Shown: one piece after another, positions 1 through 64,000 of the stretch
Position numbering within the stretch: the first letter of the stretch is position 1
How the letters are laid out: each line of letters starts with the position of its first letter
From: Eubacteriales bacterium
GTDB taxonomy: Bacteria > Bacillota > Clostridia > Oscillospirales > JAAYXM01
DNA: 64,000 nt
NCBI GenBank assembly: GCA_045546975.1
Contig: JAZQDV010000010.1
Coordinates: 257,039 to 321,038, forward strand
Direction: 5' to 3'
Position numbers and translations under genes: made by a program
Notes under the pieces: generated by a model
Database searches by the model: none
What the model was told of the DNA's origin: nothing
The model's input: only the letters and a program-made list of their open reading frames with translations

Positions 1-37
1 CAGAGCTTGAGGTTTGGCAGAAATCAAACGACAGATA

Positions 38-66
38 TTGACATTTTGTTAATATTTTTGTAAAAT
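38..66 (+). promoter_or_regulatory. sigma-A-type promoter of the purine permease/PRT operon
   Basis: TTGACA (38-43), 17-nt spacer, TAAAAT (61-66). AGGAGG RBS at 84-89 precedes ATG 99. Confidence 0.55.
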
Positions 67-98
67 ACTACTATAAAATACATAGGAGGAAAGTATCT

Positions 99-1451
99 AT
101 GGAAAAGCTTTTTAAGCTCAAAGAACACGGCACTTCGGTAAAAACCGAAATCATTGCAGGTATTACTACATTCCTTGCAATGTCTTACATCCTCGCGGTT
201 AATCCGTCATATTTAGGCGGACTTGAGGGCGCAACTCCCGCAGGTATTTTTATGGCAACGGCACTTTCGGCAGCTATCGCTACTTTCTGCATGGCATTCT
301 TTGCAAACTATCCTGTTGCACTTGCTTCAGGAATGGGTCTTAATGCGTTCTTCGCATTTACCGTTTGCGGAGCAATGGGTTATTCTTACTCAGTAGCTTT
401 AACTGCTATTTTGATTGAGGGTATAATCTTCCTTATCCTTTCTCTCTTCAAGTTCAGAGAAGCTTTGGTCAACAAGATTCCGAAGAACCTCAAGTTCGGT
501 ATCACCGCAGGTATCGGTCTCTTTATCACAATCATCGCTCTTATTAACGCGGGAATCGTTGTTAACAATGATGCGACATTGGTCGGTCTTGGTGATCTTT
601 CTTCTCCGCAGTTTGTTCTTGCATTTGTCGGTCTTTTGATTATTGGTGTTCTCCATCACTTCAAGGTAAAGGGAGACATCCTTATCGGTATTCTTGCAAC
701 ATGGATTCTCGGCATCATTGCAGAGCTCATTGGCTGGTACGTACCGAATGTTGAAGCAGGCGTTTTCTCGGTTATCCCGAACTTCTCATGGGAAGCAATC
801 AAAGGAAACTTTGCTGCTCCGATTCTCTTCAATTTCGACTTCGGATTCATTAAGAATAACCTTATGCCTTTTGCAATCGTAGTGTTCACATTCCTTTACA
901 CTGATATCTTTGATACCGTTGGTACTCTTATCGGTGTTGCTCAGAAGGGTGATCTTCTCGATGAGAAGGGTGAGCTCCCGAGAGCTAAGGGTGCACTTCT
1001 TGCTGACGCTGTCGGTACGGTTGCAGGCGCTTGCCTTGGTACATCAACAGTTACAAGCTATGTTGAGTCATCTGCGGGTGTTGCGGCAGGCGGAAGAACA
1101 GGACTTACCGCTCTTACAACCGGTGTTATGTTCCTTATCGCTATCATCTTTGCTCCGATATTCCTCGCTATCCCGGGCTTTGCAACAACACCGGCTATGA
1201 TCTTTGTAGGTTTGCTTATGCTCAGCGCTATCAAGAATCTTGACTTTGACGGCGATATTGCTGACACAATTGGTGGATTCCTTGCAGTTGTTATGATGCC
1301 GTTTGCATACTCAATTGCAACGGGTATCATGTTCGCTATGATTTCGTGGGTCGTTCTTAAAATACTCATCGGCAAGATTCGCGACATTTCACCTGTAATG
1401 TGGGTATCGGTTGTATTGTTTGCAATTTACATTGCTACACAGGTTATCTAA
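99..1451 (+). CDS. NCS2-family purine (adenine/guanine/hypoxanthine) permease, AzgA/PbuG-like
   Basis: 450 aa, polytopic and hydrophobic. N-terminus MEKLFKLKEHGTSVKTEIIAGITTFLAMSYILAVNP is typical of AzgA/PbuG permeases. Strong RBS. Confidence 0.85.
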   Translation: MEKLFKLKEHGTSVKTEIIAGITTFLAMSYILAVNPSYLGGLEGATPAGIFMATALSAAIATFCMAFFANYPVALASGMGLNAFFAFTVCGAMGYSYSVALTAILIEGIIFLILSLFKFREALVNKIPKNLKFGITAGIGLFITIIALINAGIVVNNDATLVGLGDLSSPQFVLAFVGLLIIGVLHHFKVKGDILIGILATWILGIIAELIGWYVPNVEAGVFSVIPNFSWEAIKGNFAAPILFNFDFGFIKNNLMPFAIVVFTFLYTDIFDTVGTLIGVAQKGDLLDEKGELPRAKGALLADAVGTVAGACLGTSTVTSYVESSAGVAAGGRTGLTALTTGVMFLIAIIFAPIFLAIPGFATTPAMIFVGLLMLSAIKNLDFDGDIADTIGGFLAVVMMPFAYSIATGIMFAMISWVVLKILIGKIRDISPVMWVSVVLFAIYIATQVI

Positions 1452-1487
1452 ACTGATTTTGCAAATTATCTTATCAGAGGGATTAAA

Positions 1488-2048
1488 ATGAGAAAAACAT
1501 ATCGCATTAAAATTGCAGGACTCGAGAGAGAATTGTCTCTTTACAAGGTTGCGGATAACTTATATATCGCGGCATTCATTATGTTCGGGGATGTTGAGAT
1601 TACGAAAGCTTCTGCAAAGGAGCTCCTTGCAAAGGCTCCCGAATATGACATAATAGTGACTGCTGAGTGTAAGAGCATCCCGCTTGTTTATGAGATGGCA
1701 AGGCAGCATGGTGACGATAACTATATCGTTGCGAGAAAAGCCCCGAAGGTATATATGGAAAATGTCATCTGGACAGATGTAAACTCCATTACAACTGCAA
1801 ATTCCCAAAAGCTCTGCCTCGGCGATAATGAAGTAAATGCTATTTGTGGAAAGCGCGTGCTTATAGTGGATGACGTTATCAGTACGGGTGAGTCTCTGGA
1901 AGCGCTCATAAACCTCGTAGAAAAAGCCGGTGGAAACATAGTAGGGAAGATGGCAGTCCTTCTTGAGGGAAATGACCTTAAGGACGATGAAAGTATAACA
2001 TATCTTGAAAATCTTCCTCTCTTCAATGAAGACGGATCAGTTAAATAA
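1488..2048 (+). CDS. type I phosphoribosyltransferase family protein (probable purine salvage PRT)
   Basis: PRPP-binding loop VLIVDDVISTGESL. Lies 36 nt downstream of the purine permease. Substrate cannot be assigned from sequence. Confidence 0.7.
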   Translation: MRKTYRIKIAGLERELSLYKVADNLYIAAFIMFGDVEITKASAKELLAKAPEYDIIVTAECKSIPLVYEMARQHGDDNYIVARKAPKVYMENVIWTDVNSITTANSQKLCLGDNEVNAICGKRVLIVDDVISTGESLEALINLVEKAGGNIVGKMAVLLEGNDLKDDESITYLENLPLFNEDGSVK

Positions 2049-2059
2049 CAATTCCTGAA

Positions 2060-2100
2060 AAACGACCTTGTTCAAATAGAACAAGGTCGTTTCGCTTTTT
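2060..2100 (+). terminator. rho-independent terminator after the PRT gene
   Basis: Stem acgaccttgttc/gaacaaggtcgt (2062-2073/2079-2090) followed by ttcgcttttt. Confidence 0.7.
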
Positions 2101-2103
2101 AGA

Positions 2104-2140
2104 ATAAAAAAAGAACGGTTTCAAGCGAAACCGTTCTTTC
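2104..2140 (-). terminator. rho-independent terminator after groEL
   Basis: Stem aagaacggtttc/gaaaccgttctt (2111-2122/2127-2138). The A-run at 2106-2112 is a U-tract on the minus strand. Confidence 0.7.
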
Positions 2141-2153
2141 ACTATATTGTCTA

Positions 2154-3791
<1,638 letters not shown>

Positions 3792-3816
3792 TTATAAAAC
3801 CGTCCTTTACTTAAAA

Positions 3817-4153
<337 letters not shown>

Positions 4154-4165
4154 TCGTTTTATATT

Positions 4166-4194
4166 ATAATAATGTAAATAGGAATTTTTTGCAA
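4166..4194 (-). promoter_or_regulatory. sigma-A-type promoter of groES-groEL
   Basis: On the minus strand: TTGCAA (4194-4189), 17-nt spacer, TATTAT (4171-4166), immediately upstream of CIRCE. Confidence 0.65.
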
Positions 4195-4217
4195 ATCAAA
4201 AAATGGATAAATTCGCG

Positions 4218-4267
4218 AAATTAAAAGAGTAATCGGTGAATTTTGAAAGCCAAAACGCCGATTACTC
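4218..4267 (-). terminator. probable terminator after the RNA methyltransferase gene
   Basis: 10-bp stem gagtaatcgg/ccgattactc (4227-4236/4258-4267) with a large loop. The minus strand continues TTTTAATTT. Confidence 0.4.
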
Positions 4268-4329
4268 ATAAATTCTCTTGAAATCTCTTAAAATCTCGCA
4301 AATGCTAACTTTTCATAGTTTTTTAATAA

Positions 4330-5442
4330 TTAAAAGTACATGAACATTTCGCATTTTATCATACCGTTGTACAATTTACGCTTTTTTACGGCTTTTTTTC
4401 CGTAAAAATGCTCAAATTCGGGATGCGAGGTGATGATGTATGAGTTAAAGTCAGAAAGAGAGTTCATCGCTTTTCCGAAGTCACGATAGAGTCGTTCTGC
4501 ATCGCGGAGTTCCATAAGCCTCTCGCCGTAAGGTGGGTTTGTTACGCAAATACCGCCATTTTCTGCAGGGGAGAAGCGCCTTGCATCAGAAACCTCAAAC
4601 GTGATGTATTTATCAACACCTGCTTTCCTTGCGTTTGATTTTGCAAGTGCTATTGCCTCGGGGTCAGTATCTCCGCCCCAAAGCTTAAAATCACGCGAAA
4701 ACATTTTCTCTTTCGCAGTCTCGCGGTGAGACTGCCAATCCGATGCTTTTGAAATGCTCCATTTTTCTGCTGCAAAGCGTCGGAGTAATCCGGGTGCTCT
4801 ATTTTCTGCAATCATCGCGGCTTCTATCAATATGGTACCGGAGCCGCAGAAAGGATCGCAGAAGAATTCGCGTCCGCGGTATTTTGAAATCTGGACCATT
4901 GCCGCGGCAAGTGTTTCGCGAAGTGGTGCTACACCTGATATGGCACGGTAACCGCGCTTGTGTAAGCCGGTACCCGACGTATCGATATATAATGTTGCAA
5001 CGTCACGCATAAGAGAAAACTGTATCTGATACTTTGCGCCTGTCTCTTCAAACCAACTTACGTGGTATTTTGATTTAAGACGCTCTACAACAGCTTTTTT
5101 TATAATACTCTGACAGTCGGGTACTGAGAATAGCGCAGAATTCAAACTGTGTCCCTTGACAGGGAATTCGCCATCCTTCGGGATAAATCTTTCCCAAGGG
5201 AGGCTTTTAACACCGTCAAAAAGCTCGGTAAAAGTTTTCGCGCGGAAAGACCCGACAACGAGAAGTACGCGCTCGCCGGTACGGAGCCAGATATTTGCAA
5301 GAGCCATATCGGACAATGTGCCGGAAAACATAACACGGCCGTTTTCGGCTGTAACATTTTCGAGGTTAAGTCTCGTAAGTTCTTTTGCTGCGATGCCCTC
5401 AAGCCCGAAAAGGGTAGGGACGCAAAAAGTGAATTTATCCAT
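4330..5442 (-). CDS. THUMP-domain class I SAM-dependent RNA methyltransferase (YpsC/RlmL-like)
   Basis: 370 aa. SAM motif I DPFCGSGT and catalytic NPPYGERL, with a THUMP-like N-terminal half. Confidence 0.8.
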   Translation of the reverse strand: MDKFTFCVPTLFGLEGIAAKELTRLNLENVTAENGRVMFSGTLSDMALANIWLRTGERVLLVVGSFRAKTFTELFDGVKSLPWERFIPKDGEFPVKGHSLNSALFSVPDCQSIIKKAVVERLKSKYHVSWFEETGAKYQIQFSLMRDVATLYIDTSGTGLHKRGYRAISGVAPLRETLAAAMVQISKYRGREFFCDPFCGSGTILIEAAMIAENRAPGLLRRFAAEKWSISKASDWQSHRETAKEKMFSRDFKLWGGDTDPEAIALAKSNARKAGVDKYITFEVSDARRFSPAENGGICVTNPPYGERLMELRDAERLYRDFGKAMNSLSDFNSYIITSHPEFEHFYGKKAVKKRKLYNGMIKCEMFMYF

Positions 5443-5458
5443 AAATTACTCCGGAAGT

Positions 5459-7909
5459 CTACTCAGGAGAAACTTCTCCTTGTTGTGTTGGGTTAAGCCA
5501 ATCTGGTGTGCCCTCGGGGACAACACTTTCTTCAGGTGGAACCTCATCCTGTATCTCGTTTGGGTCTTCCTCTTCAGGAATGAAGGGGTTATAGCTGTGA
5601 GATGTGCATACTGAGTTCATCGGTGTTGCAGTTCCTGTCTCAAAATAATGTTCACCCTCGGACGGCATCCAGTCGCGGAAGGTATACTGCTCGTCGGCGA
5701 GCACAACACCGGGGAGAGCAAATGCGCGTTGCAGACGCATGAGAGCAACTGTCTTACGGCTGTCGTAAGGACAGAAGTCAGAGGCTATCATGTTCGTCGA
5801 AGTATCAATATCGATGCTCTCGTGTATATCGCAGGATTTTTTCGGTACATCATCCTTGTGGAAATAGCCTGCGACTATCTGCGAACCGCGTGGGTCGAGT
5901 GCGCAATGCTCTGTCGGGAGAAGTCCGCTTCTTGAACAAACGTTGACAGTTTCAAATCCACTGACTGATTCAAAGTTTTTAACAGGCAAGTCCTTGTGTG
6001 CCGCGTTCATAACGCGCTTCCAGGTAGTAAGTGCAGGAGAGAGTGATTTGGAGATATATTTTGGTGAGTCATACCCAAACCACGCTGCACCGACATAATA
6101 GGGAGTATATCCCACAAACCAACGATCTTCGTCGTTGTTTGAAGTACCCGTTTTTGCAGCGGCAGGCATACCGCGGTCAAGCTTTGCGTATGTTCCGGTA
6201 CCTGAATCGACAACGTTTTTGAGCATGTGAGTCATATATGCTGCGGTTTTTTCGCTCATTGCCTCAGAGGATTTTGTTTCCTTTTCAATGATAACGTTTC
6301 CGTCGCTGTCAAGAACCTTCGTGTAGGTCTTTGGCTCAAAATATGTTCCGCCGTTTGCAAACGGGACATAAGCTGCAGCCATTTCAAGCACGGTAATACC
6401 GTTTGTGAGCTGACCGAGCGACAACGGCGCGAGGTTCTGGTCTCCTGCCTTTGAAAGGGAGGTAACTCCGAGGTTTACAGTCAGGAAGTTGTAGGAACGC
6501 TCAATTGTGAGTTTTTCAAGCGTTCTCATTGAAACGGTGTTTATTGACTGTTTTACAGCTTCGTTTATATTTGTTCTGCCTGAATATGAACGAGTTTCGT
6601 TTTTTGGGTATTCGCTGTTGTTGAGTACAGTTATAGGAGCGTCGTCTTCAACAGAATACGGAGTAATCAGGCCGTACTCAATAGCGGGTGCATAAACGGA
6701 AATTGGTTTGATAGAAGAGCCGGGAGGACGCTTGGTCTGCGTTGCACGGTTAAGTATTCGTGCACCGGCTTTCTGTCCTCTGCCACCGCGCATTGCAAGG
6801 ATGTTTCCGTTTTCCGGGTCAAGCATAATCATAGCGCATTCGGGCTGTACCTTGCCACTATATGACGGGAAGTAACTGTTATTTTCAAATGCATCGTCCA
6901 TAGCAGCCTGGATTTCGGGGTTTACAGTTGCGTATATCTTAAGTCCGCCTGAATATATCATACGGAGAGCAACAGCTTCTGTATATCCGCGTTCATTTAC
7001 AAGGTCATCTACAAGGTCCTCGATAATCTGGTCAACAAAATATGACTGTACATTTGCAGACGGATTATCCTTTGATGTTCTGTCAAAGACAACATCTTCG
7101 TTCTTTGCTGCCTCATATTCCTCTTTTGAAAGCATTTTGAGGTCGTACATACGATTTATAATATTGAGCCGGCGTGTTTTGTTGTTTTCCGGGTTGATAT
7201 AGGGGTTGTAGTATGTCGGGAGGTTTGTAATTCCGACGATTGATGCAGACTCCGCGACGGTAAGCTCAGAAACGTCCTTGCCGAAATACTTCTGTGCCGC
7301 AGTGCCAACACCGTAGCAACCTTCACCGAGGTAAATTGTGTTGAGATACATTTCAAGGATGGTATCTTTGTCATAATGGCGTTCAAGATAAAGAGCTCGC
7401 ATGATTTCCTGAAGCTTACGCTTAACGGAATCCTGGTTATCGCCCGTAAGGTTTTTTACGAGCTGCTGAGTGATGGTAGAGGCGCCGAACTCACTCTTCA
7501 TCTTGAAAAACATATTTACACTTGCCTTAAAGGTTCTTGTCCAGTCAACACCGCTATGCTTCATAAAACGGTGATCCTCGATGGCTATTGTCGCGTTTTT
7601 CAAGTGCTCCGGCATATCTTCAAGGTCCACCCAGGTGCGGTTCTGAGAATCGTAAAGACGCTCAAACTCATGCTCGTTTCCATCTTCATCTACAGAATAC
7701 ACGATAGAGGAATAGTTAAGGCGCATAGCCTCAAGCTCGATATCGATTTTTGAATCGAGCGAGAGCATATAGACAAGTAAGACAGCAAAGCATATAGCAA
7801 AGGTTGCTGCAATGATATGTAGTCCTGCACGGATGAAAAACCACTGCGGTGTGGAAAAGAAAGGGTGCTTCTTCTTTTTTGAACCGGTTGATTTTTTATT
7901 TATATCCAA
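5459..7909 (-). CDS. penicillin-binding protein 1A (bifunctional glycosyltransferase/transpeptidase)
   Basis: GT51 motif EDHRFMKHSGVD, transpeptidase SxxK (GSSIKP) and KTGT. Preferred start is TTG 7909, with a GGAGG 7 nt upstream and an extended -10 TGGTATAAT at 7952-7944. ATG 7933 is an alternative. The track start at 8119 overlaps ylmC and is rejected. Confidence 0.9.
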   Translation of the reverse strand: MDINKKSTGSKKKKHPFFSTPQWFFIRAGLHIIAATFAICFAVLLVYMLSLDSKIDIELEAMRLNYSSIVYSVDEDGNEHEFERLYDSQNRTWVDLEDMPEHLKNATIAIEDHRFMKHSGVDWTRTFKASVNMFFKMKSEFGASTITQQLVKNLTGDNQDSVKRKLQEIMRALYLERHYDKDTILEMYLNTIYLGEGCYGVGTAAQKYFGKDVSELTVAESASIVGITNLPTYYNPYINPENNKTRRLNIINRMYDLKMLSKEEYEAAKNEDVVFDRTSKDNPSANVQSYFVDQIIEDLVDDLVNERGYTEAVALRMIYSGGLKIYATVNPEIQAAMDDAFENNSYFPSYSGKVQPECAMIMLDPENGNILAMRGGRGQKAGARILNRATQTKRPPGSSIKPISVYAPAIEYGLITPYSVEDDAPITVLNNSEYPKNETRSYSGRTNINEAVKQSINTVSMRTLEKLTIERSYNFLTVNLGVTSLSKAGDQNLAPLSLGQLTNGITVLEMAAAYVPFANGGTYFEPKTYTKVLDSDGNVIIEKETKSSEAMSEKTAAYMTHMLKNVVDSGTGTYAKLDRGMPAAAKTGTSNNDEDRWFVGYTPYYVGAAWFGYDSPKYISKSLSPALTTWKRVMNAAHKDLPVKNFESVSGFETVNVCSRSGLLPTEHCALDPRGSQIVAGYFHKDDVPKKSCDIHESIDIDTSTNMIASDFCPYDSRKTVALMRLQRAFALPGVVLADEQYTFRDWMPSEGEHYFETGTATPMNSVCTSHSYNPFIPEEEDPNEIQDEVPPEESVVPEGTPDWLNPTQQGEVSPE

Positions 7910-8006
7910 AATAACACCTCCAAGTGAAAGCATACTACTATACATTATACCATAAAATTTAAAAAAAGCTATAAAAATTGCAATATAAATATAGGGAGAG
8001 GATTTT

Positions 8007-8291
8007 GTGAAAAACAGAATAACAGAGATAAGCTGCAAGGAAGTGATAAACGTTTGCGACGGGACAAGATACGGGTATGTAAACGATGTTGAGATAGACT
8101 GTGCGTGCGGAAGGGTCATATCTCTTATTATTCACGGCGGAGGTTTCGGAGGACTCTTCTCAAAAAATGAGGACATAATAATCCCGTGGGAGGCAATAAA
8201 GCAGATAGGAGAGGACATAATTCTCGTTGATTTTGTGTATGAACCGCCTTGCAGAAGACAAAAAATAAGAATTTTCTCCAAAAAAATATAA
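8007..8291 (+). CDS. ylmC: YlmC/YmxH-family sporulation protein (PRC-barrel)
   Basis: 94 aa. ITEISCKEVINVCDGTRYGYVNDVEIDCACGRVISLII is typical of YlmC/YmxH. GTG start with a GGGAGAGG RBS. Confidence 0.8.
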   Translation: MKNRITEISCKEVINVCDGTRYGYVNDVEIDCACGRVISLIIHGGGFGGLFSKNEDIIIPWEAIKQIGEDIILVDFVYEPPCRRQKIRIFSKKI

Positions 8292-8439
8292 ATAATAGAA
8301 AAAAGACTTGCAAAAGAGGAAATAATATGATAGTATAATTCGGTAAAAAACTCACATGCCGTGACTTTCACGCTGCTGTGTCGAAAGATGGCGGGTAAGA
8401 ATGATCGGTGTGGCGGTTAAAACAGAAGGAGGACAAAAA

Positions 8440-9189
8440 ATGTCACAGGTAATCTCAATGAAGCAACTTCTTGAAGCAGGTGTTCACTTCGGACATCAGA
8501 CAAGACGTTGGAACCCCAAAATGGCTCCGTACATCTTCACGGAGCGTAACGGTATCTACATCATCGACTTGCAGAAGACCGTTAAGAAGCTCGAAGAGGC
8601 ATATTTCTTTGCACGCGATATCGCAGCACAGGGTAAGAGCATTCTCTTCGTAGGTACAAAGAAGCAGGCTCAGGAAGCAATCAAGGAAGAGGCAGAGCGC
8701 GTAGGTATGTACTATGTAAACGCTCGTTGGCTCGGCGGTATGCTTACAAACTTCAAGACAATGCGCCGTCGTATCGACCGCCTCAATCAGCTTAAGAAAA
8801 TGGAAGCTGACGGTACTTTCGACCTTCTCCTCAAGAAGGAAGTTATTAAGCTCCAGGCAGAAATTGCAAAGCTTGAGAAGTATCTCGGCGGTGTTAAGGA
8901 AATGAACAAGCTTCCGGGTGCAATGTTTATTGTTGACCCGCGCAAGGAGCGTAACGCTATTGCAGAAGCTCGCAGACTCGGTATTCCGGTAATCGCTATC
9001 GTTGATACAAACTGCGATCCTGAAGAAGTTGACTATGTAATTCCGGGTAACGATGACGCTATCCGTGCAGTTAAGCTTATTTCTCAGACAATCGCAAACG
9101 CTGTTGTTGAAGCTCGTCAGGGCGAGCAGAGCGCAGAGGTTGCTGAGACTGCAGAAGTAGCAGAAGAAGCTGCTGCAGAGCAGGAATAA
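8440..9189 (+). CDS. rpsB: 30S ribosomal protein S2
   Basis: [37 protein letters not shown] before ATG 8440. Confidence 0.97.
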
Positions 9190-9219
9190 TTAAAATATAA
9201 CTAAGGAGAGTGTTACATT

Positions 9220-10131
9220 ATGGCTTTTACAGCTGCTGATGTTAAGGCGCTTCGTGAGTCTACGGGCGCAGGCATGATGGATTGCAAGAACGCACTTGCA
9301 AGTTCTGACGGTGATATGGAAAAAGCACTTGAATTCCTCCGCGAGAAGGGTCTTGCTGCTGCTGCAAAGAAGGCGGGTCGTATCGCTGCTGAGGGTATGG
9401 TTTACGCAACAGCTACTGCTGACGCAGGCGTTGTTGTTGAAATTAACAGTGAGACAGACTTCGTTGCAAAGAATGCAGACTTCCAGAAGTTTGCAGCTGA
9501 CGTTGCAGAGACAATTCTTGCTTCAAAGCCGGCAGACGTTGATGCTCTTATGGCATGCAAGTGCGCAGGCTCTGATATGGATGTTGCTGCAGCTCTTCAG
9601 GATAAGATTCTCACAATCGGCGAGAACATCAAGATTCGTCGTTTCGAGACATTCGTTGGTGGAGTAAACGTTCCTTACATGCACATGGGCGGTAAGATCG
9701 GTGTTCTTATCAACCTCGAAGTTTCTGACAATATCAAGGGTTCAGAAGCTGTTTCTGAGCTCGGTCGCGACCTTGCAATGCAGATTGCTGCTATGAGCCC
9801 GTCATGGCTTACAAGTGCAGAGGTTCCGGCAGACATCCTCGAGAAGGAAAAGGAAATCCTTACAGCACAGGCTATGAACGAAGGCAAGCCCCAGCAGGTT
9901 GCTGAGAAGATGGTTATGGGTAGAATCAAGAAGTTCTACGCTGAGAACTGCTTGCTCGAACAGGCTTATGTAAAGGAAGACAAGATTTCTGTTACACAGC
10001 ACGTTGCAAACGTTGCAAAGGAACTTGGTGGCGAAATCAAGGTTATAAAGTTCGTTCGTTTTGAAAAGGGCGATGGCCTTGAGAAGCGTGAAGACAACTT
10101 TGCAGAAGAAGTTGCAAGCATGATGAAGTAA
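9220..10131 (+). CDS. tsf: translation elongation factor Ts
   Basis: MAFTAADVKALRESTGAGMMDCKNAL. Directly downstream of rpsB. Confidence 0.97.
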   Translation: MAFTAADVKALRESTGAGMMDCKNALASSDGDMEKALEFLREKGLAAAAKKAGRIAAEGMVYATATADAGVVVEINSETDFVAKNADFQKFAADVAETILASKPADVDALMACKCAGSDMDVAAALQDKILTIGENIKIRRFETFVGGVNVPYMHMGGKIGVLINLEVSDNIKGSEAVSELGRDLAMQIAAMSPSWLTSAEVPADILEKEKEILTAQAMNEGKPQQVAEKMVMGRIKKFYAENCLLEQAYVKEDKISVTQHVANVAKELGGEIKVIKFVRFEKGDGLEKREDNFAEEVASMMK

Positions 10132-10144
10132 AATTCATAAAATT

Positions 10145-10182
10145 ACGGCGCACAACATTTTTGTTGTGCGCCGTTTTTTTTT
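10145..10182. terminator. terminator after tsf, shared with the convergent small gene
   Basis: Stem acggcgcacaac/gttgtgcgccgt followed by T8. Confidence 0.8.
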
Positions 10183-10185
10183 CAA

Positions 10186-10398
10186 TTACTGTATTGAAAA
10201 ATCTTTTTCCGAAAAAGCATTTATATTGAGAGTGGGCTCTTCTGGTGGGATGCGCTTTGTGGCATCATATACAAAATGTCGGCATTTGTATCCGAGGGAA
10301 ACTATTCCGTGATGCGAACAAATAGCCTCATTGTCGTTGATTTTTTTTGAGTACTGACAGAGCTCGCAGCGTTTTTCAATTTTTTTAGAAAAGAGCAT
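10186..10398 (-). CDS. small Cys/His-rich hypothetical protein (possible zinc ribbon)
   Basis: 70 aa. CELC...CSHH...C pattern. GGAGG RBS 7 nt upstream of the ATG. Lies 36 nt downstream of ylbJ on the same strand. Confidence 0.6.
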   Translation of the reverse strand: MLFSKKIEKRCELCQYSKKINDNEAICSHHGIVSLGYKCRHFVYDATKRIPPEEPTLNINAFSEKDFSIQ

Positions 10399-10434
10399 AT
10401 CAAAGCCTCCTAAAAGTTCTGCTCTTATAATACA

Positions 10435-11562
10435 CTAAATTTTTTCGTTTTTCCACCCTTTTTTGCAAAAAATATAAATAATTCCGAGCAATAAAGGAAA
10501 ACTCAGGAAAATAGACGGTTGGGTATAAGACGTGAATTTTTCCGAAAAAGTATTTACTGCGCACGGTGAAAAATCTATGGTGTGTGATATTAAAAGAGCA
10601 AAAATCACAGAGAAAAGACTTTGTAAGAGTTTGCCGATAAAGTATTCTTTTGTGCTGAGGTTTTGTTTTGAAATGAAGTTCATAGTCTGGGCGTGAACAG
10701 ATATCCCGCCAAAAGAAATGAGGGCAGCAGAGAGCGCAAAAATAACTGTAAAGTTATCAGACTTAACAAGTGCCTCAACTCCGCATGTCATCTCGAAAAT
10801 ACCCGTTATAAAGGCTTTTGAGGAAGTTAAATCGAGTTTGCAGAGTTTGGATGCTATAACGGAGACGAAAGTCAGTATTTTCATCTCAGAAAGAATGGAA
10901 ACAAGAACGGAAAAGAAGACGATATAAGCCGAGACTGAGAGAATTGCCTGAGTCGATGAGGAAATAGCATCTGTAAAAGCAAATGAGAAGCTCGGGATTC
11001 TTTCACGGGCAAATTCTCCGTTTGAGTAATGTTCCGATATCGGTGAAAAGACGCGAAAAGAGATACCGACAAAGAATGCTGAGAGAATATGTATGAGAAA
11101 TAACATCAGCCCGGCTTTTACATTGCCCAAAAGTCCGATCCCTACAGCGCCCACGATAAAAGCGGGGCCGGTATTGTTGCAAAAGGCAAGAGCACGCTCG
11201 GCTTCCTGTTTTGTGCAAAGCTTCTTCGAATATAGTTCTGCTACCGTTACGGCACCCGTCGGATATCCACCGCAGAAGCCAATGATAAATGCTGCGGAAA
11301 GGTTTCCGTTCACCGAAAAGAAAAACGGCATAATTTTTGCAAAAAGCTTACAGAAAATATCTGAAAGGCGCAGGGACGTAAAAAGCTTTGAAAAAACAAA
11401 GAAAGGAAAGAGCGACGGGATGACTGTACCTGCACAAAGAAGTAATGCGGATTTTGCAGACGCGGCGGCATTTTTGGGGAACAAAAGTAAACCTATAAGG
11501 GAGAAAATAATAAAAAATGAAATCGTTATGTAGGAGAAACTTCGTCTTTTCAAAAAAACCAC
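10435..11562 (-). CDS. ylbJ: sporulation integral membrane protein YlbJ (nucleoside-recognition-like)
   Basis: 375 aa with about 10 hydrophobic segments. Family call is from overall resemblance only. Confidence 0.65.
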   Translation of the reverse strand: MVFLKRRSFSYITISFFIIFSLIGLLLFPKNAAASAKSALLLCAGTVIPSLFPFFVFSKLFTSLRLSDIFCKLFAKIMPFFFSVNGNLSAAFIIGFCGGYPTGAVTVAELYSKKLCTKQEAERALAFCNNTGPAFIVGAVGIGLLGNVKAGLMLFLIHILSAFFVGISFRVFSPISEHYSNGEFARERIPSFSFAFTDAISSSTQAILSVSAYIVFFSVLVSILSEMKILTFVSVIASKLCKLDLTSSKAFITGIFEMTCGVEALVKSDNFTVIFALSAALISFGGISVHAQTMNFISKQNLSTKEYFIGKLLQSLFSVIFALLISHTIDFSPCAVNTFSEKFTSYTQPSIFLSFPLLLGIIYIFCKKGWKNEKI

Positions 11563-11659
11563 TTCTTTATAAATAAAAATTAAAAATTATCATTTTATTT
11601 CGTCATATTTCGTGATATAATATTAATGGAAAGTTTTGTGTTCAAAAAACGGAGAGTCT

Positions 11660-12427
11660 ATGATGGATAAGAGAAATACAAAAAAATTCAGTAATGATGA
11701 TAATCAGTACATAATAGAAGGCAGAAACTCTGTGTTTGAAGCTTTACGGTGCGGCCGTGCGATAGATAAAATATTGTATGCGGACGGCGACAGAAATATA
11801 AGTCATATACTTGCTGCGGCAAAAAGTGCAGGCGTTGTGGTTTCAAAGTGTGACCGCAGAAAGCTCGACTCCTTGAGTATGAGCGGAGCGCACCAGGGTG
11901 TAATCGCTTTTGTTGCTGCTCACGCCTACAGCACGGTTGAGGAAATTCTAAAAAAAGCAGAAGAGAGTGGAAGACCTCCGCTTATCGTTGTGTGTGATGA
12001 GATTTCCGACCCGCACAATCTCGGTGCTATTATAAGAAGTGCTGAAGCTTCGGGCGCGCACGGTGTAATTATCCCGAAACGGAGAAATGCAGGCCTTACA
12101 GGTGTCGTTTCAAAGGTTGCGTCAGGCGCTCTTGAACATATTCCGGTCGCGAGAGTATCAAACATACCGTCGACTCTTAACGAGCTTAAAAAGAAGGGGC
12201 TCTGGATTTACGGGACGGGTCTTTCTGCAACGAGCGACTTATACAAAACTGACCTTACAGGTCCTGTGGTAATAGTCATTGGCTCTGAGGGAGATGGGAT
12301 GGGACGTCTTGTAGGTGAGTGTTGCGATGTTGTTATGAGTATCCCGATGATAGGGAAAACGCAGTCATTGAATGCAAGTGCTGCGGCAGCGGTAGTTCTC
12401 TTTGAGGTATTGAGACAAAGACTTTAA
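11660..12427 (+). CDS. rlmB: 23S rRNA (guanosine-2'-O)-methyltransferase RlmB (SpoU/TrmH family)
   Basis: SpoU motifs DEISDPHNLGAIIRSAEASGA, IGSEGDGM and SLNASAAAAV. ATG 11660 follows a GGAGAG RBS. Confidence 0.85.
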   Translation: MMDKRNTKKFSNDDNQYIIEGRNSVFEALRCGRAIDKILYADGDRNISHILAAAKSAGVVVSKCDRRKLDSLSMSGAHQGVIAFVAAHAYSTVEEILKKAEESGRPPLIVVCDEISDPHNLGAIIRSAEASGAHGVIIPKRRNAGLTGVVSKVASGALEHIPVARVSNIPSTLNELKKKGLWIYGTGLSATSDLYKTDLTGPVVIVIGSEGDGMGRLVGECCDVVMSIPMIGKTQSLNASAAAAVVLFEVLRQRL

Positions 12428-12447
12428 TTCGGAAGGGGTGTCCGAAA

Positions 12448-14574
12448 ATGGAAGATAAAAATCGCTTTGACGAAACAATTTCAGGAATGTCCTTGCAGGA
12501 CATCCTTGATGAAATCAATGCGGATTCTTACGACGTGGATGAAAGCATCAACTTAGATGAAATCCTCGCCGAGTTTTCTGATGCTCCAAAAACAAAGGAA
12601 GAGCAGCCTGCTTTGCCGATAACAGAAAAAGAAGAAATAAAGATATACGATAAGAAAGAGGTTACAAAGAACGAAACGCCTCAAAAAAAAGTGGAAGAAA
12701 AGCCGCAGGAGAAGGTAGAGGAAGAACCGAAACCGATTGAAGAAACTGCTCCGAAACCGATTGAAACAATTGTTCGTCCGTGGCAGGACGGTGTTTACGG
12801 AGATATGGATGTATCCGACACCATACGAAACTCACAGAAAAAGAAAAAAACATCAAAATTCTCCGAGACATTTGATACATTTACACGAAGCGATCTTTTT
12901 GAAAGCAAAAATAAAGAAGAGAAGCTTGAGACAAGAAGCGTTGAGGAAATCCTCATTGAAAACAAAAAGGTATCAAGATTTCTCGGTATCCGTGCGGCGT
13001 TTCTTTTTGTTATAAGCTTGATTTCCTGCTACCTTGCATTTGCAGAGCCGCTTAACTTATTTATGCCGCAGATAATCGCATATATCGTAAATCCGTTCAG
13101 GTATTTGTTCCTGACTGCGTTCTTTGAAATTCTCGCAATGCTCCTTTCAATAGACGTAATATCAAGGGGCCTTTATCAGATAATAAAGCTCCGACCGAAC
13201 AGGGACTCTGCAATTACGTTCGCATCCTTTGCTACGCTGCTGCATGTTATAACAATTATGGCGGCACCAAAATGGGGAGGATGGCTTCCGTATAGCTGTA
13301 TATCCGTTCTGTGCCTGTTCTTTGCAGTGTTCGGAAAATGGATAAGGGCAAGGGCGATTACGCGTGTCTGCAGGACTGTAAAGGCCGCGAAAGAGCCAAA
13401 TGTTCTTCATGTAGAGACAAACTACGGCGAAACAAACATAATAAAACAGACAACAACAGATACAAAAACATTTATTGCGCACATAAACGATAAAGATGCA
13501 ACAGAAAATATCTGGAGATATTTCTCACCGATTGTTATTATTACATCAGTTGTTGGAGCGGCGGTGTCAGCATTTGCGACAAAAACACCGCAGAACTTTT
13601 TCTGGGCACTTTCGGCAATATCCTGTGTTTCTGCACCGCTCTTTACGGTGCTGAGCTTTGTTTTTCCGTTCTCGGTAACAGCAAAGAGTCTTTCCTCGGT
13701 GGGTACGGCACTTTCGGGCTGGTATTCAGCGACGAATCTCTCGCGTCAGGGAAATGTTGTTGTGTGTGATTCTGACCTCTTCCCGAAAGGATACGTTTCA
13801 CTCAACGGCCTTAAAATACTTGGCAATTTCTCGCTCGAGCAGACTGTGTGCTATGCGGCAAGTGTGATATCAGAGACAGGGAGCGGACTTTGTGACGTGT
13901 TCTCTGATCTCTTAAAGAGCAGATATGCTGCCACCGTTAAGGTCAATAATCTTCGTTATCATGAGTCGGGCGGCGCGGAAGCTGAGATAGAAGGCAACTC
14001 TGTTCTTGTTGGTACAGCGGGCTTTATGATTCGCTCAGGTATCCGCCTTGTATCAGGCACAAATACCAAAAACGCGATATTTGTTTCGATAAACAAACAG
14101 CCTGCAGGTGTTTTCAACATAAACTATAAGGTGAACAGGGAGGTTGAAAGAGCCCTTCATCTGCTTGTGAAGAAAAAGATTTCGGTTATTCTTGCAGTAA
14201 GGGATTTTAATCTCACTCCGATGATGGTTGAAAAGCTTTTTGGATTGAAGGACGGAAGCCTTGAATATCCCGAGCTCGAACAGAGATTTGATATGTCAAA
14301 CGAGGAACAGTACATCACCTCAGACATAAGTGCAGTAATCACAAGAGCGGGACTTTATCCGTTTGCCGCTGCAGTACTTGCTGCAAAAAAGCTCAGAAAG
14401 GTAACTATAAGAAATATCTGTATGACAACGGCAAGCTCGTTTATAGGTATGTTCTTTATGTTCTATCTGACGTTTATGCAAAGACCTGAGCTTATAACAC
14501 CACATACGGTTTTGGTGTATATGCTTCTTTGGTTCATTCCTATGTATATGCTTTCGTTAAAAGTTAAAAAATAA
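12448..14574 (+). CDS. membrane protein resembling a degenerate P1B-type ATPase (catalytic motifs lost)
   Basis: 708 aa. The first ~175 aa are acidic/Lys-rich and low-complexity. The remaining TM/cytoplasmic layout aligns by eye to CopA-type ATPases, with DKTGT->DSDLF, TGDN->VRDFN, CPC->CVS, and no TGES or GDGxNDxP. Confidence 0.55.
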   Translation: MEDKNRFDETISGMSLQDILDEINADSYDVDESINLDEILAEFSDAPKTKEEQPALPITEKEEIKIYDKKEVTKNETPQKKVEEKPQEKVEEEPKPIEETAPKPIETIVRPWQDGVYGDMDVSDTIRNSQKKKKTSKFSETFDTFTRSDLFESKNKEEKLETRSVEEILIENKKVSRFLGIRAAFLFVISLISCYLAFAEPLNLFMPQIIAYIVNPFRYLFLTAFFEILAMLLSIDVISRGLYQIIKLRPNRDSAITFASFATLLHVITIMAAPKWGGWLPYSCISVLCLFFAVFGKWIRARAITRVCRTVKAAKEPNVLHVETNYGETNIIKQTTTDTKTFIAHINDKDATENIWRYFSPIVIITSVVGAAVSAFATKTPQNFFWALSAISCVSAPLFTVLSFVFPFSVTAKSLSSVGTALSGWYSATNLSRQGNVVVCDSDLFPKGYVSLNGLKILGNFSLEQTVCYAASVISETGSGLCDVFSDLLKSRYAATVKVNNLRYHESGGAEAEIEGNSVLVGTAGFMIRSGIRLVSGTNTKNAIFVSINKQPAGVFNINYKVNREVERALHLLVKKKISVILAVRDFNLTPMMVEKLFGLKDGSLEYPELEQRFDMSNEEQYITSDISAVITRAGLYPFAAAVLAAKKLRKVTIRNICMTTASSFIGMFFMFYLTFMQRPELITPHTVLVYMLLWFIPMYMLSLKVKK

Positions 14575-14595
14575 TCCTTATAAAAGAGGTTTGTA

Positions 14596-15486
14596 ATGGA
14601 AATTAAAAAATCAGGAATGGTTGCAATAGTAGGCCGTCCAAATGTTGGAAAATCGACACTTATAAATGCACTCGCAGGCGAAAAAATTGCGATTGTATCA
14701 GACAAACCGCAAACAACGAGAAACCGTATTTGCGGGATTATAAACAAAAAAGATACCCAGTATGTATTTATGGATACTCCGGGTTTTCATAATCCCAGGA
14801 GTCATCTTGGGGAGTATATGGTAAAGGTTGCGGGAGAGTCAATGGCAGATGTTGATGCAGTTTTGATGCTCGTTGCACCTATTGCAAATATCGGCAGTCT
14901 TGAAGAAGAAATTATCTCAAGGATTTCAAAAAACAAGATACCTGCGATACTTCTTATAAACAAGATTGATACGGTTGAAAAACCCGATATAATCCCCGTT
15001 ATTGATGCATACAGTAAAGCATATAACTTTGATGCAATAATCCCGATTTCCGCATACAAGGGAGATGGTCTTGATAATATTTACGTTGAACTTGATAAAT
15101 TTATCCCGGATGGGCCTCCTCTTTTCCCTGAGGATATGATATCAGACCAACCCGAAAAGCAGATGGTCGCGGAAATCATAAGAGAAAAGCTTCTGAGACT
15201 TCTTAATCACGAAATACCGCATGGTACTGCAGTTGAGATAACACGATTTACAGAACGCGAAAACGGTATAATTGACGTTGTTGCAACAATATACTGTGAG
15301 CGTGACAGCCATAAGGGAATCATCATCGGAAAACGCGGTGCGATGCTCAAAAAGATAGGAGAGCACGCGAGAATTGATATAGAGCGCTTTATGGGTACTA
15401 AGGTGTATCTTGAAACCTGGGTAAAGGTAAAAGAGAATTGGCGCGATAATGACGTGCTAATAAAGAATTTCGGTTATGAGGAATAA
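14596..15486 (+). CDS. era: GTPase Era
   Basis: G1 GRPNVGKSTL, DTPG, NKID, and a C-terminal KH domain. Confidence 0.95.
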   Translation: MEIKKSGMVAIVGRPNVGKSTLINALAGEKIAIVSDKPQTTRNRICGIINKKDTQYVFMDTPGFHNPRSHLGEYMVKVAGESMADVDAVLMLVAPIANIGSLEEEIISRISKNKIPAILLINKIDTVEKPDIIPVIDAYSKAYNFDAIIPISAYKGDGLDNIYVELDKFIPDGPPLFPEDMISDQPEKQMVAEIIREKLLRLLNHEIPHGTAVEITRFTERENGIIDVVATIYCERDSHKGIIIGKRGAMLKKIGEHARIDIERFMGTKVYLETWVKVKENWRDNDVLIKNFGYEE

Positions 15487-15528
15487 AAGGTTCATGTAAA
15501 CCAATTTGCTTTACAGGTGGTGTGGTCG

Positions 15529-16260
15529 GTGCAAATCGTTGAAAAGGGGCTGATTCTCCGCGAAACTCCTTATAAAGAGGCGGATGTTATGCTCACGGTG
15601 CTCACGGAATGTGCCGGTAAAATCTCAGTCCTTGCAAGGGGAGCAAAGCGCAAAAGCAGTAAGTTTTCTGCCGCGGTACAGCTTCTTACCTATTCTGAAT
15701 TCACACTTTTTGAAAGTATGGGCAGGTACACGCTGAATGCGGCAGAACCGGTAGAGTTATTTTACGGACTTCGTGAGGATATAGTTAAGCTTTCGCTCGC
15801 ATCGTATTTTGCAGAGGTGCTTGACCAGGCGGCAGATGAGGACACTATTGATCCGGAACTTTTAAGACTTGGGTTGAATTCTCTATATGCAATTTCAAAA
15901 ACTTCAATGCCACTTGCGAGGATAAAGGCTGTTTTTGAGCTCAAGGTAGCTCAGCTTGCAGGATACGCTCCAAATCTCACAAGGTGCGGAGGCTGCGAGG
16001 GTGACGGTGAAATCGAGGCGTTTGACATCAAAAACGGAACAGTACTTTGTAAGAAGTGCGATAATGGCTTTAACCCAAAGCTCGATTCAGGCTCACTCGA
16101 AGCAATGCGATACATTTTGAGCGAGGATGTAAAGAGAATTTTCTCGTTTTCAGTAAACGACAATTCGATGAAGTTGCTCTCGATCATAACGGACGACTAT
16201 CTGCGATTCCATTTTGACAGAACTTTCAAAACCAACACATTTTACAAAACTCTCGTGTGA
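15529..16260 (+). CDS. recO: DNA repair protein RecO
   Basis: OB-fold N-terminus and a Cys4 zinc motif CGGC...CKKC. GTG 15529 sits 8 nt after AGGTGG. GTG 15517 is an alternative start. Confidence 0.85.
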   Translation: MQIVEKGLILRETPYKEADVMLTVLTECAGKISVLARGAKRKSSKFSAAVQLLTYSEFTLFESMGRYTLNAAEPVELFYGLREDIVKLSLASYFAEVLDQAADEDTIDPELLRLGLNSLYAISKTSMPLARIKAVFELKVAQLAGYAPNLTRCGGCEGDGEIEAFDIKNGTVLCKKCDNGFNPKLDSGSLEAMRYILSEDVKRIFSFSVNDNSMKLLSIITDDYLRFHFDRTFKTNTFYKTLV

Positions 16261-16274
16261 TGCAGGAGAATGAA

Positions 16275-18662
16275 ATGGATAATCTCTATGAAAAATCACA
16301 AATAACGCTTGAACTTCAAGCCGTTTTGAATCTCCTTTCGGAGCATGCTGTGAGTGACAGTGCAAAAAAACTTGCGCTTTCTCTTACACCGAGCTCCGAT
16401 ATACAGGAGGTTCGCTCTGCTATTGAGAAGACAAGTGATGCAAGGCGTCTTATCGGATATAAAGGGGCGCCGTCGTTTTCCGGAATAAAGGATGTTACCT
16501 CAAGCATAAAACGAGCGGAAATGGGCGGCTCATTAAACCCTGCAGAGCTTCTTCATATAGCGGACCTTCTTAAAACAGCAAGACTCGCAGAAAACTATCT
16601 TCAAGAGGATCGGAGAAACGAAAAGACTTCCCTTGACAATATGTTTGCAGCTCTTCTTGTAAATAAGTATTTAGAGGATAAAATCCGTGATGCGATAATA
16701 AGCCCTGAGGAGATTGCTGACGGTGCATCTCAGGAGCTTTTGTCCATTCGTAGAAAAATCCGCAGAAGCGGTGAGAAAATCCGCGAGGTTCTCTTAAATA
16801 TCATATCCTCTCCAACTCACTCAAAGCATCTTCAGGAGGCTATTATAACCCAGCGCTCGGGGCGGTATGTTGTCCCGGTTAAAAGTGAGTTCAAGGGCGA
16901 GATAAAAGGTCTTGTCCACGATATATCATCAACGGGTGCAACCGTATTTATAGAGCCTGTTTCGGTTGTTGAGCTCAACAATACAATACGTGAGCTTCAC
17001 GCAGAAGAGAAGAAAGAGATAGAACGCATCCTTGCGCAACTTTCTTCTGAAGTCGCGGAATTCTCAAACGGAATTTCAACTAACTTTGAAGTACTTTCGC
17101 GCCTTGACCTTATATTTGCGATGGGAAAGCTTTCGTATGCACAAAAGGCAGAGGCACCGGTGGTAAACGATAAGGGAGAGATAAATCTTATAAAGGCGAG
17201 ACATCCGCTTCTTGATAAGGAAAAAACTGTCCCGATATCAGTGTCTTTAGGACGCACCTTTGATACTCTTGTAATAACAGGACCGAACACGGGCGGAAAA
17301 ACGGTTTCACTTAAAACTGTTGGTCTTCTTACTCTTATGGCGGAATGCGGTATGCATATCCCTTGTGAGTATGGAAGTGAGGTTTCGGTTTTTGACACGA
17401 TTTATGCGGATATAGGCGATGAGCAAAGCATCGAGCAGTCACTTTCGACTTTCTCATCACACATGAAAAATATCGTTGAGATAATAAAGAATGCAGACAA
17501 TAAATCGCTTGTATTGTTTGACGAGCTCGGCGCAGGAACAGATCCGATAGAGGGTGCTGCTCTTGCCGTATCAATAATCGAATACGTAAGAGCAATGGGC
17601 GCAAAGACAGTTGCAACAACCCACTATGCAGAACTTAAAAGCTTCGCGCTTATTACCGATAGAGTTGAAAATGCAAGCTGTGAGTTTGATGTCAGCACCT
17701 TGAAGCCGACATACCGCCTTCTTGTGGGTATTCCGGGAAAAAGCAATGCTTTTGCAATTTCTGAGCGTTTGGGGCTTCCGAAGAATATAATAGAGGGAGC
17801 GGAGTCACTTGTCGAGCGTGAGGACAAACGCTTTGATGAGATTCTCTCACGCCTTGAGGATAAGCAGAAAAAGCTTGATACGGAAATCAGCCGCGCAAAC
17901 GAGCTTCGTGAGGATGCCGAGCAGAGAAGACAAAAAAGCCGCAAGTTTGAAGAAGAACTTGAAAAGAGAAAAATTGAAGTCATAGAAAAAGCTCGCGAGG
18001 ATGCCGAAAAAATCCTTAAGGATGCGCGTGAATCCGCAGAGCGTGCGCTTGATGAGATAAAGGAAATCAGAAAGCTTGAGTCAAAAAAGGCAGACCGAAA
18101 CCGAATCAATGAGGCGAGAAACGAGCTTATGCACGGACTCTCAGAAGCTGAAAAGAAGGTCTTCCGTGCAAAGGCAAGACCTACGGCAAAGCCGCTCCCG
18201 AGAAAGCTCAGGGCAGGAGATACGGTTGAACTCGTAGAGCTGGGACTTCAGGGTACTGTGCTTGAGATTTCAGAAAAGACAGGGGCTCTTACCATCCAGG
18301 CAGGAATAATGAAGGTTACCGCAAAGCCTGAAGAGGTATCTCTCATAGAGCATAGCGGTGAGAAGACAGTAAATGAGTTTATTGCAAAGAAAAAAGCTGA
18401 GCTTCGCAATATTTCGATAAAGCCTGAGGTCGACCTTAGGGGTATGACATCAGACGAAGCGGAATATACGCTTTCATCGTATCTTGATACTGCATTTCTG
18501 GCAAAACTCAACACTGTAACGATAATCCACGGCAAGGGAACAGGAGTTCTCAAAAAGACCGTTCATGCATATCTGCGCACTCATCCGCATATAAAATCGT
18601 GGAGACTCGGTGTTTATGGCGAGGGTGAAGATGGTGTAACGATTGCAGAATTGAGAATATAA
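16275..18662 (+). CDS. mutS2: endonuclease MutS2
   Basis: Walker A GPNTGGKT, a long E/K coiled coil, and a C-terminal Smr domain (DLRGM...IIHGKGTGVL). Confidence 0.95.
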   Translation: MDNLYEKSQITLELQAVLNLLSEHAVSDSAKKLALSLTPSSDIQEVRSAIEKTSDARRLIGYKGAPSFSGIKDVTSSIKRAEMGGSLNPAELLHIADLLKTARLAENYLQEDRRNEKTSLDNMFAALLVNKYLEDKIRDAIISPEEIADGASQELLSIRRKIRRSGEKIREVLLNIISSPTHSKHLQEAIITQRSGRYVVPVKSEFKGEIKGLVHDISSTGATVFIEPVSVVELNNTIRELHAEEKKEIERILAQLSSEVAEFSNGISTNFEVLSRLDLIFAMGKLSYAQKAEAPVVNDKGEINLIKARHPLLDKEKTVPISVSLGRTFDTLVITGPNTGGKTVSLKTVGLLTLMAECGMHIPCEYGSEVSVFDTIYADIGDEQSIEQSLSTFSSHMKNIVEIIKNADNKSLVLFDELGAGTDPIEGAALAVSIIEYVRAMGAKTVATTHYAELKSFALITDRVENASCEFDVSTLKPTYRLLVGIPGKSNAFAISERLGLPKNIIEGAESLVEREDKRFDEILSRLEDKQKKLDTEISRANELREDAEQRRQKSRKFEEELEKRKIEVIEKAREDAEKILKDARESAERALDEIKEIRKLESKKADRNRINEARNELMHGLSEAEKKVFRAKARPTAKPLPRKLRAGDTVELVELGLQGTVLEISEKTGALTIQAGIMKVTAKPEEVSLIEHSGEKTVNEFIAKKKAELRNISIKPEVDLRGMTSDEAEYTLSSYLDTAFLAKLNTVTIIHGKGTGVLKKTVHAYLRTHPHIKSWRLGVYGEGEDGVTIAELRI

Positions 18663-18692
18663 CTCATTTATACCCATGTCTGCAAAAAAACA

Positions 18693-18721
18693 TTGACTAT
18701 ATATGGCAAATTTGATATTAT
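18693..18721 (+). promoter_or_regulatory. sigma-A-type promoter of the HPr-like gene
   Basis: TTGACT (18693-18698), 17-nt spacer, TATTAT (18716-18721). Confidence 0.6.
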
Positions 18722-18764
18722 ATATAGAGTGAAAAGTAAAACAATTGTGAGGAGATTGTTCTAA

Positions 18765-19034
18765 ATGTGTTCTAAAGAAGTGATTATCAATAACCAGATA
18801 GGGTTGCGTGCGCGCCCTGCTACATTTTTCATTCAGAAGGCAAACGAGTTCAAGTGCAGCATTCAGGTCGAGAGAGAAGAGCGTCGCGTTAATGCAAAAA
18901 GCTTGCTCGGCGTGCTTTCACTTGGTATTGTAAAAGGTACAAAGGTCACAATCATTGCTGACGGCGCAGATGAAGACGAAGCGCTTGTCGCATTGACAGA
19001 ACTTGTATCAAGCAATTTTTCAGAAGAAATATAA
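18765..19034 (+). CDS. HPr-family protein with Arg in place of the catalytic His15 (Crh-like)
   Basis: 89 aa and collinear with HPr. GLRARPA replaces GIHARPA. The Ser46 region VNAKSLLGVLSLG is retained. Confidence 0.85.
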   Translation: MCSKEVIINNQIGLRARPATFFIQKANEFKCSIQVEREERRVNAKSLLGVLSLGIVKGTKVTIIADGADEDEALVALTELVSSNFSEEI

Positions 19035-19048
19035 AAACAAATTCACTT

Positions 19049-19077
19049 GTATAGACGGCAAATTTTGCCGTCTATAC
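19049..19077 (+). terminator. hairpin between the HPr-like gene and uvrC (weak terminator or attenuator)
   Basis: gtatagacggca...tgccgtctatac stem. No clear U-tract follows. Confidence 0.35.
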
Positions 19078-19098
19078 TATTATAGGCAGGTGAATGTA

Positions 19099-20919
19099 AT
19101 GACTCCAAAGGAAAAGGCACTGAGGCTTCCGCAAAAGCCGGGTGTTTATATAATGCTCGATAAAAGGGGCGAGGTTATATACGTCGGAAAGGCGAAAAAA
19201 CTCTACAACAGGGTAAATTCGTATTTCAGGAATAACTCTTCCCATAACCTCAAAACCCGCCTTATGGTATCTCAAATAAACAATTTCGACTATATCATAA
19301 CAGATACCGAGTTCGAGGCACTCGTGCTTGAAAACTCTCTTATAAAAAGGCATAAGCCAAAATACAACATTCTGCTTAAAGATGACAAGGGATATCCGTC
19401 AATAAGGCTTTCGGTAAAAGAAGAATACCCCTCCTTTTCAATCGTTTCAAAACCGCTTGAGGACGGAGCAGAGTATTTTGGTCCGTACGGCGGAAGAGTG
19501 GAGTCAAAACGCGCGATAGATACAGTATGTGAAATATTGAAGCTTCCTACCTGCAAGAAAAAGTTTCCGCAGGATATTGGGCGTGGAAGACCGTGTCTCA
19601 ATAGCCACATAGGTAGGTGTGATGCGCTCTGTGCGGGCAAGATTTCAAAAGAAGAGTATAATGACAGAATTCGCCGCGCTTGTATGATTCTTTCGGGAAA
19701 GACGGAGGAAGTTATCCGCTTTCTTCAGAATGAGATGCAAAAGGAATCAGACAACCTTGAGTTTGAAAGAGCGGGAAAGATTCGTGACGAAATTAAATCA
19801 CTTGGTGCACTTTCAACAAAGCAAAAGATTATATCAGGGCTTCTTGCGGATACGGATGTGTTTGCACTTTATGTAGGTGAGAACAAAACCGCGTTTTCAA
19901 TTCTTCACTACATCGACGGGAACCTGCTGGATAGCGAAACAAAGATAACAGATACGCCGGTGTATGCGGACTTTCCTGAGCTTCTGGAAGAGTTTGTAAC
20001 GAGGTATTATTCAGGCCGAACGCGTTTTCCGAAGGAAATATATCTCCCGTATGATATTCCGTCCAGAGATGAGATGGAAAAGTGGCTCGGCGAACTTTCC
20101 GGCAGACGTGTGTATATCACATGTCCAAAGCGCGGGGAGAAGCTTGAGCTTGTAAAAATGGCAGAAAAGAATGCCGAAGAAAAGGCGCTTTCCGTGATAA
20201 ACAAAGCAGAGAGACAAAACAGAATCCTTGAGGATCTCAAAAAGATACTTGCGCTGAACGAAACTCCGAGAAGAATCGAGTCATACGATATTTCAAATAC
20301 GTCGGGGAGTGAAACCGTTGCAGGTATGGTGGTTTTCACAAACGGGGCTCCTGCAAGAAGCGAGTACAGAAAATTCAAGATTAAGACGGTAGTTGGTCAG
20401 GATGACCCGCGCGCAATGAGCGAGGCGATTTCAAGGCGTTTTGTGAGATACAGAGACAGAGATGAGAAGTTTGCCAATAAGCCTGATTTGCTGCTTCTTG
20501 ACGGCGGAATAACACAGGTCAGAGCGGTTGAGGAGGTGCTTGGCTCACTTTGCCTTGATATACCGGTTTTTGGTATGGTAAAAAACGACAAGCACGCAAC
20601 ACGTGCGATTGTCCGTGCGGACGGAAGCGAAATAGGTATAACCGCAAACCCTGCGGTGTTCAGGTTTATATGCTCTGTTCAGGAGGAGGTACACAGATTC
20701 TCCATAATGTATCACAGAAAGCTACGTGAAAAGAAAGCACTTTCAAGTGAGCTCACGGAGATTCCCGGAATAGGTAAAAAACGCGCTGAGGACCTTCTTT
20801 TGAAGTTTAAGAGTATCGCTGCGATAAAAAAAGCGAGTGCTTCTGAGTTATCAGAGGTTTTACCTGAAAACAGTGCACAGGCAGTATATAGCCACTATCA
20901 CAGAGAGGGGGACAGATAA
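19099..20919 (+). CDS. uvrC: excinuclease ABC subunit UvrC
   Basis: GIY-YIG motif GVYIMLDKRGEVIYVGKAKKLYNRV and a C-terminal HhH (IPGIGKKRAEDLL). Start set at ATG 19099. The track start at 19003 overlaps the HPr gene. Confidence 0.95.
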   Translation: MTPKEKALRLPQKPGVYIMLDKRGEVIYVGKAKKLYNRVNSYFRNNSSHNLKTRLMVSQINNFDYIITDTEFEALVLENSLIKRHKPKYNILLKDDKGYPSIRLSVKEEYPSFSIVSKPLEDGAEYFGPYGGRVESKRAIDTVCEILKLPTCKKKFPQDIGRGRPCLNSHIGRCDALCAGKISKEEYNDRIRRACMILSGKTEEVIRFLQNEMQKESDNLEFERAGKIRDEIKSLGALSTKQKIISGLLADTDVFALYVGENKTAFSILHYIDGNLLDSETKITDTPVYADFPELLEEFVTRYYSGRTRFPKEIYLPYDIPSRDEMEKWLGELSGRRVYITCPKRGEKLELVKMAEKNAEEKALSVINKAERQNRILEDLKKILALNETPRRIESYDISNTSGSETVAGMVVFTNGAPARSEYRKFKIKTVVGQDDPRAMSEAISRRFVRYRDRDEKFANKPDLLLLDGGITQVRAVEEVLGSLCLDIPVFGMVKNDKHATRAIVRADGSEIGITANPAVFRFICSVQEEVHRFSIMYHRKLREKKALSSELTEIPGIGKKRAEDLLLKFKSIAAIKKASASELSEVLPENSAQAVYSHYHREGDR

Positions 20920-21458
20920 TGAGAGTTGTTTCAGGAATCGCGAGAGGAAGAATTCTTAAAACTCTTGAGGGAGAGGCGACAAGGCCGACAACCGCAAAAG
21001 TAAAAGAATCGATTTTCAATATCATTCAGTTTGAGCTTGAAGGCAGAACAGTTCTCGATTTGTTCTCGGGAAGCGGTCAGCTTGCAATTGAGGCGGTAAG
21101 CCGCGGTGCCGCAAGAGCTGTTGCGGTTGACTCTTCGAGAAAGGCAACGGACATAATTAAAGAAAATGTCAAAACTTGCGGTTTTTCTGAAGAAATATCC
21201 GTGATTTTGAGTGATTATTCTGATTTTTTACAGAAAAAGAACAAGTTTGATGTAATTTTCCTCGATCCGCCTTACGGGAGCGGAGCCATGGAAAAAGCGC
21301 TCGAAAAGATAAGATTATTTGACATATTGTCAAACCGTGGTATAATAGTATGTGAAACAGATGCTCTTTCAAGTATTGAAGGTTTCCCTGAAACGGAGTA
21401 TGCAGTAAAGGAATATAAATACGGAAGAGTTAAGCTCACCATAATCAGAAAGCTTTAA
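20919..21458 (+). CDS. rsmD: 16S rRNA (guanine966-N2)-methyltransferase RsmD
   Basis: MRVVSGIARGR..., DLFSGSGQLAIEA, FLDPPYG. Its start overlaps the uvrC stop. Confidence 0.9.
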   Translation: MRVVSGIARGRILKTLEGEATRPTTAKVKESIFNIIQFELEGRTVLDLFSGSGQLAIEAVSRGAARAVAVDSSRKATDIIKENVKTCGFSEEISVILSDYSDFLQKKNKFDVIFLDPPYGSGAMEKALEKIRLFDILSNRGIIVCETDALSSIEGFPETEYAVKEYKYGRVKLTIIRKL

Positions 21459-21476
21459 GTGTGATGAGGTGCAGGT

Positions 21477-21962
21477 ATGAAGGTTGCAGTTTACCCGGGT
21501 AGCTTTGACCCGGTAACAAAAGGTCATCTCGACATCATCGAACGAGCAGCGTCAATTTTTGACAAGGTTGTCGTTGTTGCAATGGTAAATAAAAAGAAAA
21601 ACGCAACATTCTCCCTGGAGGAGAGATGCGATTTTCTCAAACGCTGCACAAAGTCTCTTGAAAATGTAGAGGTCAGGTATTCCGACGGTCTCCTTGCAGA
21701 TTGGGTGAAAGATATTGGAGACTGCGTACTTATAAAGGGGCTTCGTGCTGTGAGCGATTTTGAAACGGAATTCCAGATGGCGCTTATTAACCGAAAGCTC
21801 AACTGCAAGCTTGAAACCTTATTCTTGCCGACATCGGAAGGGCATTTATATCTTTCCTCGAGCGTAGTCCGTGAGATTTGCTCTCTTGGAGGAGATATTT
21901 CTGAATTCGTGAGTGAAGAGATACTTTCTGACGTTAGGAAAAGATTGTTGAAGGGAGAATAA
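21477..21962 (+). CDS. coaD: pantetheine-phosphate adenylyltransferase
   Basis: VYPGSFDPVTKGHLDII. Confidence 0.95.
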   Translation: MKVAVYPGSFDPVTKGHLDIIERAASIFDKVVVVAMVNKKKNATFSLEERCDFLKRCTKSLENVEVRYSDGLLADWVKDIGDCVLIKGLRAVSDFETEFQMALINRKLNCKLETLFLPTSEGHLYLSSSVVREICSLGGDISEFVSEEILSDVRKRLLKGE

Positions 21963-21964
21963 CT

Positions 21965-22450
21965 ATGGCAAGTGGAATCGAAGAACTCGTAAATATGCTG
22001 TATGATGCGGTTTCTGACGCATGGGCAATTCCTTTTGGAGCTGAAAAGTGTGTCATTGAGCGCGAAAAACTTCTTAACTTAATAGATGAAATCCGTGAAA
22101 ACCTTCCAAAAGATTTGGAGCAGGCAAGAACAATTGTTGAAAACAGAAACGAAATCCTTCTTCAGGCAAAGCGTGAAGCGGATGCGATAAAAGCAGCTGC
22201 AGAGGAGCGCGCACGTCACATGGTCGCAGAGGATGAGATTGTTATTTCAACAAAACAGAAGGCAAACGAGCTTGTTAATATGGCGGAGACCAAGGCAAAA
22301 GAACTTCGCCGTGCTGCAAACGACTATGCAGAGGATACATTAAGACGTCTTGAGGATGTTATTGAGCAGGCACTTAATGAAACGAGAGAATCAAGAAAGC
22401 AGTTCAAAACAGCCGTAGTAAAAGGTAGCAACCCGACAATTGAAGAATAA
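21965..22450 (+). CDS. coiled-coil protein (ATP synthase b / V-ATPase H-like), function unknown
   Basis: 161 aa rich in E/K/A/R heptads. Tightly coupled to coaD. No catalytic motif. Confidence 0.55.
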   Translation: MASGIEELVNMLYDAVSDAWAIPFGAEKCVIEREKLLNLIDEIRENLPKDLEQARTIVENRNEILLQAKREADAIKAAAEERARHMVAEDEIVISTKQKANELVNMAETKAKELRRAANDYAEDTLRRLEDVIEQALNETRESRKQFKTAVVKGSNPTIEE

Positions 22451-22493
22451 AAAATACCCGATGCCGTTCACCCAACGGTATCGGGTATTTTTT
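22451..22493. terminator. bidirectional terminator between convergent genes
   Basis: 18-bp stem, aaaatacccgatgccgtt / aacggtatcgggtatttt, flanked by A and T runs. Confidence 0.8.
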
Positions 22494-22498
22494 GTATA

Positions 22499-23470
22499 TT
22501 AAATAGACATTACCTTTGATGTAACATACATATCTTCTTTGAGTCCTTTTTTCATCCCGAGAGCTTCGTCTATGTCAATATCGAAAACTTCGGTGTCCTT
22601 TGAGCAGACAACACGGTTTGTTTTTCCCGAGATAAGTGTGCGGACGGCATATTCACCAAAACGGCTTGCCATAACTCTGTCTCGTGCCGTCGGGCTGCCA
22701 CCTCTCTGGATGTGACCGAGAATAGTAAGGCGTGTATCAATGCCTGTTTCTTCGATTATGCGGTTTGTAATGTCGATTGAACTGCCAACACCCTCTGCCT
22801 GGATGATGATGTAGTGCGAACGCTTGTTGATGCGTCCTGCGCGGATTTTATCAACAACGTCACGCTGGAAGTCAAACGGCTTTTCGGGGACTAGCACAGC
22901 CTGTGCACCGCACGCGATAGAAACGTAAAGCGCGAGATGTCCTGCGTTGTGTCCCATAACCTCAACAACCGAGCAACGCTCGTGCGACTGCATAGTATCG
23001 CGGAGCTTGTCAATCGCATCAAGTGCCGTGTTGCAGGCGGTGTCAAAGCCAATGCTGTATTCTGTTGAGGCGATATCGTTATCAATTGTTGCGGGAATGC
23101 CGATGGTACGGATACCTGCACCTGCAAGATCGCGCGCACCGCGGAAGGTGCCGTCACCGCCGATTGCTACAATACCGTCAATGCCGAGGTATTTACAGGT
23201 TGATGTTGCTTTTTTGAGACCTTCCTCCGTCATAAACTCGGGGCAGCGTGCGGTAAAGAGCATAGTTCCGCCTTTTGAAATTATACCGTTGACGCTTCTT
23301 GCGTTAAGCTCAACAACATCGCCGTTTATGAGTCCGTTGTATCCGCGACGGATACCGAGGCACGAAATTCCATGGTAGGCTGCTGCTCTTGCAACAGCGC
23401 GGATAGCCGCGTTCATACCCGGTGCGTCGCCACCGCTTGTAAGAACACCAATTGTTTTAATCTGTGACAT
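22499..23470 (-). CDS. pfkA: ATP-dependent 6-phosphofructokinase
   Basis: IGVLTSGGDAPGMNAAIR, GGDGT and MGHNAGHLA. Start set at ATG 23470. Confidence 0.95.
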   Translation of the reverse strand: MSQIKTIGVLTSGGDAPGMNAAIRAVARAAAYHGISCLGIRRGYNGLINGDVVELNARSVNGIISKGGTMLFTARCPEFMTEEGLKKATSTCKYLGIDGIVAIGGDGTFRGARDLAGAGIRTIGIPATIDNDIASTEYSIGFDTACNTALDAIDKLRDTMQSHERCSVVEVMGHNAGHLALYVSIACGAQAVLVPEKPFDFQRDVVDKIRAGRINKRSHYIIIQAEGVGSSIDITNRIIEETGIDTRLTILGHIQRGGSPTARDRVMASRFGEYAVRTLISGKTNRVVCSKDTEVFDIDIDEALGMKKGLKEDMYVTSKVMSI

Positions 23471-23490
23471 ACAAAAACCTCTCAAAGTAA

Positions 23491-26400
23491 TTATTTCAGA
23501 ACAACGTTATCTGCTCCGAGAATTTCGCGAAGACGGGTATATACAGCAACGTCTTCAGAGATATATGTGCGGAGCTTCTTTTTTGTGCTTTCAAAGTAGA
23601 GAATAGTCTCAAGCTTTCCGGGAAGCGCTGAGATAATCGCACGTACTGCACGGGCGTTATCACAATCTTCATCTTTGATACGCAGATAGAGCTTTTTGTT
23701 TGTTTCTTCTGCTGTATCAATATGCTCGTACTCTGAAATGTGGTGTATCTCATCGCATATAAGCTGAGGGGGAGAGTCATCACGTGTGCTTATTCGAGCT
23801 TTGACAATGACTATTGCGTCCTCCCTTAAGACATCGCGGTATTTTTCAAGGATCTTCGGGAAGATAATACCCTCGACCGAGCTTATAGTACCTTCAAAAA
23901 TGGCATAAGCCATAGTGGAGTTGTTCTTTGTTGTTTTAAGGCGGATTGATGAAACACATGCGGCAACTGTAACAAAATCACCGTCGCTGTGCTTTTCTGT
24001 ATCAAGCACGTTTGAAATGCTTTCCGTCTTGAGCTTCCGGAGAAGCTCTGCGTAGTCATCAAGCGGATGACCGGAAAGGTACACACCAAGCGTTTCACGT
24101 TCAAAGGCGAGTATCGTCTTTTTAGGGTACTCAGAAATTTGTGGAAGTATATCTTCACCTGCAGAAATAACGGGCTCTGAATCTGAGACCATGGAGAACA
24201 AGTCAAACTGACCTTCGATCGTCTTGCTTTTTGTGTATGAAATGCTTGTCAGTATGCTGTCATAAATCTGAAGAAGCTGTGCGCGGTTTGCACCTGTACT
24301 GTCAAATGTGCCGCATTTAATGAGATTTTCAAGTGCTCGTTTATTAAGACCTCTGTTGTGCATTCTTGTGCAGAAATCGCGAAGGGAAGTAAAGTTGCCG
24401 TTTCGTATTCTTTCCTCCGTAACGGATTTTACAAACTCGCGTCCTACATTCTTGACTGCGGCAAGACCGAAACGGATGTTGTCTCCGCTTACCGTGAAGT
24501 TGTCACGCGACTCATTGATGTCAGGCGGAAGAACGTTTATGCCCATATCACTGCAGACCTCGAAATATGCAGCAAGCTTACCGGAGTCATTAAGGACAGA
24601 TGTGAGAAGTGCCGCCATATATTCTCGCGGATAATTAAACTTCATATATGCCGTCTGGTACGTTATAAACGCATAGGAAGCGGCGTGAGCCTTGTTGAAT
24701 GCATAGTTTGCAAATGCGACAATTTCATCAAATATCTTGTTCGCAACATCCTCGGGAATGCCGTTTTTGATAGCACCCGGGATATTGTCCTCCTCATTGC
24801 CGTAAATAAAGTTTTTGCGCTCGCGGAGAAGGTCTTTTTCTTTCTTCTTGGAGATGGCGCGGCGAACCATATCAGCGCGGCCGAGTGAAAAACCTGCAAG
24901 CTTACGGAAAATATCCATAACCTGCTCCTGATATACAATACAGCCATACGTAACCTCAAGGATGTCACGGAGCATTGGGTGGAGGTACTTGATGTTTTCG
25001 GGGTTTTGCTTTGAAGCTATATAGTGGGGGATAGAGTCCATCGGACCCGGACGGTAAAGAGCAACAATTGCAGTTATATCTTCAATTGACTGCGGCTTCA
25101 TCTTCACTACAACAGAGGTCATACCCTGGCTCTCGAGCTGGAATACGCCTGCGGTATCGCCCTTTGAAAGCTCGGCGAAGGTGAAGGTATCATTGTCGGG
25201 GATGCTTGAAATTGAAAAATCCGGATTCTTAAGACGGACAAGTGATTCTGCATCGTGCAAAACCGTGAGGTTTCGAAGTCCCAAAAAGTCCATTTTCAAA
25301 AGACCGAGCTCTTCAAGTGTTACCATAGTAAACTGTGTAACAATAGCTTCGTCGTTTGTTGAGAGAGGGACGTATGAGGATACATCATCTTTTGTGATAA
25401 CAACGCCTGCGGCGTGTGTTGAACAGTTTCGCGGCATTCCCTCAAGAACAGTTGCCGTGTCGATAAGCTTTTTGTAGCGTTCATCGGCATCGTAGAACTC
25501 ACGGAGCTGGTTTGACGATTTAAGCGCACTTTGAAGCGTTATGTGGAGTTCGTTTGGTACGCTCTTTGAAATGGCATCTGCCTCGTTATAGGGTATGTTC
25601 ATAACCCTTGCAACATCACGGATTGAGCCTTTTGCGGCCATTGTACCGAAGGTTACAATCTGTGCGACACGGTTTTCTCCGTATTTTCTTACAACGTAGT
25701 CAATAACCTCCTGCCGTCTTTCCTGGCAGAAGTCGACATCGATATCGGGCATGCTGATTCTTTCAGGGTTGAGGAAACGCTCAAAGTAGAGGTTGTATTT
25801 CATCGGGTCAATATCCGTTATGCCGAGACAGTACGAAACAATGCTTCCTGCGGCACTGCCACGCCCCGGCCCTACGGGAATGTCCTGGCTTTTGGCGTAG
25901 TTTATAAAGTCCCAGACAATAAGGAAATAATCGACATAGCCCATCTGAGCAATCATATCAAGCTCGTAGGTCATACGCTCGCGGAAGGACTCAGGAGCAT
26001 CGGGATAACGCCTTGCAAAACCGTCGTGTACAAGTTTTGTAAGGTATTCAAGCGAGTTTGCAAACTCACCCGGCGTGTCATATTGCGGAAGATGATGTTT
26101 GCCAAATTCAAATTCAAGATTGCACATATCAGCAATCTTTACTGTGTTTTCAAGTGCCTCGGGATGTGAGGGGAAGAGTGAGCGCATTTCATCTTCGCTC
26201 TTGATGTAGAACTCATCTGTTGCAAACTTCATACGTGTTGGGTCGTCAAGAAGTCTGTTCATCTGGACGCACATAAGAACATCCTGCATATAGGCATCCT
26301 CGCGTGAGATATAATGCGCGTCGTTTGTGGCGACAAGTGGGATCCCTGTTTCCTCTGAAAGCTTTATTATTTCACGGTTAACTGTTTTCTGCTCGTCAAT

Positions 26401-26937
26401 ACCGTGGTCCTGAATTTCAAGGTAGAAGTTACCTTCGCCCAAGATGCTGTTGAGCTTAAGGGCGTATGAGCGTGCTTCATCAATCTCTCCGCGAAGGATA
26501 AGGCGGGGAATAGTGCCTGCAAGACAGGCGGAAAGGCCGATTAAACCGTCACTATGCTTTGCAAGAAGCTCAAGGTCGATTCGTGGCTTTCCGTAAAATC
26601 CGTCGATAAATGCACGGCTGACGATATATATGAGGTTTTTGTATCCGGTTTCATTTTTGCAAAGGAGAACTAGATGTGCAGGCTCGCGGTCAGTTGAGCC
26701 TTCCTTATCGGTCATTGAGCGCGGAGCAACATAAACTTCACATCCGATAATGGGTTTTATGCCTGCTGCCTTTGCGGCACGGTAAAAATCTATAACACCG
26801 AACATAACACCGTGGTCTGTTATGGCAATAGCTTCCTGACCGAGATTCTTTGCGTGTTCGCAAACCCGGTTGATTCGACATGCGCCGTCGAGCAAGCTGT
26901 ATTCACTATGTACATGCAGATGTGCAAAGCCACTCAT
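23491..26937 (-). CDS. dnaE: DNA polymerase III alpha subunit (DnaE type)
   Basis: 1148 aa. PHP domain HLHVHSEYSLLDG. The start overlaps the whiA stop by 4 nt. Confidence 0.95.
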   Translation of the reverse strand: MSGFAHLHVHSEYSLLDGACRINRVCEHAKNLGQEAIAITDHGVMFGVIDFYRAAKAAGIKPIIGCEVYVAPRSMTDKEGSTDREPAHLVLLCKNETGYKNLIYIVSRAFIDGFYGKPRIDLELLAKHSDGLIGLSACLAGTIPRLILRGEIDEARSYALKLNSILGEGNFYLEIQDHGIDEQKTVNREIIKLSEETGIPLVATNDAHYISREDAYMQDVLMCVQMNRLLDDPTRMKFATDEFYIKSEDEMRSLFPSHPEALENTVKIADMCNLEFEFGKHHLPQYDTPGEFANSLEYLTKLVHDGFARRYPDAPESFRERMTYELDMIAQMGYVDYFLIVWDFINYAKSQDIPVGPGRGSAAGSIVSYCLGITDIDPMKYNLYFERFLNPERISMPDIDVDFCQERRQEVIDYVVRKYGENRVAQIVTFGTMAAKGSIRDVARVMNIPYNEADAISKSVPNELHITLQSALKSSNQLREFYDADERYKKLIDTATVLEGMPRNCSTHAAGVVITKDDVSSYVPLSTNDEAIVTQFTMVTLEELGLLKMDFLGLRNLTVLHDAESLVRLKNPDFSISSIPDNDTFTFAELSKGDTAGVFQLESQGMTSVVVKMKPQSIEDITAIVALYRPGPMDSIPHYIASKQNPENIKYLHPMLRDILEVTYGCIVYQEQVMDIFRKLAGFSLGRADMVRRAISKKKEKDLLRERKNFIYGNEEDNIPGAIKNGIPEDVANKIFDEIVAFANYAFNKAHAASYAFITYQTAYMKFNYPREYMAALLTSVLNDSGKLAAYFEVCSDMGINVLPPDINESRDNFTVSGDNIRFGLAAVKNVGREFVKSVTEERIRNGNFTSLRDFCTRMHNRGLNKRALENLIKCGTFDSTGANRAQLLQIYDSILTSISYTKSKTIEGQFDLFSMVSDSEPVISAGEDILPQISEYPKKTILAFERETLGVYLSGHPLDDYAELLRKLKTESISNVLDTEKHSDGDFVTVAACVSSIRLKTTKNNSTMAYAIFEGTISSVEGIIFPKILEKYRDVLREDAIVIVKARISTRDDSPPQLICDEIHHISEYEHIDTAEETNKKLYLRIKDEDCDNARAVRAIISALPGKLETILYFESTKKKLRTYISEDVAVYTRLREILGADNVVLK

Positions 26938-27860
26938 CGGTGTTGTTCCTTTCGTGTTGTATTTTCTCGTGAAAGCTCAACGAGCTTGTTGAGTCTGTGA
27001 TTGAGTCCTGATTTTGTTATCTCGCCGTTCGTGTACGAAACGAGGGTGTTGAGTGAGTCCTCGGGATAAGCAAGGCGAAGCTCTGCGGCCTCTTTGAGTT
27101 TATCCGAGAGAGAATCGTACTTTCCGTCACTCTTGAGCTTCTTGATAGCAAGAATGTGTATTTTAGCAGCGTCTGCCGTACGCGTAAGGTTAGCATATTC
27201 ACAGTTTACCTGGCGGTTTGTATTGTTGCGAACATCCTTATAAAGCTTTGCCTGCATAAGCTCTATGGTTGAGAGAGGAGCGCCGATTCTTGTGAGAAAA
27301 TCCTCAATCTGCGTGCTTTCCTTGAAGTATATAATGTTGTTCGATTTGCGTGAAGCGGTTTTTGCGGAAAGGTCAAGCTCGAGAAGCAAAGAAACCACCT
27401 CGCGCGTAAGGATGTTATGCGAGGTGACGAGCTCAAGGTGATAGCGGAGCTTCGGGTCAGTAACCGAGCCACCGGTAAGAAAAGCACCTCTGCAAAACGC
27501 TGAACGCTCATCGTCACTTTCCACGATAGCAGCATTGAGACGCAGTGAGGATGAGGTCTCTGTGCTGAAGCCAAAGGCATCAAAAATGTCCTTTAGCTTT
27601 GCTTTTGATTCTATGATGAGATTGAACTTTTTTGTTGCGGTCAGAGGAGTGATTTTTCTGTCAAAATCAAAGCCGAAAAGACTTTTTGCAAGCCACGATG
27701 CTCTGTGCGCAACATTTTTGTTTTCTGTAGTTATTTTGATGCGTTCAAGAGTTGTTGTGTTTGAAAAAAAGACCATACCGCAAAACTCCGCAAGTGCACA
27801 CTTCGGAGTTTTGATAGGTATAGAAGAAAGCTCTTCTTTTATCTGTGCCGAAAAAGTCAT
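26934..27860 (-). CDS. whiA: DNA-binding protein WhiA
   Basis: 308 aa. N-terminus MTFSAQIKEELS... and a C-terminal HTH (SGLNHRLNKL). Downstream of rapZ. Confidence 0.9.
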   Translation of the reverse strand: MTFSAQIKEELSSIPIKTPKCALAEFCGMVFFSNTTTLERIKITTENKNVAHRASWLAKSLFGFDFDRKITPLTATKKFNLIIESKAKLKDIFDAFGFSTETSSSLRLNAAIVESDDERSAFCRGAFLTGGSVTDPKLRYHLELVTSHNILTREVVSLLLELDLSAKTASRKSNNIIYFKESTQIEDFLTRIGAPLSTIELMQAKLYKDVRNNTNRQVNCEYANLTRTADAAKIHILAIKKLKSDGKYDSLSDKLKEAAELRLAYPEDSLNTLVSYTNGEITKSGLNHRLNKLVELSRENTTRKEQHR

Positions 27861-27880
27861 AAACGCATTCCTTTTATCTT

Positions 27881-28741
27881 CTATCTTTTTGCATCGCGGT
27901 GCATACGCACAGCTTTATATCCGTTATCGGAAATAAATTTGCCTATTTCCTCGCAGAGTGCTACAGAACGGTGCTTTCCGCCTGTGCATCCGATTGCAAT
28001 ATTGAGTGAGGTTTTTCCTTCTTCGACGTAGTGCGGGAGAAGGAAGGTGAGAAGGTTTTTGATATGGGAGAGAAATTCGCCTGTTTGAGGCCATTTCATA
28101 ACATAGTCAAAAACTTCGGAATCAAGCCCTGTAAGCTCACGGAGCGAAATTACATAATATGGGTTTGGGAGAAAACGGACGTCAAAAACAAGGTCCGCAT
28201 CAACGGGAATACCGTATTTGAAGCCGAATGAAGAAACGTTGACGATCATTGACTGATCGCGAAGCTGAGCTCCTTCAAAAAACTCAAGAAGACGCTCCCG
28301 GAGCGCAGGAGCTGAAAGGGAAGATGTGTCGATGATATAGTCTGCCTTTGCTCGTACAACAGAAAGCATTTCACTTTCTGATTCAATAATTTTTTCAATG
28401 GGCGTTCCTTCAGTGAAGAGCGGGTGACGTCTGCGAGTTTCCTTGTAGCGCTTTATAATGACGTCTGTAGATGCTTCAAGATATATTATTTTGTAGTTAC
28501 AGTCAAGCGTTTTTATACTGTCAAGAGCAGAAAACAGCTCTGAAAAATCAAGACCCAAGCGGATGTCTGTGACAAGTGCAACATGTGCAAAACGGCTGTT
28601 TGCGGCAATGCACATTTCCGCAAACTTCGGAATAAGCTCGGGTGGCATATTGTCAACACAGTAAAAGCCCATATCCTCCAAAACTGAAACTGCCTTGCTT
28701 TTTCCTGCGCCCGACATACCTGAAATTATATAAAAATCCAT
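27881..28741 (-). CDS. rapZ: RNase adapter / nucleotide-binding protein RapZ (YvcJ)
   Basis: Walker A GMSGAGKS and the C-terminal motif IGCTGGKHRSV. Confidence 0.93.
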   Translation of the reverse strand: MDFYIISGMSGAGKSKAVSVLEDMGFYCVDNMPPELIPKFAEMCIAANSRFAHVALVTDIRLGLDFSELFSALDSIKTLDCNYKIIYLEASTDVIIKRYKETRRRHPLFTEGTPIEKIIESESEMLSVVRAKADYIIDTSSLSAPALRERLLEFFEGAQLRDQSMIVNVSSFGFKYGIPVDADLVFDVRFLPNPYYVISLRELTGLDSEVFDYVMKWPQTGEFLSHIKNLLTFLLPHYVEEGKTSLNIAIGCTGGKHRSVALCEEIGKFISDNGYKAVRMHRDAKR

Positions 28742-28748
28742 ATCTTAT

Positions 28749-29651
28749 TTATCCCCCCTTAATAAAGCAGATTTCACATTCGAGTTCAACGCCGTGGTCA
28801 CGGTATACCGTCTCTTTTATATGGTCTATAAGACGGAGAACGTCGTCTGCTGTAGCACCGCCACGGTTTATTATAAAGCCTGCGTGCTTTTTGGAAACCT
28901 CGGCACCGCCTATTGCATAGCCTTTGAGTCCGCTCTGTTCAATTAACGCTCCCGCAAAATGTCCTTCGGGACGCTTGAATGTGCTTCCGGCACTCGGGAA
29001 CTCAAGTGGCTGCTTTTCCCGACGGCGATGCGCAAGGTCATGCATACGCTCCGAAATCTCATCACTGTTGCCTCGCGCAAGCTCAAACTCAGCAGAAAGG
29101 ACAGTGAATTCCGGATGATTTTTGTAAATGCTTTGGCGGTAACCAAAATCGTGCTCATCACCGTTTATGGTAAAGGTCTCACCGTTGTGGAAGTAAGTGG
29201 CACTTTTGAGAACCTGTGAAATTTCTCCACCGTATGCACCCGCGTTCATAACAAGTGCACCACCTACGGTGCCCGGTATGCCGTGGGCAAACTCAAGTCC
29301 TGTAAGGGAGGTGCGCAGCGCTGCGTTTGCAACCGTTGAGAGAAGAGCGCCTGACTCCGCAAAAACTGTATTTTCTGTGACCGTCACATTTTTGCAGGAG
29401 TTTTTAAGTACAACCCCGCAAAAACCCTCATCAGAAACAAGAAGATTACTGCCGTTTCCAAGAATGAACGGTGAGATGTCAAATCGTGCGAGTATTGTAA
29501 GTGCCTCTTTCATGGCTTTGATATCAGAGGCTTCAAGGAAAAGCTTTGCGGGACCACCGATTTTGAATGTCGTGTGGCGTGACATAGGTTCATTTTCAAG
29601 TATGATCAGATTTTTTATGTCTTTCAGTGAAGAAATGATGTTTTGAAACAT
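28749..29651 (-). CDS. murB: UDP-N-acetylenolpyruvoylglucosamine reductase
   Basis: 300 aa. SRHTTFKIGGPA, GNGSNLLV, AGSTFKRP. Confidence 0.93.
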   Translation of the reverse strand: MFQNIISSLKDIKNLIILENEPMSRHTTFKIGGPAKLFLEASDIKAMKEALTILARFDISPFILGNGSNLLVSDEGFCGVVLKNSCKNVTVTENTVFAESGALLSTVANAALRTSLTGLEFAHGIPGTVGGALVMNAGAYGGEISQVLKSATYFHNGETFTINGDEHDFGYRQSIYKNHPEFTVLSAEFELARGNSDEISERMHDLAHRRREKQPLEFPSAGSTFKRPEGHFAGALIEQSGLKGYAIGGAEVSKKHAGFIINRGGATADDVLRLIDHIKETVYRDHGVELECEICFIKGG

Positions 29652-29686
29652 AAACCACAGTCCTTTGATAATATTTTGGTAGTGTA

Positions 29687-30979
29687 CTAATCTGCACTTG
29701 CAAGAAGACCGTCGTTGTGGAGCGAGGTGATTTTTACATCAAGAACGGTGTTCTTTAAGTCTTTCGCGCTTTTTAAGTATATTCTCGTGTAGTTTTTTGC
29801 ATACCCGGTCCAAAAACCGTCTGAAAGCTCCTCGAAGAGAACAGACTCTTCTTTTCCGATACGGGATGTGAGATAAGAGGCCTTGAGGTCATTTGCAACA
29901 GCAGAAGCTTCCTTGACGCGACGTGATTTTTCTGATTTTGTGACTTGGTCTTCCATCTTTGCGGCAGGTGTCCCTTTTCTCATTGAGTAGGGGAAAATAT
30001 GCATGGACGAAAAACTGCATTTTCTGATAAATTCAAGCGTTTTGGCAAACTCGACTTCATCCTCTCCGGGGAAACCGACGATGAGGTCTGTCGTAATGGC
30101 AGGGGAGTCAAAATGTTCACGAAGTAGAGAAACGGAATCATAAAATCGCGCCGTATCGTATTTTCTTCGCATACGTGAGAGAGTTGCATCGCATCCGCTC
30201 TGTAGAGATAGGTGAAATTGAGGACAAAGGTTTGTAAAGCTTTTTAGCTTAACACAGAAACTTTCGGTTATGGTTCTCGGTTCAATGGAGCCGAGACGGA
30301 ATCGAATGTCCGGAAACTCCTTGCATAGTGTTGCCACTAAATCAGCAAGTGAAAGAGACGGGGTCAAATCTTTGCCGTAGGAAGAAATCTCTATTCCTGT
30401 TATAACAATTTCCTTATATCCGAGACTTGAGAGCTTTTTGCACTCACAAATCGCGTTGTCAATCGGCATGGATCTTACAGGACCGCGGGTATAGGGGATT
30501 ATGCAGTACGTACAGAAGTTACTGCAACCGTCCTCGATTTTCAAGAGTGCGCGTGTGTGACCGTGAAGTCCGCCTGCAGGGAGTAGTTCAAACTCGCGTC
30601 TTGACAGGGGATTGTCAATTTCCGGTGAGGTTGAGCTCTCCTCATAAAGCTTATCTATAAGATTTGCAAAAGCTTCTTTATCAGCAGTACCCGACACAAG
30701 CAAAACTCCGGGTATTTCGCGGATGCTTTCGGGAGTCATCTGCGAAAGACAACCGCAGACTGTGATTTTTGCATTCTCGTATGTTTTTGCGAGGTGGCGT
30801 ATTGCACGACGGGATTTCTGGCTGCTTAAAGCAGTGACCGTACAGGTGTTGACAACGATGATGTCGGCTTTTGCAAAATCAGAAACCACATTATGACCTT
30901 TTTCTGAAAGAATAACGCTCAACGCCTGAGTTTCAAACTGGTTAACCTTACAGCCGAGCGTGAAAAAAGCAATATTCAT
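29687..30979 (-). CDS. mtaB: tRNA t6A37 methylthiotransferase MtaB (radical SAM)
   Basis: FFTLGCKVNQFE, radical-SAM CSNFCTYCIIP, and a TRAM-like C-terminus. Start set at ATG 30979. Confidence 0.85.
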   Translation of the reverse strand: MNIAFFTLGCKVNQFETQALSVILSEKGHNVVSDFAKADIIVVNTCTVTALSSQKSRRAIRHLAKTYENAKITVCGCLSQMTPESIREIPGVLLVSGTADKEAFANLIDKLYEESSTSPEIDNPLSRREFELLPAGGLHGHTRALLKIEDGCSNFCTYCIIPYTRGPVRSMPIDNAICECKKLSSLGYKEIVITGIEISSYGKDLTPSLSLADLVATLCKEFPDIRFRLGSIEPRTITESFCVKLKSFTNLCPQFHLSLQSGCDATLSRMRRKYDTARFYDSVSLLREHFDSPAITTDLIVGFPGEDEVEFAKTLEFIRKCSFSSMHIFPYSMRKGTPAAKMEDQVTKSEKSRRVKEASAVANDLKASYLTSRIGKEESVLFEELSDGFWTGYAKNYTRIYLKSAKDLKNTVLDVKITSLHNDGLLASAD

Positions 30980-31084
30980 AAATTCACCTAAAATTAATAA
31001 TAACAGTTGAAAAAAATATCTAAATATATTATACTTTATATATAGTACAAATAGCAACTAAAATTTGAAAAGGAGACACAAATT

Positions 31085-31324
31085 ATGTACAAATTCAACA
31101 TCAAGCTCACAACAATCAAAGAGGTTCAGGATTTTGTTAACGCAGCATGCAAGTGCATGTGCGAAATCGACATAATTTCCGGCAAGTATATAACTGATGC
31201 AAAGTCAATTATGGGTATCTTCGGCGTTGACCATTCAAAGCCCGTAACTGTTGCGGTAAACGGAACTGAAGAAGAGTATAATGCGTTCCGCGAAGCTGTA
31301 AAGGACGTTGTTGTCGAAGGCTAA
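31085..31324 (+). CDS. divergent HPr-fold protein with no His15 site
   Basis: 79 aa. Retains DAKSIMGIFGV (Ser46-type motif) and an HPr-like C-terminal half. The GIHARPA region is replaced by TTIKEVQ. Confidence 0.65.
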   Translation: MYKFNIKLTTIKEVQDFVNAACKCMCEIDIISGKYITDAKSIMGIFGVDHSKPVTVAVNGTEEEYNAFREAVKDVVVEG

Positions 31325-31345
31325 TAAATTTTCGGAGAGATTGAA

Positions 31346-32728
31346 ATGAGTGCACCTTTGGATTCTTTTTATAATCTCGTAAAACACAAAAAATGCGCTG
31401 TCATCGGCATGGGAGTAAGCAATATTCCTTTGATACGCTTGCTCTTATCTGCCGATGCCTCTGTTTTGGTGTGCGATAAAAAGGAAGACCACGACCAAAA
31501 GATTCTTCATGAGTTTTCCCTTGGAGGAGCAAAGTTTTCTTTTGGCGATAACTACCTGAAAGAGCTTTCGGGAGTCGAGATTATATTCAAAACCCCCGGA
31601 ATGCGATATGATGTGCCTGAGCTTCTTGAGGCGGAGAAAAACGGAGCTCTCATCACAACTGAAATGGAGCAGTTTTTAAGTCTTTGTCCGTGCAAAAGTA
31701 TCGGCATAACAGGAAGTGACGGAAAGACAACAACAACCACGATAATCGGAGAGCTTTTAAGACAGGCTGGAAAGAGGACTTTTGTTGGCGGAAACATCGG
31801 AAATCCGCTTCTGCCTGAAGTAAACGACATGACAGCTGACGATTTTGCGGTTATTGAGCTTTCATCCTTCCAGCTTATGAACATAAAGCACAGTCCTGAC
31901 GTTTCAGTCATAACAAACATAACTCCAAACCACCTTGATATGCACAAGTCCATGGATGAATATACCGACGCTAAAAAGGATATCTACAAAAATTCCGTTG
32001 GCAGAGTTGTTCTGAATTTCGATAACGACAAAACAAACGAAATTTCAAGAGAGATACCCAATCGCGCGGTTATGTTCTCTTCAAGCAAGCTGCTTTCTGA
32101 CGGTTACTGTCTTGAATTGGGATATATCGTCAGAAGACAGGGAGAAAAGAGCGAAAAGATTCTTGCTGTTTCCGATATCAAGATACCCGGAATGCACAAT
32201 GTGGAAAATTACATGGCGGCAATCGCGGCAACGGAAGGCTTTGTCGAGACGGACGATATCATTTTTGTGGCGAAGAACTTTGGCGGAGTTGAGCATAGAA
32301 TGGAGCTTGTGCGAACACTCCGCGGAGTCAGGTATTATAACGATTCGATCGCATCGAGTCCCACGAGGACCATTGCAGGACTTCGTGCTTTTGACAGGAA
32401 GGTAATTCTTATAGCTGGCGGATACGATAAAAAAGTGCCGTTTGATGTCCTCGGTGAAGCTTGTCAGAAGTATGTAAAGTCGCTTGTTTTGGTTGGCGCA
32501 ACGGCAAAAAAAATCAAAGCCGCAGTCGAGTCGAGTGCAGGCTTTGATGCAAATAAGCTTCCTATAACTGTTTGTGAGAGTTTTGAGGATGCGGTAACTA
32601 CCGCGTCGCGCATTGCAACAGACGGCGATATTGTCACATTGTCTCCTGCGTGCGCATCGTTTGATTTATTCAAAAACTTTATGGTGCGCGGTGAACGTTT
32701 TAAGGAACTCGTTTCTTTACTTGACTGA
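31346..32728 (+). CDS. murD: UDP-N-acetylmuramoylalanine--D-glutamate ligase
   Basis: GITGSDGKTTTT P-loop. Mur ligase middle and C-terminal domains. Confidence 0.93.
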   Translation: MSAPLDSFYNLVKHKKCAVIGMGVSNIPLIRLLLSADASVLVCDKKEDHDQKILHEFSLGGAKFSFGDNYLKELSGVEIIFKTPGMRYDVPELLEAEKNGALITTEMEQFLSLCPCKSIGITGSDGKTTTTTIIGELLRQAGKRTFVGGNIGNPLLPEVNDMTADDFAVIELSSFQLMNIKHSPDVSVITNITPNHLDMHKSMDEYTDAKKDIYKNSVGRVVLNFDNDKTNEISREIPNRAVMFSSSKLLSDGYCLELGYIVRRQGEKSEKILAVSDIKIPGMHNVENYMAAIAATEGFVETDDIIFVAKNFGGVEHRMELVRTLRGVRYYNDSIASSPTRTIAGLRAFDRKVILIAGGYDKKVPFDVLGEACQKYVKSLVLVGATAKKIKAAVESSAGFDANKLPITVCESFEDAVTTASRIATDGDIVTLSPACASFDLFKNFMVRGERFKELVSLLD

Positions 32729-33913
32729 TATAAGCTTTGGTGAAGAAGTGAGTGTATTTCCTTGTTTTTGCGGTGAGGGAGAAAAAAGAGAATAGATATC
32801 ATCTGCGCGTCTTTCGAGGGCAAAGAAGTCTTGGGCTTTTTTGTCTTCGTTTTTTATGGATGACGGACGCGTTATTATGGGTATGTCCGATGTCTTTTTT
32901 GAAGCTTTGACGATTTTTCTGCCGGTTTCGTTAAAGGCAAGAATTCTCGCGTATGGAGGTTTCTCTTCTGCAAAAGAGGAATCAACGTCAAGAAATGCGT
33001 TTAAGAAGATGCGACGGATTCTTGAGTGTGTATATCTTTTTGTTTTTGCAAGAGTAACAGCGTCGCAAAGCTGTGCGCTTCTTGAAACTGCATCATAAAG
33101 ACGAGAATCAAGACCCTCAGATACATCGCTGTACTTAAGAAAATCTGAGGCGGAAAGACGCTTGAGCGAGGCAAGTTCTGCACGGTCAAATTCGGAACGG
33201 TTGTTAGGTGCGCGACCACAAATCTTTTCCTCGACGAATTTTTCGTATGAAGTATCTGGAAGAAGATGAGAAACATCCTTATCTGCAAAAATCAGTTCGC
33301 GTATATGTGATGCAGAGGAAAAATCGCCGTTTTCGCACTCTGTATCGTGTGCGGCGCCTTTGCGAAGTATAGGAAGCGGCACGATTTCGGATTTCAGTGT
33401 CAAAAGCGCTTTTATGTATTCAACTGCAAGGATGTTGTTCGGCGTTTTCAGGATTTTTGAGAGCTCGGGATTATGCTTTTTAAGTGCGTTATAGCGCGCG
33501 GTAGGAAAAGAAACGCCCTTTTTGTATTCTTTGATAATCTCGGAGTCAAAGGATGAGTCAAGTAAGAGTTTTGCAACGCTTGTCAGTTTGTTTGCGTCAT
33601 CTGTTTCTGCGCCGAAAGAGAGTCCCGATACGGTGCCGAGAGAGTTGAGAATCGAAATACCGCCGCGTGCGAAGCGCTCCGCCGATGCGATTGAATAGGG
33701 GAGCGGAAGCTCGATGACAAGATCTGCACCGCACTTTATTGCAACTTCTGCACGTGCTTCTTTTTTCATAACGGCACATTCGGCGCGTTGAACGAAATTG
33801 CCGCTCATAATGCAGACGATACCGTCTGCACCTGCTTTTTTTGTCTGCTCTATCTGGTAGAGATGGCCGTTATGAAAAGGGTTATACTCGCAGATTATTC
33901 CGAAAATCTTCAA
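32717..33913 (-). CDS. tmcAL: tRNA(Met) cytidine acetate ligase TmcAL (YlbM family nucleotidyltransferase)
   Basis: KIFGIICEYNPFHNGHLYQI. No in-frame ATG near the conserved N-terminus. TTG 33913 is preferred and GTG 33922 is an alternative. Confidence 0.8.
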   Translation of the reverse strand: MKIFGIICEYNPFHNGHLYQIEQTKKAGADGIVCIMSGNFVQRAECAVMKKEARAEVAIKCGADLVIELPLPYSIASAERFARGGISILNSLGTVSGLSFGAETDDANKLTSVAKLLLDSSFDSEIIKEYKKGVSFPTARYNALKKHNPELSKILKTPNNILAVEYIKALLTLKSEIVPLPILRKGAAHDTECENGDFSSASHIRELIFADKDVSHLLPDTSYEKFVEEKICGRAPNNRSEFDRAELASLKRLSASDFLKYSDVSEGLDSRLYDAVSRSAQLCDAVTLAKTKRYTHSRIRRIFLNAFLDVDSSFAEEKPPYARILAFNETGRKIVKASKKTSDIPIITRPSSIKNEDKKAQDFFALERRADDIYSLFSPSPQKQGNTLTSSPKLISVK

Positions 33914-34077
33914 ATCTTTCACATCCTTTTCTGAAAAAGTGAAAAAGGTCTTGCAAAATAACAAATAATGGGATAAAATAAACAAAGTGTTTTCAGAAAT
34001 ATCTTTTTTATATTCTAACCGCAAAACAACGATTTTTCAAGTAAACTAAACAAATTATTTTACGGAGGCAATAAATT

Positions 34078-35271
34078 ATGAAAATTCTCGTTATTAACGC
34101 AGGAAGCTCCTCGCTCAAGTACCAGTTTATGGAGTCTGAGGGTGGAGAGGTTTTTGCAAAGGGTCTTTGCGAGCGTATAGGCATTGACGGACGTCTCACA
34201 CACAAGGTTCCAGGCAAAGATGATGTCAAGGTTGACATTGCAATGCCCACACATGCTGAGGCTATTCAGTCTGTTCTTGATATTCTCGTCGATCCAAAGG
34301 ACGGCGTTATAGCATCTACTGACGAAATTGCTGCAGTTGGACACAGAGTTCTCCACGGCGGTATGGAATTCACTGCAAGCTGCCTTATCGACGACACTTG
34401 CATCGCTGCAATTGAAAAGTGTATTCCGCTCGGCCCGCTCCATAACCCTGCAAACCTTATGGGTATCAGAGCTTGCCAGAAGGTTATGCCGAAAACTCCG
34501 CAGGTTGCAGTTTTCGATACTGCTTTCCATATGACAATGCCGCCAAAGGCATACATCTATCCGATTCCGTATGAGTACTATGAAAAGGACGATGTACGTC
34601 GCTACGGCTTCCACGGCACAAGCCACAGATATGTTTCTGCACGCGCGATTGATATGCTCGGAAACCCTGAGCACAGCCGCGTAATCTGCTGTCACCTTGG
34701 CAACGGCTCCTCACTTTCTGCAGTAGTTGACGGAAAGTGCCAGGATACAAGTATGGGTCTTGGCCCGCTCGCAGGCTTCCTCATGGGAACACGCGCAGGT
34801 GATATTGATGCTACAATCCTTGAGTACCTTATGGGTCGCTACGGCTACGACATCAAGGAGATGAACAACATCCTCAACAAAAAGTCAGGTGTTCTCGGTA
34901 TCTCGGGCGTAAGCTCTGACTTCCGCGACCTTGATGAGGCTGCTGCAAACGGAAACGAGCGCGCACGTCTTGCTCTTGATAAGTTCATCTACGAGGTAAA
35001 GAAGTTCATAGGTGCATACTCAACTGCTATGGGCGGTGTTGACGCTATCGTATTTACTGCAGGTATCGGTGAAAACTCAACAGATCTCCGCGAGGAAATC
35101 TGCTCCGGTCTTGAATATATGGGCGTTAAGATGGATGCTGAGAAGAACAAGGTTCGCGGCAAGGAAGCGGATGTTTCTGCTGCCGACTCAAAGGTAAAGA
35201 TTTTTGTAATCCCGACAAACGAAGAGCTTATGATAGCAAAGGATACAGAAGAAATCGTAAAAGCTCTCTAA
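34078..35271 (+). CDS. ackA: acetate kinase
   Basis: MKILVINAGSSSLKYQ and GFHGTSH. Confidence 0.97.
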   Translation: MKILVINAGSSSLKYQFMESEGGEVFAKGLCERIGIDGRLTHKVPGKDDVKVDIAMPTHAEAIQSVLDILVDPKDGVIASTDEIAAVGHRVLHGGMEFTASCLIDDTCIAAIEKCIPLGPLHNPANLMGIRACQKVMPKTPQVAVFDTAFHMTMPPKAYIYPIPYEYYEKDDVRRYGFHGTSHRYVSARAIDMLGNPEHSRVICCHLGNGSSLSAVVDGKCQDTSMGLGPLAGFLMGTRAGDIDATILEYLMGRYGYDIKEMNNILNKKSGVLGISGVSSDFRDLDEAAANGNERARLALDKFIYEVKKFIGAYSTAMGGVDAIVFTAGIGENSTDLREEICSGLEYMGVKMDAEKNKVRGKEADVSAADSKVKIFVIPTNEELMIAKDTEEIVKAL

Positions 35272-35281
35272 ATAAAATTTT

Positions 35282-35313
35282 AAGGAACAGACGTACTCGT
35301 CTGTTCCTTTTTT
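35282..35313. terminator. terminator after ackA
   Basis: Stem aaggaacagacg/cgtctgttcctt, loop tact, followed by a T-run. Confidence 0.8.
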
Positions 35314-35323
35314 GTACGCTATT

Positions 35324-35539
35324 TTAATCCGGATGGTGAGTTCTGCCTGCTGCACTGTCGCGGAAGAAAAGGGAGATGCACCATATACCTGCTATTGCGA
35401 CAAGGGTAAAGATGATTCGGCTTAAAAGTGCGTCCTGCCCGCCGAAAATTGCGGCGACGATGTCAAATTGAAAAATCCCTATTGAACCCCAGTTGAGAGC
35501 ACCGACAATTGTGAGCAAAAGAGCAAGTTTATCAAGCAT
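35324..35539 (-). CDS. DUF378-family small membrane protein
   Basis: 71 aa with two TM helices. VGALNWGSIGIF motif. Confidence 0.75.
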   Translation of the reverse strand: MLDKLALLLTIVGALNWGSIGIFQFDIVAAIFGGQDALLSRIIFTLVAIAGIWCISLFFRDSAAGRTHHPD

Positions 35540-35752
35540 TTTATCAACTCCTTATTTTTATACTTTCAACGTACATAATAAGTATTCCGTGAAGTTATTC
35601 GATAAATTCATTTTTGTTTATGTAAAATTTTGAAAAAACATAGGAAAATATTAAAAAAATAAGAGTGTTTTTGTAAAGTTTACTATGGACTTTTTGGCAA
35701 ATTTATGCTTTAATATATAGTATGTAGTTTTGTATAATTGGAGTTGAAAGAA

Positions 35753-37141
35753 ATGAAGCTTACAAATGTAAAAGAACTGTATTCTTCGCCTGAGAGCTTT
35801 GGTGGAAAACAGGTTACTGTAGGTGGTTGGATTCGTACAGTACGTGATTCCAAAGTTTTCGGCTTTATGGAGCTTAATGATGGCTCATTTTTCAAGAGCG
35901 TTCAGGTCGTTATAGATGATAAGATCGCGAATTTTTCTGAGCTTGTTCACCTCAATGTCGGAAGCGCTGTGGTTGTAAAGGGTACACTTGTGCTTACTCC
36001 TGAGGCAAAGCAGCCCTTTGAAATCAAGGCCGACGAAGTTGTGGTTGAAGGAGAGTCTGCTCCTGATTATCCGCTTCAGAAGAAACGCCACTCTCTCGAG
36101 TTTTTGAGAACGATAACATATCTCCGTCCGAGGACAAACACATTCTCAGCTGTATTCAGAGTGAGAAGTGAGGCTGCCTATGCTATTCACAAGTTCTTCA
36201 ACGAACGCGGATTTGTGTACGCACACACACCGATAATCACAGGAAGTGACTGTGAAGGTGCGGGCGAGATGTTCAAGATAACAACTCTCGATATGGAAAA
36301 TCCGCCGAGGGATGATAACGGAAAGGTTGACTATTCAACTGACTTTTTCGGCAGGGAAGCAAGCCTTACCGTTTCAGGCCAGCTTGAGGCTGAGACGTTT
36401 GCTCTCGCTTTTGGAAAGACATATACATTTGGTCCTACCTTCCGTGCGGAAAATTCAAATACGGCGCGTCATGCGGCAGAGTTCTGGATGATAGAGCCTG
36501 AAATAGCTTTTGCTGATATAAACGACGATATGGAACTTGCAGAGGCTATGGTCAAGTACGTTATCAGACACGTTCTCGATAACTGCAAGGAAGAAATGGA
36601 GTTCTTTAATAACTTTGTTGATAAAGGACTTATCGAACGCCTTGAGCTTGTTGCAAACTCTGATTTCGGAGTTATGGAATATGCTGAGGGCATCAAAATT
36701 CTCGAACAGTACAAGGATAAGTTTGAATATCCCGTATTCTTCGGGTGCGACCTTCAGACAGAGCATGAGCGTTTCCTCACCGAAGAGATTATGAAGAAGC
36801 CGATGTTCCTTATAAACTACCCGAAGGAAATAAAGGCATTCTATATGCGCCAGAACGATGACGGAAAGACCGTTGCCGCTATGGACCTTTTCGTTCCGGG
36901 AATCGGCGAGCTTATTGGTGGAAGTCAGCGTGAGGAGAGATACGATGTTCTTCTTGCCAAGATGGAAGAGATGAAGCTTCCGCGTGAGGATTATGAGTGG
37001 TATTTGAATCTCCGTCGCTTTGGCGGTGTAAAGCATGCAGGTTACGGCCTCGGCTTTGAGCGTCTCATTATGTACCTCACGGGCATTTCAAACATCCGTG
37101 ACGTGCTTCCGTTCCCGAGATGCACAGGCAAATTATTGTAA
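35753..37141 (+). CDS. asnS: asparagine--tRNA ligase
   Basis: [10 protein letters not shown]...[11 protein letters not shown]-fold N-terminus and a class II core ([15 protein letters not shown]). ATG 35753. Confidence 0.93.
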
Positions 37142-37163
37142 TTTATTTTTAGGAGAATATATT

Positions 37164-38444
37164 ATGGAAAAGATTTCGTATAAGAGCCTTTCAAAAGATC
37201 AGATGATTGCGCTCCGTGATGAGCTTTCAAAAAAGTATGCTGAATATGTTGCACGCGGACTCAAGCTTGATATGTCAAGAGGAAAGCCTGCACCGAATCA
37301 GCTTGACCTTTCAGAGGGACTTTTGAGTGTTATTTCAAAGAGTGAGGACGTCTCTGATGTAACTCCCGACGTAAGAAACTACGGCGGACTCGACGGACTT
37401 CCTGAAATGAAGAAAATTTTTGCCGATATGCTCGGTGTTAAGACAAGTGAAGTTATCGTTGGCGGAAACGCAAGTCTTACAATGATGTTTGATATGGTTT
37501 CCCGTTCTGTAACTCACGGCGTTTTGGGAAATACTCCATGGTCTCAGCTTTCTGAGGTCAAGTTCCTTTGCCCAGTTCCCGGATATGACAGGCACTTCTC
37601 AATATGCGAGTGCTTTGGAATCAAGATGATTCCTATCGCAATGACAAATGAAGGTCCGGATATGGATGAGGTGAAGAAGTACGTCGAAAATGACGCTTCC
37701 GTAAAGGGTATCTGGTGCGTTCCGAAATACTCAAATCCCACGGGCATCACATTCTCTGACGATGTAGTAAAAAAGCTTGCATCCTTAAAGCCCGCGGCAG
37801 CAGATTTCAGAATTTTCTGGGATAATGCATACTGTGTACACGACCTCTACGATGAGAGCGATAAGCTTCTCAACATTCTCGACGAGTGCCGTAAGATGGG
37901 AAATGAGGATATGTGCTATATCTTTGCTTCTACTTCAAAGGTTTCATTCCCGGGAGCAGGTGTTGCAGTTATGGCAATGAGCGAGAACAATATAGCAGCA
38001 ACAAAAAAAGTACTCGCAATGCAGATGATCGGTCCTGATAAGATAAATCAGCTCCGTCACATCAAATTCTTCCGTGATCTCGATGGTATCCGTGCTCACA
38101 TGAAAAAGCACGCAGCTATCCTTGCGCCGAAGTTTGAGATGGTTGTAAAGACATTTGAAGAAGAGCTCAAGGGTCTCGATATAGCAGATTGGACGTCACC
38201 CAACGGCGGATACTTTATAAGCCTCGATGTTCTTCCGGGCTGCGCAAAACGCGTTCATAAGCTTATGGCAGAGGCAGGCGTTGTAATGACAGGCTGCGGA
38301 GCAACATTCCCGTACGGAAACGACCCGCAGGATACAAACCTTCGTATTGCTCCGTCTTATCCTTCGGTTGACGAGCTTAAAACAGCTACTGAGCTTTTAT
38401 GTCTTTGTGTAAAGCTTGCAGCACTTGAAAAGTTGGTAGGATAG
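37164..38444 (+). CDS. class I/II-fold PLP-dependent aminotransferase (aspartate aminotransferase-like)
   Basis: 426 aa. Probable PLP-lysine context STSKVSFPGAG. AGGAGA RBS before ATG 37164. Confidence 0.75.
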   Translation: MEKISYKSLSKDQMIALRDELSKKYAEYVARGLKLDMSRGKPAPNQLDLSEGLLSVISKSEDVSDVTPDVRNYGGLDGLPEMKKIFADMLGVKTSEVIVGGNASLTMMFDMVSRSVTHGVLGNTPWSQLSEVKFLCPVPGYDRHFSICECFGIKMIPIAMTNEGPDMDEVKKYVENDASVKGIWCVPKYSNPTGITFSDDVVKKLASLKPAAADFRIFWDNAYCVHDLYDESDKLLNILDECRKMGNEDMCYIFASTSKVSFPGAGVAVMAMSENNIAATKKVLAMQMIGPDKINQLRHIKFFRDLDGIRAHMKKHAAILAPKFEMVVKTFEEELKGLDIADWTSPNGGYFISLDVLPGCAKRVHKLMAEAGVVMTGCGATFPYGNDPQDTNLRIAPSYPSVDELKTATELLCLCVKLAALEKLVG

Positions 38445-38454
38445 AGGTAAAAAG

Positions 38455-39885
38455 ATGAGAAATACATACGAATCACCGCTCAATTCAAGATACGCAAGCG
38501 CGGAAATGACGGAACTTTTCTCTCCTGATGTCAAGTTCAAGACATGGAGAAAGCTCTGGATAGCACTTGCGCGTGCTGAGATGAAACTCGGTCTTCCAGT
38601 TACACAGGCACAGATTGATGAGCTTGAAAAATTCAAGGATGACATCAACTATGAAGTTGCAGAAAAGCGCGAAAAGGAAGTTCGCCATGACGTTATGTCA
38701 CATGTCTATGCGTACGGTGTTCAGTGCCCGAATGCAAAAGGCATAATCCATCTCGGCGCTACCAGTTGCTATGTTGGTGACAATACAGACATAATCATTA
38801 TGCGTGATGCCTTAAAGCTTATCCGCAAGCGCCTTGTAAGTGTCATATCAGCACTTTCAAAGTTTGCAGATGAGTATAAGGATATGCCGACACTCGGCTT
38901 CACTCATTTCCAGCCGGCTCAGCTTACCACAGTGGGAAAGCGTGCAACTCTCTGGATAAATGAGCTTTTATATGACCTTTCTGAAATTGAGTTCAGAATC
39001 GATGCGATGCGCCTTCTCGGTTCAAAGGGAACAACGGGTACTCAGGCGAGCTTTATGGAGCTCTTTGACGGAGACGAAGAAAAAATAAAGAAGATGGAAC
39101 AGTACATTGCCGAAGAACTTGGCTTTGACGGTGTTGTTCCGGTTTCCGGTCAGACATATTCAAGAAAAATCGACTCAATGGTTCTCTCAACACTCTCGGG
39201 TATTGCGCAGAGTGCTTGCAAGTTTGCAACAGACCTTCGTCTGCTTTCAAACTTAAAGGAAATGGAAGAACCGTTTGAGAAGAACCAGATAGGCTCTTCT
39301 GCAATGCCGTACAAGAGAAATCCGATGCGTTCCGAGCGTATATGTGCGCTTTCAAAGTTCGTTATAAGCACGTCTATAAATCCGGCACTTACTGCGGCAA
39401 CACAGTGGTTCGAAAGAACTCTTGACGACTCTGCAAACAAGCGTCTTGCAGTTGCTGAAGCATTCCTTGCAACAGATGCAATTCTTTCAATTTACTTAAA
39501 TGTTGCTTCTGGCCTTGTTGTTTATCCGAAGGTTATCAACCGCCATCTTATGGAAGAACTTCCGTTTATGGCGAGTGAGAACATAATGATGGATGCAGTC
39601 AAGCGTGGCGGTGACCGACAGGAGCTTCACGAACTCATCAGAACTCATTCCGTAGCAGCAGGCAAGAAAGTCAAGGAAGAGGGAATGTCAAACGACCTCA
39701 TTGACAGAATCGCAAACGACCCGGCATTCGGTATGACAAAGGAAGAGATTGAAAAGAATCTCGATCCTAAGAACTTTACCGGAAGAAGTGCTTCTCAGGT
39801 AACGGAATTTATCCGTGATTATGTGAAACCCTCTGTTGAAAAATACGCGGATGAAATCGCAACAGAGGCAGAATTAAAAGTATAA
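38455..39885 (+). CDS. purB: adenylosuccinate lyase
   Basis: Fumarate-lyase signature GSSAMPYKRNP. 476 aa. Confidence 0.95.
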   Translation: MRNTYESPLNSRYASAEMTELFSPDVKFKTWRKLWIALARAEMKLGLPVTQAQIDELEKFKDDINYEVAEKREKEVRHDVMSHVYAYGVQCPNAKGIIHLGATSCYVGDNTDIIIMRDALKLIRKRLVSVISALSKFADEYKDMPTLGFTHFQPAQLTTVGKRATLWINELLYDLSEIEFRIDAMRLLGSKGTTGTQASFMELFDGDEEKIKKMEQYIAEELGFDGVVPVSGQTYSRKIDSMVLSTLSGIAQSACKFATDLRLLSNLKEMEEPFEKNQIGSSAMPYKRNPMRSERICALSKFVISTSINPALTAATQWFERTLDDSANKRLAVAEAFLATDAILSIYLNVASGLVVYPKVINRHLMEELPFMASENIMMDAVKRGGDRQELHELIRTHSVAAGKKVKEEGMSNDLIDRIANDPAFGMTKEEIEKNLDPKNFTGRSASQVTEFIRDYVKPSVEKYADEIATEAELKV

Positions 39886-39920
39886 TTTACGACTAAAGTC
39901 GTTTTGAGGAGGTTTTACAA

Positions 39921-41219
39921 ATGAAAAAAGGCATACTCGGTTTTGTTGCTGTTCTGGTGGTTGTTGCATTAGTTGCAGTAATCGCAATCAGCGGCCTTAA
40001 CCTTGGTGTAGCGGAGATTCCGAGTGCAGTTGACGGTATTCGACTCGGTCTTGATCTCAAAGGCGGTGCGGCTATAACATTTGAGGCACGCACAGAGGAC
40101 GGGTCAACACCGTCGATGGCAGATATGGAAATTGCACAGACAGTTCTCAGAAAGAGACTTGATGCTGCAAACTACACGGAAGCTACCGTCCAGATAATGG
40201 GCGATAAGCGTCTTGCAGTAGAGATTCCATCGGTTACTGACCCTGATGAAGCTGTTGAGCTTCTCGGAAAAACTGCTGTTTTAGAGTTTCGTGATGCTGA
40301 TTCAAATGTAATTTTGACAGGTGCAGACATTGAGAGTGCAGCATCAGTTTACGGACAGGTATCAGAAACAGGACCGAGCGTACACCACGTCACACTTAAG
40401 TTCAAGAGTGAGGCACGTTCAAAGTTTGTTGCAGCAACAAAGGTTGCCGCTGCAAACGCAAGCTCAGGGAAGAACTACATCGACATTTTCCTTGATGATG
40501 TAAATCAGAGCCATGCGTTTGTTGATGCTTCCTATGCATCTACAGGCATTGATTCAGAAAGCGTTGTTATCACAATGGGCGACGAGAACAGCATGATGGC
40601 TACCGGCGGCGATGCTGCAAAGACTCTTGCAAATGTAATCAATTCCGGACGTCTTCCGTTTGAGCTTGAGGAAATCGAAACACGTGCAGTAGGGCCGACA
40701 TTGGGCGAGAAGGCACTTGAAACAAGTCTCTTTGCAGGACTTATCGGTCTTATTCTTGTTATCATCTTTATGATAGCTATTTACAGGCTTCCTGGTATTG
40801 TTGCGGGTATTTCTCTTGCGTTCTACACAACTCTTTTCATAGTAGTTATGGCTCTTCTCAAGGTCAACCTTTCACTTCCGGGTATTGCAGGTGTTATCCT
40901 CTCGATCGGTATGGCGGTTGATGCTAACGTAATTATTTATGAGCGTATTAAGGAAGAACTCAGGAACGGTAAGACAATAAAGGCTTCCATTGATGCGGGA
41001 TTTAAGCGTGCATTCACGGCAATTCTTGACTCCAACATCACAACCCTCATCGCAGCAGTAGTTCTTTATATGTACGGTATGGGCACAATAGTAGGCTTTG
41101 CAATCACTTTGGGACTCGGCGTTGTTATCTCAATGTTCACGGTTTTGGTAGTATCACGTTTCTTGCTTTACCGCCTCGTTGATATGAACGTCAAGTCGCT
41201 CAAGGCTTACGGTGTATAA
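39921..41219 (+). CDS. secD: protein translocase subunit SecD
   Basis: 432 aa. N-terminal TM, a periplasmic-type domain, and 5 C-terminal TMs. Confidence 0.9.
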   Translation: MKKGILGFVAVLVVVALVAVIAISGLNLGVAEIPSAVDGIRLGLDLKGGAAITFEARTEDGSTPSMADMEIAQTVLRKRLDAANYTEATVQIMGDKRLAVEIPSVTDPDEAVELLGKTAVLEFRDADSNVILTGADIESAASVYGQVSETGPSVHHVTLKFKSEARSKFVAATKVAAANASSGKNYIDIFLDDVNQSHAFVDASYASTGIDSESVVITMGDENSMMATGGDAAKTLANVINSGRLPFELEEIETRAVGPTLGEKALETSLFAGLIGLILVIIFMIAIYRLPGIVAGISLAFYTTLFIVVMALLKVNLSLPGIAGVILSIGMAVDANVIIYERIKEELRNGKTIKASIDAGFKRAFTAILDSNITTLIAAVVLYMYGMGTIVGFAITLGLGVVISMFTVLVVSRFLLYRLVDMNVKSLKAYGV

Positions 41220-41232
41220 GGAGGGGAAAGAA

Positions 41233-42171
41233 ATGTTTGCTAAATTGGAAAATAAACTTAACATAGTTAGTAAGTTCAACATTTTTGGAACAATCGCAGT
41301 TATAGTTGCCCTTTTAGGTTTGGTTTCCGTTGTTCTCCTTCCGTTTAATGTAAATCTCTTCAATTTTGATATTGACTTTGCAGGCGGAACAACACTGTCT
41401 TATAATATGCATAAGGATCTTGACAAGGCAGAGCTTGATAACATAGCAGCGATTACTGAAAAGACGGTAGGCATCGCACCGTCATCAGTTCAGAAGCTTG
41501 ACGACGGAACTCAGGTTCTCATCAAGATTAATACTCTTGAAGCACAGCAGCGCGATGCTATCTTTACAGCACTCAAGGAAGCGTACGGACTCAATGACGG
41601 AACAACAAAGGATGAAAATGGAAATGTGATCCCGACAGATATCCTCTCTGTTGATAATGTTGACCCTGTTATGGGTAAGGATTTGAGAAATGCTGCTATC
41701 ATTTCAGCACTTCTTGCAATTCTTCTTATGCTTGTTTACATAGCAATCCGTTTCAGTGTAAAGTCAGGTGTTGCAGCAGTTGTAGCTCTTGCACATGACG
41801 TTTTGGTAGTTATCGGTGCTTATGTCGTTTTCCGCATCCCTGTAAATATGACGTTTATCGCAGTTGTTCTTACAATCCTCGGTTATTCTATCAACGCAAC
41901 AATCGTCATATTTGACAGAATTCGTGAAAACAGAAAGATACTTAAGAAAACAAGCTTTGAGGATGTTGCAAACAAGAGTATCTGGCAGACAGTAACAAGA
42001 AGCATAAACACAACAATCACAACGCTTCTTCCGGTTGTATTCATTGCAATCTTCGGTGTAACATCAATCAGAAACTTTGCAATTCCGCTTATTGTCGGTC
42101 TCGTTGCAGGTTTGTATTCTTCAGTATTTATCTCAGGTCCGGTCTGGGCAAAGCTTGAAAAGAATAAATAA
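41233..42171 (+). CDS. secF: protein translocase subunit SecF
   Basis: Follows secD. GGTTLSY motif and 6 TMs. AAGGAGGGG RBS before ATG 41233. Confidence 0.9.
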   Translation: MFAKLENKLNIVSKFNIFGTIAVIVALLGLVSVVLLPFNVNLFNFDIDFAGGTTLSYNMHKDLDKAELDNIAAITEKTVGIAPSSVQKLDDGTQVLIKINTLEAQQRDAIFTALKEAYGLNDGTTKDENGNVIPTDILSVDNVDPVMGKDLRNAAIISALLAILLMLVYIAIRFSVKSGVAAVVALAHDVLVVIGAYVVFRIPVNMTFIAVVLTILGYSINATIVIFDRIRENRKILKKTSFEDVANKSIWQTVTRSINTTITTLLPVVFIAIFGVTSIRNFAIPLIVGLVAGLYSSVFISGPVWAKLEKNK

Positions 42172-42179
42172 AGCATTTT

Positions 42180-42207
42180 CAGAGGCTTGCATTTTTGCAA
42201 GCCTCTG
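42180..42207 (+). terminator. hairpin after secF (weak terminator)
   Basis: cagaggcttgc/gcaagcctctg stem with loop attttt. No U-tract follows. Confidence 0.4.
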
Positions 42208-42235
42208 GTTAATAAATAGCGGAGGTGTTTTGTAT

Positions 42236-43036
42236 TTGAAGGTGGGAATTTCGAGTGCCGTGTTTTATCCGATGGAATCCGAAAAATCGTTTGACAAGCT
42301 GATTTCGGCAGGATTTTCAACGGCGGAATTTTTCTATAATTGTGAATATGAAATTTCGGATGAATTTATAGAATACCTCTCAAAAAAGGTGAATGACGGG
42401 GGAATGGAGATAATTTCGGTTCACCCGTTTACTGCGTTTGCAGAAGGTGTGTTCCTGTTTTCAGATTATACTAGAAGAACAGAGGAACAAATGAACAAGT
42501 ACGAGAATACGTTCCGACAAATGCAGAAGCTTGGCGCAAAGTACTTTTCGTTTCATGGCGACCGCGCGTTCAAGGGACTTTCCGATGATTTCTGCAAGCT
42601 TACCGAGAGGGATGCAGAAATGCTTCGCACACTTTCGTCTCGGGCGAAAAAGTATGGAGTTACGGTGTGCCTTGAAAATGTTTCGTGGTGCAAATCGGCG
42701 AATATCAGCTATATCAGGGAGGTTTACGATGCTGTGCCTGAAATTGGCTTCACACTTGATTTGAAGCAGGCAAGACGTGCGGGTGTATCTGTTGATGAGT
42801 ATATCTCCGCAATGAGTGACAGAATCAAAAATATTCATGTAAGCGATTTTGACGATGCCTCCGACTGCTTGCCTCCCGGCGAGGGTAAGTTTGATTTTTC
42901 AAAGTTCTTCAAAAGGATTAAAAATACAGGGTATTCTGGTGATGTACTTATAGAGGTCTATTCATCTAATTTTTCAAAAACAGACCAACTTGTTAAAGCA
43001 AGGAACTTCCTTGAAAAGAAGATTACAGATTTGTGA
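42236..43036 (+). CDS. sugar phosphate isomerase/epimerase family protein (xylose-isomerase-like TIM barrel)
   Basis: About 266 aa. FSFHGD...CLENV pattern. TTG 42236 sits 10 nt after GGAGG. The track start at 42077 overlaps secF. Confidence 0.6.
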   Translation: MKVGISSAVFYPMESEKSFDKLISAGFSTAEFFYNCEYEISDEFIEYLSKKVNDGGMEIISVHPFTAFAEGVFLFSDYTRRTEEQMNKYENTFRQMQKLGAKYFSFHGDRAFKGLSDDFCKLTERDAEMLRTLSSRAKKYGVTVCLENVSWCKSANISYIREVYDAVPEIGFTLDLKQARRAGVSVDEYISAMSDRIKNIHVSDFDDASDCLPPGEGKFDFSKFFKRIKNTGYSGDVLIEVYSSNFSKTDQLVKARNFLEKKITDL

Positions 43037-43118
43037 CATTTTCTGCTATTTACTTGAAAATTTATGTAAACTTTGGTATTGTTATTATAGAAATAAATTG
43101 TCCTTTGGAGGTATTCGT

Positions 43119-43571
43119 ATGAAGTGTCCTTATTGTGGCTTTTTGGAAAGTAAAGTTTTGGATTCGCGCCCTGCAGAAGGCGGCGGGTCAATTCGACGTC
43201 GCAGAGAGTGTCTTTCTTGCCAGAAACGCTTTACAACGTATGAGACAATAGAGAGTATGCCTCTTTATGTTATCAAAAACGACGGTTCGCGTCAGCTTTT
43301 TGATAAGGCGAAGCTTCTTTCCGGTATGCTCCGTGCCTGTGTCAAGAGACCTGTGCCGATACATAAGCTTGAGGAGGTCGCTGACGAAATTGAGCAGACG
43401 CTCCAGAATACAATGGAGAAAGAAGTTTCAAGCAGCAAAATAGGTGAGATGACAATGAAACGCCTTAAGGAAATTGACCAGGTTGCTTATGTCCGCTTCG
43501 TTTCGGTTTACCGCTCGTTTGAAGATGTTGAGTCCTTCTTTGCAGAGCTCAATGGTCTTAAAGGAAAATAA
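43119..43571 (+). CDS. nrdR: transcriptional repressor NrdR
   Basis: MKCPYCG...SKVLDSRP...RRRRECLSC zinc ribbon plus an ATP-cone. GGAGG RBS. Confidence 0.95.
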   Translation: MKCPYCGFLESKVLDSRPAEGGGSIRRRRECLSCQKRFTTYETIESMPLYVIKNDGSRQLFDKAKLLSGMLRACVKRPVPIHKLEEVADEIEQTLQNTMEKEVSSSKIGEMTMKRLKEIDQVAYVRFVSVYRSFEDVESFFAELNGLKGK

Positions 43572-43577
43572 AACGAT

Positions 43578-43615
43578 ACCTCAGTGCCTTTTAATGCACT
43601 GAGGTTAATTTTTTT
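43578..43615. terminator. terminator after nrdR (overlaps the stop of the convergent gene)
   Basis: Stem acctcagtgc/gcactgaggt followed by taattttttt. Confidence 0.7.
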
Positions 43616-44282
43616 GCTTTTCAATTACTATAACATTATCGGAAAGGTCTGCCTGCATCAGAAAAACTTCGGAGTAAGATGTGATTCCTTTTTTTGAAAG
43701 AATGTTTTTTACCCAGGCTTCATTTTTCCCAAGAAGTTCTGTTTGTTTTTTTATAAAAACCCCGTCAGAAATTAGCGTGTATGGGAGAAAAGTGGTGTCG
43801 TTTGTTATTCCGACATCCTCGCGCTTTGCCGTGTCTTTTGAAGCGAAAGGAAAGACACTTAGTTCTCCGCTTGTTTCAAGTATTGCATATTTGACCTCTT
43901 CTATACTAATGAAACCCTTTAGTCTCAGCTCCTCTAAAAGTTCGTCGATTGTAAGACGGATTTTTTTCATTTCCTTCTGGTTGAGTTTTCCGTTTTCTAT
44001 TATTATATTTGTGCGTCCGGATGTAAGCTTGCGAATCTTTCTGCTGTGTATGAAGATGTACGATATGATAAGCTCGAGTGCAACCAGTGTCAGGACAGGA
44101 ATAATGCCGGTAAAAAGGGGAGTGTCATTACTTTGCATTGGCAGGGTGGCAAGCTCTGAAACAAGAAGGGTTACAACGAATTCGGATGCGGAGAGCTCGC
44201 CTACCTGACGCTTGCCCATGGCTCGCAAGGAGATAATAACCAAAAAATAAAGTATGATTGTTCTGAAGAAAACAGTTGTCAT
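43605..44282 (-). CDS. DUF421-domain membrane protein (YetF/YdfS-like)
   Basis: 225 aa. N-terminal TMs with RxxGKRQ-type motif (LRAMGKRQVGELS). C-terminal soluble domain. Confidence 0.7.
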   Translation of the reverse strand: MTTVFFRTIILYFLVIISLRAMGKRQVGELSASEFVVTLLVSELATLPMQSNDTPLFTGIIPVLTLVALELIISYIFIHSRKIRKLTSGRTNIIIENGKLNQKEMKKIRLTIDELLEELRLKGFISIEEVKYAILETSGELSVFPFASKDTAKREDVGITNDTTFLPYTLISDGVFIKKQTELLGKNEAWVKNILSKKGITSYSEVFLMQADLSDNVIVIEKQKN

Positions 44283-44312
44283 AAAGACACCTCAAAAAAA
44301 TAAAAATACTAC

Positions 44313-44341
44313 TTGCAACTTTAAGAAAGATATGCTATACT
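44313..44341 (+). promoter_or_regulatory. sigma-A-type promoter of tRNA-Pro
   Basis: TTGCAA (44313-18), 17-nt spacer, extended -10 TGcTATACT (44333-41). Ends 15 nt upstream of the tRNA. Confidence 0.65.
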
Positions 44342-44355
44342 TTATGAGTTGATAT

Positions 44356-44432
44356 CCGGGTGTGGCGCAGCTTGGTAGCGCGCTTGAATGGGGTTCAAGA
44401 GGCCGCAGGTTCGACTCCTGTCACTCGGACCA
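44356..44432 (+). tRNA. tRNA-Pro (anticodon GGG)
   Basis: 77 nt, folded by hand. Acceptor CCGGGTG/CACTCGG, D-arm GCGC-AGCTTGGTA-GCGC, anticodon arm CTTGA-ATGGGGT-TCAAG (U33, GGG, G37), T-arm GCAGG-TTCGACT-CCTGT, A73, encoded CCA. Confidence 0.9.
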
Positions 44433-44481
44433 GGAAAGCACTGATGACTTTGTCATCGGTGCTTTTTTCTTTTGAACGATA
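44406..44481 (+). repeat. direct repeat copy 1 (tRNA-Pro 3' 27 nt plus terminator)
   Basis: 76 nt, identical to 44592-44667. Confidence 0.95.
44435..44473 (+). terminator. rho-independent terminator of tRNA-Pro
   Basis: Stem aaagcactgatgac/gtcatcggtgcttt, loop ttt, followed by TTTTTTCTTTT. An identical copy lies at 44621-44659. Confidence 0.85.
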
Positions 44482-44507
44482 ACAGAGAGCCTGCGGCCTC
44501 TTTGTCA

Positions 44508-44589
44508 TCCCCGAGCGGTTGCCACGAAAGTGGCGAGCGAGTGGGGACATAATATATCGGGAGCGCGTGTGCAAAGCATACGCACTTCC
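44508..44589 (+). other. two long hairpins in the ORF-free spacer between the repeats
   Basis: Hairpin 1 (44508-44547): GAAA tetraloop and tandem A.G/G.A mismatches. Hairpin 2 (44559-44589): 8-bp stem GCGTGTGC/GCATACGC with an AAA loop. Function unknown. Confidence 0.5.
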
Positions 44590-44591
44590 CT

Positions 44592-44667
44592 CAGGTTCGA
44601 CTCCTGTCACTCGGACCAGGAAAGCACTGATGACTTTGTCATCGGTGCTTTTTTCTTTTGAACGATA
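44592..44667 (+). repeat. direct repeat copy 2 (orphan tRNA-Pro 3' fragment plus terminator)
   Basis: 76 nt, identical to 44406-44481. No matching tRNA 5' half lies upstream. Confidence 0.95.
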
Positions 44668-44682
44668 TTCGAGGGCCAATAC

Positions 44683-44711
44683 TTGATATTTCTCGTCGCA
44701 AATGGTATAAT
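44683..44711 (+). promoter_or_regulatory. sigma-A-type promoter of the NSS transporter gene
   Basis: TTGATA (44683-88), 17-nt spacer, TGgTATAAT (44703-11). Confidence 0.7.
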
Positions 44712-44742
44712 ATATGCAACATTTCAAAATGGAGTGAGGTAA

Positions 44743-46110
44743 ATGCAACAGAGAGAAAAATTTTCATCAAGACTCGGGTTTTTGCTTATATCTGCAGGTT
44801 GTGCCATAGGTCTTGGAAATGTATGGAGATTCCCGTATATAACAGGACTCAATGGTGGTGCAGCGTTTGTACTGATATATCTTTTGTTCCTTGTTATTTT
44901 CGGCCTTCCGATTATGGCGATGGAGTTTTCGGTAGGACGCGCAAGTCGTAAGAGCGTTGCCGCATCGTTCCGTGAGCTTGAGCCGAAGGGAACCAAATGG
45001 CACATATTTAGTTACTTTGCTATGGCGGGCAACTATCTTCTTATGATGTTCTATACCACCATTTGCGGTTGGATGTTTTCGTACTGCGTCAAGATGGCTC
45101 GCGGTGAGTTTGTCGGCGTAGATTCAAATGGGGTAGGTGAAATTTTTTCAAATTTCACGGCAAACCCGTCGGCACTTACGTTCTGGATGATAATTGCGGT
45201 TTTTGTGGGTTTCTTTATTTGCTCTCTTGGACTCCAAAAGGGCGTAGAGAAGATTACGAAAATTATGATGTCCAGTCTCTTTGTTATTATGCTTATACTT
45301 GTCATCCGTTCGGTAACACTTCCGGGCGCGGGTGAAGGTCTTGCATTTTACTTAAAGCCTGATTTTTCAAAGATGGCAGAGCGTGGAATAATGAATGTCG
45401 TTTCCGATGCAATGGGACAGGCTTTCTTTACGCTTAGTATCGGTATCGGATCAATGGCAATCTTCGGAAGCTATATTGATAAAGACCGTTCGCTTATGGG
45501 AGAATCGGTAAGCATTCTTGCGCTTGATACTTCTGTTGCGTTTATGTCGGGACTTATAATTTTCCCCGCATGCTTTGCGTTCAATGTAAATCCGGGACAG
45601 GGACCTGGTCTTGTATTCGTCACACTTCCCAACATTTTCAATGTAATGGCAGGTGGAAGGATCTGGGGAACACTCTTCTTCGTCTTTATGTCCTTCGCGG
45701 CACTTTCAACGGTTGTTGCAGTTTTTGAAAATATTATCGCGTTTGCTATGGATCTTCTCGGTTGGTCGAGAAAAAAGGCAGTATGGGTAAACTTTTTTGC
45801 AATAATTCTTTTGTCTCTCCCGTGTGTTCTTGGATTTAGTGTCTGGAGCGGATTTGAGCCCTTTGGCGCAGGCTCGAACATACTTGATTTAGAGGACTTT
45901 ATCGTAAGTAACAATCTCTTGCCGCTTGGTTCTCTTGTTTATCTTCTTTTCTGTATCACGAGATACGGTTGGGGATGGGATAACTTTATTGAAGAGGCAA
46001 ATGCAGGAAAAGGAATGAGATTCCCGAAATGGGCAAGAGTATATCTCAAATACATTTTGCCGCTCGCAGTGCTTTTCCTCTTTGTTCAGGGATATGTCAG
46101 CAAATTCTAA
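44743..46110 (+). CDS. sodium-dependent transporter, neurotransmitter:sodium symporter (SNF/NSS) family
   Basis: 455 aa, about 11-12 TMs. N-terminal signature GLGNVWRFPY. Confidence 0.9.
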   Translation: MQQREKFSSRLGFLLISAGCAIGLGNVWRFPYITGLNGGAAFVLIYLLFLVIFGLPIMAMEFSVGRASRKSVAASFRELEPKGTKWHIFSYFAMAGNYLLMMFYTTICGWMFSYCVKMARGEFVGVDSNGVGEIFSNFTANPSALTFWMIIAVFVGFFICSLGLQKGVEKITKIMMSSLFVIMLILVIRSVTLPGAGEGLAFYLKPDFSKMAERGIMNVVSDAMGQAFFTLSIGIGSMAIFGSYIDKDRSLMGESVSILALDTSVAFMSGLIIFPACFAFNVNPGQGPGLVFVTLPNIFNVMAGGRIWGTLFFVFMSFAALSTVVAVFENIIAFAMDLLGWSRKKAVWVNFFAIILLSLPCVLGFSVWSGFEPFGAGSNILDLEDFIVSNNLLPLGSLVYLLFCITRYGWGWDNFIEEANAGKGMRFPKWARVYLKYILPLAVLFLFVQGYVSKF

Positions 46111-46116
46111 AAAACT

Positions 46117-46150
46117 AAAACACGGTAGGAAACGCCCTACCGTGTTTTTT
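46117..46150. terminator. bidirectional terminator between convergent genes
   Basis: Stem aaaacacggtagg/cctaccgtgtttt followed by a T-run. Confidence 0.8.
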
Positions 46151-47100
46151 TAGAAAAATTTGTCTTTGAACGGAATGTTCTTTATAACGAATGTTTGGTT
46201 GTTCAGATATTGGAGCGCTCCTGCAGGTGTCTTAAAGTTAAAGACGAGCTTGTATGAGCACAATGCCTGATACTTCATGCCGTATTTCTTGTTTTCAGCA
46301 TTTTTTCCGTACTTGCCATCACCCAGGAGTGGATGACCGATACTTGCCATGTGTGCACGTATCTGGTGCGTTCTGCCCGTGATAAGCTCACATTCGAGAA
46401 GTGAAAGCGTACCGTTTGTTTTGAGAGTGGTGTACTTGGTAATAGCGGTTTTGGCACCGGGTGAGGATGTCTTTTTGACATAGACGCGGTTTTCCTTTGC
46501 GTCCTTGAATATATAATCCTTGAGGGTCGCAGCGGCGGGCTTCGGTGTGCCGAGAACAATACAGAGATAGTATTTTGAAAGCTCGCGATTTTTGATTTTA
46601 TCGTTCATTATGCGAAGAGCTTCTGCGTTTTTTGCAGCAATCACGATTCCTGAGGTGTTGCGGTCTATTCTGTTGCAAAGGGATGGAATAAACGCGTTTT
46701 CGCGCTCCGGATTCCATTCTCCCTTTGATGCAAGATAGCTTAGCACCTGAGCAATAAGAGTTTCTCCGCCTGCTTCATCATCGTGAACGGATATGCCCGC
46801 AGGCTTATTCAGAAGAAGGATGTTTTCATCTTCATATATAGCCTCGGGAAATGCTGCGTTAAGCTTTTCTTCCGCTTTTTTTGCGCGGGTTTCCGTGAAA
46901 AACTCGTCGTTTATATACATCGTGACAACGTCTCCGATGTTGAGCCGTGCTTTTGCCTCTGTCCTTGCTGAATTCACCTTTATTTTTTTCAAACGAATAA
47001 ACTTCTGTATTAGGTTTGACGGGAGAGAGGGAACAGCTTTTGAAATGAATTTATCGACGCGTGTATCTGCATCGTTTCTCTGTATAATAAATTCCTTCAT
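46150..47100 (-). CDS. RluA-family pseudouridine synthase (S4 domain plus catalytic domain)
   Basis: Catalytic motif NRIDRNTSG and KxY motif (KYYLCIV). ATG 47100 sits 7 nt after GGAGG. Confidence 0.88.
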   Translation of the reverse strand: MKEFIIQRNDADTRVDKFISKAVPSLPSNLIQKFIRLKKIKVNSARTEAKARLNIGDVVTMYINDEFFTETRAKKAEEKLNAAFPEAIYEDENILLLNKPAGISVHDDEAGGETLIAQVLSYLASKGEWNPERENAFIPSLCNRIDRNTSGIVIAAKNAEALRIMNDKIKNRELSKYYLCIVLGTPKPAAATLKDYIFKDAKENRVYVKKTSSPGAKTAITKYTTLKTNGTLSLLECELITGRTHQIRAHMASIGHPLLGDGKYGKNAENKKYGMKYQALCSYKLVFNFKTPAGALQYLNNQTFVIKNIPFKDKFF

Positions 47101-47189
47101 ACTCATTCCTCCTCTCTTTGATAAAAAGTATAACATACAAGTGAAATAAGTGCAAATCTAATATTTTATAAGAAAAAATAAAATTTTGC

Positions 47190-47218
47190 TTGATTTTTTA
47201 TTTTATATATGGTATTAT
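47190..47218 (+). promoter_or_regulatory. sigma-A-type promoter of rplS
   Basis: TTGATT (47190-95), 17-nt spacer, TATTAT (47213-18). Confidence 0.6.
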
Positions 47219-47297
47219 ATCCTAGTCATATAACGGGCGGTCCTCTGTCTTCTGCGTTAAGGCAAGAACGTCTACTAAGAAGGGAGGAAGTTCATCA

Positions 47298-47639
47298 ATG
47301 GATCTTCTCAAGAATTTGACAGACAGTCAGCTCAAGAAGGATTTACCGGAAATAGGCATTGGTGACACTGTTCGTGTCCATGTCCTTATCAAGGAAGGTA
47401 ACCGTGAACGTGTTCAGGTTTTTGAAGGCACAGTTATTGCTAGAAAGCATGGCGGCATTCAGGAAACAGTTACGGTTCGTCGCTTGTCATACGGTGTAGG
47501 TGTTGAAAAGGTATTCCCGATTCACGCACCTCATGTTGTAAAGTTTGAAATTGTCCGCAAGGGTAAAGTCAGACGTGCAAAGCTCTACTACTTACGTGGA
47601 AGAGTCGGCAAGGCGGCAAAGGTCAAAGAAGATATCTAA
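47298..47639 (+). CDS. rplS: 50S ribosomal protein L19
   Basis: 113 aa. [32 protein letters not shown]. Confidence 0.97.
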
Positions 47640-47648
47640 ATGGAGAAG

Positions 47649-47676
47649 GGGAGGGCTCAAGAGTCTTCCCTTTTTT
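47649..47676 (+). terminator. terminator/attenuator after rplS
   Basis: Stem gggagggct/agtcttccc (two G.U pairs) followed by T6. It lies inside the 5' extension of the lepB track ORF. Confidence 0.55.
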
Positions 47677-47699
47677 CGTACATTTTGGAGAGTGTAATA

Positions 47700-48275
47700 A
47701 TGTCTGAAGAAAAGCTTTTTGAAGAGGAAAACAACAAAAACTCACTTGCCTTGGCAAAGAATGAAATATTCGATTGGATACAGAACATAACAGTTATTTT
47801 AACCGTAGTAATTCTTCTTTTTATGTTTGTTTTCAGGATTGTAGGGGTTGACGGGGAATCAATGCTTCCTACACTTCAGCACAAGGACTGGCTTATTATT
47901 TCAAACCTTTTCTATGAGCCTGAAAATGAGGATATAGTCGTTGTTTCAAAGGATTCATTTCTTGACGGTAAGATGATAGTAAAGCGCGTTATTGCAACGG
48001 AAAATCAGACAGTTGATATAGATTTCCAGAGGGGAATTGTGTATGTTGACGGGGTCGCCTTAAACGAGCCTTATATAAATGACAGAACAAGAAGGCAGTT
48101 TGATATGCCTTTTCCTGTAAAGGTTCCTGAAGACTGTGTGTTTGTGCTTGGCGATAACCGAAACCATAGTTCGGACAGCCGTGATGCCCGTCTTGGTATG
48201 GTGCATAAATCGAACATTCATGGAAGAGTAATACTCAGAGTTTTCCCGTTCTCGGAATTTGGTAAAGTAAGTTAG
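47700..48275 (+). CDS. lepB: signal peptidase I
   Basis: GESMLPTL (catalytic Ser), KRVIA (Lys) and GDNRNHSSDSR. ATG 47700 follows GGAGAG. Confidence 0.92.
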   Translation: MSEEKLFEEENNKNSLALAKNEIFDWIQNITVILTVVILLFMFVFRIVGVDGESMLPTLQHKDWLIISNLFYEPENEDIVVVSKDSFLDGKMIVKRVIATENQTVDIDFQRGIVYVDGVALNEPYINDRTRRQFDMPFPVKVPEDCVFVLGDNRNHSSDSRDARLGMVHKSNIHGRVILRVFPFSEFGKVS

Positions 48276-48285
48276 GAGACGTAAG

Positions 48286-49188
48286 ATGGATATACAGTGG
48301 TATCCCGGGCATATGACCAAAACACGCCGTATGATTTCGGAAAACCTCAAAATGGTTGATGCGGTGTGCGAAATTCTTGATGCGCGAATCCCCGTTTCCA
48401 GTAGAAACAACGATATATTTGAGCTTTCAAAGGATAAGCCGAGGCTTATAATACTCAATAGAATAGACCTTGCAGATCCCGATAAAACAAAAGAATGGGC
48501 GGCATACTATCGCGCAAAAGGCTATCATGTTCTTGAAACAGATTCCAAAAGCGGCTCGGGGGTTTCTGCGTTTCCGTCTGCAATAAAGCAGCTTCTTCAT
48601 GAAAAGATTTCAAATTACCGCGAAAAGGGGCAGGCGGGCAGGTCTGTGCGCGTTATGATTTGCGGAGTGCCGAATGTCGGCAAATCCTCTTTTATAAACC
48701 GTGTTTCGGGAAGAAACATAGCAAAAGCTGAGGATAGACCGGGAGTTACACGAGATAAGCAGTGGATTAAGGTTGACGGCGGTATTGATATGCTTGATAC
48801 ACCCGGTATGCTCTGGCCGAAATTTGACGATAAGCGAACAGCCTTGAATCTTGCATATACAGGTGCGATAAAGGACGATATTTTAGATATTGAATCGTTA
48901 GCCTCACTCTTTATGGAAGTTTTGTCCGACCGTTATGCGGAGAATCTTAAAGCAAGATACAAAATATCGTGTGATAATGAAGAACCGGGTTATGAAATAC
49001 TCTGGAGAGCTGGAAAAATGCGCGGTTTCCTTATTTCCGGCGGCGAGGTAAACACAGAGCGTATGGCAAAAACGCTTCTTGATGAGTTTCGTGCCGGTGC
49101 GCTTGGAAGAATAACTCTTGAAAACGTAGATGAGGCAGACCGTGAGCCACTTGAAAAAATAGAGTTTCGCGGTATGCTTTCAGAGTAA
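48286..49188 (+). CDS. rbgA: ribosome biogenesis GTPase YlqF/RbgA
   Basis: MDIQWYPGHM. Circularly permuted GTPase motifs: NRIDLAD, then GVPNVGKSS, then DTPG. Confidence 0.93.
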   Translation: MDIQWYPGHMTKTRRMISENLKMVDAVCEILDARIPVSSRNNDIFELSKDKPRLIILNRIDLADPDKTKEWAAYYRAKGYHVLETDSKSGSGVSAFPSAIKQLLHEKISNYREKGQAGRSVRVMICGVPNVGKSSFINRVSGRNIAKAEDRPGVTRDKQWIKVDGGIDMLDTPGMLWPKFDDKRTALNLAYTGAIKDDILDIESLASLFMEVLSDRYAENLKARYKISCDNEEPGYEILWRAGKMRGFLISGGEVNTERMAKTLLDEFRAGALGRITLENVDEADREPLEKIEFRGMLSE

Positions 49189-49198
49189 CGGTGATTTA

Positions 49199-49825
49199 AT
49201 GGAAAACAAAAACAGTTTATGGGTATATGAGCAGGCGTACATAGACAGTGGGAAAAACTGTATCTGCGGAGTTGATGAAGCAGGGCGAGGACCTCTTGCA
49301 GGACCTGTGTTTGCCGCAGCGGTTATATTGCCACACGGTGTTGAAATCGACGGTCTTAACGACTCGAAAAAGCTGACGGAAAAGAAGCGCGAACAGCTTT
49401 TTGATATAATTTGCGAAAAAGCTGTTTCGTTCGGCATTGCGTCCGCTTCAGAAAAGGAAATAGATGAGATAAATATACTCAGGGCATCGCTTCTTGCGAT
49501 GAAAAGAGCGGTGGATAAATTGTCTCAATCGCCCGAGGTTATACTTGTGGACGGCAATCAGGTGTTTCCGTATAATGCAGAGGTCAAAAGCGTTGTAAAG
49601 GGTGATAGCTTGTCAGCGAATATTGCGGCAGCATCAATACTTGCGAAGGTCTCAAGAGACCGCTATATGCTTGAACTTGCAAGAAAGTATCCCGAATATA
49701 TGTTAGAAAAGCACAAGGGATATCCGACAAAGCTTCATTACGAATGCGTTGAGGCACACGGTATCTCAGATATACACAGGAAAACCTTTTTCAAAAAATA
49801 CAAGGGTGGGGTGCTTCTTAAATGA
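49199..49825 (+). CDS. rnhB: ribonuclease HII
   Basis: GVDEAGRGPLAGPV and DSKKLT. Confidence 0.95.
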   Translation: MENKNSLWVYEQAYIDSGKNCICGVDEAGRGPLAGPVFAAAVILPHGVEIDGLNDSKKLTEKKREQLFDIICEKAVSFGIASASEKEIDEINILRASLLAMKRAVDKLSQSPEVILVDGNQVFPYNAEVKSVVKGDSLSANIAAASILAKVSRDRYMLELARKYPEYMLEKHKGYPTKLHYECVEAHGISDIHRKTFFKKYKGGVLLK

Positions 49826-50178
49826 CATCACTCCTTGTAGGCCGGTGGGGTGAGGCCCTTGCGGCAGAATTTCTGAGAAAGAAGAAATATAAAATCGTAG
49901 CAGCAAACTTCAGGTCGAGGTTTGGAGAAATTGACATTATTGCCGAGAACAAGAAGCAGGTTTTATTTGTTGAAGTCAAGCTTCGCAAAAACAAAAACTA
50001 CGGTCTTGCGTGTGAGTTTGTGACTCCGGAAAAGCAAAGGAAGCTCAAAACGACGGCAGAAAGCTGGCTTTTGAAGAATCCGACAGACAAAGATTTGCGT
50101 TTTGACGTAATTGAGGTCTATGCTCCAAATGGAATATCTGATGAATTTACGATAAATCACATTGAAAATGCATTTTAA
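49822..50178 (+). CDS. YraN-family (UPF0102) putative endonuclease
   Basis: 118 aa. GEIDIIA...VEVK motif. ATGA overlap with rnhB. Confidence 0.85.
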   Translation: MTSLLVGRWGEALAAEFLRKKKYKIVAANFRSRFGEIDIIAENKKQVLFVEVKLRKNKNYGLACEFVTPEKQRKLKTTAESWLLKNPTDKDLRFDVIEVYAPNGISDEFTINHIENAF

Positions 50179-50195
50179 TTATGGGGGATTAAACC

Positions 50196-51692
50196 ATGAA
50201 TTATTTCAGTACAAGAGATACGTCATTAAAGCTCAGCTCCGCTGCGGCAATAGTCCGTGGCCTGAGTGCTGACGGGGGACTCTTCTGCCCGGAAAGTATT
50301 CCGAAACTTACAGATGAGGAGAAAAAGTTCTTGCTGTCTGCGGATTATAAGAAGCGTGCAGCATTTGTCCTAGGCAAGTTCCTCACTGATTTTTCTGAGG
50401 AAGAGCTTGTATCCTTTGCAAATAAGGCGTACAGCAGCGAAAAGTTTGATTCTGAATGCGCAGCTCCTGTTCACGCTTTGACGGATAAGCTCTCAATTCT
50501 GGAACTCTGGCACGGTCCGACCTGCGCGTTTAAGGATATGGCTTTGCAGATGCTTCCGTATCTTCTTTCTGCAGCACTCAAGAAGACGGGAGAGAAGAGA
50601 ACGGCAGCGATCCTTGTTGCAACAAGCGGTGATACCGGAAAAGCGGCGCTTGAAGGCTTTGCTGATGTTGAGGGCACTAAAATCGCAGTATTTTACCCGA
50701 AGGACGGCGTAAGCAAAATTCAGGAGAGACAGATGACAACACAGGCGGGAGATAACGTCTATGTTTCTTCCGTTGTCGGAAACTTTGACGACGTACAGTC
50801 TGCGATGAAGAAAATCTTCTCCGATGAAGAAATAAGGGCAAAAGCATCGGATAACGGATGCATTTTTTCTTCTGCAAACTCTATTAACTGGGGTCGCGCA
50901 GTACCTCAGATTGCATATTACGTATCAGGTTATTTTGACCTTCTTGCAAGTGGGAAAATCAGCGAGAACGACGAAATAAATGTGTGCGTTCCAACTGGTA
51001 ATTTCGGAAACATTCTTGCGGCATACTATGCAAGAGAAATGGGGATTCCTATAAAGAAGTTTATCTGCGCATCAAACGCTAACAACGTACTTACAGACTT
51101 TTTCCGTGACGGCAAATACGATAAGAGACGTGAGTTCCATGTCACAAATTCTCCGGCGATGGATATTCTTATTTCAAGTAACCTTGAAAGACTTATTTTT
51201 AACCTCTCGGGAAATGACGACAAGACAGTCAGAAAGTATATGTCAAAGCTCAATGAGGAAGGCGCATATACAGTAAGCGCTGAAATCTTTGAGAAAATCT
51301 CCGCGCTTTTCTATGGCGATTGCTGTGATGACAAGGATACACTCAAGACGATCTCTGAGGTATACAATGAGCATGATTATCTCATAGACACTCATACAGC
51401 CGTTGCTGTAAACGTATATAACAGATATGTCGAGAAAACAGGCGATGACGCGGTTTGTCTCTTAGCATCAACCGCAAGTCCGTTCAAATTTGCCGACAGT
51501 GTTCTCCTTTCACTTGGTGTGAACATTGACCACGACGGCGAAGAACTTCTCACCATTCTCTCAAAAACAACAGGAAAGAAAATCCCCGCTCCACTTGCAT
51601 CCATCTTCGAGAAAGAGGAGCGCTTCCGCGATACTGCAAACCGCGCGGAGCTTCCTGAAGTAGTTTTGAAGTTTACAAATGGGGAGTGCTAA
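50196..51692 (+). CDS. thrC: threonine synthase (long form)
   Basis: 498 aa. PLP-lysine context PTCAFKDMALQ and ATSGDTGKAA. Confidence 0.9.
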   Translation: MNYFSTRDTSLKLSSAAAIVRGLSADGGLFCPESIPKLTDEEKKFLLSADYKKRAAFVLGKFLTDFSEEELVSFANKAYSSEKFDSECAAPVHALTDKLSILELWHGPTCAFKDMALQMLPYLLSAALKKTGEKRTAAILVATSGDTGKAALEGFADVEGTKIAVFYPKDGVSKIQERQMTTQAGDNVYVSSVVGNFDDVQSAMKKIFSDEEIRAKASDNGCIFSSANSINWGRAVPQIAYYVSGYFDLLASGKISENDEINVCVPTGNFGNILAAYYAREMGIPIKKFICASNANNVLTDFFRDGKYDKRREFHVTNSPAMDILISSNLERLIFNLSGNDDKTVRKYMSKLNEEGAYTVSAEIFEKISALFYGDCCDDKDTLKTISEVYNEHDYLIDTHTAVAVNVYNRYVEKTGDDAVCLLASTASPFKFADSVLLSLGVNIDHDGEELLTILSKTTGKKIPAPLASIFEKEERFRDTANRAELPEVVLKFTNGEC

Positions 51693-52382
51693 ATGGCACT
51701 TTATACGATAGCTGATTTACATCTCTCGCGCGGTACAAACAAGCCGATGGATGTTTTCGGGGCACTTTGGGAGAATTACGAAAACCGCATCATAGACGGG
51801 TTTTCCAAGCTTTCTTGCGACGATGTAATAGTTATCCCCGGTGATGTGTCATGGGGAATGTCGCTCAAGGAATCACTTTTGGATTTCAAGCTGCTGGACT
51901 CTTTCCCCGGAAAGAAGATAATAGCAAAAGGAAATCACGACTATTGGTGGGAAACCGCAACAAAGACAAAGCGGTTTTTCTCGGATAACGGCATAACTAC
52001 TATAGACATACTTCACAACAATGCTTTTGAGATAGGGGATATTGCCGTTTGCGGTACTCGCGGATGGTTTTTTGAGGAAGAAACGGGCGATAGCCGAAAG
52101 ATATACGAGCGGGAGGTCGGAAGACTTTTGCGCTCATTGGAAGAAGCTAAAAAGCTTGGCAAAGAAAAGCTTGTTTGCTTTTTACACTATCCACCAATCT
52201 GTAAAGGTTATGAGTGTGAAGAAATAACTGATATGCTGAGTGAGTTCGGTGTTGAAAACTGCTACTACGGTCATCTTCACGGGTTGGGGCACAAAAGTGC
52301 TTTTTTAGGTGTACATAAAAAAGTGAATTACAGTCTTGTTTCTGCCGATTACTTGTCATTTACTCCACTTTATATTGGTTAA
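51693..52382 (+). CDS. metallophosphoesterase family protein
   Basis: Motifs DLHL, GDVSW, GNHDYW and GHLHG. The start abuts the thrC stop. Confidence 0.8.
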   Translation: MALYTIADLHLSRGTNKPMDVFGALWENYENRIIDGFSKLSCDDVIVIPGDVSWGMSLKESLLDFKLLDSFPGKKIIAKGNHDYWWETATKTKRFFSDNGITTIDILHNNAFEIGDIAVCGTRGWFFEEETGDSRKIYEREVGRLLRSLEEAKKLGKEKLVCFLHYPPICKGYECEEITDMLSEFGVENCYYGHLHGLGHKSAFLGVHKKVNYSLVSADYLSFTPLYIG

Positions 52383-52467
52383 AAACTACAAAAAACGGGT
52401 TTTAGACAGCGTAAAAGTGCATTAAATAACAAAAGTAAAAATTTTTCAAAAAAATATTAAAAAAATG

Positions 52468-52496
52468 TGGAAAAACAGCTTAAAATCTGCTACAAT
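52468..52496 (+). promoter_or_regulatory. sigma-A-type promoter of tig
   Basis: TGGAAA (52468-73), 17-nt spacer, TGcTACAAT (52488-96). Confidence 0.55.
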
Positions 52497-52533
52497 AGTT
52501 TAGTCACAACGGATTCGAAAGGAATGATCTCAA

Positions 52534-54060
52534 ATGAAATTGAAATCAACAGAAAAACTCGAGAACGGAAAGGTATGTCTCGAAATCCAGGTAGAGAAGC
52601 CTGAATTTGATGATGCTATGAACAAAGCATACCTCAAGAACAAGCCGAAGATTACGGTACCCGGTTTCCGTAAGGGTAAGGCTCCGAGAAATATGATTGA
52701 GCGTATGTACGGTAAGGGTATCTTTACCGAGGATGCTATAAATATCGCATATCCTGCTGCTTTTGAGGCAGCGGTCAAGGAAAGCGGCTATGAGCCGGTT
52801 GACTATCCTGAGGTAGAGCTTGTTGACATTAACGATGACGGCTTCACTGTCAAGACGACAGTTACTGTTAAGCCTGAGGTTAAGCTCGGCAAGTATAAGG
52901 GAATCGAAGCTGAGAAGCCTGCAGTTTCTGTAACAAAGAAGGATATAGACGCTGAGATTTCTGTTATGCGTGAGAGAAATGCGCGCCTTGTTACTGTAGA
53001 GCGTCCCGCAGAGAAGGATGACACAGTTGTTATCGACTACGAAGGTTTCGTTGGCGATGTTGCTTTTGATGGCGGCAAGGGCGAAAATCACAGCTTGAAG
53101 CTCGGTTCGAACCAGTTTATTCCGGGATTTGAAGATCAGCTTATCGGCAAGAGTGCAGACGAGAATGTTGACGTTAAGGTTACTTTCCCGAAGGAATACC
53201 ATGCAGAAGACCTTGCAGGTAAGGAAGCTGTATTTAAGGTTAAGATTCACGAGGTTAAGGAAACAGAGCTTCCTGCACTTGACGATGAGTTTGCAAAGGA
53301 TGTTTCCGAGTTTGAAACTTTGGACGAACTCAAGAAGGATATCGAAAAGAAGATCCGTGAGACACGTGAGAGAATGTCAAACGAGGCATTTGAGGGTGCT
53401 ATCATTAAGGCAGTTGTGTCAAAGATGAAAGCAGAAATTCCTGATGTTATGGTTGAGACACAGCTTGACAACGTCGTTAACGATTTTGCACAGCGTCTCC
53501 AGATGCAGGGTATCACTCTTGATCAGTACCTTGACATGATGAAGTCTTCAATGGATGACTTCCGCAAGAACTTCCGCGACCAGGCTACAGAGCAGGTCAA
53601 GACACGCCTTGCACTTGAAGCTGTTGCAAAGGCTGAGAAGATCGAGCCGACAGATTCGGATGTTGAAGCTGAATATACAAAACTTTCTGAGCAGTATGGT
53701 ATGCCCGTTGAGCGTATCCGTGGCTTTATCAGTGTAGATGCAATGAAGAGCGACCTTTATACAATAAAGGCAATCGAGTTCCTTCGTGAGAATGCAGTTG
53801 CAACTGCTCCTGTAAAGAAGACTGCGGCTAAGAAAGAGTCTGAGACAGAAAAGAAGGCTCCTGCAAAGAAGGCTTCAACAACTGCTGAGAAGAAGCCTGC
53901 AGCAAAGAAGACAACAACAGCAGCAAAGTCGTCTGCAACAACCAAGAAGGCTACAACAGCAAAGTCATCCACAACAACCAAGAAGACTACTGCAACTGCT
54001 GAGAAGAAGCCTGCAGCAAAGAAGACAACGACTACAAAAAAGGCTGCAGATAAAGAATAA
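52534..54060 (+). CDS. tig: trigger factor with a Lys/Ala/Thr-rich C-terminal extension
   Basis: Ribosome-binding GFRKGKAPR, an FKBP PPIase domain, and a canonical C-terminal domain up to about aa 423. An 85-aa K/A/T/S repeat tail follows. Confidence 0.93.
   Translation: MKLKSTEKLENGKVCLEIQVEKPEFDDAMNKAYLKNKPKITVPGFRKGKAPRNMIERMYGKGIFTEDAINIAYPAAFEAAVKESGYEPVDYPEVELVDINDDGFTVKTTVTVKPEVKLGKYKGIEAEKPAVSVTKKDIDAEISVMRERNARLVTVERPAEKDDTVVIDYEGFVGDVAFDGGKGENHSLKLGSNQFIPGFEDQLIGKSADENVDVKVTFPKEYHAEDLAGKEAVFKVKIHEVKETELPALDDEFAKDVSEFETLDELKKDIEKKIRETRERMSNEAFEGAIIKAVVSKMKAEIPDVMVETQLDNVVNDFAQRLQMQGITLDQYLDMMKSSMDDFRKNFRDQATEQVKTRLALEAVAKAEKIEPTDSDVEAEYTKLSEQYGMPVERIRGFISVDAMKSDLYTIKAIEFLRENAVATAPVKKTAAKKESETEKKAPAKKASTTAEKKPAAKKTTTAAKSSATTKKATTAKSSTTTKKTTATAEKKPAAKKTTTTKKAADKE
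53879..54029 (+). repeat. in-frame DNA repeats encoding the trigger-factor tail
   Basis: The perfect repeat actgctgagaagaagcctgcagcaaagaagacaac occurs at 53881-53915 and 53995-54029. Degenerate ~36-nt units (gcaaagtc...accaagaag) lie between them. Confidence 0.85.
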
Positions 54061-54093
54061 TTTTCCATATATTAGGCATAATATAATCATCAG

Positions 54094-54126
54094 GATAGGC
54101 GGGAGGAGTTTTTCCTCGCGCCTATC
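54094..54126 (+). terminator. hairpin between tig and clpP (terminator/attenuator)
   Basis: gataggcgggagg/cctcgcgcctatc pairs 12 of 13 positions. Only a short U-tract follows. Confidence 0.45.
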
Positions 54127-54161
54127 TTTCAAAAAGACGAAAATTAAAAGGAGTGACAGTT

Positions 54162-54746
54162 ATGAGTTTAGTACCAATGGTAGTGGAGCAGACGAACCGT
54201 GGAGAGCGTTCGTATGACATTTTTTCACGCCTCTTAAACGACAGAATTATTATCCTTTCGGAAGAAGTAAACGACACTACAGCATCGCTTATTGTAGCTC
54301 AGTTATTGTATCTTGAGTCCCAGGATCCCGATAAGGACATCAACTTTTACATCAACTCTCCCGGAGGTTCAATTACTGCAGGTATGGCAATTTATGATAC
54401 AATGCAGTATATCAAGTGTGATGTTTCCACTATCTGCGTAGGTATGGCAGCATCTATGGGTGCATTCCTCCTTGCAGCAGGAACAAAGGGAAAGAGACTT
54501 GCACTTCCAAACTCCGAGATTATGATTCATCAGCCGCTTTCCGGAATGCAGGGACAGGCTACTGATATTAAAATTCATGCAGATCGTATCATAAGAATCA
54601 AATCACATCTCAACGAGATTCTTTCTGAAGTTACGGGCAAACCGATAGAGGTCATTGAAAACGACACAGAGCGTGATAACTTTATGACTGCAGAAGAAGC
54701 TGTAAAATACGGTCTTATAGACAAGGTTATAACAAAGAGACAGTGA
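54162..54746 (+). CDS. clpP: ATP-dependent Clp protease proteolytic subunit
   Basis: Catalytic Ser context [11 protein letters not shown] and His context MIHQP. AAAGGAG RBS 8 nt before ATG 54162. Confidence 0.97.
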
Positions 54747-54763
54747 TTTAAGGAGCATTAGCT

Positions 54764-56011
54764 ATGTCTGATAAAAAGAACGGGATTGTGTGTTTCTTTT
54801 GCGGTGAGGTTATAGATCCAAAAACAAAGATACTTGCTGGAGTGAACGGATTTATCTGCGAAAATTGCATTGAGGCAGGTAAAGAGTATCTTGATTCGCT
54901 TGAGAAACAAAATGGCTCTGCTTCAGGTGTAAAGCAAAACGGCATCACAGTCCTCAAGCCGCGTGAAATACACGAAAAACTCAACGAATATATCGTGGGT
55001 CAGGAAAGTGCAAAACTTGCACTTAGCGTTGCGGTATATAATCATTACAAGAGAATACTGAATAATGAGCCGGATGACGTAGAGCTTCAGAAGAGTAATA
55101 TTCTTATGATAGGTCCTACGGGTTCCGGAAAGACACTGTTTGCACAGACCCTTGCAAAAATGCTCAATGTGCCGTTTGCGATTGCGGATGCCACGACGCT
55201 CACAGAAGCCGGATATGTCGGCGAAGACGTTGAGAACATACTCCTTCGTCTTATTCAGGCGGCAGATTACGATATTGAAGCAGCAGAGCACGGAATTATC
55301 TTTATCGACGAAATTGATAAAATCGCAAGAAAGAGTGAAAATACCTCTATCACACGCGACGTTTCAGGTGAAGGTGTACAGCAGGCTATACTTAAAATTC
55401 TTGAAGGTACTGTTGCAAATGTTCCTCCTCAGGGTGGAAGAAAGCATCCGCACCAGGAATTTATACAGATAGACACTAAGAATATCCTCTTTATCTGCGG
55501 AGGTGCTTTTGACGGAATTGAAAAAGTTATCTCAAAGCGCAAAACACAGAAAGGGATCGGCTTCGGTTCAGAAATTGCGTCAAAGAACGAGGATAAAGCG
55601 GCTCTTCTTGCGGATATTCAACCGCGCGACCTTCTTAAGTTCGGAATTATTCCTGAGCTTGTTGGCCGTCTTCCTGTGATAGCACCGCTTACTCCGCTTG
55701 ATAAAGAAGCTATGATAAGTATTCTCACTAAGCCGAAAAATGCCTTGACAAAGCAGTATACACGCCTTCTTGAGATGGACGGCGTCGAGCTTATATTTGA
55801 AGAAAAGGCACTTGAAGCTGTTGCAGAGCTTGCGATAGAGCGCGAAATAGGCGCAAGAGGTCTCCGAGCGGTGGTGGAATCCGTTATGCAGAAGATTATG
55901 TATGATGTTCCGTCGGATTCTGAAATTGTCAAAGTAACCATCACGGAAGAAGCTATCAGAGAGAAGAAAGAACCTAAAATTGTGCGTAAAGAGAAGAAAA
56001 TAGCACAGTAA
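54764..56011 (+). CDS. clpX: ATP-dependent Clp protease ATP-binding subunit ClpX
   Basis: Zinc finger CFFCG...CENC, Walker A GPTGSGKT, Walker [10 protein letters not shown]. Confidence 0.97.
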
Positions 56012-56022
56012 AGGAGAAAAAT

Positions 56023-58446
56023 ATGTCTGAAAACTCTATCAGAAGAGATATTATGCCGGTACTTCCGCTTCGCGGACTTACTGCATTTCCTCATATGATG
56101 CTCAACTTTGATGTCGGGCGTGACAAGTCAATGAAGTCTCTTGATGATGCAATGGCAAAAAATCAGAGAATCTTCCTTGTTGCACAGAAAGAAATAAAGA
56201 CGGATATCCCGACGGCAGATGATATTTACACGGTGGGAACAGTTGCGAGAGTAAAGCAGGTTATGCGTTTTCCCGCAAACAACGTCCGTGTACTTGTTGA
56301 GGGTGTTTACAGGGCAAAAATCCTGAACGTAACAAGAACTGAGCCGTTTATCGAGGCTGATGTAGAGGAGCTTGTAACTCCTGTTATTCGTGAGAACAGC
56401 GTGAAGTGTGAGGCACTTATGCGCTCAGCTCAGGAGCTTTTTGCCGAATACGTTGAATATGCAACGAAGCTCTCAAATGACGCAATGTTAAACGTTATTT
56501 CAGCAGAAACAACTGGCGACCTTGCCGATATTATTGCTCAGAGCATTCCTACGAAATTTACAAACAAGCAGGCGGTTTTGGAAGAACTTCACCCGTATAA
56601 ACGCCTTGCGCTTGTTAAAAAACTTCTTGTACGCGAGCTTGAGATTTTCAAGGTTGAGAACAACATTACGGGAAAAGTTCAGGAACAGCTTGACAAAAAT
56701 CAGCGAGATTATTTTTTGCGTGAGCAGATTAAGGCGATTCACGAGGAGCTTGGCGATGAGGATGATGTTGAGAACGAGTACGATATGTATCTCGATAAAA
56801 TTAGCGCATTGTCACTTCCGTCCGAAGTTCACGAAAAGCTCGTGAAGGAAGCATCCCGACTTCGCAAGATGCAGATAAATTCTCCTGAAAGCGGAGTTGT
56901 CAGAACATATCTTGATACTGTTTTAGAGCTTCCGTGGAACAAAACAACAAAAGATAAATTAAGCCTTGCCTCAGCTGAAAAGGTGCTTGACCGCGACCAC
57001 TACGGTCTTGAAAAGGTCAAGGAACGAATTCTTGAGTTCCTTGCGGTAAAGCAACTTACGGCTGACAATAAAGGCCAGATAATATGCCTTGTAGGTCCTC
57101 CGGGTGTAGGTAAAACCTCTATCGGAAAGAGTATTGCAGCTGCTATGGGCAGAAAGTTTGCGCGCCTTTCCCTTGGCGGTGTCCGAGATGAGGCAGATAT
57201 AAGAGGACACAGAAAGACGTATATAGGCTCAATGCCGGGAAGAATCATGACTGCACTTAAAACGGCGGGATCTAAGAATGCACTTATTCTTCTTGATGAG
57301 ATTGATAAGATGTCAAGCGATTTCAGAGGTGATCCGTCATCTGCAATGCTTGAAGTTCTTGATGCTGAACAGAATGCGGCATTCCGAGATCATTATCTTG
57401 AGGTCCCGTTTGACCTCTCTGATGTACTCTTCATAACAACTGCAAACACAACCTCTACTATACCGCTTCCGCTTCTCGACAGAATGGAAGTTATTGAGCT
57501 CACAAGCTATACGGTAGAGGATAAATTCAATATTGCAAAGCGTCATCTCATCAAAAAACAGATGAAGAAGAACGGTCTTACTCCTAAAATGCTCAGGGTT
57601 TCAGATGACGCTATATACAAGCTTATTTCCGATTATACGCGTGAGGCAGGTGTAAGAACGCTCGAACGCGAAATCGGCACACTTATGCGTAAGGCTGCAA
57701 AGAGTATTGTTTCAGGGGAAAATGCGAAGATTTCAATAAATGCAAATAACCTCCATGAATATCTTGGCGTTGAGCGCTTCAAGGAAGAAAAGCTATTCGA
57801 CGGCAAGGAGGCAGGTGTGGTAAACGGACTTGCCTGGACTGCTGTCGGCGGCGAAATGCTCGAGGTTGAGGTTAACGTAACAGAGGGAACAGGTAAAATT
57901 GAAATCACAGGTAACCTCGGAACGGTTATGAACGAGTCTGCAAAGGCTGCTCTCACATACGTGAGAAGTAGAACGGATGAATACGGAATACCTTCTGATT
58001 TTTATAAGACACGTGATATTCACATCCATTTTCCCGAGGGTGCGATTCCAAAGGATGGACCGTCTGCAGGTATTACTATTGCGACAGCTCTTGTGTCGGC
58101 ACTTACGGGTGTTCCTGCAAGAAATGATGTGGCAATGACGGGTGAGATTTCAATCAGAGGACGCGTTCTTCCAATCGGCGGTCTCAAAGAAAAGACCATG
58201 GCAGCATACCGCCATGGAATAAAGACTGTAATCATACCAGAGGAAAACTCAAAGGACCTCGAGGAAATTGATAAGGTTGTAAGAGCGTCACTTTCTTTCT
58301 GTACAGTAAGCCATGCAGATGATGTTATAAAGTGCGCGATAGATTTATCTCTTCGCAAAGAGGAATCACAAGTCGAAGAAAAAGCATTTTCTCACGTACC
58401 TGAAAACGATACGACGAAGGGAAAGTTGCGGGGAATCAGCCAGTAG
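56023..58446 (+). CDS. lon: endopeptidase La (LonA)
   Basis: LON N-domain, Walker [10 protein letters not shown], catalytic Ser context PKDGPSAG. Confidence 0.97.
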
Positions 58447-58456
58447 GAGAATTGAT

Positions 58457-59056
58457 ATGACACAAAAGCCAAAGTTAAATCTGCATATTGCCGAGTTTGT
58501 AAAATCTGCTGCAACTTCGGATGGTTTTATTGAAACCCCTTTCCCGCAGATTGTTTTTGCGGGTAAGTCAAACGTCGGCAAATCGTCTGTCATAAACAGA
58601 ATACTCAACAGAAAAAACTTTGCGCGTGTAGGTGCCTCTCCCGGAAAAACGATACACGTAAATTACTTTCTCATCGACGGTAAGGCATATTTTGTTGACC
58701 TTCCGGGTTATGGCTATGCAAAGGTGTCAATGAGCGAGAAAGTGCGTTGGTCAAAGCTTATTGAGTCATACCTCAACCGCGATGACGAATTCGTGCTCGG
58801 CGTTTTCATAGTCGATATCAGGCATAAACCGACAGCAGATGACGTGATTATGGCAGAGTGGTTTATGCATTCGGGAATGCCTTTCTATGTCGTTGCAAAC
58901 AAACACGACAAGCTCAAAAAAAGCCAAGTAGAGCCGGCAATTGAACTGATTTCGGAGACTTTGAACGTCCCGAAGGAAATAATAGTTCCGTTTTCTGCTG
59001 AAAAAGGAACAGGCAAGGACGACCTTGTAAGAATAATTCAGAACTCACTTGAATGA
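58457..59056 (+). CDS. engB: ribosome biogenesis GTP-binding protein YsxC/EngB
   Basis: GKSNVGKSS, DLPGYG and NKHDK. Confidence 0.93.
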   Translation: MTQKPKLNLHIAEFVKSAATSDGFIETPFPQIVFAGKSNVGKSSVINRILNRKNFARVGASPGKTIHVNYFLIDGKAYFVDLPGYGYAKVSMSEKVRWSKLIESYLNRDDEFVLGVFIVDIRHKPTADDVIMAEWFMHSGMPFYVVANKHDKLKKSQVEPAIELISETLNVPKEIIVPFSAEKGTGKDDLVRIIQNSLE

Positions 59057-59069
59057 AAGGAGCGGAAAA

Positions 59070-60371
59070 ATGTTTATATCAGATTCACTCTCGGTGAATG
59101 AAAAGGGACATCTTACAATAGCTTCTGCAGATGTCGTAGAGCTTTCAGAAAAATACGGAACTCCGCTCTATATTATGGACGAAGACAAGATAAGAAGAAC
59201 CTGCCGTGAATACGTTGAGGCGCTGTCTGAGTGCTACGGTGACAACTTCTCGGTCCACTACGCGAGCAAGGCTTTTTGTACGAAGTATATGTATAAAATA
59301 CTTCTTGAGGAAAAGCTCTCGGCAGATGTCGTTTCGGGCGGTGAGTTATATACTGCAATCAGTGCAGGTTTTCCGGCGGAAAAAATATCATTCCATGGTA
59401 ACAACAAAACTGTTGACGAGATAAAATATGCGCTTGAATGCGGCATCGGTGAGTTTATTGTTGATAACCGTGAAGAACTTATTTCTATAAACGAGCTCGC
59501 AGGGGAGATGGGTGTGCGCCCGAATATCTCCTTCCGAATCAAGCCGGGAATTGATGCACACACTCATGATTTTGTAAAGACCGGACAGATAGACTCAAAG
59601 TTTGGGGTAGCACTTGAAAATGGCGAAGCCTTTGAAATTATCCGTGAAGCACTTTCGCTTCTTAATGTGAATTTACGTGGTGTTCACTCACATATCGGTT
59701 CGCAGATTTTTGATGTTGAGCCGTTCCGTTGTGCTGCAAAGGTCATGGTAGAGTTTATCGCAAAAGTCCGTGACGAGCTTGGGTGTGAAATTAAGGAGCT
59801 TAACCTCGGTGGCGGTTTTGGTATAAGATATACCGAAACAGACGACCCGAAATCGATATACGAATCTGTGAAAAACTTTACAAATGCAGTTAAGTTGGAG
59901 TGCAAAAAGTACAATCTTTCACTTCCGCATCTTTCAATAGAGCCGGGGCGTTCAGTTGTTGCAGAGGCGGGTATAACTACATATACAGTCGGCTCTGTGA
60001 AAACAATTAAAGATATAAGAACGTATGTTTCTGTTGATGGAGGAATGACGGATAATCCGCGCTATGCACTTTATGGTGCTGAGTATACTGTTCTTCTTCC
60101 GGAAAGACCTCTTGCCGAAAAGAACACTGTCGTTACGGTGGCGGGAAGAAACTGTGAAAGCGGTGACCTCATCGGAGAAAATATCGCGTTACCGGAAGTA
60201 AGAGCGGGAGAACTGCTTGCGGTACTTACGACAGGTGCATATAATTACTCTATGGCATCAAACTATAACAGAGTTCCAAGACCTGCAGTCGTCATGGTGA
60301 GTGAGGGTAAGGACAAGCTTGTAGTAAAACGTGAAACGTATGCGGATTTAATTGCAAACGATATAATATAA
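59070..60371 (+). CDS. lysA: diaminopimelate decarboxylase
   Basis: PLP-lysine context HYASKAF, HSHIGSQ, and CESGD near the C-terminus. AAAGGAG RBS before ATG 59070. Confidence 0.93.
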   Translation: MFISDSLSVNEKGHLTIASADVVELSEKYGTPLYIMDEDKIRRTCREYVEALSECYGDNFSVHYASKAFCTKYMYKILLEEKLSADVVSGGELYTAISAGFPAEKISFHGNNKTVDEIKYALECGIGEFIVDNREELISINELAGEMGVRPNISFRIKPGIDAHTHDFVKTGQIDSKFGVALENGEAFEIIREALSLLNVNLRGVHSHIGSQIFDVEPFRCAAKVMVEFIAKVRDELGCEIKELNLGGGFGIRYTETDDPKSIYESVKNFTNAVKLECKKYNLSLPHLSIEPGRSVVAEAGITTYTVGSVKTIKDIRTYVSVDGGMTDNPRYALYGAEYTVLLPERPLAEKNTVVTVAGRNCESGDLIGENIALPEVRAGELLAVLTTGAYNYSMASNYNRVPRPAVVMVSEGKDKLVVKRETYADLIANDII

Positions 60372-60379
60372 TAAAATAC

Positions 60380-60410
60380 AAGAAACCGATGAAATCACAT
60401 CGGTTTCTTT
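60380..60410 (+). terminator. terminator after lysA
   Basis: Stem aagaaaccgatg/catcggtttctt, loop aaatca. Confidence 0.65.
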
Positions 60411-60411
60411 G

Positions 60412-60439
60412 CATATTACGGACAAATACCTCATATAGT
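60412..60439 (+). promoter_or_regulatory. sigma-E-type (mother-cell) promoter of spoIVA
   Basis: CATATT (60412-17), 14-nt spacer, CATATAGT (60432-39). The remembered B. subtilis SigE consensus is kmATATT-N14-CATACAnT. Confidence 0.6.
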
Positions 60440-60476
60440 GAACTGATAGTAATACTTGATTTGAGGAGGAATGTTC

Positions 60477-61949
60477 GTGGAAAACATATATCGTGATATA
60501 TCACAGAGAACTGACGGGGATATTTACATAGGCGTAGTAGGCCCTGTCCGAAGCGGAAAATCAACATTGATTAAACGCTTTATGGAAACACTTGTGCTTC
60601 CGAATATTGAGAACATTTACACAAAAGAACGCGCACGGGACGAATTGCCACAGAGTGGATCTGGGAAAACTATTATGACCGCAGAACCCAAATTTGTTCC
60701 CGAGGAAGCGGTAAATATTTCGCTTGACGATGCCGCAGGCTTTAACGTAAGAATGATAGACTGTGTAGGTTATATGGTGGATGGCGCTATCGGTGATACC
60801 GAGGAGGGGACTCCCAGAATGGTGACAACTCCGTGGTGTGAGGGCGAAATACCGATGACTGAGGCTGCGGAAATAGGGACGCGAAAGGTCATCACCGAGC
60901 ACTCAACGATAGGCCTTGTCGTTACAACTGACGGAAGCATCACGGATATTCCGAGAGAGAGCTATGTTGCGGCTGAGGAGAGGGTTATAGAGGAGTTGCA
61001 GAGTATAGGAAAGCCATTTATAGTTCTTGTAAACTCTCAATATCCTGAGGGCGAAAAGGCAAAGAATATCGCAAAAGAGATTTCGGAAAAGTATAATGTA
61101 ACTTGTCTTCCTGTAAACTGTATGGCACTTGATGAGGAAGGTATACGTCATATTATAAAGAAAATTCTTTACGAGTTCCCGTTGACAAGAATAGAAATTT
61201 GTCTTCCTGCATGGTTTGAATCCTTGCCCAGCACACATAAAATTAAAAAAGAGATTTACGAGGGGATTTTGCAGGGGACAGAGAATACAGAGAGAATCAG
61301 AGACATAAACGACTGCGTTGATGTTATGAATAAATGTCCGTACCTTTCAGAGCTCTCTCTTTCTGAGATTGAACTCGGAAGTGGAAGGGCAGTTGCAACG
61401 GCACAGCTTCCGAGAAAGCTCTTTTACGATATTTTAAGTGAGGAGACGGGGTTTGAACTCGAAAGTGATAACGACCTTGTTCCGCTTCTTTCACGCCTTT
61501 CAAAGGTCAATACGGAATACTCACGTGTTTCGTATGCTTTGAAGCAGGTTGAGGAAACGGGGTACGGAATCGTGATGCCGTCAATTGATGAGCTAACCTT
61601 AGCTGAGCCTGAAATCGTAAAGCAGGGTGGACAGTACGGAGTACGTCTGCATGCAAGCGCACCGTCTATTCACATGATGCGCACAGATATAACAACTGAG
61701 GTCGCACCGATAGTAGGCAGTGAAAAACAGTCAGAAGAGCTTGTGGTGTGCATGCTCCGTGAGTTTGAAGACTCGCCCGAAAAAATATGGGAAACAAACA
61801 TTTTTGGAAAGTCGCTGTACTCTCTTGTAAACGAAGGACTTCATAATAAGCTCAACAAAATGCCGCAGGATGCACAGATGAAACTTCGTGAAACGGTAGA
61901 GAGAATAACAAACGAAACCTGCTCGGGTCTTATTTGTATAATATTGTAA
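60477..61949 (+). CDS. spoIVA: stage IV sporulation protein A (spore coat basement-layer ATPase)
   Basis: NIYRDISQRTDGDIYIGVVGPVRSGKSTLIKRFME, including the Walker A. GTG 60477 sits 6 nt after GGAGGA. ATG 60471 is too close to the RBS. Confidence 0.95.
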   Translation: MENIYRDISQRTDGDIYIGVVGPVRSGKSTLIKRFMETLVLPNIENIYTKERARDELPQSGSGKTIMTAEPKFVPEEAVNISLDDAAGFNVRMIDCVGYMVDGAIGDTEEGTPRMVTTPWCEGEIPMTEAAEIGTRKVITEHSTIGLVVTTDGSITDIPRESYVAAEERVIEELQSIGKPFIVLVNSQYPEGEKAKNIAKEISEKYNVTCLPVNCMALDEEGIRHIIKKILYEFPLTRIEICLPAWFESLPSTHKIKKEIYEGILQGTENTERIRDINDCVDVMNKCPYLSELSLSEIELGSGRAVATAQLPRKLFYDILSEETGFELESDNDLVPLLSRLSKVNTEYSRVSYALKQVEETGYGIVMPSIDELTLAEPEIVKQGGQYGVRLHASAPSIHMMRTDITTEVAPIVGSEKQSEELVVCMLREFEDSPEKIWETNIFGKSLYSLVNEGLHNKLNKMPQDAQMKLRETVERITNETCSGLICIIL

Positions 61950-61987
61950 AATGATAAGTGTTAGTTTGTGTTACGCAATGCTTCGTG

Positions 61988-62016
61988 CTGACAAGTTTTG
62001 TTTCAGATGATATAAT
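61988..62016 (+). promoter_or_regulatory. candidate sigma-A-type promoter upstream of the DegT-family gene
   Basis: CTGACA (61988-93), 17-nt spacer, TATAAT (62011-16). Overlaps the left arm of the 18-bp inverted repeat. Confidence 0.4.
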
Positions 62017-62058
62017 AAACTCACCTCGTAAACTGATCAATTTACGAGGTGAGTTTAT
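62015..62058 (+). terminator. 18-bp perfect inverted repeat after spoIVA (terminator and/or operator)
   Basis: ataaactcacctcgtaaa (62015-32), 8-nt loop, tttacgaggtgagtttat (62041-58). GC-rich core with A/T-rich flanks. Confidence 0.5.
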
Positions 62059-62073
62059 AAATAATACTAAAAC

Positions 62074-63400
62074 TTGAAGAACGAGATGGAATTGAAAATG
62101 GGAACAGATTTCAGATATAATACAGGGGCAACAAAGGTGCCATGGGCAGCTGTGGGCGAGAACTACAATGTTCACGATTTGATGGAAATAATTCGTTTTC
62201 TTATGCAAGGCGAAGGAAAAGAATACGATGATGCACTTGAGGCTGTATGGCAGCAGGTAAAGAAGCTTGAGCCTCTTGCGACACCGCCTGGAAAACTTTC
62301 TTTGGGAAGCAAAGTTGAAGAAGCTAAGGCTGCTTGTAATGAGTATCTCGGAACAACTACTTCAACCTTTGTGACAAATGCAACCGCAGGTTTTGAAATT
62401 GCATATAAATATGCAAATCTCAAACCGGGGGATGAGGTTATTGTTCCTGCCATCACTTTCGTTGCAACAATGGCATATCCTCTTGCAATAGGTGCTAAAC
62501 TGGTTTTTGCCGATGTTGATCCGAAAACCATCAATATGGACCCTGCAGATGTTGCAAGAAAGATTACAGACAAAACAAAAATGATAGTACCTGTACATAT
62601 TGGCGGATATCCTGTTGACATGGATCCGATTATGGAACTTGCAAAAAAAACACGATATCCTTGTACTTGAAGATGCCGCGCACGCATTCGGCGCAATGTA
62701 TAAGGGTAGAAAGATTGGTACAATTGGTGACTTTGCTGCATTTTCGATGCACGAGGTCAAGAATATCACCTCTTTTGGTGAAGGTGGTATTGCTACAACA
62801 AATGTACCGGGATTTGGTCCTGAAATGAAAAGAGCGCGTTTTCTCGGTCTTGATTTTTCATGTCCCATCAAGGATTGGCTTTACAATATTACACCGATCC
62901 AGGGCAAATACGAACCCTTTGTAGCAGGAAACAGTTCCACAACAGAAATTCAGGGACTTGGTCTTACACTGCAGGTTGCAAGGAATGAAGAGATTATAGA
63001 AACAAGAAGGAAAGCTGCTGCATATCTTACAGAAAGATTTTCTGTGTGCGATGCCATTATTCCGCAGGATATCGGCAATGATGATATCAAGCCATCTTTC
63101 CACCTTTATCTTCTTCAGATTGATCCCGCAAAGGCAGGCGGAAATGTTCAGGTTCTCAAAGAAAAGCTTGAAAAAAGAAGTGTCACACAGATTGCGCACT
63201 TTGGTCCTCTTTACAGATTCAAGGTTGTTCAGGATATGGGATACGATTCGGATGAGATTGCAAAAACATGTCCCAACTGTGAAGATGAATTTTACAACAG
63301 GTTTACGCACTTGCCCTTGTACGGTTTGAGTGATGAACAGCTTGAGTATATGGCCGATGCTGTACTGGAATCAATAGCAGAAATGCAGGCAGGTAAATAA
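62074..63400 (+). pseudogene. DegT/DnrJ/EryC1/StrS-family sugar aminotransferase interrupted by a +1 frameshift in an A8 tract
   Basis: Two overlapping ORFs, 62074-62670 and 62600-63400. Deleting one A from 62643-62650 gives the continuous sequence ...DPIMELAKKHDILVLEDAAHAFGA...SMHEVKNITSFGEGG. The start is uncertain (TTG 62074, ATG 62086 or ATG 62098). Confidence 0.8.
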
Positions 63401-63425
63401 GTTTAAGGCTTATATAAGAACAGAA

Positions 63426-63457
63426 AAAACACGGTATCCGAAAGGATACCGTGTTTT
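63426..63457. terminator. bidirectional terminator between convergent genes
   Basis: Stem aaaacacggtatcc/ggataccgtgtttt with a GAAA loop. A-run upstream and T-rich sequence downstream. Confidence 0.8.
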
Positions 63458-63468
63458 GATTTTAAGGA

Positions 63469-64000
63469 TTAAAGGTTTTCTTCGCAGAATTTAAGATCTT
63501 CGACTGTGTTGACGCCATATATCTCGCAAGTGTCACCGATGGTATAAGACTCAACTTTTTTGCCGTCTGCAATAAAGAGCTTCGGAACATCTGTAAGGTA
63601 ATATTCACCCTGTGCGTTGTTGTTGCGAAGCTTTGAAAGGTTTTCGAAAAGTGCCTTTGAGTTAAATACGTAAACACCGACGTTGAGCTCGTTGATTTTG
63701 AGTTGCTCGGGAGTGCAGTCCTTCTGCTCGACGATGTCAACGATTTTGCCGTTTTCACGGACGATTCTTCCGTAAGCAAGGGGGGAGTCACTTATAGAAG
63801 TGAGGAACGTACAATCCGCACCGCTCTCTTCGTGGGTTTTTACCATTGCTGCATAAGTTTCCTTCTTGAGCATAGGCATATCCCCGTAAAGGACAAGAAC
63901 ACTTCCGTCATAATCCTTGAAGTATTCCTTTGCAGAAGCAACTGCATGGCCTGTGCCAAGCTGTTCCTCCTGAACTGCAAACTTATAATCTCCCTTTGTT
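63469..64000 (-). CDS. sugar-1-phosphate nucleotidyltransferase, GlmU N-terminal-domain-like (5' end beyond the window)
   Basis: The frame stays open upstream of the track Met through 64000 and reads ...QEEQLGTGHAVASAKEYFKDYDGSVLVLYGDMPMLKK... It stops at 63469 with no left-handed beta-helix acetyltransferase domain. Confidence 0.8.
   Translation of the reverse strand, partial: TKGDYKFAVQEEQLGTGHAVASAKEYFKDYDGSVLVLYGDMPMLKKETYAAMVKTHEESGADCTFLTSISDSPLAYGRIVRENGKIVDIVEQKDCTPEQLKINELNVGVYVFNSKALFENLSKLRNNNAQGEYYLTDVPKLFIADGKKVESYTIGDTCEIYGVNTVEDLKFCEENL

Follow-up and report, generated by a model that had tools for sequence, protein, structure and literature searches.

A membrane protein with P1B-type ATPase architecture and no catalytic motifs, encoded next to rlmB in Clostridia

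Within the 64,000-nucleotide stretch of clostridial DNA analyzed here (the window), the gene directly downstream of rlmB encodes a 708-aa membrane protein that has the layout of a P1B-type heavy-metal pump and none of the signatures by which such pumps are recognized. This raises the question of whether the protein is a copper pump in decay, an enzyme or transporter of an unusual kind, or a conserved pseudo-ATPase with some other task. The open reading frame is complete, with an ATG start (12448..14574; this and all features below lie on the plus strand), and a ribosome-binding site, GGAAGGGG (12431..12438), can be read in the sequence 9 nt 5' of the ATG. The first-pass annotation, made from the sequence alone, had likewise described an intact frame with a good ribosome-binding site, and its positions for DSDLF (aa 441-445, nt 13768-13782), VRDFN (aa 584-588), FSPIVI (aa 359-364) and GGAEAE (aa 508-513) all matched on re-reading; only CVS, which it had put at aa 392-394, lies at aa 393-395.

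Relationship to P1B-type pumps

Single-sequence searches were nearly blind to the ancestry of this protein, which became visible only with family profiles and a structure model. Searched alone, the 708-aa protein reached NCBIfam TIGR01525 at E=0.006 and nothing stronger, a Pfam scan returned nothing even at E<=1 (E1-E2_ATPase, PF00122, and Hydrolase, PF00702, included), and phmmer against the PDB gave no match. Across eighteen other family members, Pfam Hydrolase was matched once, faintly (E=0.066; 14 bits, where the cut-off is 26.4). The family profile, by contrast, matched Legionella CopA (3rfu) in the PDB at E=2e-20, followed by P1B ATPases only, with the 3rfu alignment spanning M3/M4 through the P, N and P domains, and the profile of a remote subfamily also matched CopA (E=2.7e-9). 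When a database of named proteins was searched with a profile, the family scored at least 483 bits and genuine pumps with HMA, E1-E2 and Hydrolase domains about 105 bits, and the gap between them was empty.

Structural comparison pointed the same way. The AlphaFold (AF2) model, with a pLDDT of ~90 over aa 160-708, gave a best Foldseek E-value of 2.3e-17 (4bbj) with ~670 columns aligned and TM-scores of 0.46-0.54; the top 14 matches were P1B pumps without exception, over ~670 columns, and CopA, ATP7B, HMA4, ZntA and CadA were among the matches. The resemblance to P1B pumps is far above chance. A P1B-type relative had been proposed from the first reading, and a lack of profile or structural similarity would have refuted the idea; the profile and Foldseek E-values uphold it.

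The protein meets the test for P-type ATPase lineage and fold, having profile and structural similarity across the TM, P and N domains, and also that for P1B topology (eight TM helices with the extra MA/MB pair), its eight hydrophobic segments matching the AF2 helices. With the P1B pumps (CopA, ATP7A/B, HMA4, ZntA and CadA; TIGR01525) it shares the fold, the eight TM helices, which include the P1B-specific helices MA and MB (the latter kinked), the interruption of helix M4, the insertion of P and N domains after M4, and sequence similarity that is collinear from M3 to the TGDN region. It differs from them in that the HMA domain is replaced by a disordered tail carrying a helix motif, the A domain is a hairpin only, the P domain has lost its last beta-alpha units, and the family is without DKTGT, TGES, the Lys, GDGxND, SEHP and CPC/YN/MxxSS, with Pfam E1-E2_ATPase and Hydrolase remaining below threshold. 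Overall, the P1B architecture is fully kept, and every residue required for pumping is gone.

Pairing with rlmB

The upstream gene, rlmB (11636..12427; Pfam SpoU_sub_bind and SpoU_methylase), encodes the 23S rRNA Gm2251 2'-O-methyltransferase and scores 238.7 bits against TIGR00186 (cut-off 160); its true start is probably the ATG at 11660/11663, and its stop lies 20 nt from the pseudo-ATPase ATG. This pairing is strict: rlmB stands directly upstream at 35 of 35 loci, in lineages 16-70% identical, with a gap of -11 to +49 nt at the 22 loci measured, and the upstream partner clears the RlmB equivalog cut-off in all six cases tested. Both outer flanks of the pair differ between loci, and all other neighbors change. 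In the window, the pseudo-ATPase gene is co-oriented with era-recO-mutS2, and no terminator was found between rlmB and mutS2. We conclude that the gene is, by prediction, co-transcribed with rlmB, and that the two are often translationally coupled. The strict pairing points to an unrecognized connection of large-subunit ribosome biogenesis with a membrane protein.

The first-pass annotation had found the gene embedded between rlmB and era and raised the possibility that this order is conserved. The rlmB side of the arrangement persists throughout; era follows only in the window's own clade, and conserved rlmB-X-era synteny is rejected on that ground.

A partial parallel comes from Bacillus subtilis, in which rlmB (yacO) is followed by yacP/rae1 and sigH. 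There, too, a non-methyltransferase gene is kept right after rlmB in a ribosome-maturation neighborhood, although Rae1/YacP, a soluble NYN-domain ribonuclease, has no homology to the membrane pseudo-ATPase. Adjacency to a housekeeping gene could also mean no more than shared expression needs.

The same neighborhoods could be read to suggest that this is a sporulation-specific membrane protein whose linkage to rlmB is incidental, given that the window's clade has a ylbJ-like spore membrane gene on the upstream side, that dpaA-dpaB lie directly downstream at a related locus, L004, and that many of the host taxa are spore-formers. However, these sporulation neighbors are lineage-specific, whereas the sole universal neighbor is the housekeeping gene rlmB, at operon-type spacing, and the terminator-free, co-oriented run through era-recO-mutS2 in the window also speaks against it. 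We therefore consider a dedicated sporulation role distinctly unlikely.

What the scaffold has kept and lost

Hydropathy, AF2 and Foldseek place helices MA, MB, M1 and M2 at aa 181-301 (12988..13350), with AF2 helices at 165-198, 216-246, 252-272 and 283-312; MB is kinked, and its G241 is near-invariant. M3 and M4 follow at aa 355-418 (13510..13701; AF2 and alignment to CopA). M4 reads SCVSAPLFTVLSFVFPF and is interrupted at SAPLF (aa 395-399), and P407 aligns with the proline of the CopA 'ATPMS'. CPC is absent, and the CPx/xPC metal-site test is not met; even Cys393 varies, relatives having S, A or T there. M5 and M6 (aa 636-706; 14353..14565; AF2) are without the YN and MxxSS metal ligands. 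CPC, YN and MxxSS are the established ligands of P1B-1 pumps.

Might the membrane domain alone nevertheless let an ion or small molecule through passively, as a channel or uniporter, with the headpiece serving only as a gate? The eight TM helices and the M4 break (SAPLF, P407) are conserved, at a dN/dS of 0.02-0.05, as this would predict. Against it, small or hydrophobic residues replace CPC, YN and MxxSS, apart from N656 no charged or polar residue within the membrane is evidently conserved, and nothing ties rlmB to any transported substrate, all of which makes a channel quite improbable.

The cytoplasmic domains are more heavily altered. Of the actuator (A) domain there remains a loop of ~38 aa between M2 and M3 (aa 313-351; 13384..13500) with one beta-hairpin (AF2 strands 318-325 and 328-335) and no TGES, in good agreement with the earlier description of an actuator shrunk to about 30 aa and lacking TGES. 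In the N domain remnant (aa ~460-560; 13825..14127; alignment to CopA and CopB N-domains), the SEHP nucleotide motif is replaced by TGSG, and the SEHP(L)+GxG test is not met: GxG retains just its second Gly (G509, nt 13972-13974) and VGN its Gly (G522, nt 14011-14013), these being the sole invariant columns in the broad family alignment (A3). Their invariance could reflect a purely structural need. F485 and Y560 are also among the conserved residues.

At the site of phosphorylation, HMM alignment to CopA and the family columns put D-S-D-L-F-P-K-G (aa 441-448; 13768..13791) in place of DKTGTLTxG. D441, D443, F445 and P446 are at least 90% conserved across 58 diverse members, DxD[LIVM][FY] is matched by 125 of 149 representatives, and the family motif is D-x-D-[LIV]-F-P-x-G. 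The Asp of DKTGT had been thought to survive here, but that register is off by one: ungapped anchors at G448 (the G of DKTGTLTxG) and at the end of beta1 (aa 436-439) place the canonical Asp at C440 (nt 13765-13767), a variable position, so that D441 and D443 align with the K and G of DKTGT. By this alignment, the phospho-Asp itself has most likely been lost as well. Farther along, alignment shows R-D-F-N (aa 585-588; 14200..14211) replacing TGDN, which has become VRDFN with only D and N kept; D586 is near-invariant, and the family motif is x-D-F-N. The position of GDGxND is taken by the strand SAVITRAG (aa 627-635; 14326..14352; alignment and AF2), in which R633 and G635 are conserved, and the remaining P domain is deleted, the chain continuing directly to M5.

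None of the P-type enzyme-class tests (the DKTGT Asp, the TGES actuator, TGDN/GDGxND) is met. Loss of the functional motifs, which the first-pass annotation had noted for this one protein, extends to the whole family: neither DKTGT nor GDGxND occurs in any of 149 mutually <50%-identical representatives, in any of 99 proteins from the most remote subfamily or in 37 aligned, a sample of about 300 relatives in total that reaches down to 16% identity, and no orthologue with intact motifs was found. Because the catalytic and metal-site motifs are lost, the protein, judged from its sequence, cannot run a Post-Albers pumping cycle.

It is also possible that the protein is still an enzyme, with D441-x-D443 serving as motif I (DxDxT/V) of a HAD phosphatase, one residue off the P-type position, in what would be either an atypical pump or a membrane-bound phosphatase or phosphotransferase. 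As in HAD phosphatases, the D-x-D pair follows a hydrophobic beta-strand in a P domain that is a HAD-fold derivative; D441 and D443 are conserved to the extent given above, D586 and N588 are kept nearby, and the P domain has a dN/dS of 0.03, a strong constraint that implies the site matters. Yet a motif I-like DxD is all that is present, and the test for HAD motifs I-IV is not met. The Thr of motif II is not conserved (R/V/T), the Lys of motif III aligns with E611, and a deletion that also takes the end of the Rossmann fold has removed motif IV (GDGxND), which supplies the Mg2+ ligands. The most remote members, moreover, show DASK, NASS, RARD or DDRE at the motif I site, and Pfam Hydrolase matches are at most faint and sub-threshold. 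We give a surviving enzyme very little chance.

The extent of the family bears on whether any of this reflects decay. An exhaustive profile search recovered 2,768 clusters (50% identity) at E<=1e-30, an enlargement that a word-indexed search with the broad profile did not achieve; a search for related loci with a narrower family alignment reached close relatives only. Every named cluster is annotated 'hypothetical', the hosts are Oscillospiraceae/Ruminococcaceae-type Clostridia, no Pfam or NCBIfam model covers the family, and PADLOC and PHROGs models gave no matches to three diverse members. Between orthologue pairs (dS 0.18-0.85), dN/dS is 0.037-0.067, falling to about 0.03 in the P/N domains, and the reading frame is intact in 17 of 17 orthologues. 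These data describe a family of Oscillospiraceae/Ruminococcaceae-type Clostridia that is ancient, present in single copy and under strong constraint, and with dN/dS at 0.04-0.07 and about 2,770 clusters, the earlier preference for a conserved pseudo-enzyme over decay was well founded. A strain-specific, decaying copper-pump remnant, for which the absence of all catalytic and metal-binding motifs might argue, has next to no chance of being correct and is rejected, because dN/dS is this low, the frame is intact in every genome examined, and the family comprises thousands of diverged members with conserved motifs of its own.

The N-terminal tail and a proposed role

The place of the P1B heavy-metal-binding domain(s) is occupied by a disordered, acidic and Lys-rich cytoplasmic tail (aa 1-160; 12448..12927), as seen from its pLDDT of 31-57 and its composition: the N-terminal ~160 aa hold 42 D+E and 26 K+R and are predicted to be disordered. 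Pfam found no HMA (CxxC) metal-binding domain, and the N-terminus is disordered in the AF2 model. Tail length varies strongly across the family, by up to ~480 extra residues, and no fused Pfam domains were found in these long extensions; dN/dS here is 0.07-0.20, looser than in the core. The acidic, Lys-rich character had been recognized on first reading, whereas the PKPIEET 'repeats' described with it are just two adjacent peptide copies, and TRF detected no DNA tandem repeat underlying them.

Embedded in this tail is a helix motif, LDEILAEF (aa 36-43; 12553..12576), with the family pattern h-x-L-[DE]-x-I-L-x-E-[FY] and a weaker first copy, LQDILDEI (12493..12516). It is found in 108 of 149 diverse representatives and in members <20% identical, takes the variant form [LIV]D[AE]LMKKY in the P0061 subfamily, and has I39 and E42 at least 90% conserved in the broad alignment. 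At the examined loci, the pseudo-ATPase alone carries it, and no other gene product does. Its pLDDT in the monomer model is low (~50-57), and a literature search for the motif strings gave no match.

Taken jointly, these observations are best explained by a non-catalytic descendant of a P1B (CopA-like) pump that is linked to rlmB and whose mechanism, as inferred, is that of a scaffold or sensor, and we hold this explanation with high confidence. The protein keeps the membrane domain with all eight helices, together with the N domain and a shortened P domain, and would act as a membrane-anchored scaffold or sensor, an inference backed by no experiment and no in-silico interaction test. The fossil P/N headpiece may be a ligand- or partner-binding module; its parts would be a putative acidic cluster formed by D441, D443 and D586 where the catalytic center used to be (clustering in space is unverified) and the pair of pocket glycines that the N domain has preserved. 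From its flexible tail, the conserved N-terminal helix (L-[DE]-x-I-L-x-E-[FY]) might recruit a soluble partner, most plausibly RlmB itself or its substrate, the 50S precursor. Our best guess is thus a non-catalytic membrane scaffold or sensor tied to 50S ribosome maturation. One could go further and imagine a repurposed fossil copper pump that has become a membrane receptor or regulator, physically coupling RlmB and 50S maturation to the membrane through docking of the helix, with the N/P headpiece sensing a nucleotide or a SAM/SAH-type ligand. The family would then be the first of stand-alone P-type pseudo-ATPases in bacteria. In this full form we think the idea unlikely, though not negligible.

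Few membrane enzymes have been studied as thoroughly as the P-type ATPases, yet targeted literature text searches turned up no account of a non-catalytic bacterial branch, and a 2023 review of open questions on P-type ATPases mentions none. The only documented example in which a functional protein keeps a P-type ATPase module with degenerate signatures is the Plasmodium guanylate cyclase beta (PfGCbeta), whose P4-ATPase-like domain has lost most signature residues and is thought to have a role in regulation or sensing (PMC6592433). That domain differs in being eukaryotic, derived from P4 ATPases (lipid flippases) and fused to cyclase catalytic domains rather than stand-alone, and its lineage and context are unrelated to those of the bacterial pseudo-ATPase. 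The clostridial family shows which parts of the P-type scaffold remain constrained once catalysis is gone, and a family model would annotate thousands of genes and avert their mislabelling as metal transporters. Lineages of the Oscillospiraceae/Ruminococcaceae type are reported to be abundant in human and animal guts.

Descent from P1B-type pumps

X, the 708-aa product of an intact ORF at 12448-14574 (+) with a ribosome-binding site (GGAAGGGG) 9 nt 5' of its ATG, was described in the first-pass annotation as a well-initiated, intact gene resembling a P1B-type ATPase with every catalytic motif lost. As a single sequence, X had no match in Pfam or in a phmmer search of the PDB, and in NCBIfam it matched only TIGR01525 (heavy-metal P-type ATPase), collinearly at E=0.006. 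A first homologue search yielded 61 clusters, none with a Pfam domain, and we built a profile from 37 of them. This profile matched Legionella CopA (3rfu) at E=2e-20 (profile positions 367-635 against CopA 334-611), spanning M3/M4, the phosphorylation loop, the N domain, and the return to the P domain, and each of the 21 matches that followed was a P1B ATPase or the isolated P/N domains of one. An AlphaFold2 model from the same alignment reached a pLDDT of about 90 over aa 160-708. Its 14 best Foldseek matches in the PDB were all P1B pumps, namely CopA (E2P, E2-Pi, and E1 states), ATP7B, HMA4, ZntA, and CadA (608-728 columns, E values of 2.3e-17 to 2.6e-11, TM-scores up to 0.54), with KdpB and other P-types ranking behind. 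Given that profile and structural model lead to the same pumps, homology of X to P1B pumps is established by two independent methods, and both the gene's integrity and its suspected ancestry are borne out.

Secondary structure and hydropathy make the P1B plan visible. MA (aa 181-199) is followed by a long, kinked MB (aa 217-246) with a near-invariant G241, then by M1 (aa 255-273) and M2 (aa 277-301). The place of the A domain, for which about 120 aa would be expected, is taken by a 38-aa loop with a single beta-hairpin, in keeping with the shrunken actuator reported earlier. M3 (aa 355-377) and M4 (aa 388-418, broken at SAPLF) lead to P-domain strand 1, the N domain, and two further P-domain strands before M5 (aa 657-675) and M6 (aa 688-706). 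The first ~160 aa are acidic and Lys-rich (42 D+E, 26 K+R) and predicted to be disordered except for three short helices; the PKPIEET-like repeats noted there exist as peptide copies, but there are just two, adjacent, and no DNA tandem repeat was detected behind them.

Catalytic and metal-binding sites

The strings DSDLF (aa 441-445, nt 13768-13782, +), VRDFN (aa 584-588), FSPIVI (aa 359-364), and GGAEAE (aa 508 onward) all lie where the first-pass annotation placed them, while CVS, quoted at aa 392-394, in fact occupies aa 393-395. Our alignments agree that the functional signatures DKTGT, TGDN, CPC, TGES, and GDGxND are gone. DKTGTLTxG has become (C)DSDLFPKG, TGDN has become VRDFN, and the conserved Lys of PxxK aligns to E611. 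The strand that would end in GDGxND reads SAVITRAG, after which the P domain breaks off and the chain enters M5 directly. In the N domain, SEHP(L) is replaced by TGSG(L) and GxG by SGG; in the membrane, M4 lacks CPC (relatives carry Ser, Ala, or Thr in place of Cys393), and M5/M6 lack YN and MxxSS.

It had been proposed that the Asp of DKTGT alone survives. With the register anchored on conserved G448 (the Gly that ends DKTGTLTxG) and on the closing residues of strand beta1 (aa 436-439), the canonical phospho-Asp falls at position 440. X has Cys there; in relatives the residue is C, R, T, G, S, or L, with Asp in just two remote members. D441 and D443 are then the counterparts of the K and G of DKTGT. 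This register could be off by one; in either case, none of K, T, G, and T survives. The motif replacement therefore stands, but the retained Asp is probably not the phospho-Asp, which has probably been lost too.

By motif counts, these losses are family-wide. Neither DKTGT nor GDGxND occurs in any of 149 family representatives (mutually <50% identical), and DKTGT, TGD[NSHDGK], and GDGxND are missing from all 99 members examined of the most remote subfamily, so that no orthologue with an intact DKTGT was found that could make X a strain-specific loss. Pfam found nothing in 18 further members beyond one faint Hydrolase match (E=0.066). When a named database was ranked against the family profile, X-family proteins scored at least 483 bits and the next in rank, pumps with HMA, E1-E2_ATPase, and Hydrolase domains, about 105 bits, with no intermediates found between them. 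As far as sequence can establish it, X is shown to be a P1B-derived membrane protein that would be unable to form an aspartyl-phosphate, to dephosphorylate via TGES, to bind Mg2+ through GDGxND, or to bind metal at the canonical intramembrane site, and we hold its identity as a pseudo-ATPase with high confidence.

X belongs to the P1B branch of the P-type ATPase superfamily as an evolutionary lineage and fold. It nonetheless fails every catalytic membership feature tested for the enzyme family and therefore ought not to carry a copper or heavy-metal ATPase annotation. Text searches on P-type pseudo-enzymes and on the "FUPA" families, together with a 2023 field review, yielded no bacterial non-catalytic P-type family, and PADLOC and PHROGs gave no matches to three diverse X-family proteins. 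The closest known case, the "degenerated" P4-ATPase-like domain of Plasmodium guanylate cyclase beta (PMC6592433), is eukaryotic, P4-derived, and fused, whereas X is stand-alone and P1B-derived. X is conserved and non-catalytic, carries motifs of its own, and is strictly linked to rlmB; its function is unknown.

An apparently orthologous family linked to rlmB

The rlmB linkage is our main new finding. A gene with SpoU_sub_bind and SpoU_methylase domains, as in the window's rlmB, lies immediately upstream of X and co-directional with it in 35/35 fetched loci, whose X proteins are 16-70% identical to ours. All six upstream genes tested, from very different lineages, passed the RlmB equivalog cut-off (TIGR00186, 160 bits) with 199-248 bits. 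The two genes are -11 to +49 nt apart across 22 measured loci and 20 nt apart in the window, where the order is rpsB, tsf, a 70-aa Cys-rich ORF (-), a ylbJ-like gene (-), rlmB, X, era, recO, and mutS2, with a strong, putatively bidirectional terminator 3' of tsf and no terminator-like sites between rlmB and mutS2. X is shown to be operonic with rlmB. X had been noted as lying between rlmB and era; the rlmB side is constant, but the era side is confined to the window's own clade (L005-L025). Depending on lineage, the pair is preceded by genes such as ylbJ, aspartokinase, zapA, polA, merR, clpP, ftsH, or clpX and followed by genes such as era, an EF-G-like GTPase, proS, dpaA-dpaB, psiE-like, lytR, fba, or a radical-SAM gene, and rlmB is the only conserved genomic partner of X.

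An exhaustive HMMER search across 1.84 billion representatives shows the family to be very large, with 12,670 proteins passing E<=1e-3, 5,418 passing E<=1e-10, and 2,768 passing E<=1e-30; the last class should essentially be the X family itself, since real P1B pumps score only about 76-105 bits against its profiles. The best 150 matches, proteins of 531-1274 aa, all exceed 500 bits, nearly all over the full profile length, and all source names recovered are "hypothetical" or "uncharacterized protein." Hosts include Oscillospiraceae, Ruminococcaceae, Ruminococcus sp., "Clostridiaceae bacterium" MAGs, Butyricicoccaceae, Candidatus Onthomonas avicola, and Candidatus Colimorpha enterica. One cluster with 236 member sequences belongs to the most remote subfamily, which is anchored by P0061; this subfamily's own profile matches CopA at E=2.7e-9, and the subfamily aligns to the window's clade over 571 columns (hhalign probability 100%, E=6e-42). 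Between clades, identity is 22-35% for X against 44-59% for RlmB. Because there is apparently one copy per genome, always after rlmB, the family looks like one orthologous group, diverging fast between clades and tightly constrained within them.

Several features of these neighborhoods may be recorded. The window's rlmB is listed with a TTG start at 11636 (+), and its real start is probably ATG 11660 or 11663 because several orthologues begin with Met near Met9/Met10. Between tsf (+) and the small ORF/ylbJ unit that converges on it (-), a strong 13-bp hairpin (8 GC) at 10145-10174 resembles a terminator. It is flanked by a T-run (+ strand) and an A/T-rich tail (- strand) and may act in both directions. 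The Cys-rich ORF (10186-10398, -; CxxC ... C ... C), between tsf and the ylbJ-like gene, matches no Pfam or NCBIfam family and keeps its position in 17 related loci at 64-80% identity (45% in L024). The ylbJ-like gene (10435-11562, -) encodes a sporulation integral membrane protein with a Pfam Gate domain that diverges fast (37-51% identity between relatives) and matches TIGR02871 at E=2e-66 (224.6 bits, under the 304.65 cut-off). In one distant lineage (L001, 4486-5961) the RlmB partner has 491 aa, with a ~230-aa N-terminal extension before the TIGR00186-matching region. A block common to two remote lineages (L001, 8585-10666; L034, 8291-10363) follows the pair with an EF-G-like GTPase, DUF4830, a pseudouridine synthase, and an ABC ATPase, a second translation-related neighborhood.

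Conserved residues, selection, and possible roles

Across 58 very diverse members, only G509 and G522 are invariant; aligned to CopA, they correspond to the second Gly of the GxG loop and the Gly of VGN. In published P1B N-domain structures, these glycines line the adenine pocket. Columns at least 90% conserved comprise D441, D443, F445, and P446, where the phosphorylation loop used to be; D586, equivalent to the TGDN Asp; F485 and Y560; G241 (MB), P361 (M3), P407 (M4), G419, and G667 (M5); and I39 and E42 in the N-terminal tail. The latter two sit in a short helix motif, h-x-L-[DE]-x-I-L-x-E-[FY] (LDEILAEF, aa 36-43), surrounded by unconserved, length-variable disordered sequence. The motif occurs in 108/149 representatives and also in members below 20% identity, with the variant [LIV]-D-[AE]-L-M-K-K-Y in the P0061 subfamily, and is restricted to X among the proteins of the fetched loci. 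It has the hallmarks of a partner-binding linear motif.

We infer that X may be a non-catalytic membrane scaffold or sensor. Its headpiece might still bind a cation, a nucleotide-like ligand, or a basic partner segment, because an acidic cluster persists at the old active site along with the N-domain pocket glycines, and the N-terminal helix, on its flexible tether, could recruit a soluble partner. Because RlmB is the sole constant genomic partner, the prime candidate would be either RlmB itself or the 50S precursor on which it acts; we give the specific RlmB- or ribosome-coupling mechanism only low confidence. In a rival reading, the conserved Asp pair would support residual HAD-like chemistry through a D-x-D motif. 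The first-pass annotation had allowed a scaffold, sensor, or channel; its conserved pseudo-enzyme stands, a scaffold or sensor role remains inference, and a passive channel is a rival reading. A sporulation-specific role is another; outside the window's clade, the sole sporulation link observed is dpaA-dpaB (dipicolinate synthase, a sporulation function), directly 3' of X in one remote lineage (L004, 8688-10120).

Decay is refuted: the ORF is unbroken in each of 17 orthologues taken from species-representative genomes, and whole-gene dN/dS, from pairs with unsaturated dS (0.18-0.85), is 0.037-0.067. X is under strong purifying selection, as expected for the conserved pseudo-enzyme preferred from the outset over decay. 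By region, dN/dS is about 0.03 in the P/N domains, 0.02-0.09 in the TM segments, 0.05-0.14 in the A remnant, and 0.07-0.20 in the disordered N-terminus. Selection thus weighs as heavily on the "dead" cytoplasmic headpiece as on the membrane domain.

Follow-up and report, generated by a model that had tools for sequence, protein, structure and literature searches.

A duplicated tRNA-Pro(GGG) 3' end bounding a candidate gene-less micro-element in a Clostridia genome

The window, that is, the whole 64-kb stretch of DNA analysed here, possesses a single tRNA gene, identified by both ARAGORN and Rfam as tRNA-Pro(GGG) on the plus strand. The gene lies between a conserved DUF421/YetF-family gene and a gene for a transporter of the sodium:neurotransmitter-symporter family, and the interval between tRNA and transporter contains two hairpins, an inverted piece of the tRNA and a second copy of the tRNA 3' end together with its terminator (Table 1).

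Table 1. Features of the tRNA-Pro(GGG) locus; positions are counted from the first nucleotide of the window
Feature	Position	Strand	Evidence
DUF421/YetF-family gene, conserved left neighbour of the tRNA	43605-44282	-	Pfam PF04239, E=1.5e-37
Promoter-like site of the tRNA gene, TTGCAA-17-TATACT with TG	44313-44341	+	Consensus scan; conserved at orthologous loci
Intact tRNA-Pro(GGG)	44356-44432	+	ARAGORN; Rfam RF00005, 58.8 bits
Repeat copy 1, attL-like: T-arm and acceptor 3' strand, CCA, terminator 1	44406-44481	+	Exact 76-nt repeat
Terminator 1: hairpin AAAGCACTGATGAC/GTCATCGGTGCTTT, then T-run	44435-44473	+	Sequence and fold
Spacer, 110 nt, apparently the imported part of the insert	44482-44591	+	Absent in L209; homologue in L214; no other copy in the window
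Inverted tRNA piece, copy of 44397-44412	44487-44502	+	15/16 match; 0/500 shuffles
Hairpin H1, 15 bp, with AG/AG internal loop, kept in L214	44508-44547	+	Folds; covariance model R1
Hairpin H2; the hairpin of L214 in this position is shorter and of another sequence	44559-44590	+	Folds; alignment
Repeat copy 2, attR-like: displaced tRNA 3' fragment and terminator 2 (hairpin 44621-44659)	44592-44667	+	Exact repeat; no ARAGORN or Rfam tRNA
Promoter of the downstream transporter gene, TTGATA-17-TATAAT with TG; the insert ends before it	44683-44711	+	Consensus scan, 11/12
Sodium:neurotransmitter-symporter-family transporter, right neighbour	44743-46110	+	Pfam PF00209, E=1.7e-61

The two copies form a direct repeat of 76 nt, with starts 186 bp apart, and sequence comparison confirms that they agree without mismatch, as the initial annotation of this DNA had stated. 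The probability of such a repeat by chance is negligible. Allowing for mismatches lengthens the repeat to 89 nt, with 94% identity (44403-44491 and 44589-44677). Copy 1 comprises the last 27 nt of the tRNA gene and 49 nt of terminator region, with the hairpin at 44435-44465; this composition, also proposed earlier, agrees with the tRNA boundaries placed by ARAGORN and Rfam. Copy 2 begins with the same 27 nt in direct orientation (44592-44618) and is called as a tRNA by neither program.

The 110-nt spacer between the copies contains no credible ORF and no integrase, again in agreement with the initial annotation. Three short overlapping reading frames cross it, and no ORF is conserved, since in L214, the related locus described below, H2 has another length and another sequence. 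No Rfam match above noise was found in 44482-44667, and tblastn with two integrases as queries, a search of limited sensitivity, identified no integrase in the 64-kb window. A consensus scan detected no promoter-like site ahead of the spacer, the nearest being those of the tRNA and of the transporter. The spacer with H1 and H2 is strongly structured, with fold z-scores of -5.4 to -11.9. Neither hairpin has significant similarity to the tRNA in either orientation or a template in the window. The reverse-complement match between spacer and tRNA that had been pointed out earlier is present and slightly longer than claimed; it corresponds to the anticodon-stem 3' strand, the variable loop and the T-stem 5' strand of the tRNA.

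Some further features of this region were recorded. Position 44449.5, in the loop of the terminator (44449-44451), is the centre of a mirror symmetry between the tRNA segment 44397-44412 and its inverted copy, and therefore the 106-nt stretch 44397-44502 is one long imperfect palindrome; in L214 the tRNA segment and its inverted copy show no such symmetry. The 10-mer CTTTGTCATC, whose reuse in terminator and spacer had already been observed, is found at 44448-44457, 44500-44509 and also 44634-44643, that is, in the spacer and in both terminators. It is carried by the L214 spacer as well and is missing from the L214 terminator; by our estimate about 0.006 such matches are expected by chance. 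Three other ways of reading the spacer were tried and rejected. A tRNA-like RNA in which GCGAGTG or CCGAGCG would form the 5' strand of a separate acceptor stem received no support from ARAGORN, Rfam or the folds, a tRNA-like gene on the minus strand gave no Rfam match on that strand, and a derivation of H1 from direct and inverted copies of the tRNA D/anticodon region yielded nothing significant beyond the 16-nt piece when alignments were compared with shuffles.

Orthologous loci (L209-L222) were obtained from contigs of related uncultured Clostridia that encode DUF421 homologues. Exact-protein look-ups with the DUF421 protein and the transporter of the window matched no contig, and the relatives fetched via the transporter (L001-L080) have no tRNA upstream of that gene and are uninformative on the insert locus. 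The unit of DUF421 gene, promoter and tRNA-Pro(GGG) is kept at all the loci L209-L222. In the closest relative found, L209, whose neighbour protein is 80% identical to that of the window, DUF421, tRNA-Pro, terminator and transporter follow each other as in the window, but there is one tRNA end, and the ribosome-binding site of its transporter lies 56 nt past the tRNA. A relative with a single-copy site, which the initial annotation had proposed to look for, is therefore at hand. Single copies were also found at L210/211, L213, L215, L216-218 and L221/222. Conservation of the two-copy arrangement across distant relatives, which had been named as an argument against a recent scar, was not encountered: the arrangement is patchy, being present at two of the eight readable orthologous loci, and is not unique to this genome. 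The transporter promoter of the window is taken as native, because in L001 and L002, whose transporter gene has a different genomic location, a weakly similar promoter-like stretch precedes that gene at the corresponding position. From the single copy in L209 and the native transporter promoter it follows that the window has exactly one extra unit of 186 bp, consisting of the 110-nt spacer and one repeat.

The flank behind the tRNA shows several other peculiarities among these loci. In L209 (689-745, minus strand) the transporter follows about 20 nt after the tRNA terminator without a promoter-like site, and transcription from the tRNA-Pro promoter may read through into this gene. Downstream of the orthologous tRNA-Pro genes the terminators are mosaic: the type in the window (44433-44481) is that of L210/L211 (L210:470-547, minus strand), and the type in L209 (700-745, minus strand) is common to L215 (3426-3465 in reverse-strand coordinates). 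This distribution contradicts the DUF421 phylogeny and suggests repeated swapping of the tRNA 3' flank by integrating elements. The gene downstream of tRNA-Pro varies in almost every lineage (window 44433-44742 and the equivalent intervals of L209-L222) and may be a transporter, a P-loop-like protein, a membrane protein, a ceramidase-family gene, the spoIIIA operon or an unannotated ORF, while the upstream block of DUF421, NrdR and SecDF is conserved across L209-L222. tRNA-Pro(GGG) is a synteny breakpoint in this clade.

The second locus with two tRNA-Pro 3' ends at the orthologous position is L214, from an NCBI assembly, in which the ends are 158 bp apart and the DUF421 protein is 65% identical to that of the window. 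The left 66 nt of the two spacers, which span the inverted piece, a short linker and H1, are identical at 61 positions, as compared with about 76% identity for the tRNA promoter (our count on the alignment), and terminator 1 is unalignable. The differences include one A/G in the inverted piece, opposite U/T, a change in the H1 loop, and one double change from A-U to G-C that keeps the H1 pair. All three stem differences keep pairing, and 100% of the cells of H1 are paired in both sequences. By the DUF421 identity matrix the window belongs with L209, L212 and L210, and L214 with L213 and L216; the spacer is missing in the nearest relative found of each. To account for its presence in two subclades whose nearest relatives are without it, the spacer, which is much better conserved than the DNA around it, must have been gained twice or lost several times. 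Judged from this patchy distribution, the spacer appears to be imported, horizontally acquired DNA. As to further copies of the spacer, which the initial annotation had recommended looking for, none is found elsewhere in the window, the homologue in L214 being the one that came to light, and a covariance model built from the two spacers (R1) detected no copy beyond these two in about 1 Mb of fetched loci.

The conservation of the left 66 nt, better than that of the tRNA promoter, might also be expected of a structured non-coding RNA gene with a cellular function, made up of the spacer and copy 2 and ending in a tRNA-like 3' end (T-arm, acceptor strand, CCA and its own terminator). The strong hairpins, the one compensatory pair in H1 and the terminator that always follows copy 2 accord with such a gene, for which, however, no promoter was found and whose first nucleotides would lie directly behind a strong terminator. 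The unit is absent in the nearest relative and in five other orthologous loci, H2 is not conserved, and Rfam matches neither the spacer nor, like ARAGORN, recognizes copy 2 as tRNA-like. The covariation in H1 comes from two sequences and is non-significant, 260 of 500 shuffles doing as well. An RNA gene of this kind is regarded as distinctly unlikely.

The homologous spacer in L214 bears equally on the origin of the duplication, for which the initial annotation had offered three candidates, namely a scar left by an integrated element, a small tRNA-derived element, and a templated local rearrangement. The first two are in keeping with the comparisons and the third is not. In a purely local rearrangement, fork fold-back or template switching at the terminator hairpin would have given the inverted copy and then the second direct copy with no mobile element involved, and both the identity of the two terminators and the mirror symmetry of the inverted arms about 44449.5 speak for it. 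The same spacer, however, stands in L214 with another terminator and no mirror symmetry, by which the reading is largely refuted, and the terminators differ within the other mini-inserts described below. H1 and H2 lack a template in the window and bear no significant resemblance to the tRNA. Local templating does not fit because a distant relative carries a homologous spacer and because no local template exists besides the 16-nt inverted piece; this origin is very unlikely.

Four further loci were identified at which the first tRNA-Pro 3' end is followed at a short distance by a second, partial one, with spacings of 153 bp (L152), 187 bp (L094), 237 bp (L083) and 89 bp (L195). They lie in unrelated genomic contexts, none of the four having a DUF421 neighbour. 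L180, with a spacing of about 300 bp, is a weaker, seventh candidate. In L214 and in these four loci the identity of the repeats ends at or before the CCA and the two terminators differ, as would be expected in the four if one terminator came from the element and the other from the host. The identity running past the tRNA into the terminator, to which the initial annotation had drawn attention, thus holds for the window and is not a property of the class.

The mini-inserts share an inverted tRNA piece, situated 44-57 nt after the CCA and just behind terminator 1. Its occurrence was tested in 108 distinct loci with enough downstream sequence, a set from which L214 was left out as too short. The piece was found in all five loci with a strong second copy as against one of the 103 others, and that one is L180; L214 also has it, which makes six of six mini-inserts. 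The piece is absent wherever a full-length integrase element directly adjoins the core. The tRNA segment that is inverted differs between mini-inserts. In L214 and L083 the inverted piece and the 5' part of core 2 pair and so close the predicted fold around the hairpins; the fold of the window has no such closing, and its inverted piece can pair with just 7 nt of copy 2.

The order of core, short insert, inverted core piece, hairpins and core is the trace expected from integration of a folded single strand. The mini-inserts might accordingly represent, instead of chance products of decay, a distinct family of non-autonomous, gene-less hairpin elements, in which the inverted piece rebuilds a duplex att site in folded single-stranded DNA and a tyrosine recombinase of the host or of another element, supplied in trans, inserts the unit at tRNA-Pro. 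The attC sites of integrons and the attP hairpin of CTX phage are folded single-stranded recombination sites of this sort, and gene-less units of similar size occur among integron cassettes. The likeness to these sites lies in the succession of direct core, insert, inverted core piece, structured spacer and direct core, and the tight association of the inverted piece with the mini-inserts (six of six against 1 of 103 other loci), the closed folds of L214 and L083, the extreme structure of the unit (z-scores of -8.6 to -11.9) and the retention of pairing at all three stem differences between window and L214 would all suit such a family. Yet no recombinase is linked to the mini-inserts, and there is no connection to IntI or XerCD, no attI and no array of the integron kind. 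Different tRNA segments are inverted in different inserts, and the 7-nt pairing between inverted piece and copy 2 in the window is poor and goes unused in the predicted fold. Since any inverted repeat folds, the fold itself carries little weight. Such a family is considered unlikely.

A pair of motifs, CGAGCG and GCGAGTG, surrounds an inner hairpin both in the spacer of the window (44512-44517 and 44532-44541) and in that of L083 (5932-5970), to which it is not otherwise related, with different outer stems, and could be a shared protein-binding motif or a chance resemblance. A hairpin motif common to the two inserts was rejected, as R1 gives no score on the L083 spacer, its sole match in L083 (15.1 bits) falling on the partial tRNA, and as the motif takes another place relative to the tRNA-derived parts.

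The tRNA-Pro(GGG) 3' end is used as an attachment site elsewhere. A scan of viral contigs with the 27-nt tRNA tail identified eight stretches from seven contigs, all of them partial tRNA-Pro(GGG) genes from the anticodon arm on, each with its own terminator, and several adjoin integrase genes. Among viral and metagenome loci carrying the tail, 28 of 128 have tyrosine-integrase homologues in the fetched flanks. The interpretation of the duplication as an attL/attR footprint of a tyrosine-integrase element, put forward in the initial annotation, gains support from these partial 3' ends adjoining integrases in viral and metagenomic contigs. Of the 80 metagenome contigs listed (L089-L168), at least 17 have the core within 100 nt of the contig end, and the contigs of L212, L219 and L220 end inside the tRNA, breaks that fit repeats, strain heterogeneity or a polymorphic site in metagenome assemblies.

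Such frequent breaks mark the site as hard to assemble, and a loop or chimera at the repeated tRNA end could in principle have produced the second copy as an assembly artefact. This is most improbable because independent assemblies show the same layout: L214 has the arrangement with a homologous spacer, and five further assemblies have the same architecture. An assembly path from repeat through spacer to repeat also requires reads in which the spacer is linked with the repeat at either end.

One of the mini-inserts stands in direct connection with an integrase-bearing island. L083 and L086 belong to one contig, IMGVR_UViG_3300024303_000169, which carries a tandem array at tRNA-Pro (L083:5770-6110 and L086:9640-9830). 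The array comprises, in order, a prophage-type integrase, core 1 (a partial tRNA), a terminator, the 237-bp mini-insert, core 2, a 12-kb island and core 3. The island encodes a tyrosine integrase, two ABC ATPases and a LytTR two-component system and is flanked by repeats that include the tRNA-Pro core. A stretch of 156 bp, made up of core 3 and the sequence preceding it, is 98.7% identical to the L083 mini-insert, a direct link between this mini-insert and the arm of an island that bears an integrase. The right arm of the island was seen to be a tRNA-Pro copy from the D-loop onward, broken by a structured insert of about 105 nt with CAAG on both sides. The tandem array was found in L083/L086 only, and the insert of the window is solitary.

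For the window, searches for a parent element returned no relative of the spacer. Pattern scans of viral contigs with spacer motifs and a gapped metagenome scan for the spacer gave nothing, BLASTN of the spacer region matched the tRNA alone in phages and nothing in plasmids, and the spacer is absent from 120 metagenome loci that carry the same tRNA end. The link between mini-insert and parent is seen in the sister case, L083, with its 98.7% identity to the arm of the adjacent island.

The 186-bp unit is probably a solitary, integrase-less, att-flanked micro-element comparable to the microCIMEs of S. salivarius. It was observed that the tRNA is intact and its 3' end duplicated, that the insert is free of genes, that the spacer has a horizontal, patchy distribution, and that integrase elements use this tRNA end elsewhere. 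A tyrosine-integrase element specific for the tRNA-Pro(GGG) 3' end would have integrated at the locus, bringing its own copy of the tRNA 3' end and terminator, as such elements do. Integration would have regenerated an intact, terminated tRNA with copy 1 as attL and displaced the original 3' end and terminator of the host, now copy 2, to attR. What remains between the sites would be arm-proximal DNA of the element, namely a terminator, an inverted core-like piece and two hairpins. The micro-element may have originated by internal deletion of a full element, and any further movement would require either an integrase provided in trans or cis-mobilisation after accretion with an adjacent element. 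The inverted piece and H1 may serve as binding sites for a recombinase or accessory protein, or as folding sites.

Several observations are less easily accommodated by a micro-element of this kind. An identity that continues for 49 nt past the tRNA is not usual in att cores, and needs an element-borne terminator of the same type as that of the host, or gene conversion. As the terminator of the window resembles the native terminator of the single-copy loci L210/L211, either the element probably carried the same type or the copies were homogenised by gene conversion. Perfect 76-bp direct repeats at a distance of 110 bp should be readily deleted, which argues for a young or recently homogenised arrangement. 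From simple decay one would not expect an inverted piece right after terminator 1 in every mini-insert. Finally, the left part of the spacer is common to L214 without a shared terminator 1 or H2, and extra recombination events are required to account for this.

Among known systems, the closest parallels to the micro-element are the microCIMEs, gene-less cis-mobilizable elements of 130-220 bp flanked by att sites in Streptococcus salivarius (Genes 2020;11:999, PMC7563491); the concept of the CIME is defined in PMC5704250. The insert of the window resembles them, by their published description, in being bounded by attL/attR-like direct repeats, in the absence of integrase, transfer or other genes, and in size (a 186-bp unit with a 110-nt spacer), and the sister mini-insert of L083/L086, like the members of the published accretion arrays, is arranged in tandem with elements that bear integrases. 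It differs in its target, which is the 3' end of a tRNA gene rather than of a protein-coding gene, and in its host, an Oscillospiraceae-like member of the Clostridia; the copy in the window is solitary, and the published method is blind to solitary copies. The conserved hairpin and the inverted copy of the target are features of the window. Integration into tRNA genes leaves one complete gene and one fragment (PMC9897764, PMC4383910), and the tRNA fragments of prophages and islands (Islander, PMC4383910; tRNA-fragment survey, PMC9897764) are similar to the present case in the intact, regenerated tRNA at one end with a direct 3' fragment at the other, in an identity block in the T-arm and acceptor, and in the use of the same tRNA end by bona fide integrase elements. 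They enclose kilobases, whereas the interval in the window is 110 nt without an integrase, and its identity extends 49 nt into the terminator. A MITE or IS-derived element would have terminal inverted repeats with a short target-site duplication immediately outside them; in the window no such duplication is seen, the T-run of the terminator to the left of the inverted piece being unrelated to the sequence to the right of the 5' part of the core.

An att-bounded micro-element is a known kind of decayed mobile element; what stands out here is the inverted tRNA piece. Its tight association with the mini-inserts is a testable hint of a required structure rather than of arbitrary deletion end points. 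If the folded hairpin elements considered above were real, gut Clostridia would possess a form of mobility like that of integron cassettes, with a tRNA gene as its target. The insert of the window taken alone is small and probably an inert relic, and leaves the biology of the neighbouring genes unchanged. For the clade, tRNA-Pro(GGG) is a heavily used integration hot spot, and solitary, gene-less, att-bounded micro-elements, described before only beside ICEs and IMEs in streptococci, would exist at tRNA genes of uncultured gut Clostridia as well.

Follow-up and report, generated by a model that had tools for sequence, protein, structure and literature searches.

The window, which is the whole 64-kb stretch of DNA that was analyzed, holds 55 putative genes and is 95% coding. 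One of its gene blocks is a housekeeping and sporulation backbone, ClpX-Lon-EngB-LysA-SpoIVA, in which spoIVA (stage IV sporulation protein A; plus strand, 60471 to 61949; Pfam SpoIVA_ATPase, SpoIVA_middle, and SpoIVA_C) comes last. On the same strand, downstream of spoIVA, lies a gene for a DegT-family protein that is written in two parts, a 5' part in frame 0 (62086 to 62670) and a 3' part in the +1 frame (62651 to 63400). Past a short spacer, a convergent gene on the minus strand (63469 to 64000, its 3' part only, running off the end of the window) encodes a protein that matches Pfam NTP_transferase.

The spacers on both sides of the DegT gene carry recognizable elements. Between spoIVA and the DegT gene is a promoter-like site of the sigma-70 type on the plus strand (61988 to 62016; CTGACA, 17 nt, and TATAAT with a TG extension), a candidate promoter by virtue of its 11 of 12 consensus matches. 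A TTGACA-like −35 element is also present in the 61-bp tail past spoIVA at a related locus, L163, whose SpoIVA is 96% identical. The −10 box of the promoter-like site is overlapped by a perfect 18-bp inverted repeat with an 8-nt loop (62015 to 62058; RNA fold of −27.7 kcal/mol, z −8.1), which has no U-tail, no second copy in the window, and no copy at the other loci fetched. Its role may be that of a terminator for spoIVA, albeit an atypical one, or of an operator that overlaps the promoter. On the far side, between the convergent DegT and nucleotidyltransferase genes, a G+C-rich 14-bp stem-loop (63426 to 63457) probably acts as an intrinsic terminator in both directions, in which case the DegT gene would be monocistronic. 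An Rfam search over 61900 to 63500 returned nothing meaningful.

The convergent gene was considered as housekeeping GlmU, and this assignment was rejected. It matched the NCBIfam GlmU models over positions ∼63 to 233 only, i.e., the N-terminal domain. Its product is 86% identical to residues 64 to 239 of a 239-amino-acid (aa) protein at locus L164 and shares its end point. By this comparison it is a standalone sugar-1-phosphate nucleotidyltransferase of ∼240 aa that resembles the GlmU N-terminal domain.

The break in the DegT gene coincides with a homopolymer. Positions 62641 to 62652 read gcaaaaaaaaca, with a run of eight A's at 62643 to 62650, and the in-frame state at this one-base insertion site is A7 (GCA AAA AAA CAC, i.e., A-K-K-H). 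Frame 0 starts at ATG 62086 (alternatives, TTG 62074 and ATG 62098), reads ...VPVHIGGYPVDMDPIMELAKK up to the break at residue 188, and continues for six out-of-frame codons (TRYPCT), so that it ends ...PIMELAKKTRYPCT* with its stop at 62668 to 62670. The +1 frame opens with HDILVLEDAAHAFG..., encodes residues 189 to 437, and runs HDILVLEDAAHAFGAMYKG...SMHEVKNITSFGEGG... to a stop at 63398 to 63400; HDILVLEDAAHAFGAMYK is an example of a peptide from this frame. Removal of one A yields a 437-aa product from ATG 62086, the best 120 orthologues being 432 to 438 aa long, and the junction peptide of this product, ELAKKHDILVLED, is the same in many intact orthologues.

Profile and alignment searches agree with the sequence. 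The upstream open reading frame (ORF) covers positions 18 to 138 of Pfam DegT_DnrJ_EryC1 and the downstream ORF covers positions 133 to 359, while the one-A-deleted product gives a single match over 18 to 359 of 360 positions (E 2.5e-73, 247.8 bits). When the repaired protein was queried against the window by tblastn, residues 1 to 188 aligned at 62086 to 62649 (100%) and residues 182 to 437 aligned at 62630 to 63397 in the next frame. The positions of these two high-scoring segment pairs (HSPs) therefore place an indel inside the A tract and argue against a chance juxtaposition. The initial annotation had described a DegT-family gene that is interrupted, precisely at the A8 run, by a +1 frameshift and that with seven A's would encode one continuous enzyme of ∼440 aa; both points are borne out, and the motifs it named, VPVHIGGYP and SMHEVKNITSFGEGG, are present.

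The repaired protein is a DegT-family aminotransferase by its residues as well as by its score, which exceeds the PF01041 gathering cutoff of 19.8 bits. In the alignment with PDB 7b0d, a glutamine--scyllo-inositol transaminase, LEDAAHA falls on IEDACQA and SMHEVKN falls on SFYPTKN, Lys on Lys. The Asp that contacts the PLP pyridine and the Schiff-base Lys are thus both retained, as in an aminotransferase and not in a His-type dehydratase. The full-length Pfam match, the Asp, and the Schiff-base Lys are shared with the DegT/DnrJ/EryC1/StrS sugar aminotransferases of solved structure (7b0d; ArnB, 1mdo; NtdA, 4k2b), from which the window protein differs in that the closest structure matches at just E 2e-43 and its gene does not lie in a polysaccharide or antibiotic cluster. 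It also passes no equivalog model: among the named DegT equivalogs in NCBIfam (PseC, WecE, ArnB, LegC, DesI, and RfbH), none scored above its curated cutoff, the best being PseC at 198.7 versus 423.5 bits. The enzyme subfamily is therefore uncharacterized.

Because the frameshift precedes the codons for both the Asp and the Schiff-base Lys, the 194-aa frame 0 product lacks these residues and cannot be active. One way in which the gene as written could still work is as a two-piece enzyme, with both ORFs translated separately and assembling into an active aminotransferase. Both halves are perfectly preserved, as such an arrangement would require. However, the break interrupts the large PLP-binding domain just ahead of the conserved Asp, and the first ATG of the downstream frame is at codon 33 (ATG 62696, Met206), past the LEDAAHA Asp, with no visible ribosome-binding site. 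No split was found among 162 orthologue loci or the best 120 protein homologues (described below). We regard a functional two-piece enzyme as barely conceivable.

Tract length and reading frame among orthologues

Searches found >6,800 homologues, and the best 120 of these (85 to 91% identical, 432 to 438 aa) were compared at the protein level. The loci collected were 80 from species-representative genomes (GTDB), 80 from metagenomes, and 2 more reached via protein identity, for a total of 162. The gene occupies a single uninterrupted frame at all 162 loci, and the best 120 proteins are likewise intact. Extra HSPs at these loci were mostly adjoining paralogues, with some gene fragments and splits at contig ends (L085, L120, and L162). 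At L085, a short N-terminal DegT fragment in two frames (20 to 144) lies upstream of an intact copy on a low-coverage contig. At L162, a C-terminal part is found at the contig start (1 to 417) and an N-terminal part at its end (2466 to 3347), with identities of 79% and 92%. The partial copies at L085 and L162 are probably assembly artifacts or tandem copies.

Across the junction, the best 120 homologues read ...PIMELAKKHDILVLEDAAHAFG..., in many cases the same as the one-A-deleted product, and none of them has a third Lys. A7 is therefore the in-frame state of the tract; a native A10 (KKK) was considered and ruled out on the same grounds. Over the homologous ten codons, the longest A run is A1 to A6 at 161 of the 162 loci (A3 being the commonest) and A7 at one, and A8 occurs at none. 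AAG or AGA codons interrupt the run in most relatives. The sole locus with a run of at least seven at the site is that of a 69%-identical orthologue (L131, 1106 to 1135), where GCA AAA AAA CAT provides an in-frame A7. We infer that A7 is the ancestral allele of the window tract.

AAA-AAA makes up 42 of the 153 Lys-Lys codon pairs in the window, and the run is A6 or shorter in 161 of the 162 orthologues. The tract (GCA AAA AAA CAC) is therefore unremarkable, a result of codon choice in this lineage and not a conserved switch or recoding site.

The comparison of orthologues, which the initial annotation had put forward as a check, was thus carried out on relatives of other species, in which the gene was intact at 162 of 162 loci. 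For relatives of the same species, exact protein matches to the window SpoIVA or to the N-terminal DegT fragment were sought, and none is on record; an exact DNA pattern across the tract (A7 plus 0 to 2 bases, with flanks) had no matches in metagenome contigs. Protein-guided scans of GTDB genomes and metagenomes returned 160 loci, the closest at 92% amino acid identity with synonymous sites saturated, and none from a conspecific. A search via the adjacent SpoIVA returned one 96% relative, whose 1.7-kb contig stops 61 bp past spoIVA, and then just 79% relatives with no DegT gene in that place.

The orthologue data bear directly on slipped-strand phase variation, in which an A7/A8 contingency switch would turn the aminotransferase off and on in a population. 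The initial annotation listed this option, and it is a legitimate candidate. DegT-family enzymes belong to glycan pathways that are phase variable in some pathogens. A8 is at the lower limit for a hypermutable homopolymer, and runs of A7 to A8 act as switches in Firmicutes, with precedents in flgG (PMC9941203) and in swrA and inlA (PMC2831843); insertions in poly-A runs of Bacillus subtilis swrA and Leptospira fliM are also cited in PMC9941203. In Paenibacillus glucanolyticus flgG, a reversible A8/A7 frameshift gives 7A variants at 0.9% in culture and at 8% under H2O2, the run lies near the 5' end and is common to several Paenibacillus species, and both switching directions and a fitness trade-off were shown (PMC9941203). 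Like the flgG case, the window tract is a coding A7/A8 run in a Firmicute in which a one-base change causes a frameshift and a premature stop, reversible in principle. Unlike the flgG run, it lies in the middle of a gene of cytoplasmic metabolic type, is absent from 161 of 162 orthologues, and is known from one sequence.

Listeria monocytogenes inlA offers a second comparison. Its 5' poly-A tract is in frame at A7, off at A6, and stabilized as A2GA4; it starts at nucleotide 6, truncates the protein to 8 aa, and has arisen independently multiple times among isolates (PMC2831843). The two cases are alike in having an in-frame A7, an out-of-frame neighboring allele, and relatives with an interrupted run (AAG or AGA here, A2GA4 in inlA), but the off state in the window is an insertion (A8) found in a single sequence. 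Moreover, such tracts are enriched near the 5' ends of genes (PMC2831843), whereas the window tract is at residue 188 of 437, 43% into the gene. The comparable Listeria run changes from A6 to A7 at just ∼1,000 times the point mutation rate (PMC2831843), the DegT gene is outside any surface-glycan locus, and its extreme purifying selection (see below) fits a constitutively needed enzyme. The phase variation option is weakened by the lack of conservation of the tract (A7 at 1 of 162 loci, A8 at 0) and by its midgene position. An evolved switch is accordingly improbable, and we consider it equally doubtful that the tract is a reversible A7/A8 bet-hedging switch, with a genuine A8 as its OFF state and possibly some leakage through RNA polymerase slippage.

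The same comparisons bear on a rescue by recoding. Were A8 genuine, some full-length enzyme might still be made through RNA polymerase slippage (A7 or A10 transcripts) or +1 ribosomal slippage, and the allele would be a hypomorph. The shift needed is +1, and a tRNA-Lys on AAA-AAA-A can re-pair perfectly one base downstream. The A9 run of Clostridium thermocellum IS1447 slips at ∼16% either way, and in a reporter a run of seven A's was enough (PMC6211511); for human apoB, ∼10% rescue at A8 runs is cited in PMC1088944. The window tract resembles these slippage sites in its A-run length class and, as with IS1447, in requiring a +1 change (PMC1088944 and PMC6211511). However, known sites are conserved among homologues, are usually at least 9 nt long, and in the case of IS1447 are preceded by a stem-loop, none of which applies here, and selection against slippage is generally evident only from ∼9 nt (Baranov et al. 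2005, PMC1088944). Neither the two-frame arrangement nor the run is shared by any homologue (162 loci and the best 120 proteins), and rescue therefore cannot be a programmed feature. Folding of 62590 to 62700 revealed no stimulatory RNA structure around the tract (z −0.16), no Shine-Dalgarno-like element is visible upstream of the shift site, and the next frame 0 codon after the tract is an ordinary ACA, with the stop six codons further. A classic −1 frameshift on A_AAA_AAA was also considered and rejected, the required shift being +1 (or −2). Recoding rescue is very improbable on these data.

Constraint on the gene and the origin of the eighth A

Apart from the frameshift, the gene bears no mark of decay. 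The repaired protein violates only 1 of the 211 columns that are invariant among 120 orthologues; in a leave-one-out comparison, one or more violations of this kind also occur in 27 of the 120 intact orthologues. By the Nei-Gojobori method with the 30 closest coding sequences, pN and pS are 0.072 and 0.729 between the window and its orthologues and 0.073 and 0.713 among the orthologues, and the equality of pN holds separately 5' and 3' of the break. dN/dS is ∼0.04, with synonymous sites saturated and amino acids nearly unchanged, and the high identity across genera therefore reflects constraint and not recent transfer. The promoter-like and terminator-like signals of the gene are intact. The frameshift is thus a single lesion, with neither the extra lesions nor the relaxed constraint of a decaying pseudogene. 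In the absence of any other decay, either the lesion arose very recently or it is not real. Sequencing error, phase variation, and recent pseudogenization, the three causes named in the initial annotation, were the right candidates to list.

The other homopolymers in the window provide a measure of sequence quality. With a long homopolymer defined as at least 7 A/T or at least 6 G/C, the window contains 36, of which 25 are in ORFs, and 24 of these 25 are in frame. The window has three A8 tracts in total, and the other two, at 12683 and 32506, are in frame, the latter inside a full-length Mur ligase gene. None of the other putative genes in the 64 kb (55 in total) was found to be split. Suspected split genes at 41212 to 43571, 21477 to 22450, 35738 to 39885, and 34060 to 35271 were examined, and each turned out to consist of individual genes with no relation to one another or of shadow ORFs. 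The ORFs that seemed to overlap or to lie in tandem involved SecF, a TIM-barrel enzyme, and NrdR; a cytidylyltransferase next to an unknown ORF; and a class II aminoacyl-tRNA synthetase, aspartate aminotransferase, and adenylosuccinate lyase. Because 24 other coding homopolymers are in frame and no second split gene turned up, unreliability at such tracts is not a general property of the assembly, and the frameshift stands alone in sequence that is otherwise clean.

Two further homopolymer-rich regions were observed in the window. A 708-aa ORF with no Pfam match at an E value of ≤0.01 (12448 to 14574) contains the in-frame A8 at 12683 to 12690 and an A7 at 12844 to 12850 near its 5' end. The longest homopolymers of the window, T9 (10174 to 10182), T8 (10341 to 10348), and T7 (10380 to 10386), lie in a 300-bp gap between convergent genes (10132 to 10434) and are presumably terminator tails.

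Our preferred explanation, held tentatively and at somewhat under even probability, is that the organism's DNA does contain the extra A, through a very recent, nonprogrammed loss-of-function mutation at a mutational hot spot. Strand slippage would have added one A (A7 to A8) in an incidental, lineage-specific poly-A run and thereby broken the frame of a strongly constrained, otherwise intact gene for a DegT-family PLP-dependent sugar aminotransferase. The A8 gene as written would be a null allele, the downstream part having no evident restart signal; the extra base would lie in the DNA and not merely in the consensus, and no full-length protein would be made. By analogy with Listeria inlA, reversion may occur at a low rate, on the order of 1e-7 to 1e-6 per generation, which would not make the tract an evolved switch.

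A homopolymer-length miscall is the main competitor of this fresh null allele. If the eighth A is a sequencing or assembly artifact, A7 is the true state and the gene is intact and expressed in the organism, a reading that we also consider a serious possibility and place below the null allele. Complete lack of decay, very strong purifying selection across hundreds of species, and the retention of expression signals are what an artifact would predict, and a +1 change in one of the window's longest homopolymers is a classic error mode of long-read and flow-based platforms. The clean state of the 24 other coding homopolymers, two of them A8, and the lack of any other broken gene in 64 kb count against it and in favor of a real base, but a single residual error is possible.

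Other observations divide similarly. In favor of the fresh null allele, frameshifts in A runs of the same size are real mutations in Firmicutes (flgG, PMC9941203; inlA and swrA, PMC2831843). The gene is also solitary in a variable slot and has no Gfo/Idh/MocA partner (see below), so it may be dispensable here. Against the null allele, the gene is among the most constrained in the clade, which lowers the prior for a null allele as the majority sequence, and the collections searched contain no same-species sequence by which the null allele and an error could be told apart. Every sign of freshness is predicted equally by a base-calling or consensus error; the two make identical predictions for everything computable from sequence. 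On balance, the clean homopolymers and the solitary, possibly dispensable gene tip the evidence slightly toward a real allele, while the extreme constraint tips it the other way.

Genomic context and the enzyme subfamily

The nearest sequenced relative of the window is L164 (Oscillospiraceae metagenome-assembled genome GCA_017559985.1; SpoIVA 79% identical). The ClpX-Lon-EngB-LysA-SpoIVA backbone is syntenic there, as it is in the series L164 to L166. The slot between spoIVA and the nucleotidyltransferase gene is variable, being filled by the DegT gene in the window (61950 to 63468) and by genes for an EamA transporter and a LysR regulator in L164 (7474 to 9480), past which L164 continues with the nucleotidyltransferase, a flavin reductase, and ValRS. 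The DegT gene has a GC3 of 0.342, ∼2 standard deviations below that of the window genes (0.428 ± 0.038). Neither a second DegT copy nor a Gfo/Idh/MocA gene is present in the window.

These surroundings do not support the suggestion in the initial annotation that the gene lies at the edge of a glycan locus. The upstream genes (Lon, EngB, LysA, and SpoIVA) are housekeeping and sporulation genes, and the nucleotidyltransferase is a standalone enzyme that occupies the same place in L164 without a DegT gene. Nor is the label of glycan-modifying enzyme supported, since the orthologues sit in sugar or amino-sugar metabolism operons. Directly downstream of the DegT gene, a Gfo/Idh/MocA oxidoreductase is encoded at 74 of the 162 loci. 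Other common neighbors are a divergent PocR-AraC regulator (46 loci) and a 3-keto-disaccharide-hydrolase-like protein (34 loci), followed by a ROK regulator (19), a PIG-L deacetylase (18), and a creatininase-family protein (16), with transporters as well; spoIVA, lysA, or the nucleotidyltransferase gene was near the DegT gene at none of the 162 loci. The pairing of a Gfo/Idh/MocA protein with a DegT enzyme is of the same kind as NtdC/NtdA or WbpB/WbpE. In the window, the gene stands by itself in a variable slot, and its product has the look of a cytoplasmic enzyme acting on sugars or amino sugars.

For annotation, the locus is best recorded as a frameshifted DegT-family aminotransferase gene, with the intact A7 form taken as the sequence of biological meaning; it represents neither two small proteins nor evidence of a glycan locus. 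It is an ordinary homopolymer frameshift, whether a fresh mutation or a sequencing slip, and an instance of a well-known kind with no specialized genetic switch. A real extra A would mean the very recent loss of a highly constrained enzyme in one lineage, a matter of modest interest, and an erroneous one would serve as a warning about assembly quality. Under either, the current understanding of phase variation or recoding is unchanged. With a true switch, homopolymer phase variation would reach beyond surface and motility genes into the core sugar metabolism of commensal Clostridia, in an undersampled lineage of gut Oscillospiraceae.

A more useful by-product of the analysis is the enzyme subfamily itself. 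Its conservation is extreme, no curated equivalog covers it, and in gut Oscillospirales its usual partner is a Gfo/Idh/MocA oxidoreductase. With its partners, the subfamily represents an uncharacterized and widespread sugar or amino-sugar pathway of these bacteria. Among the 120 orthologues, 211 of ∼440 columns are invariant, and between the same kinds of genomes the DegT protein is more conserved than SpoIVA (92% versus 79%).
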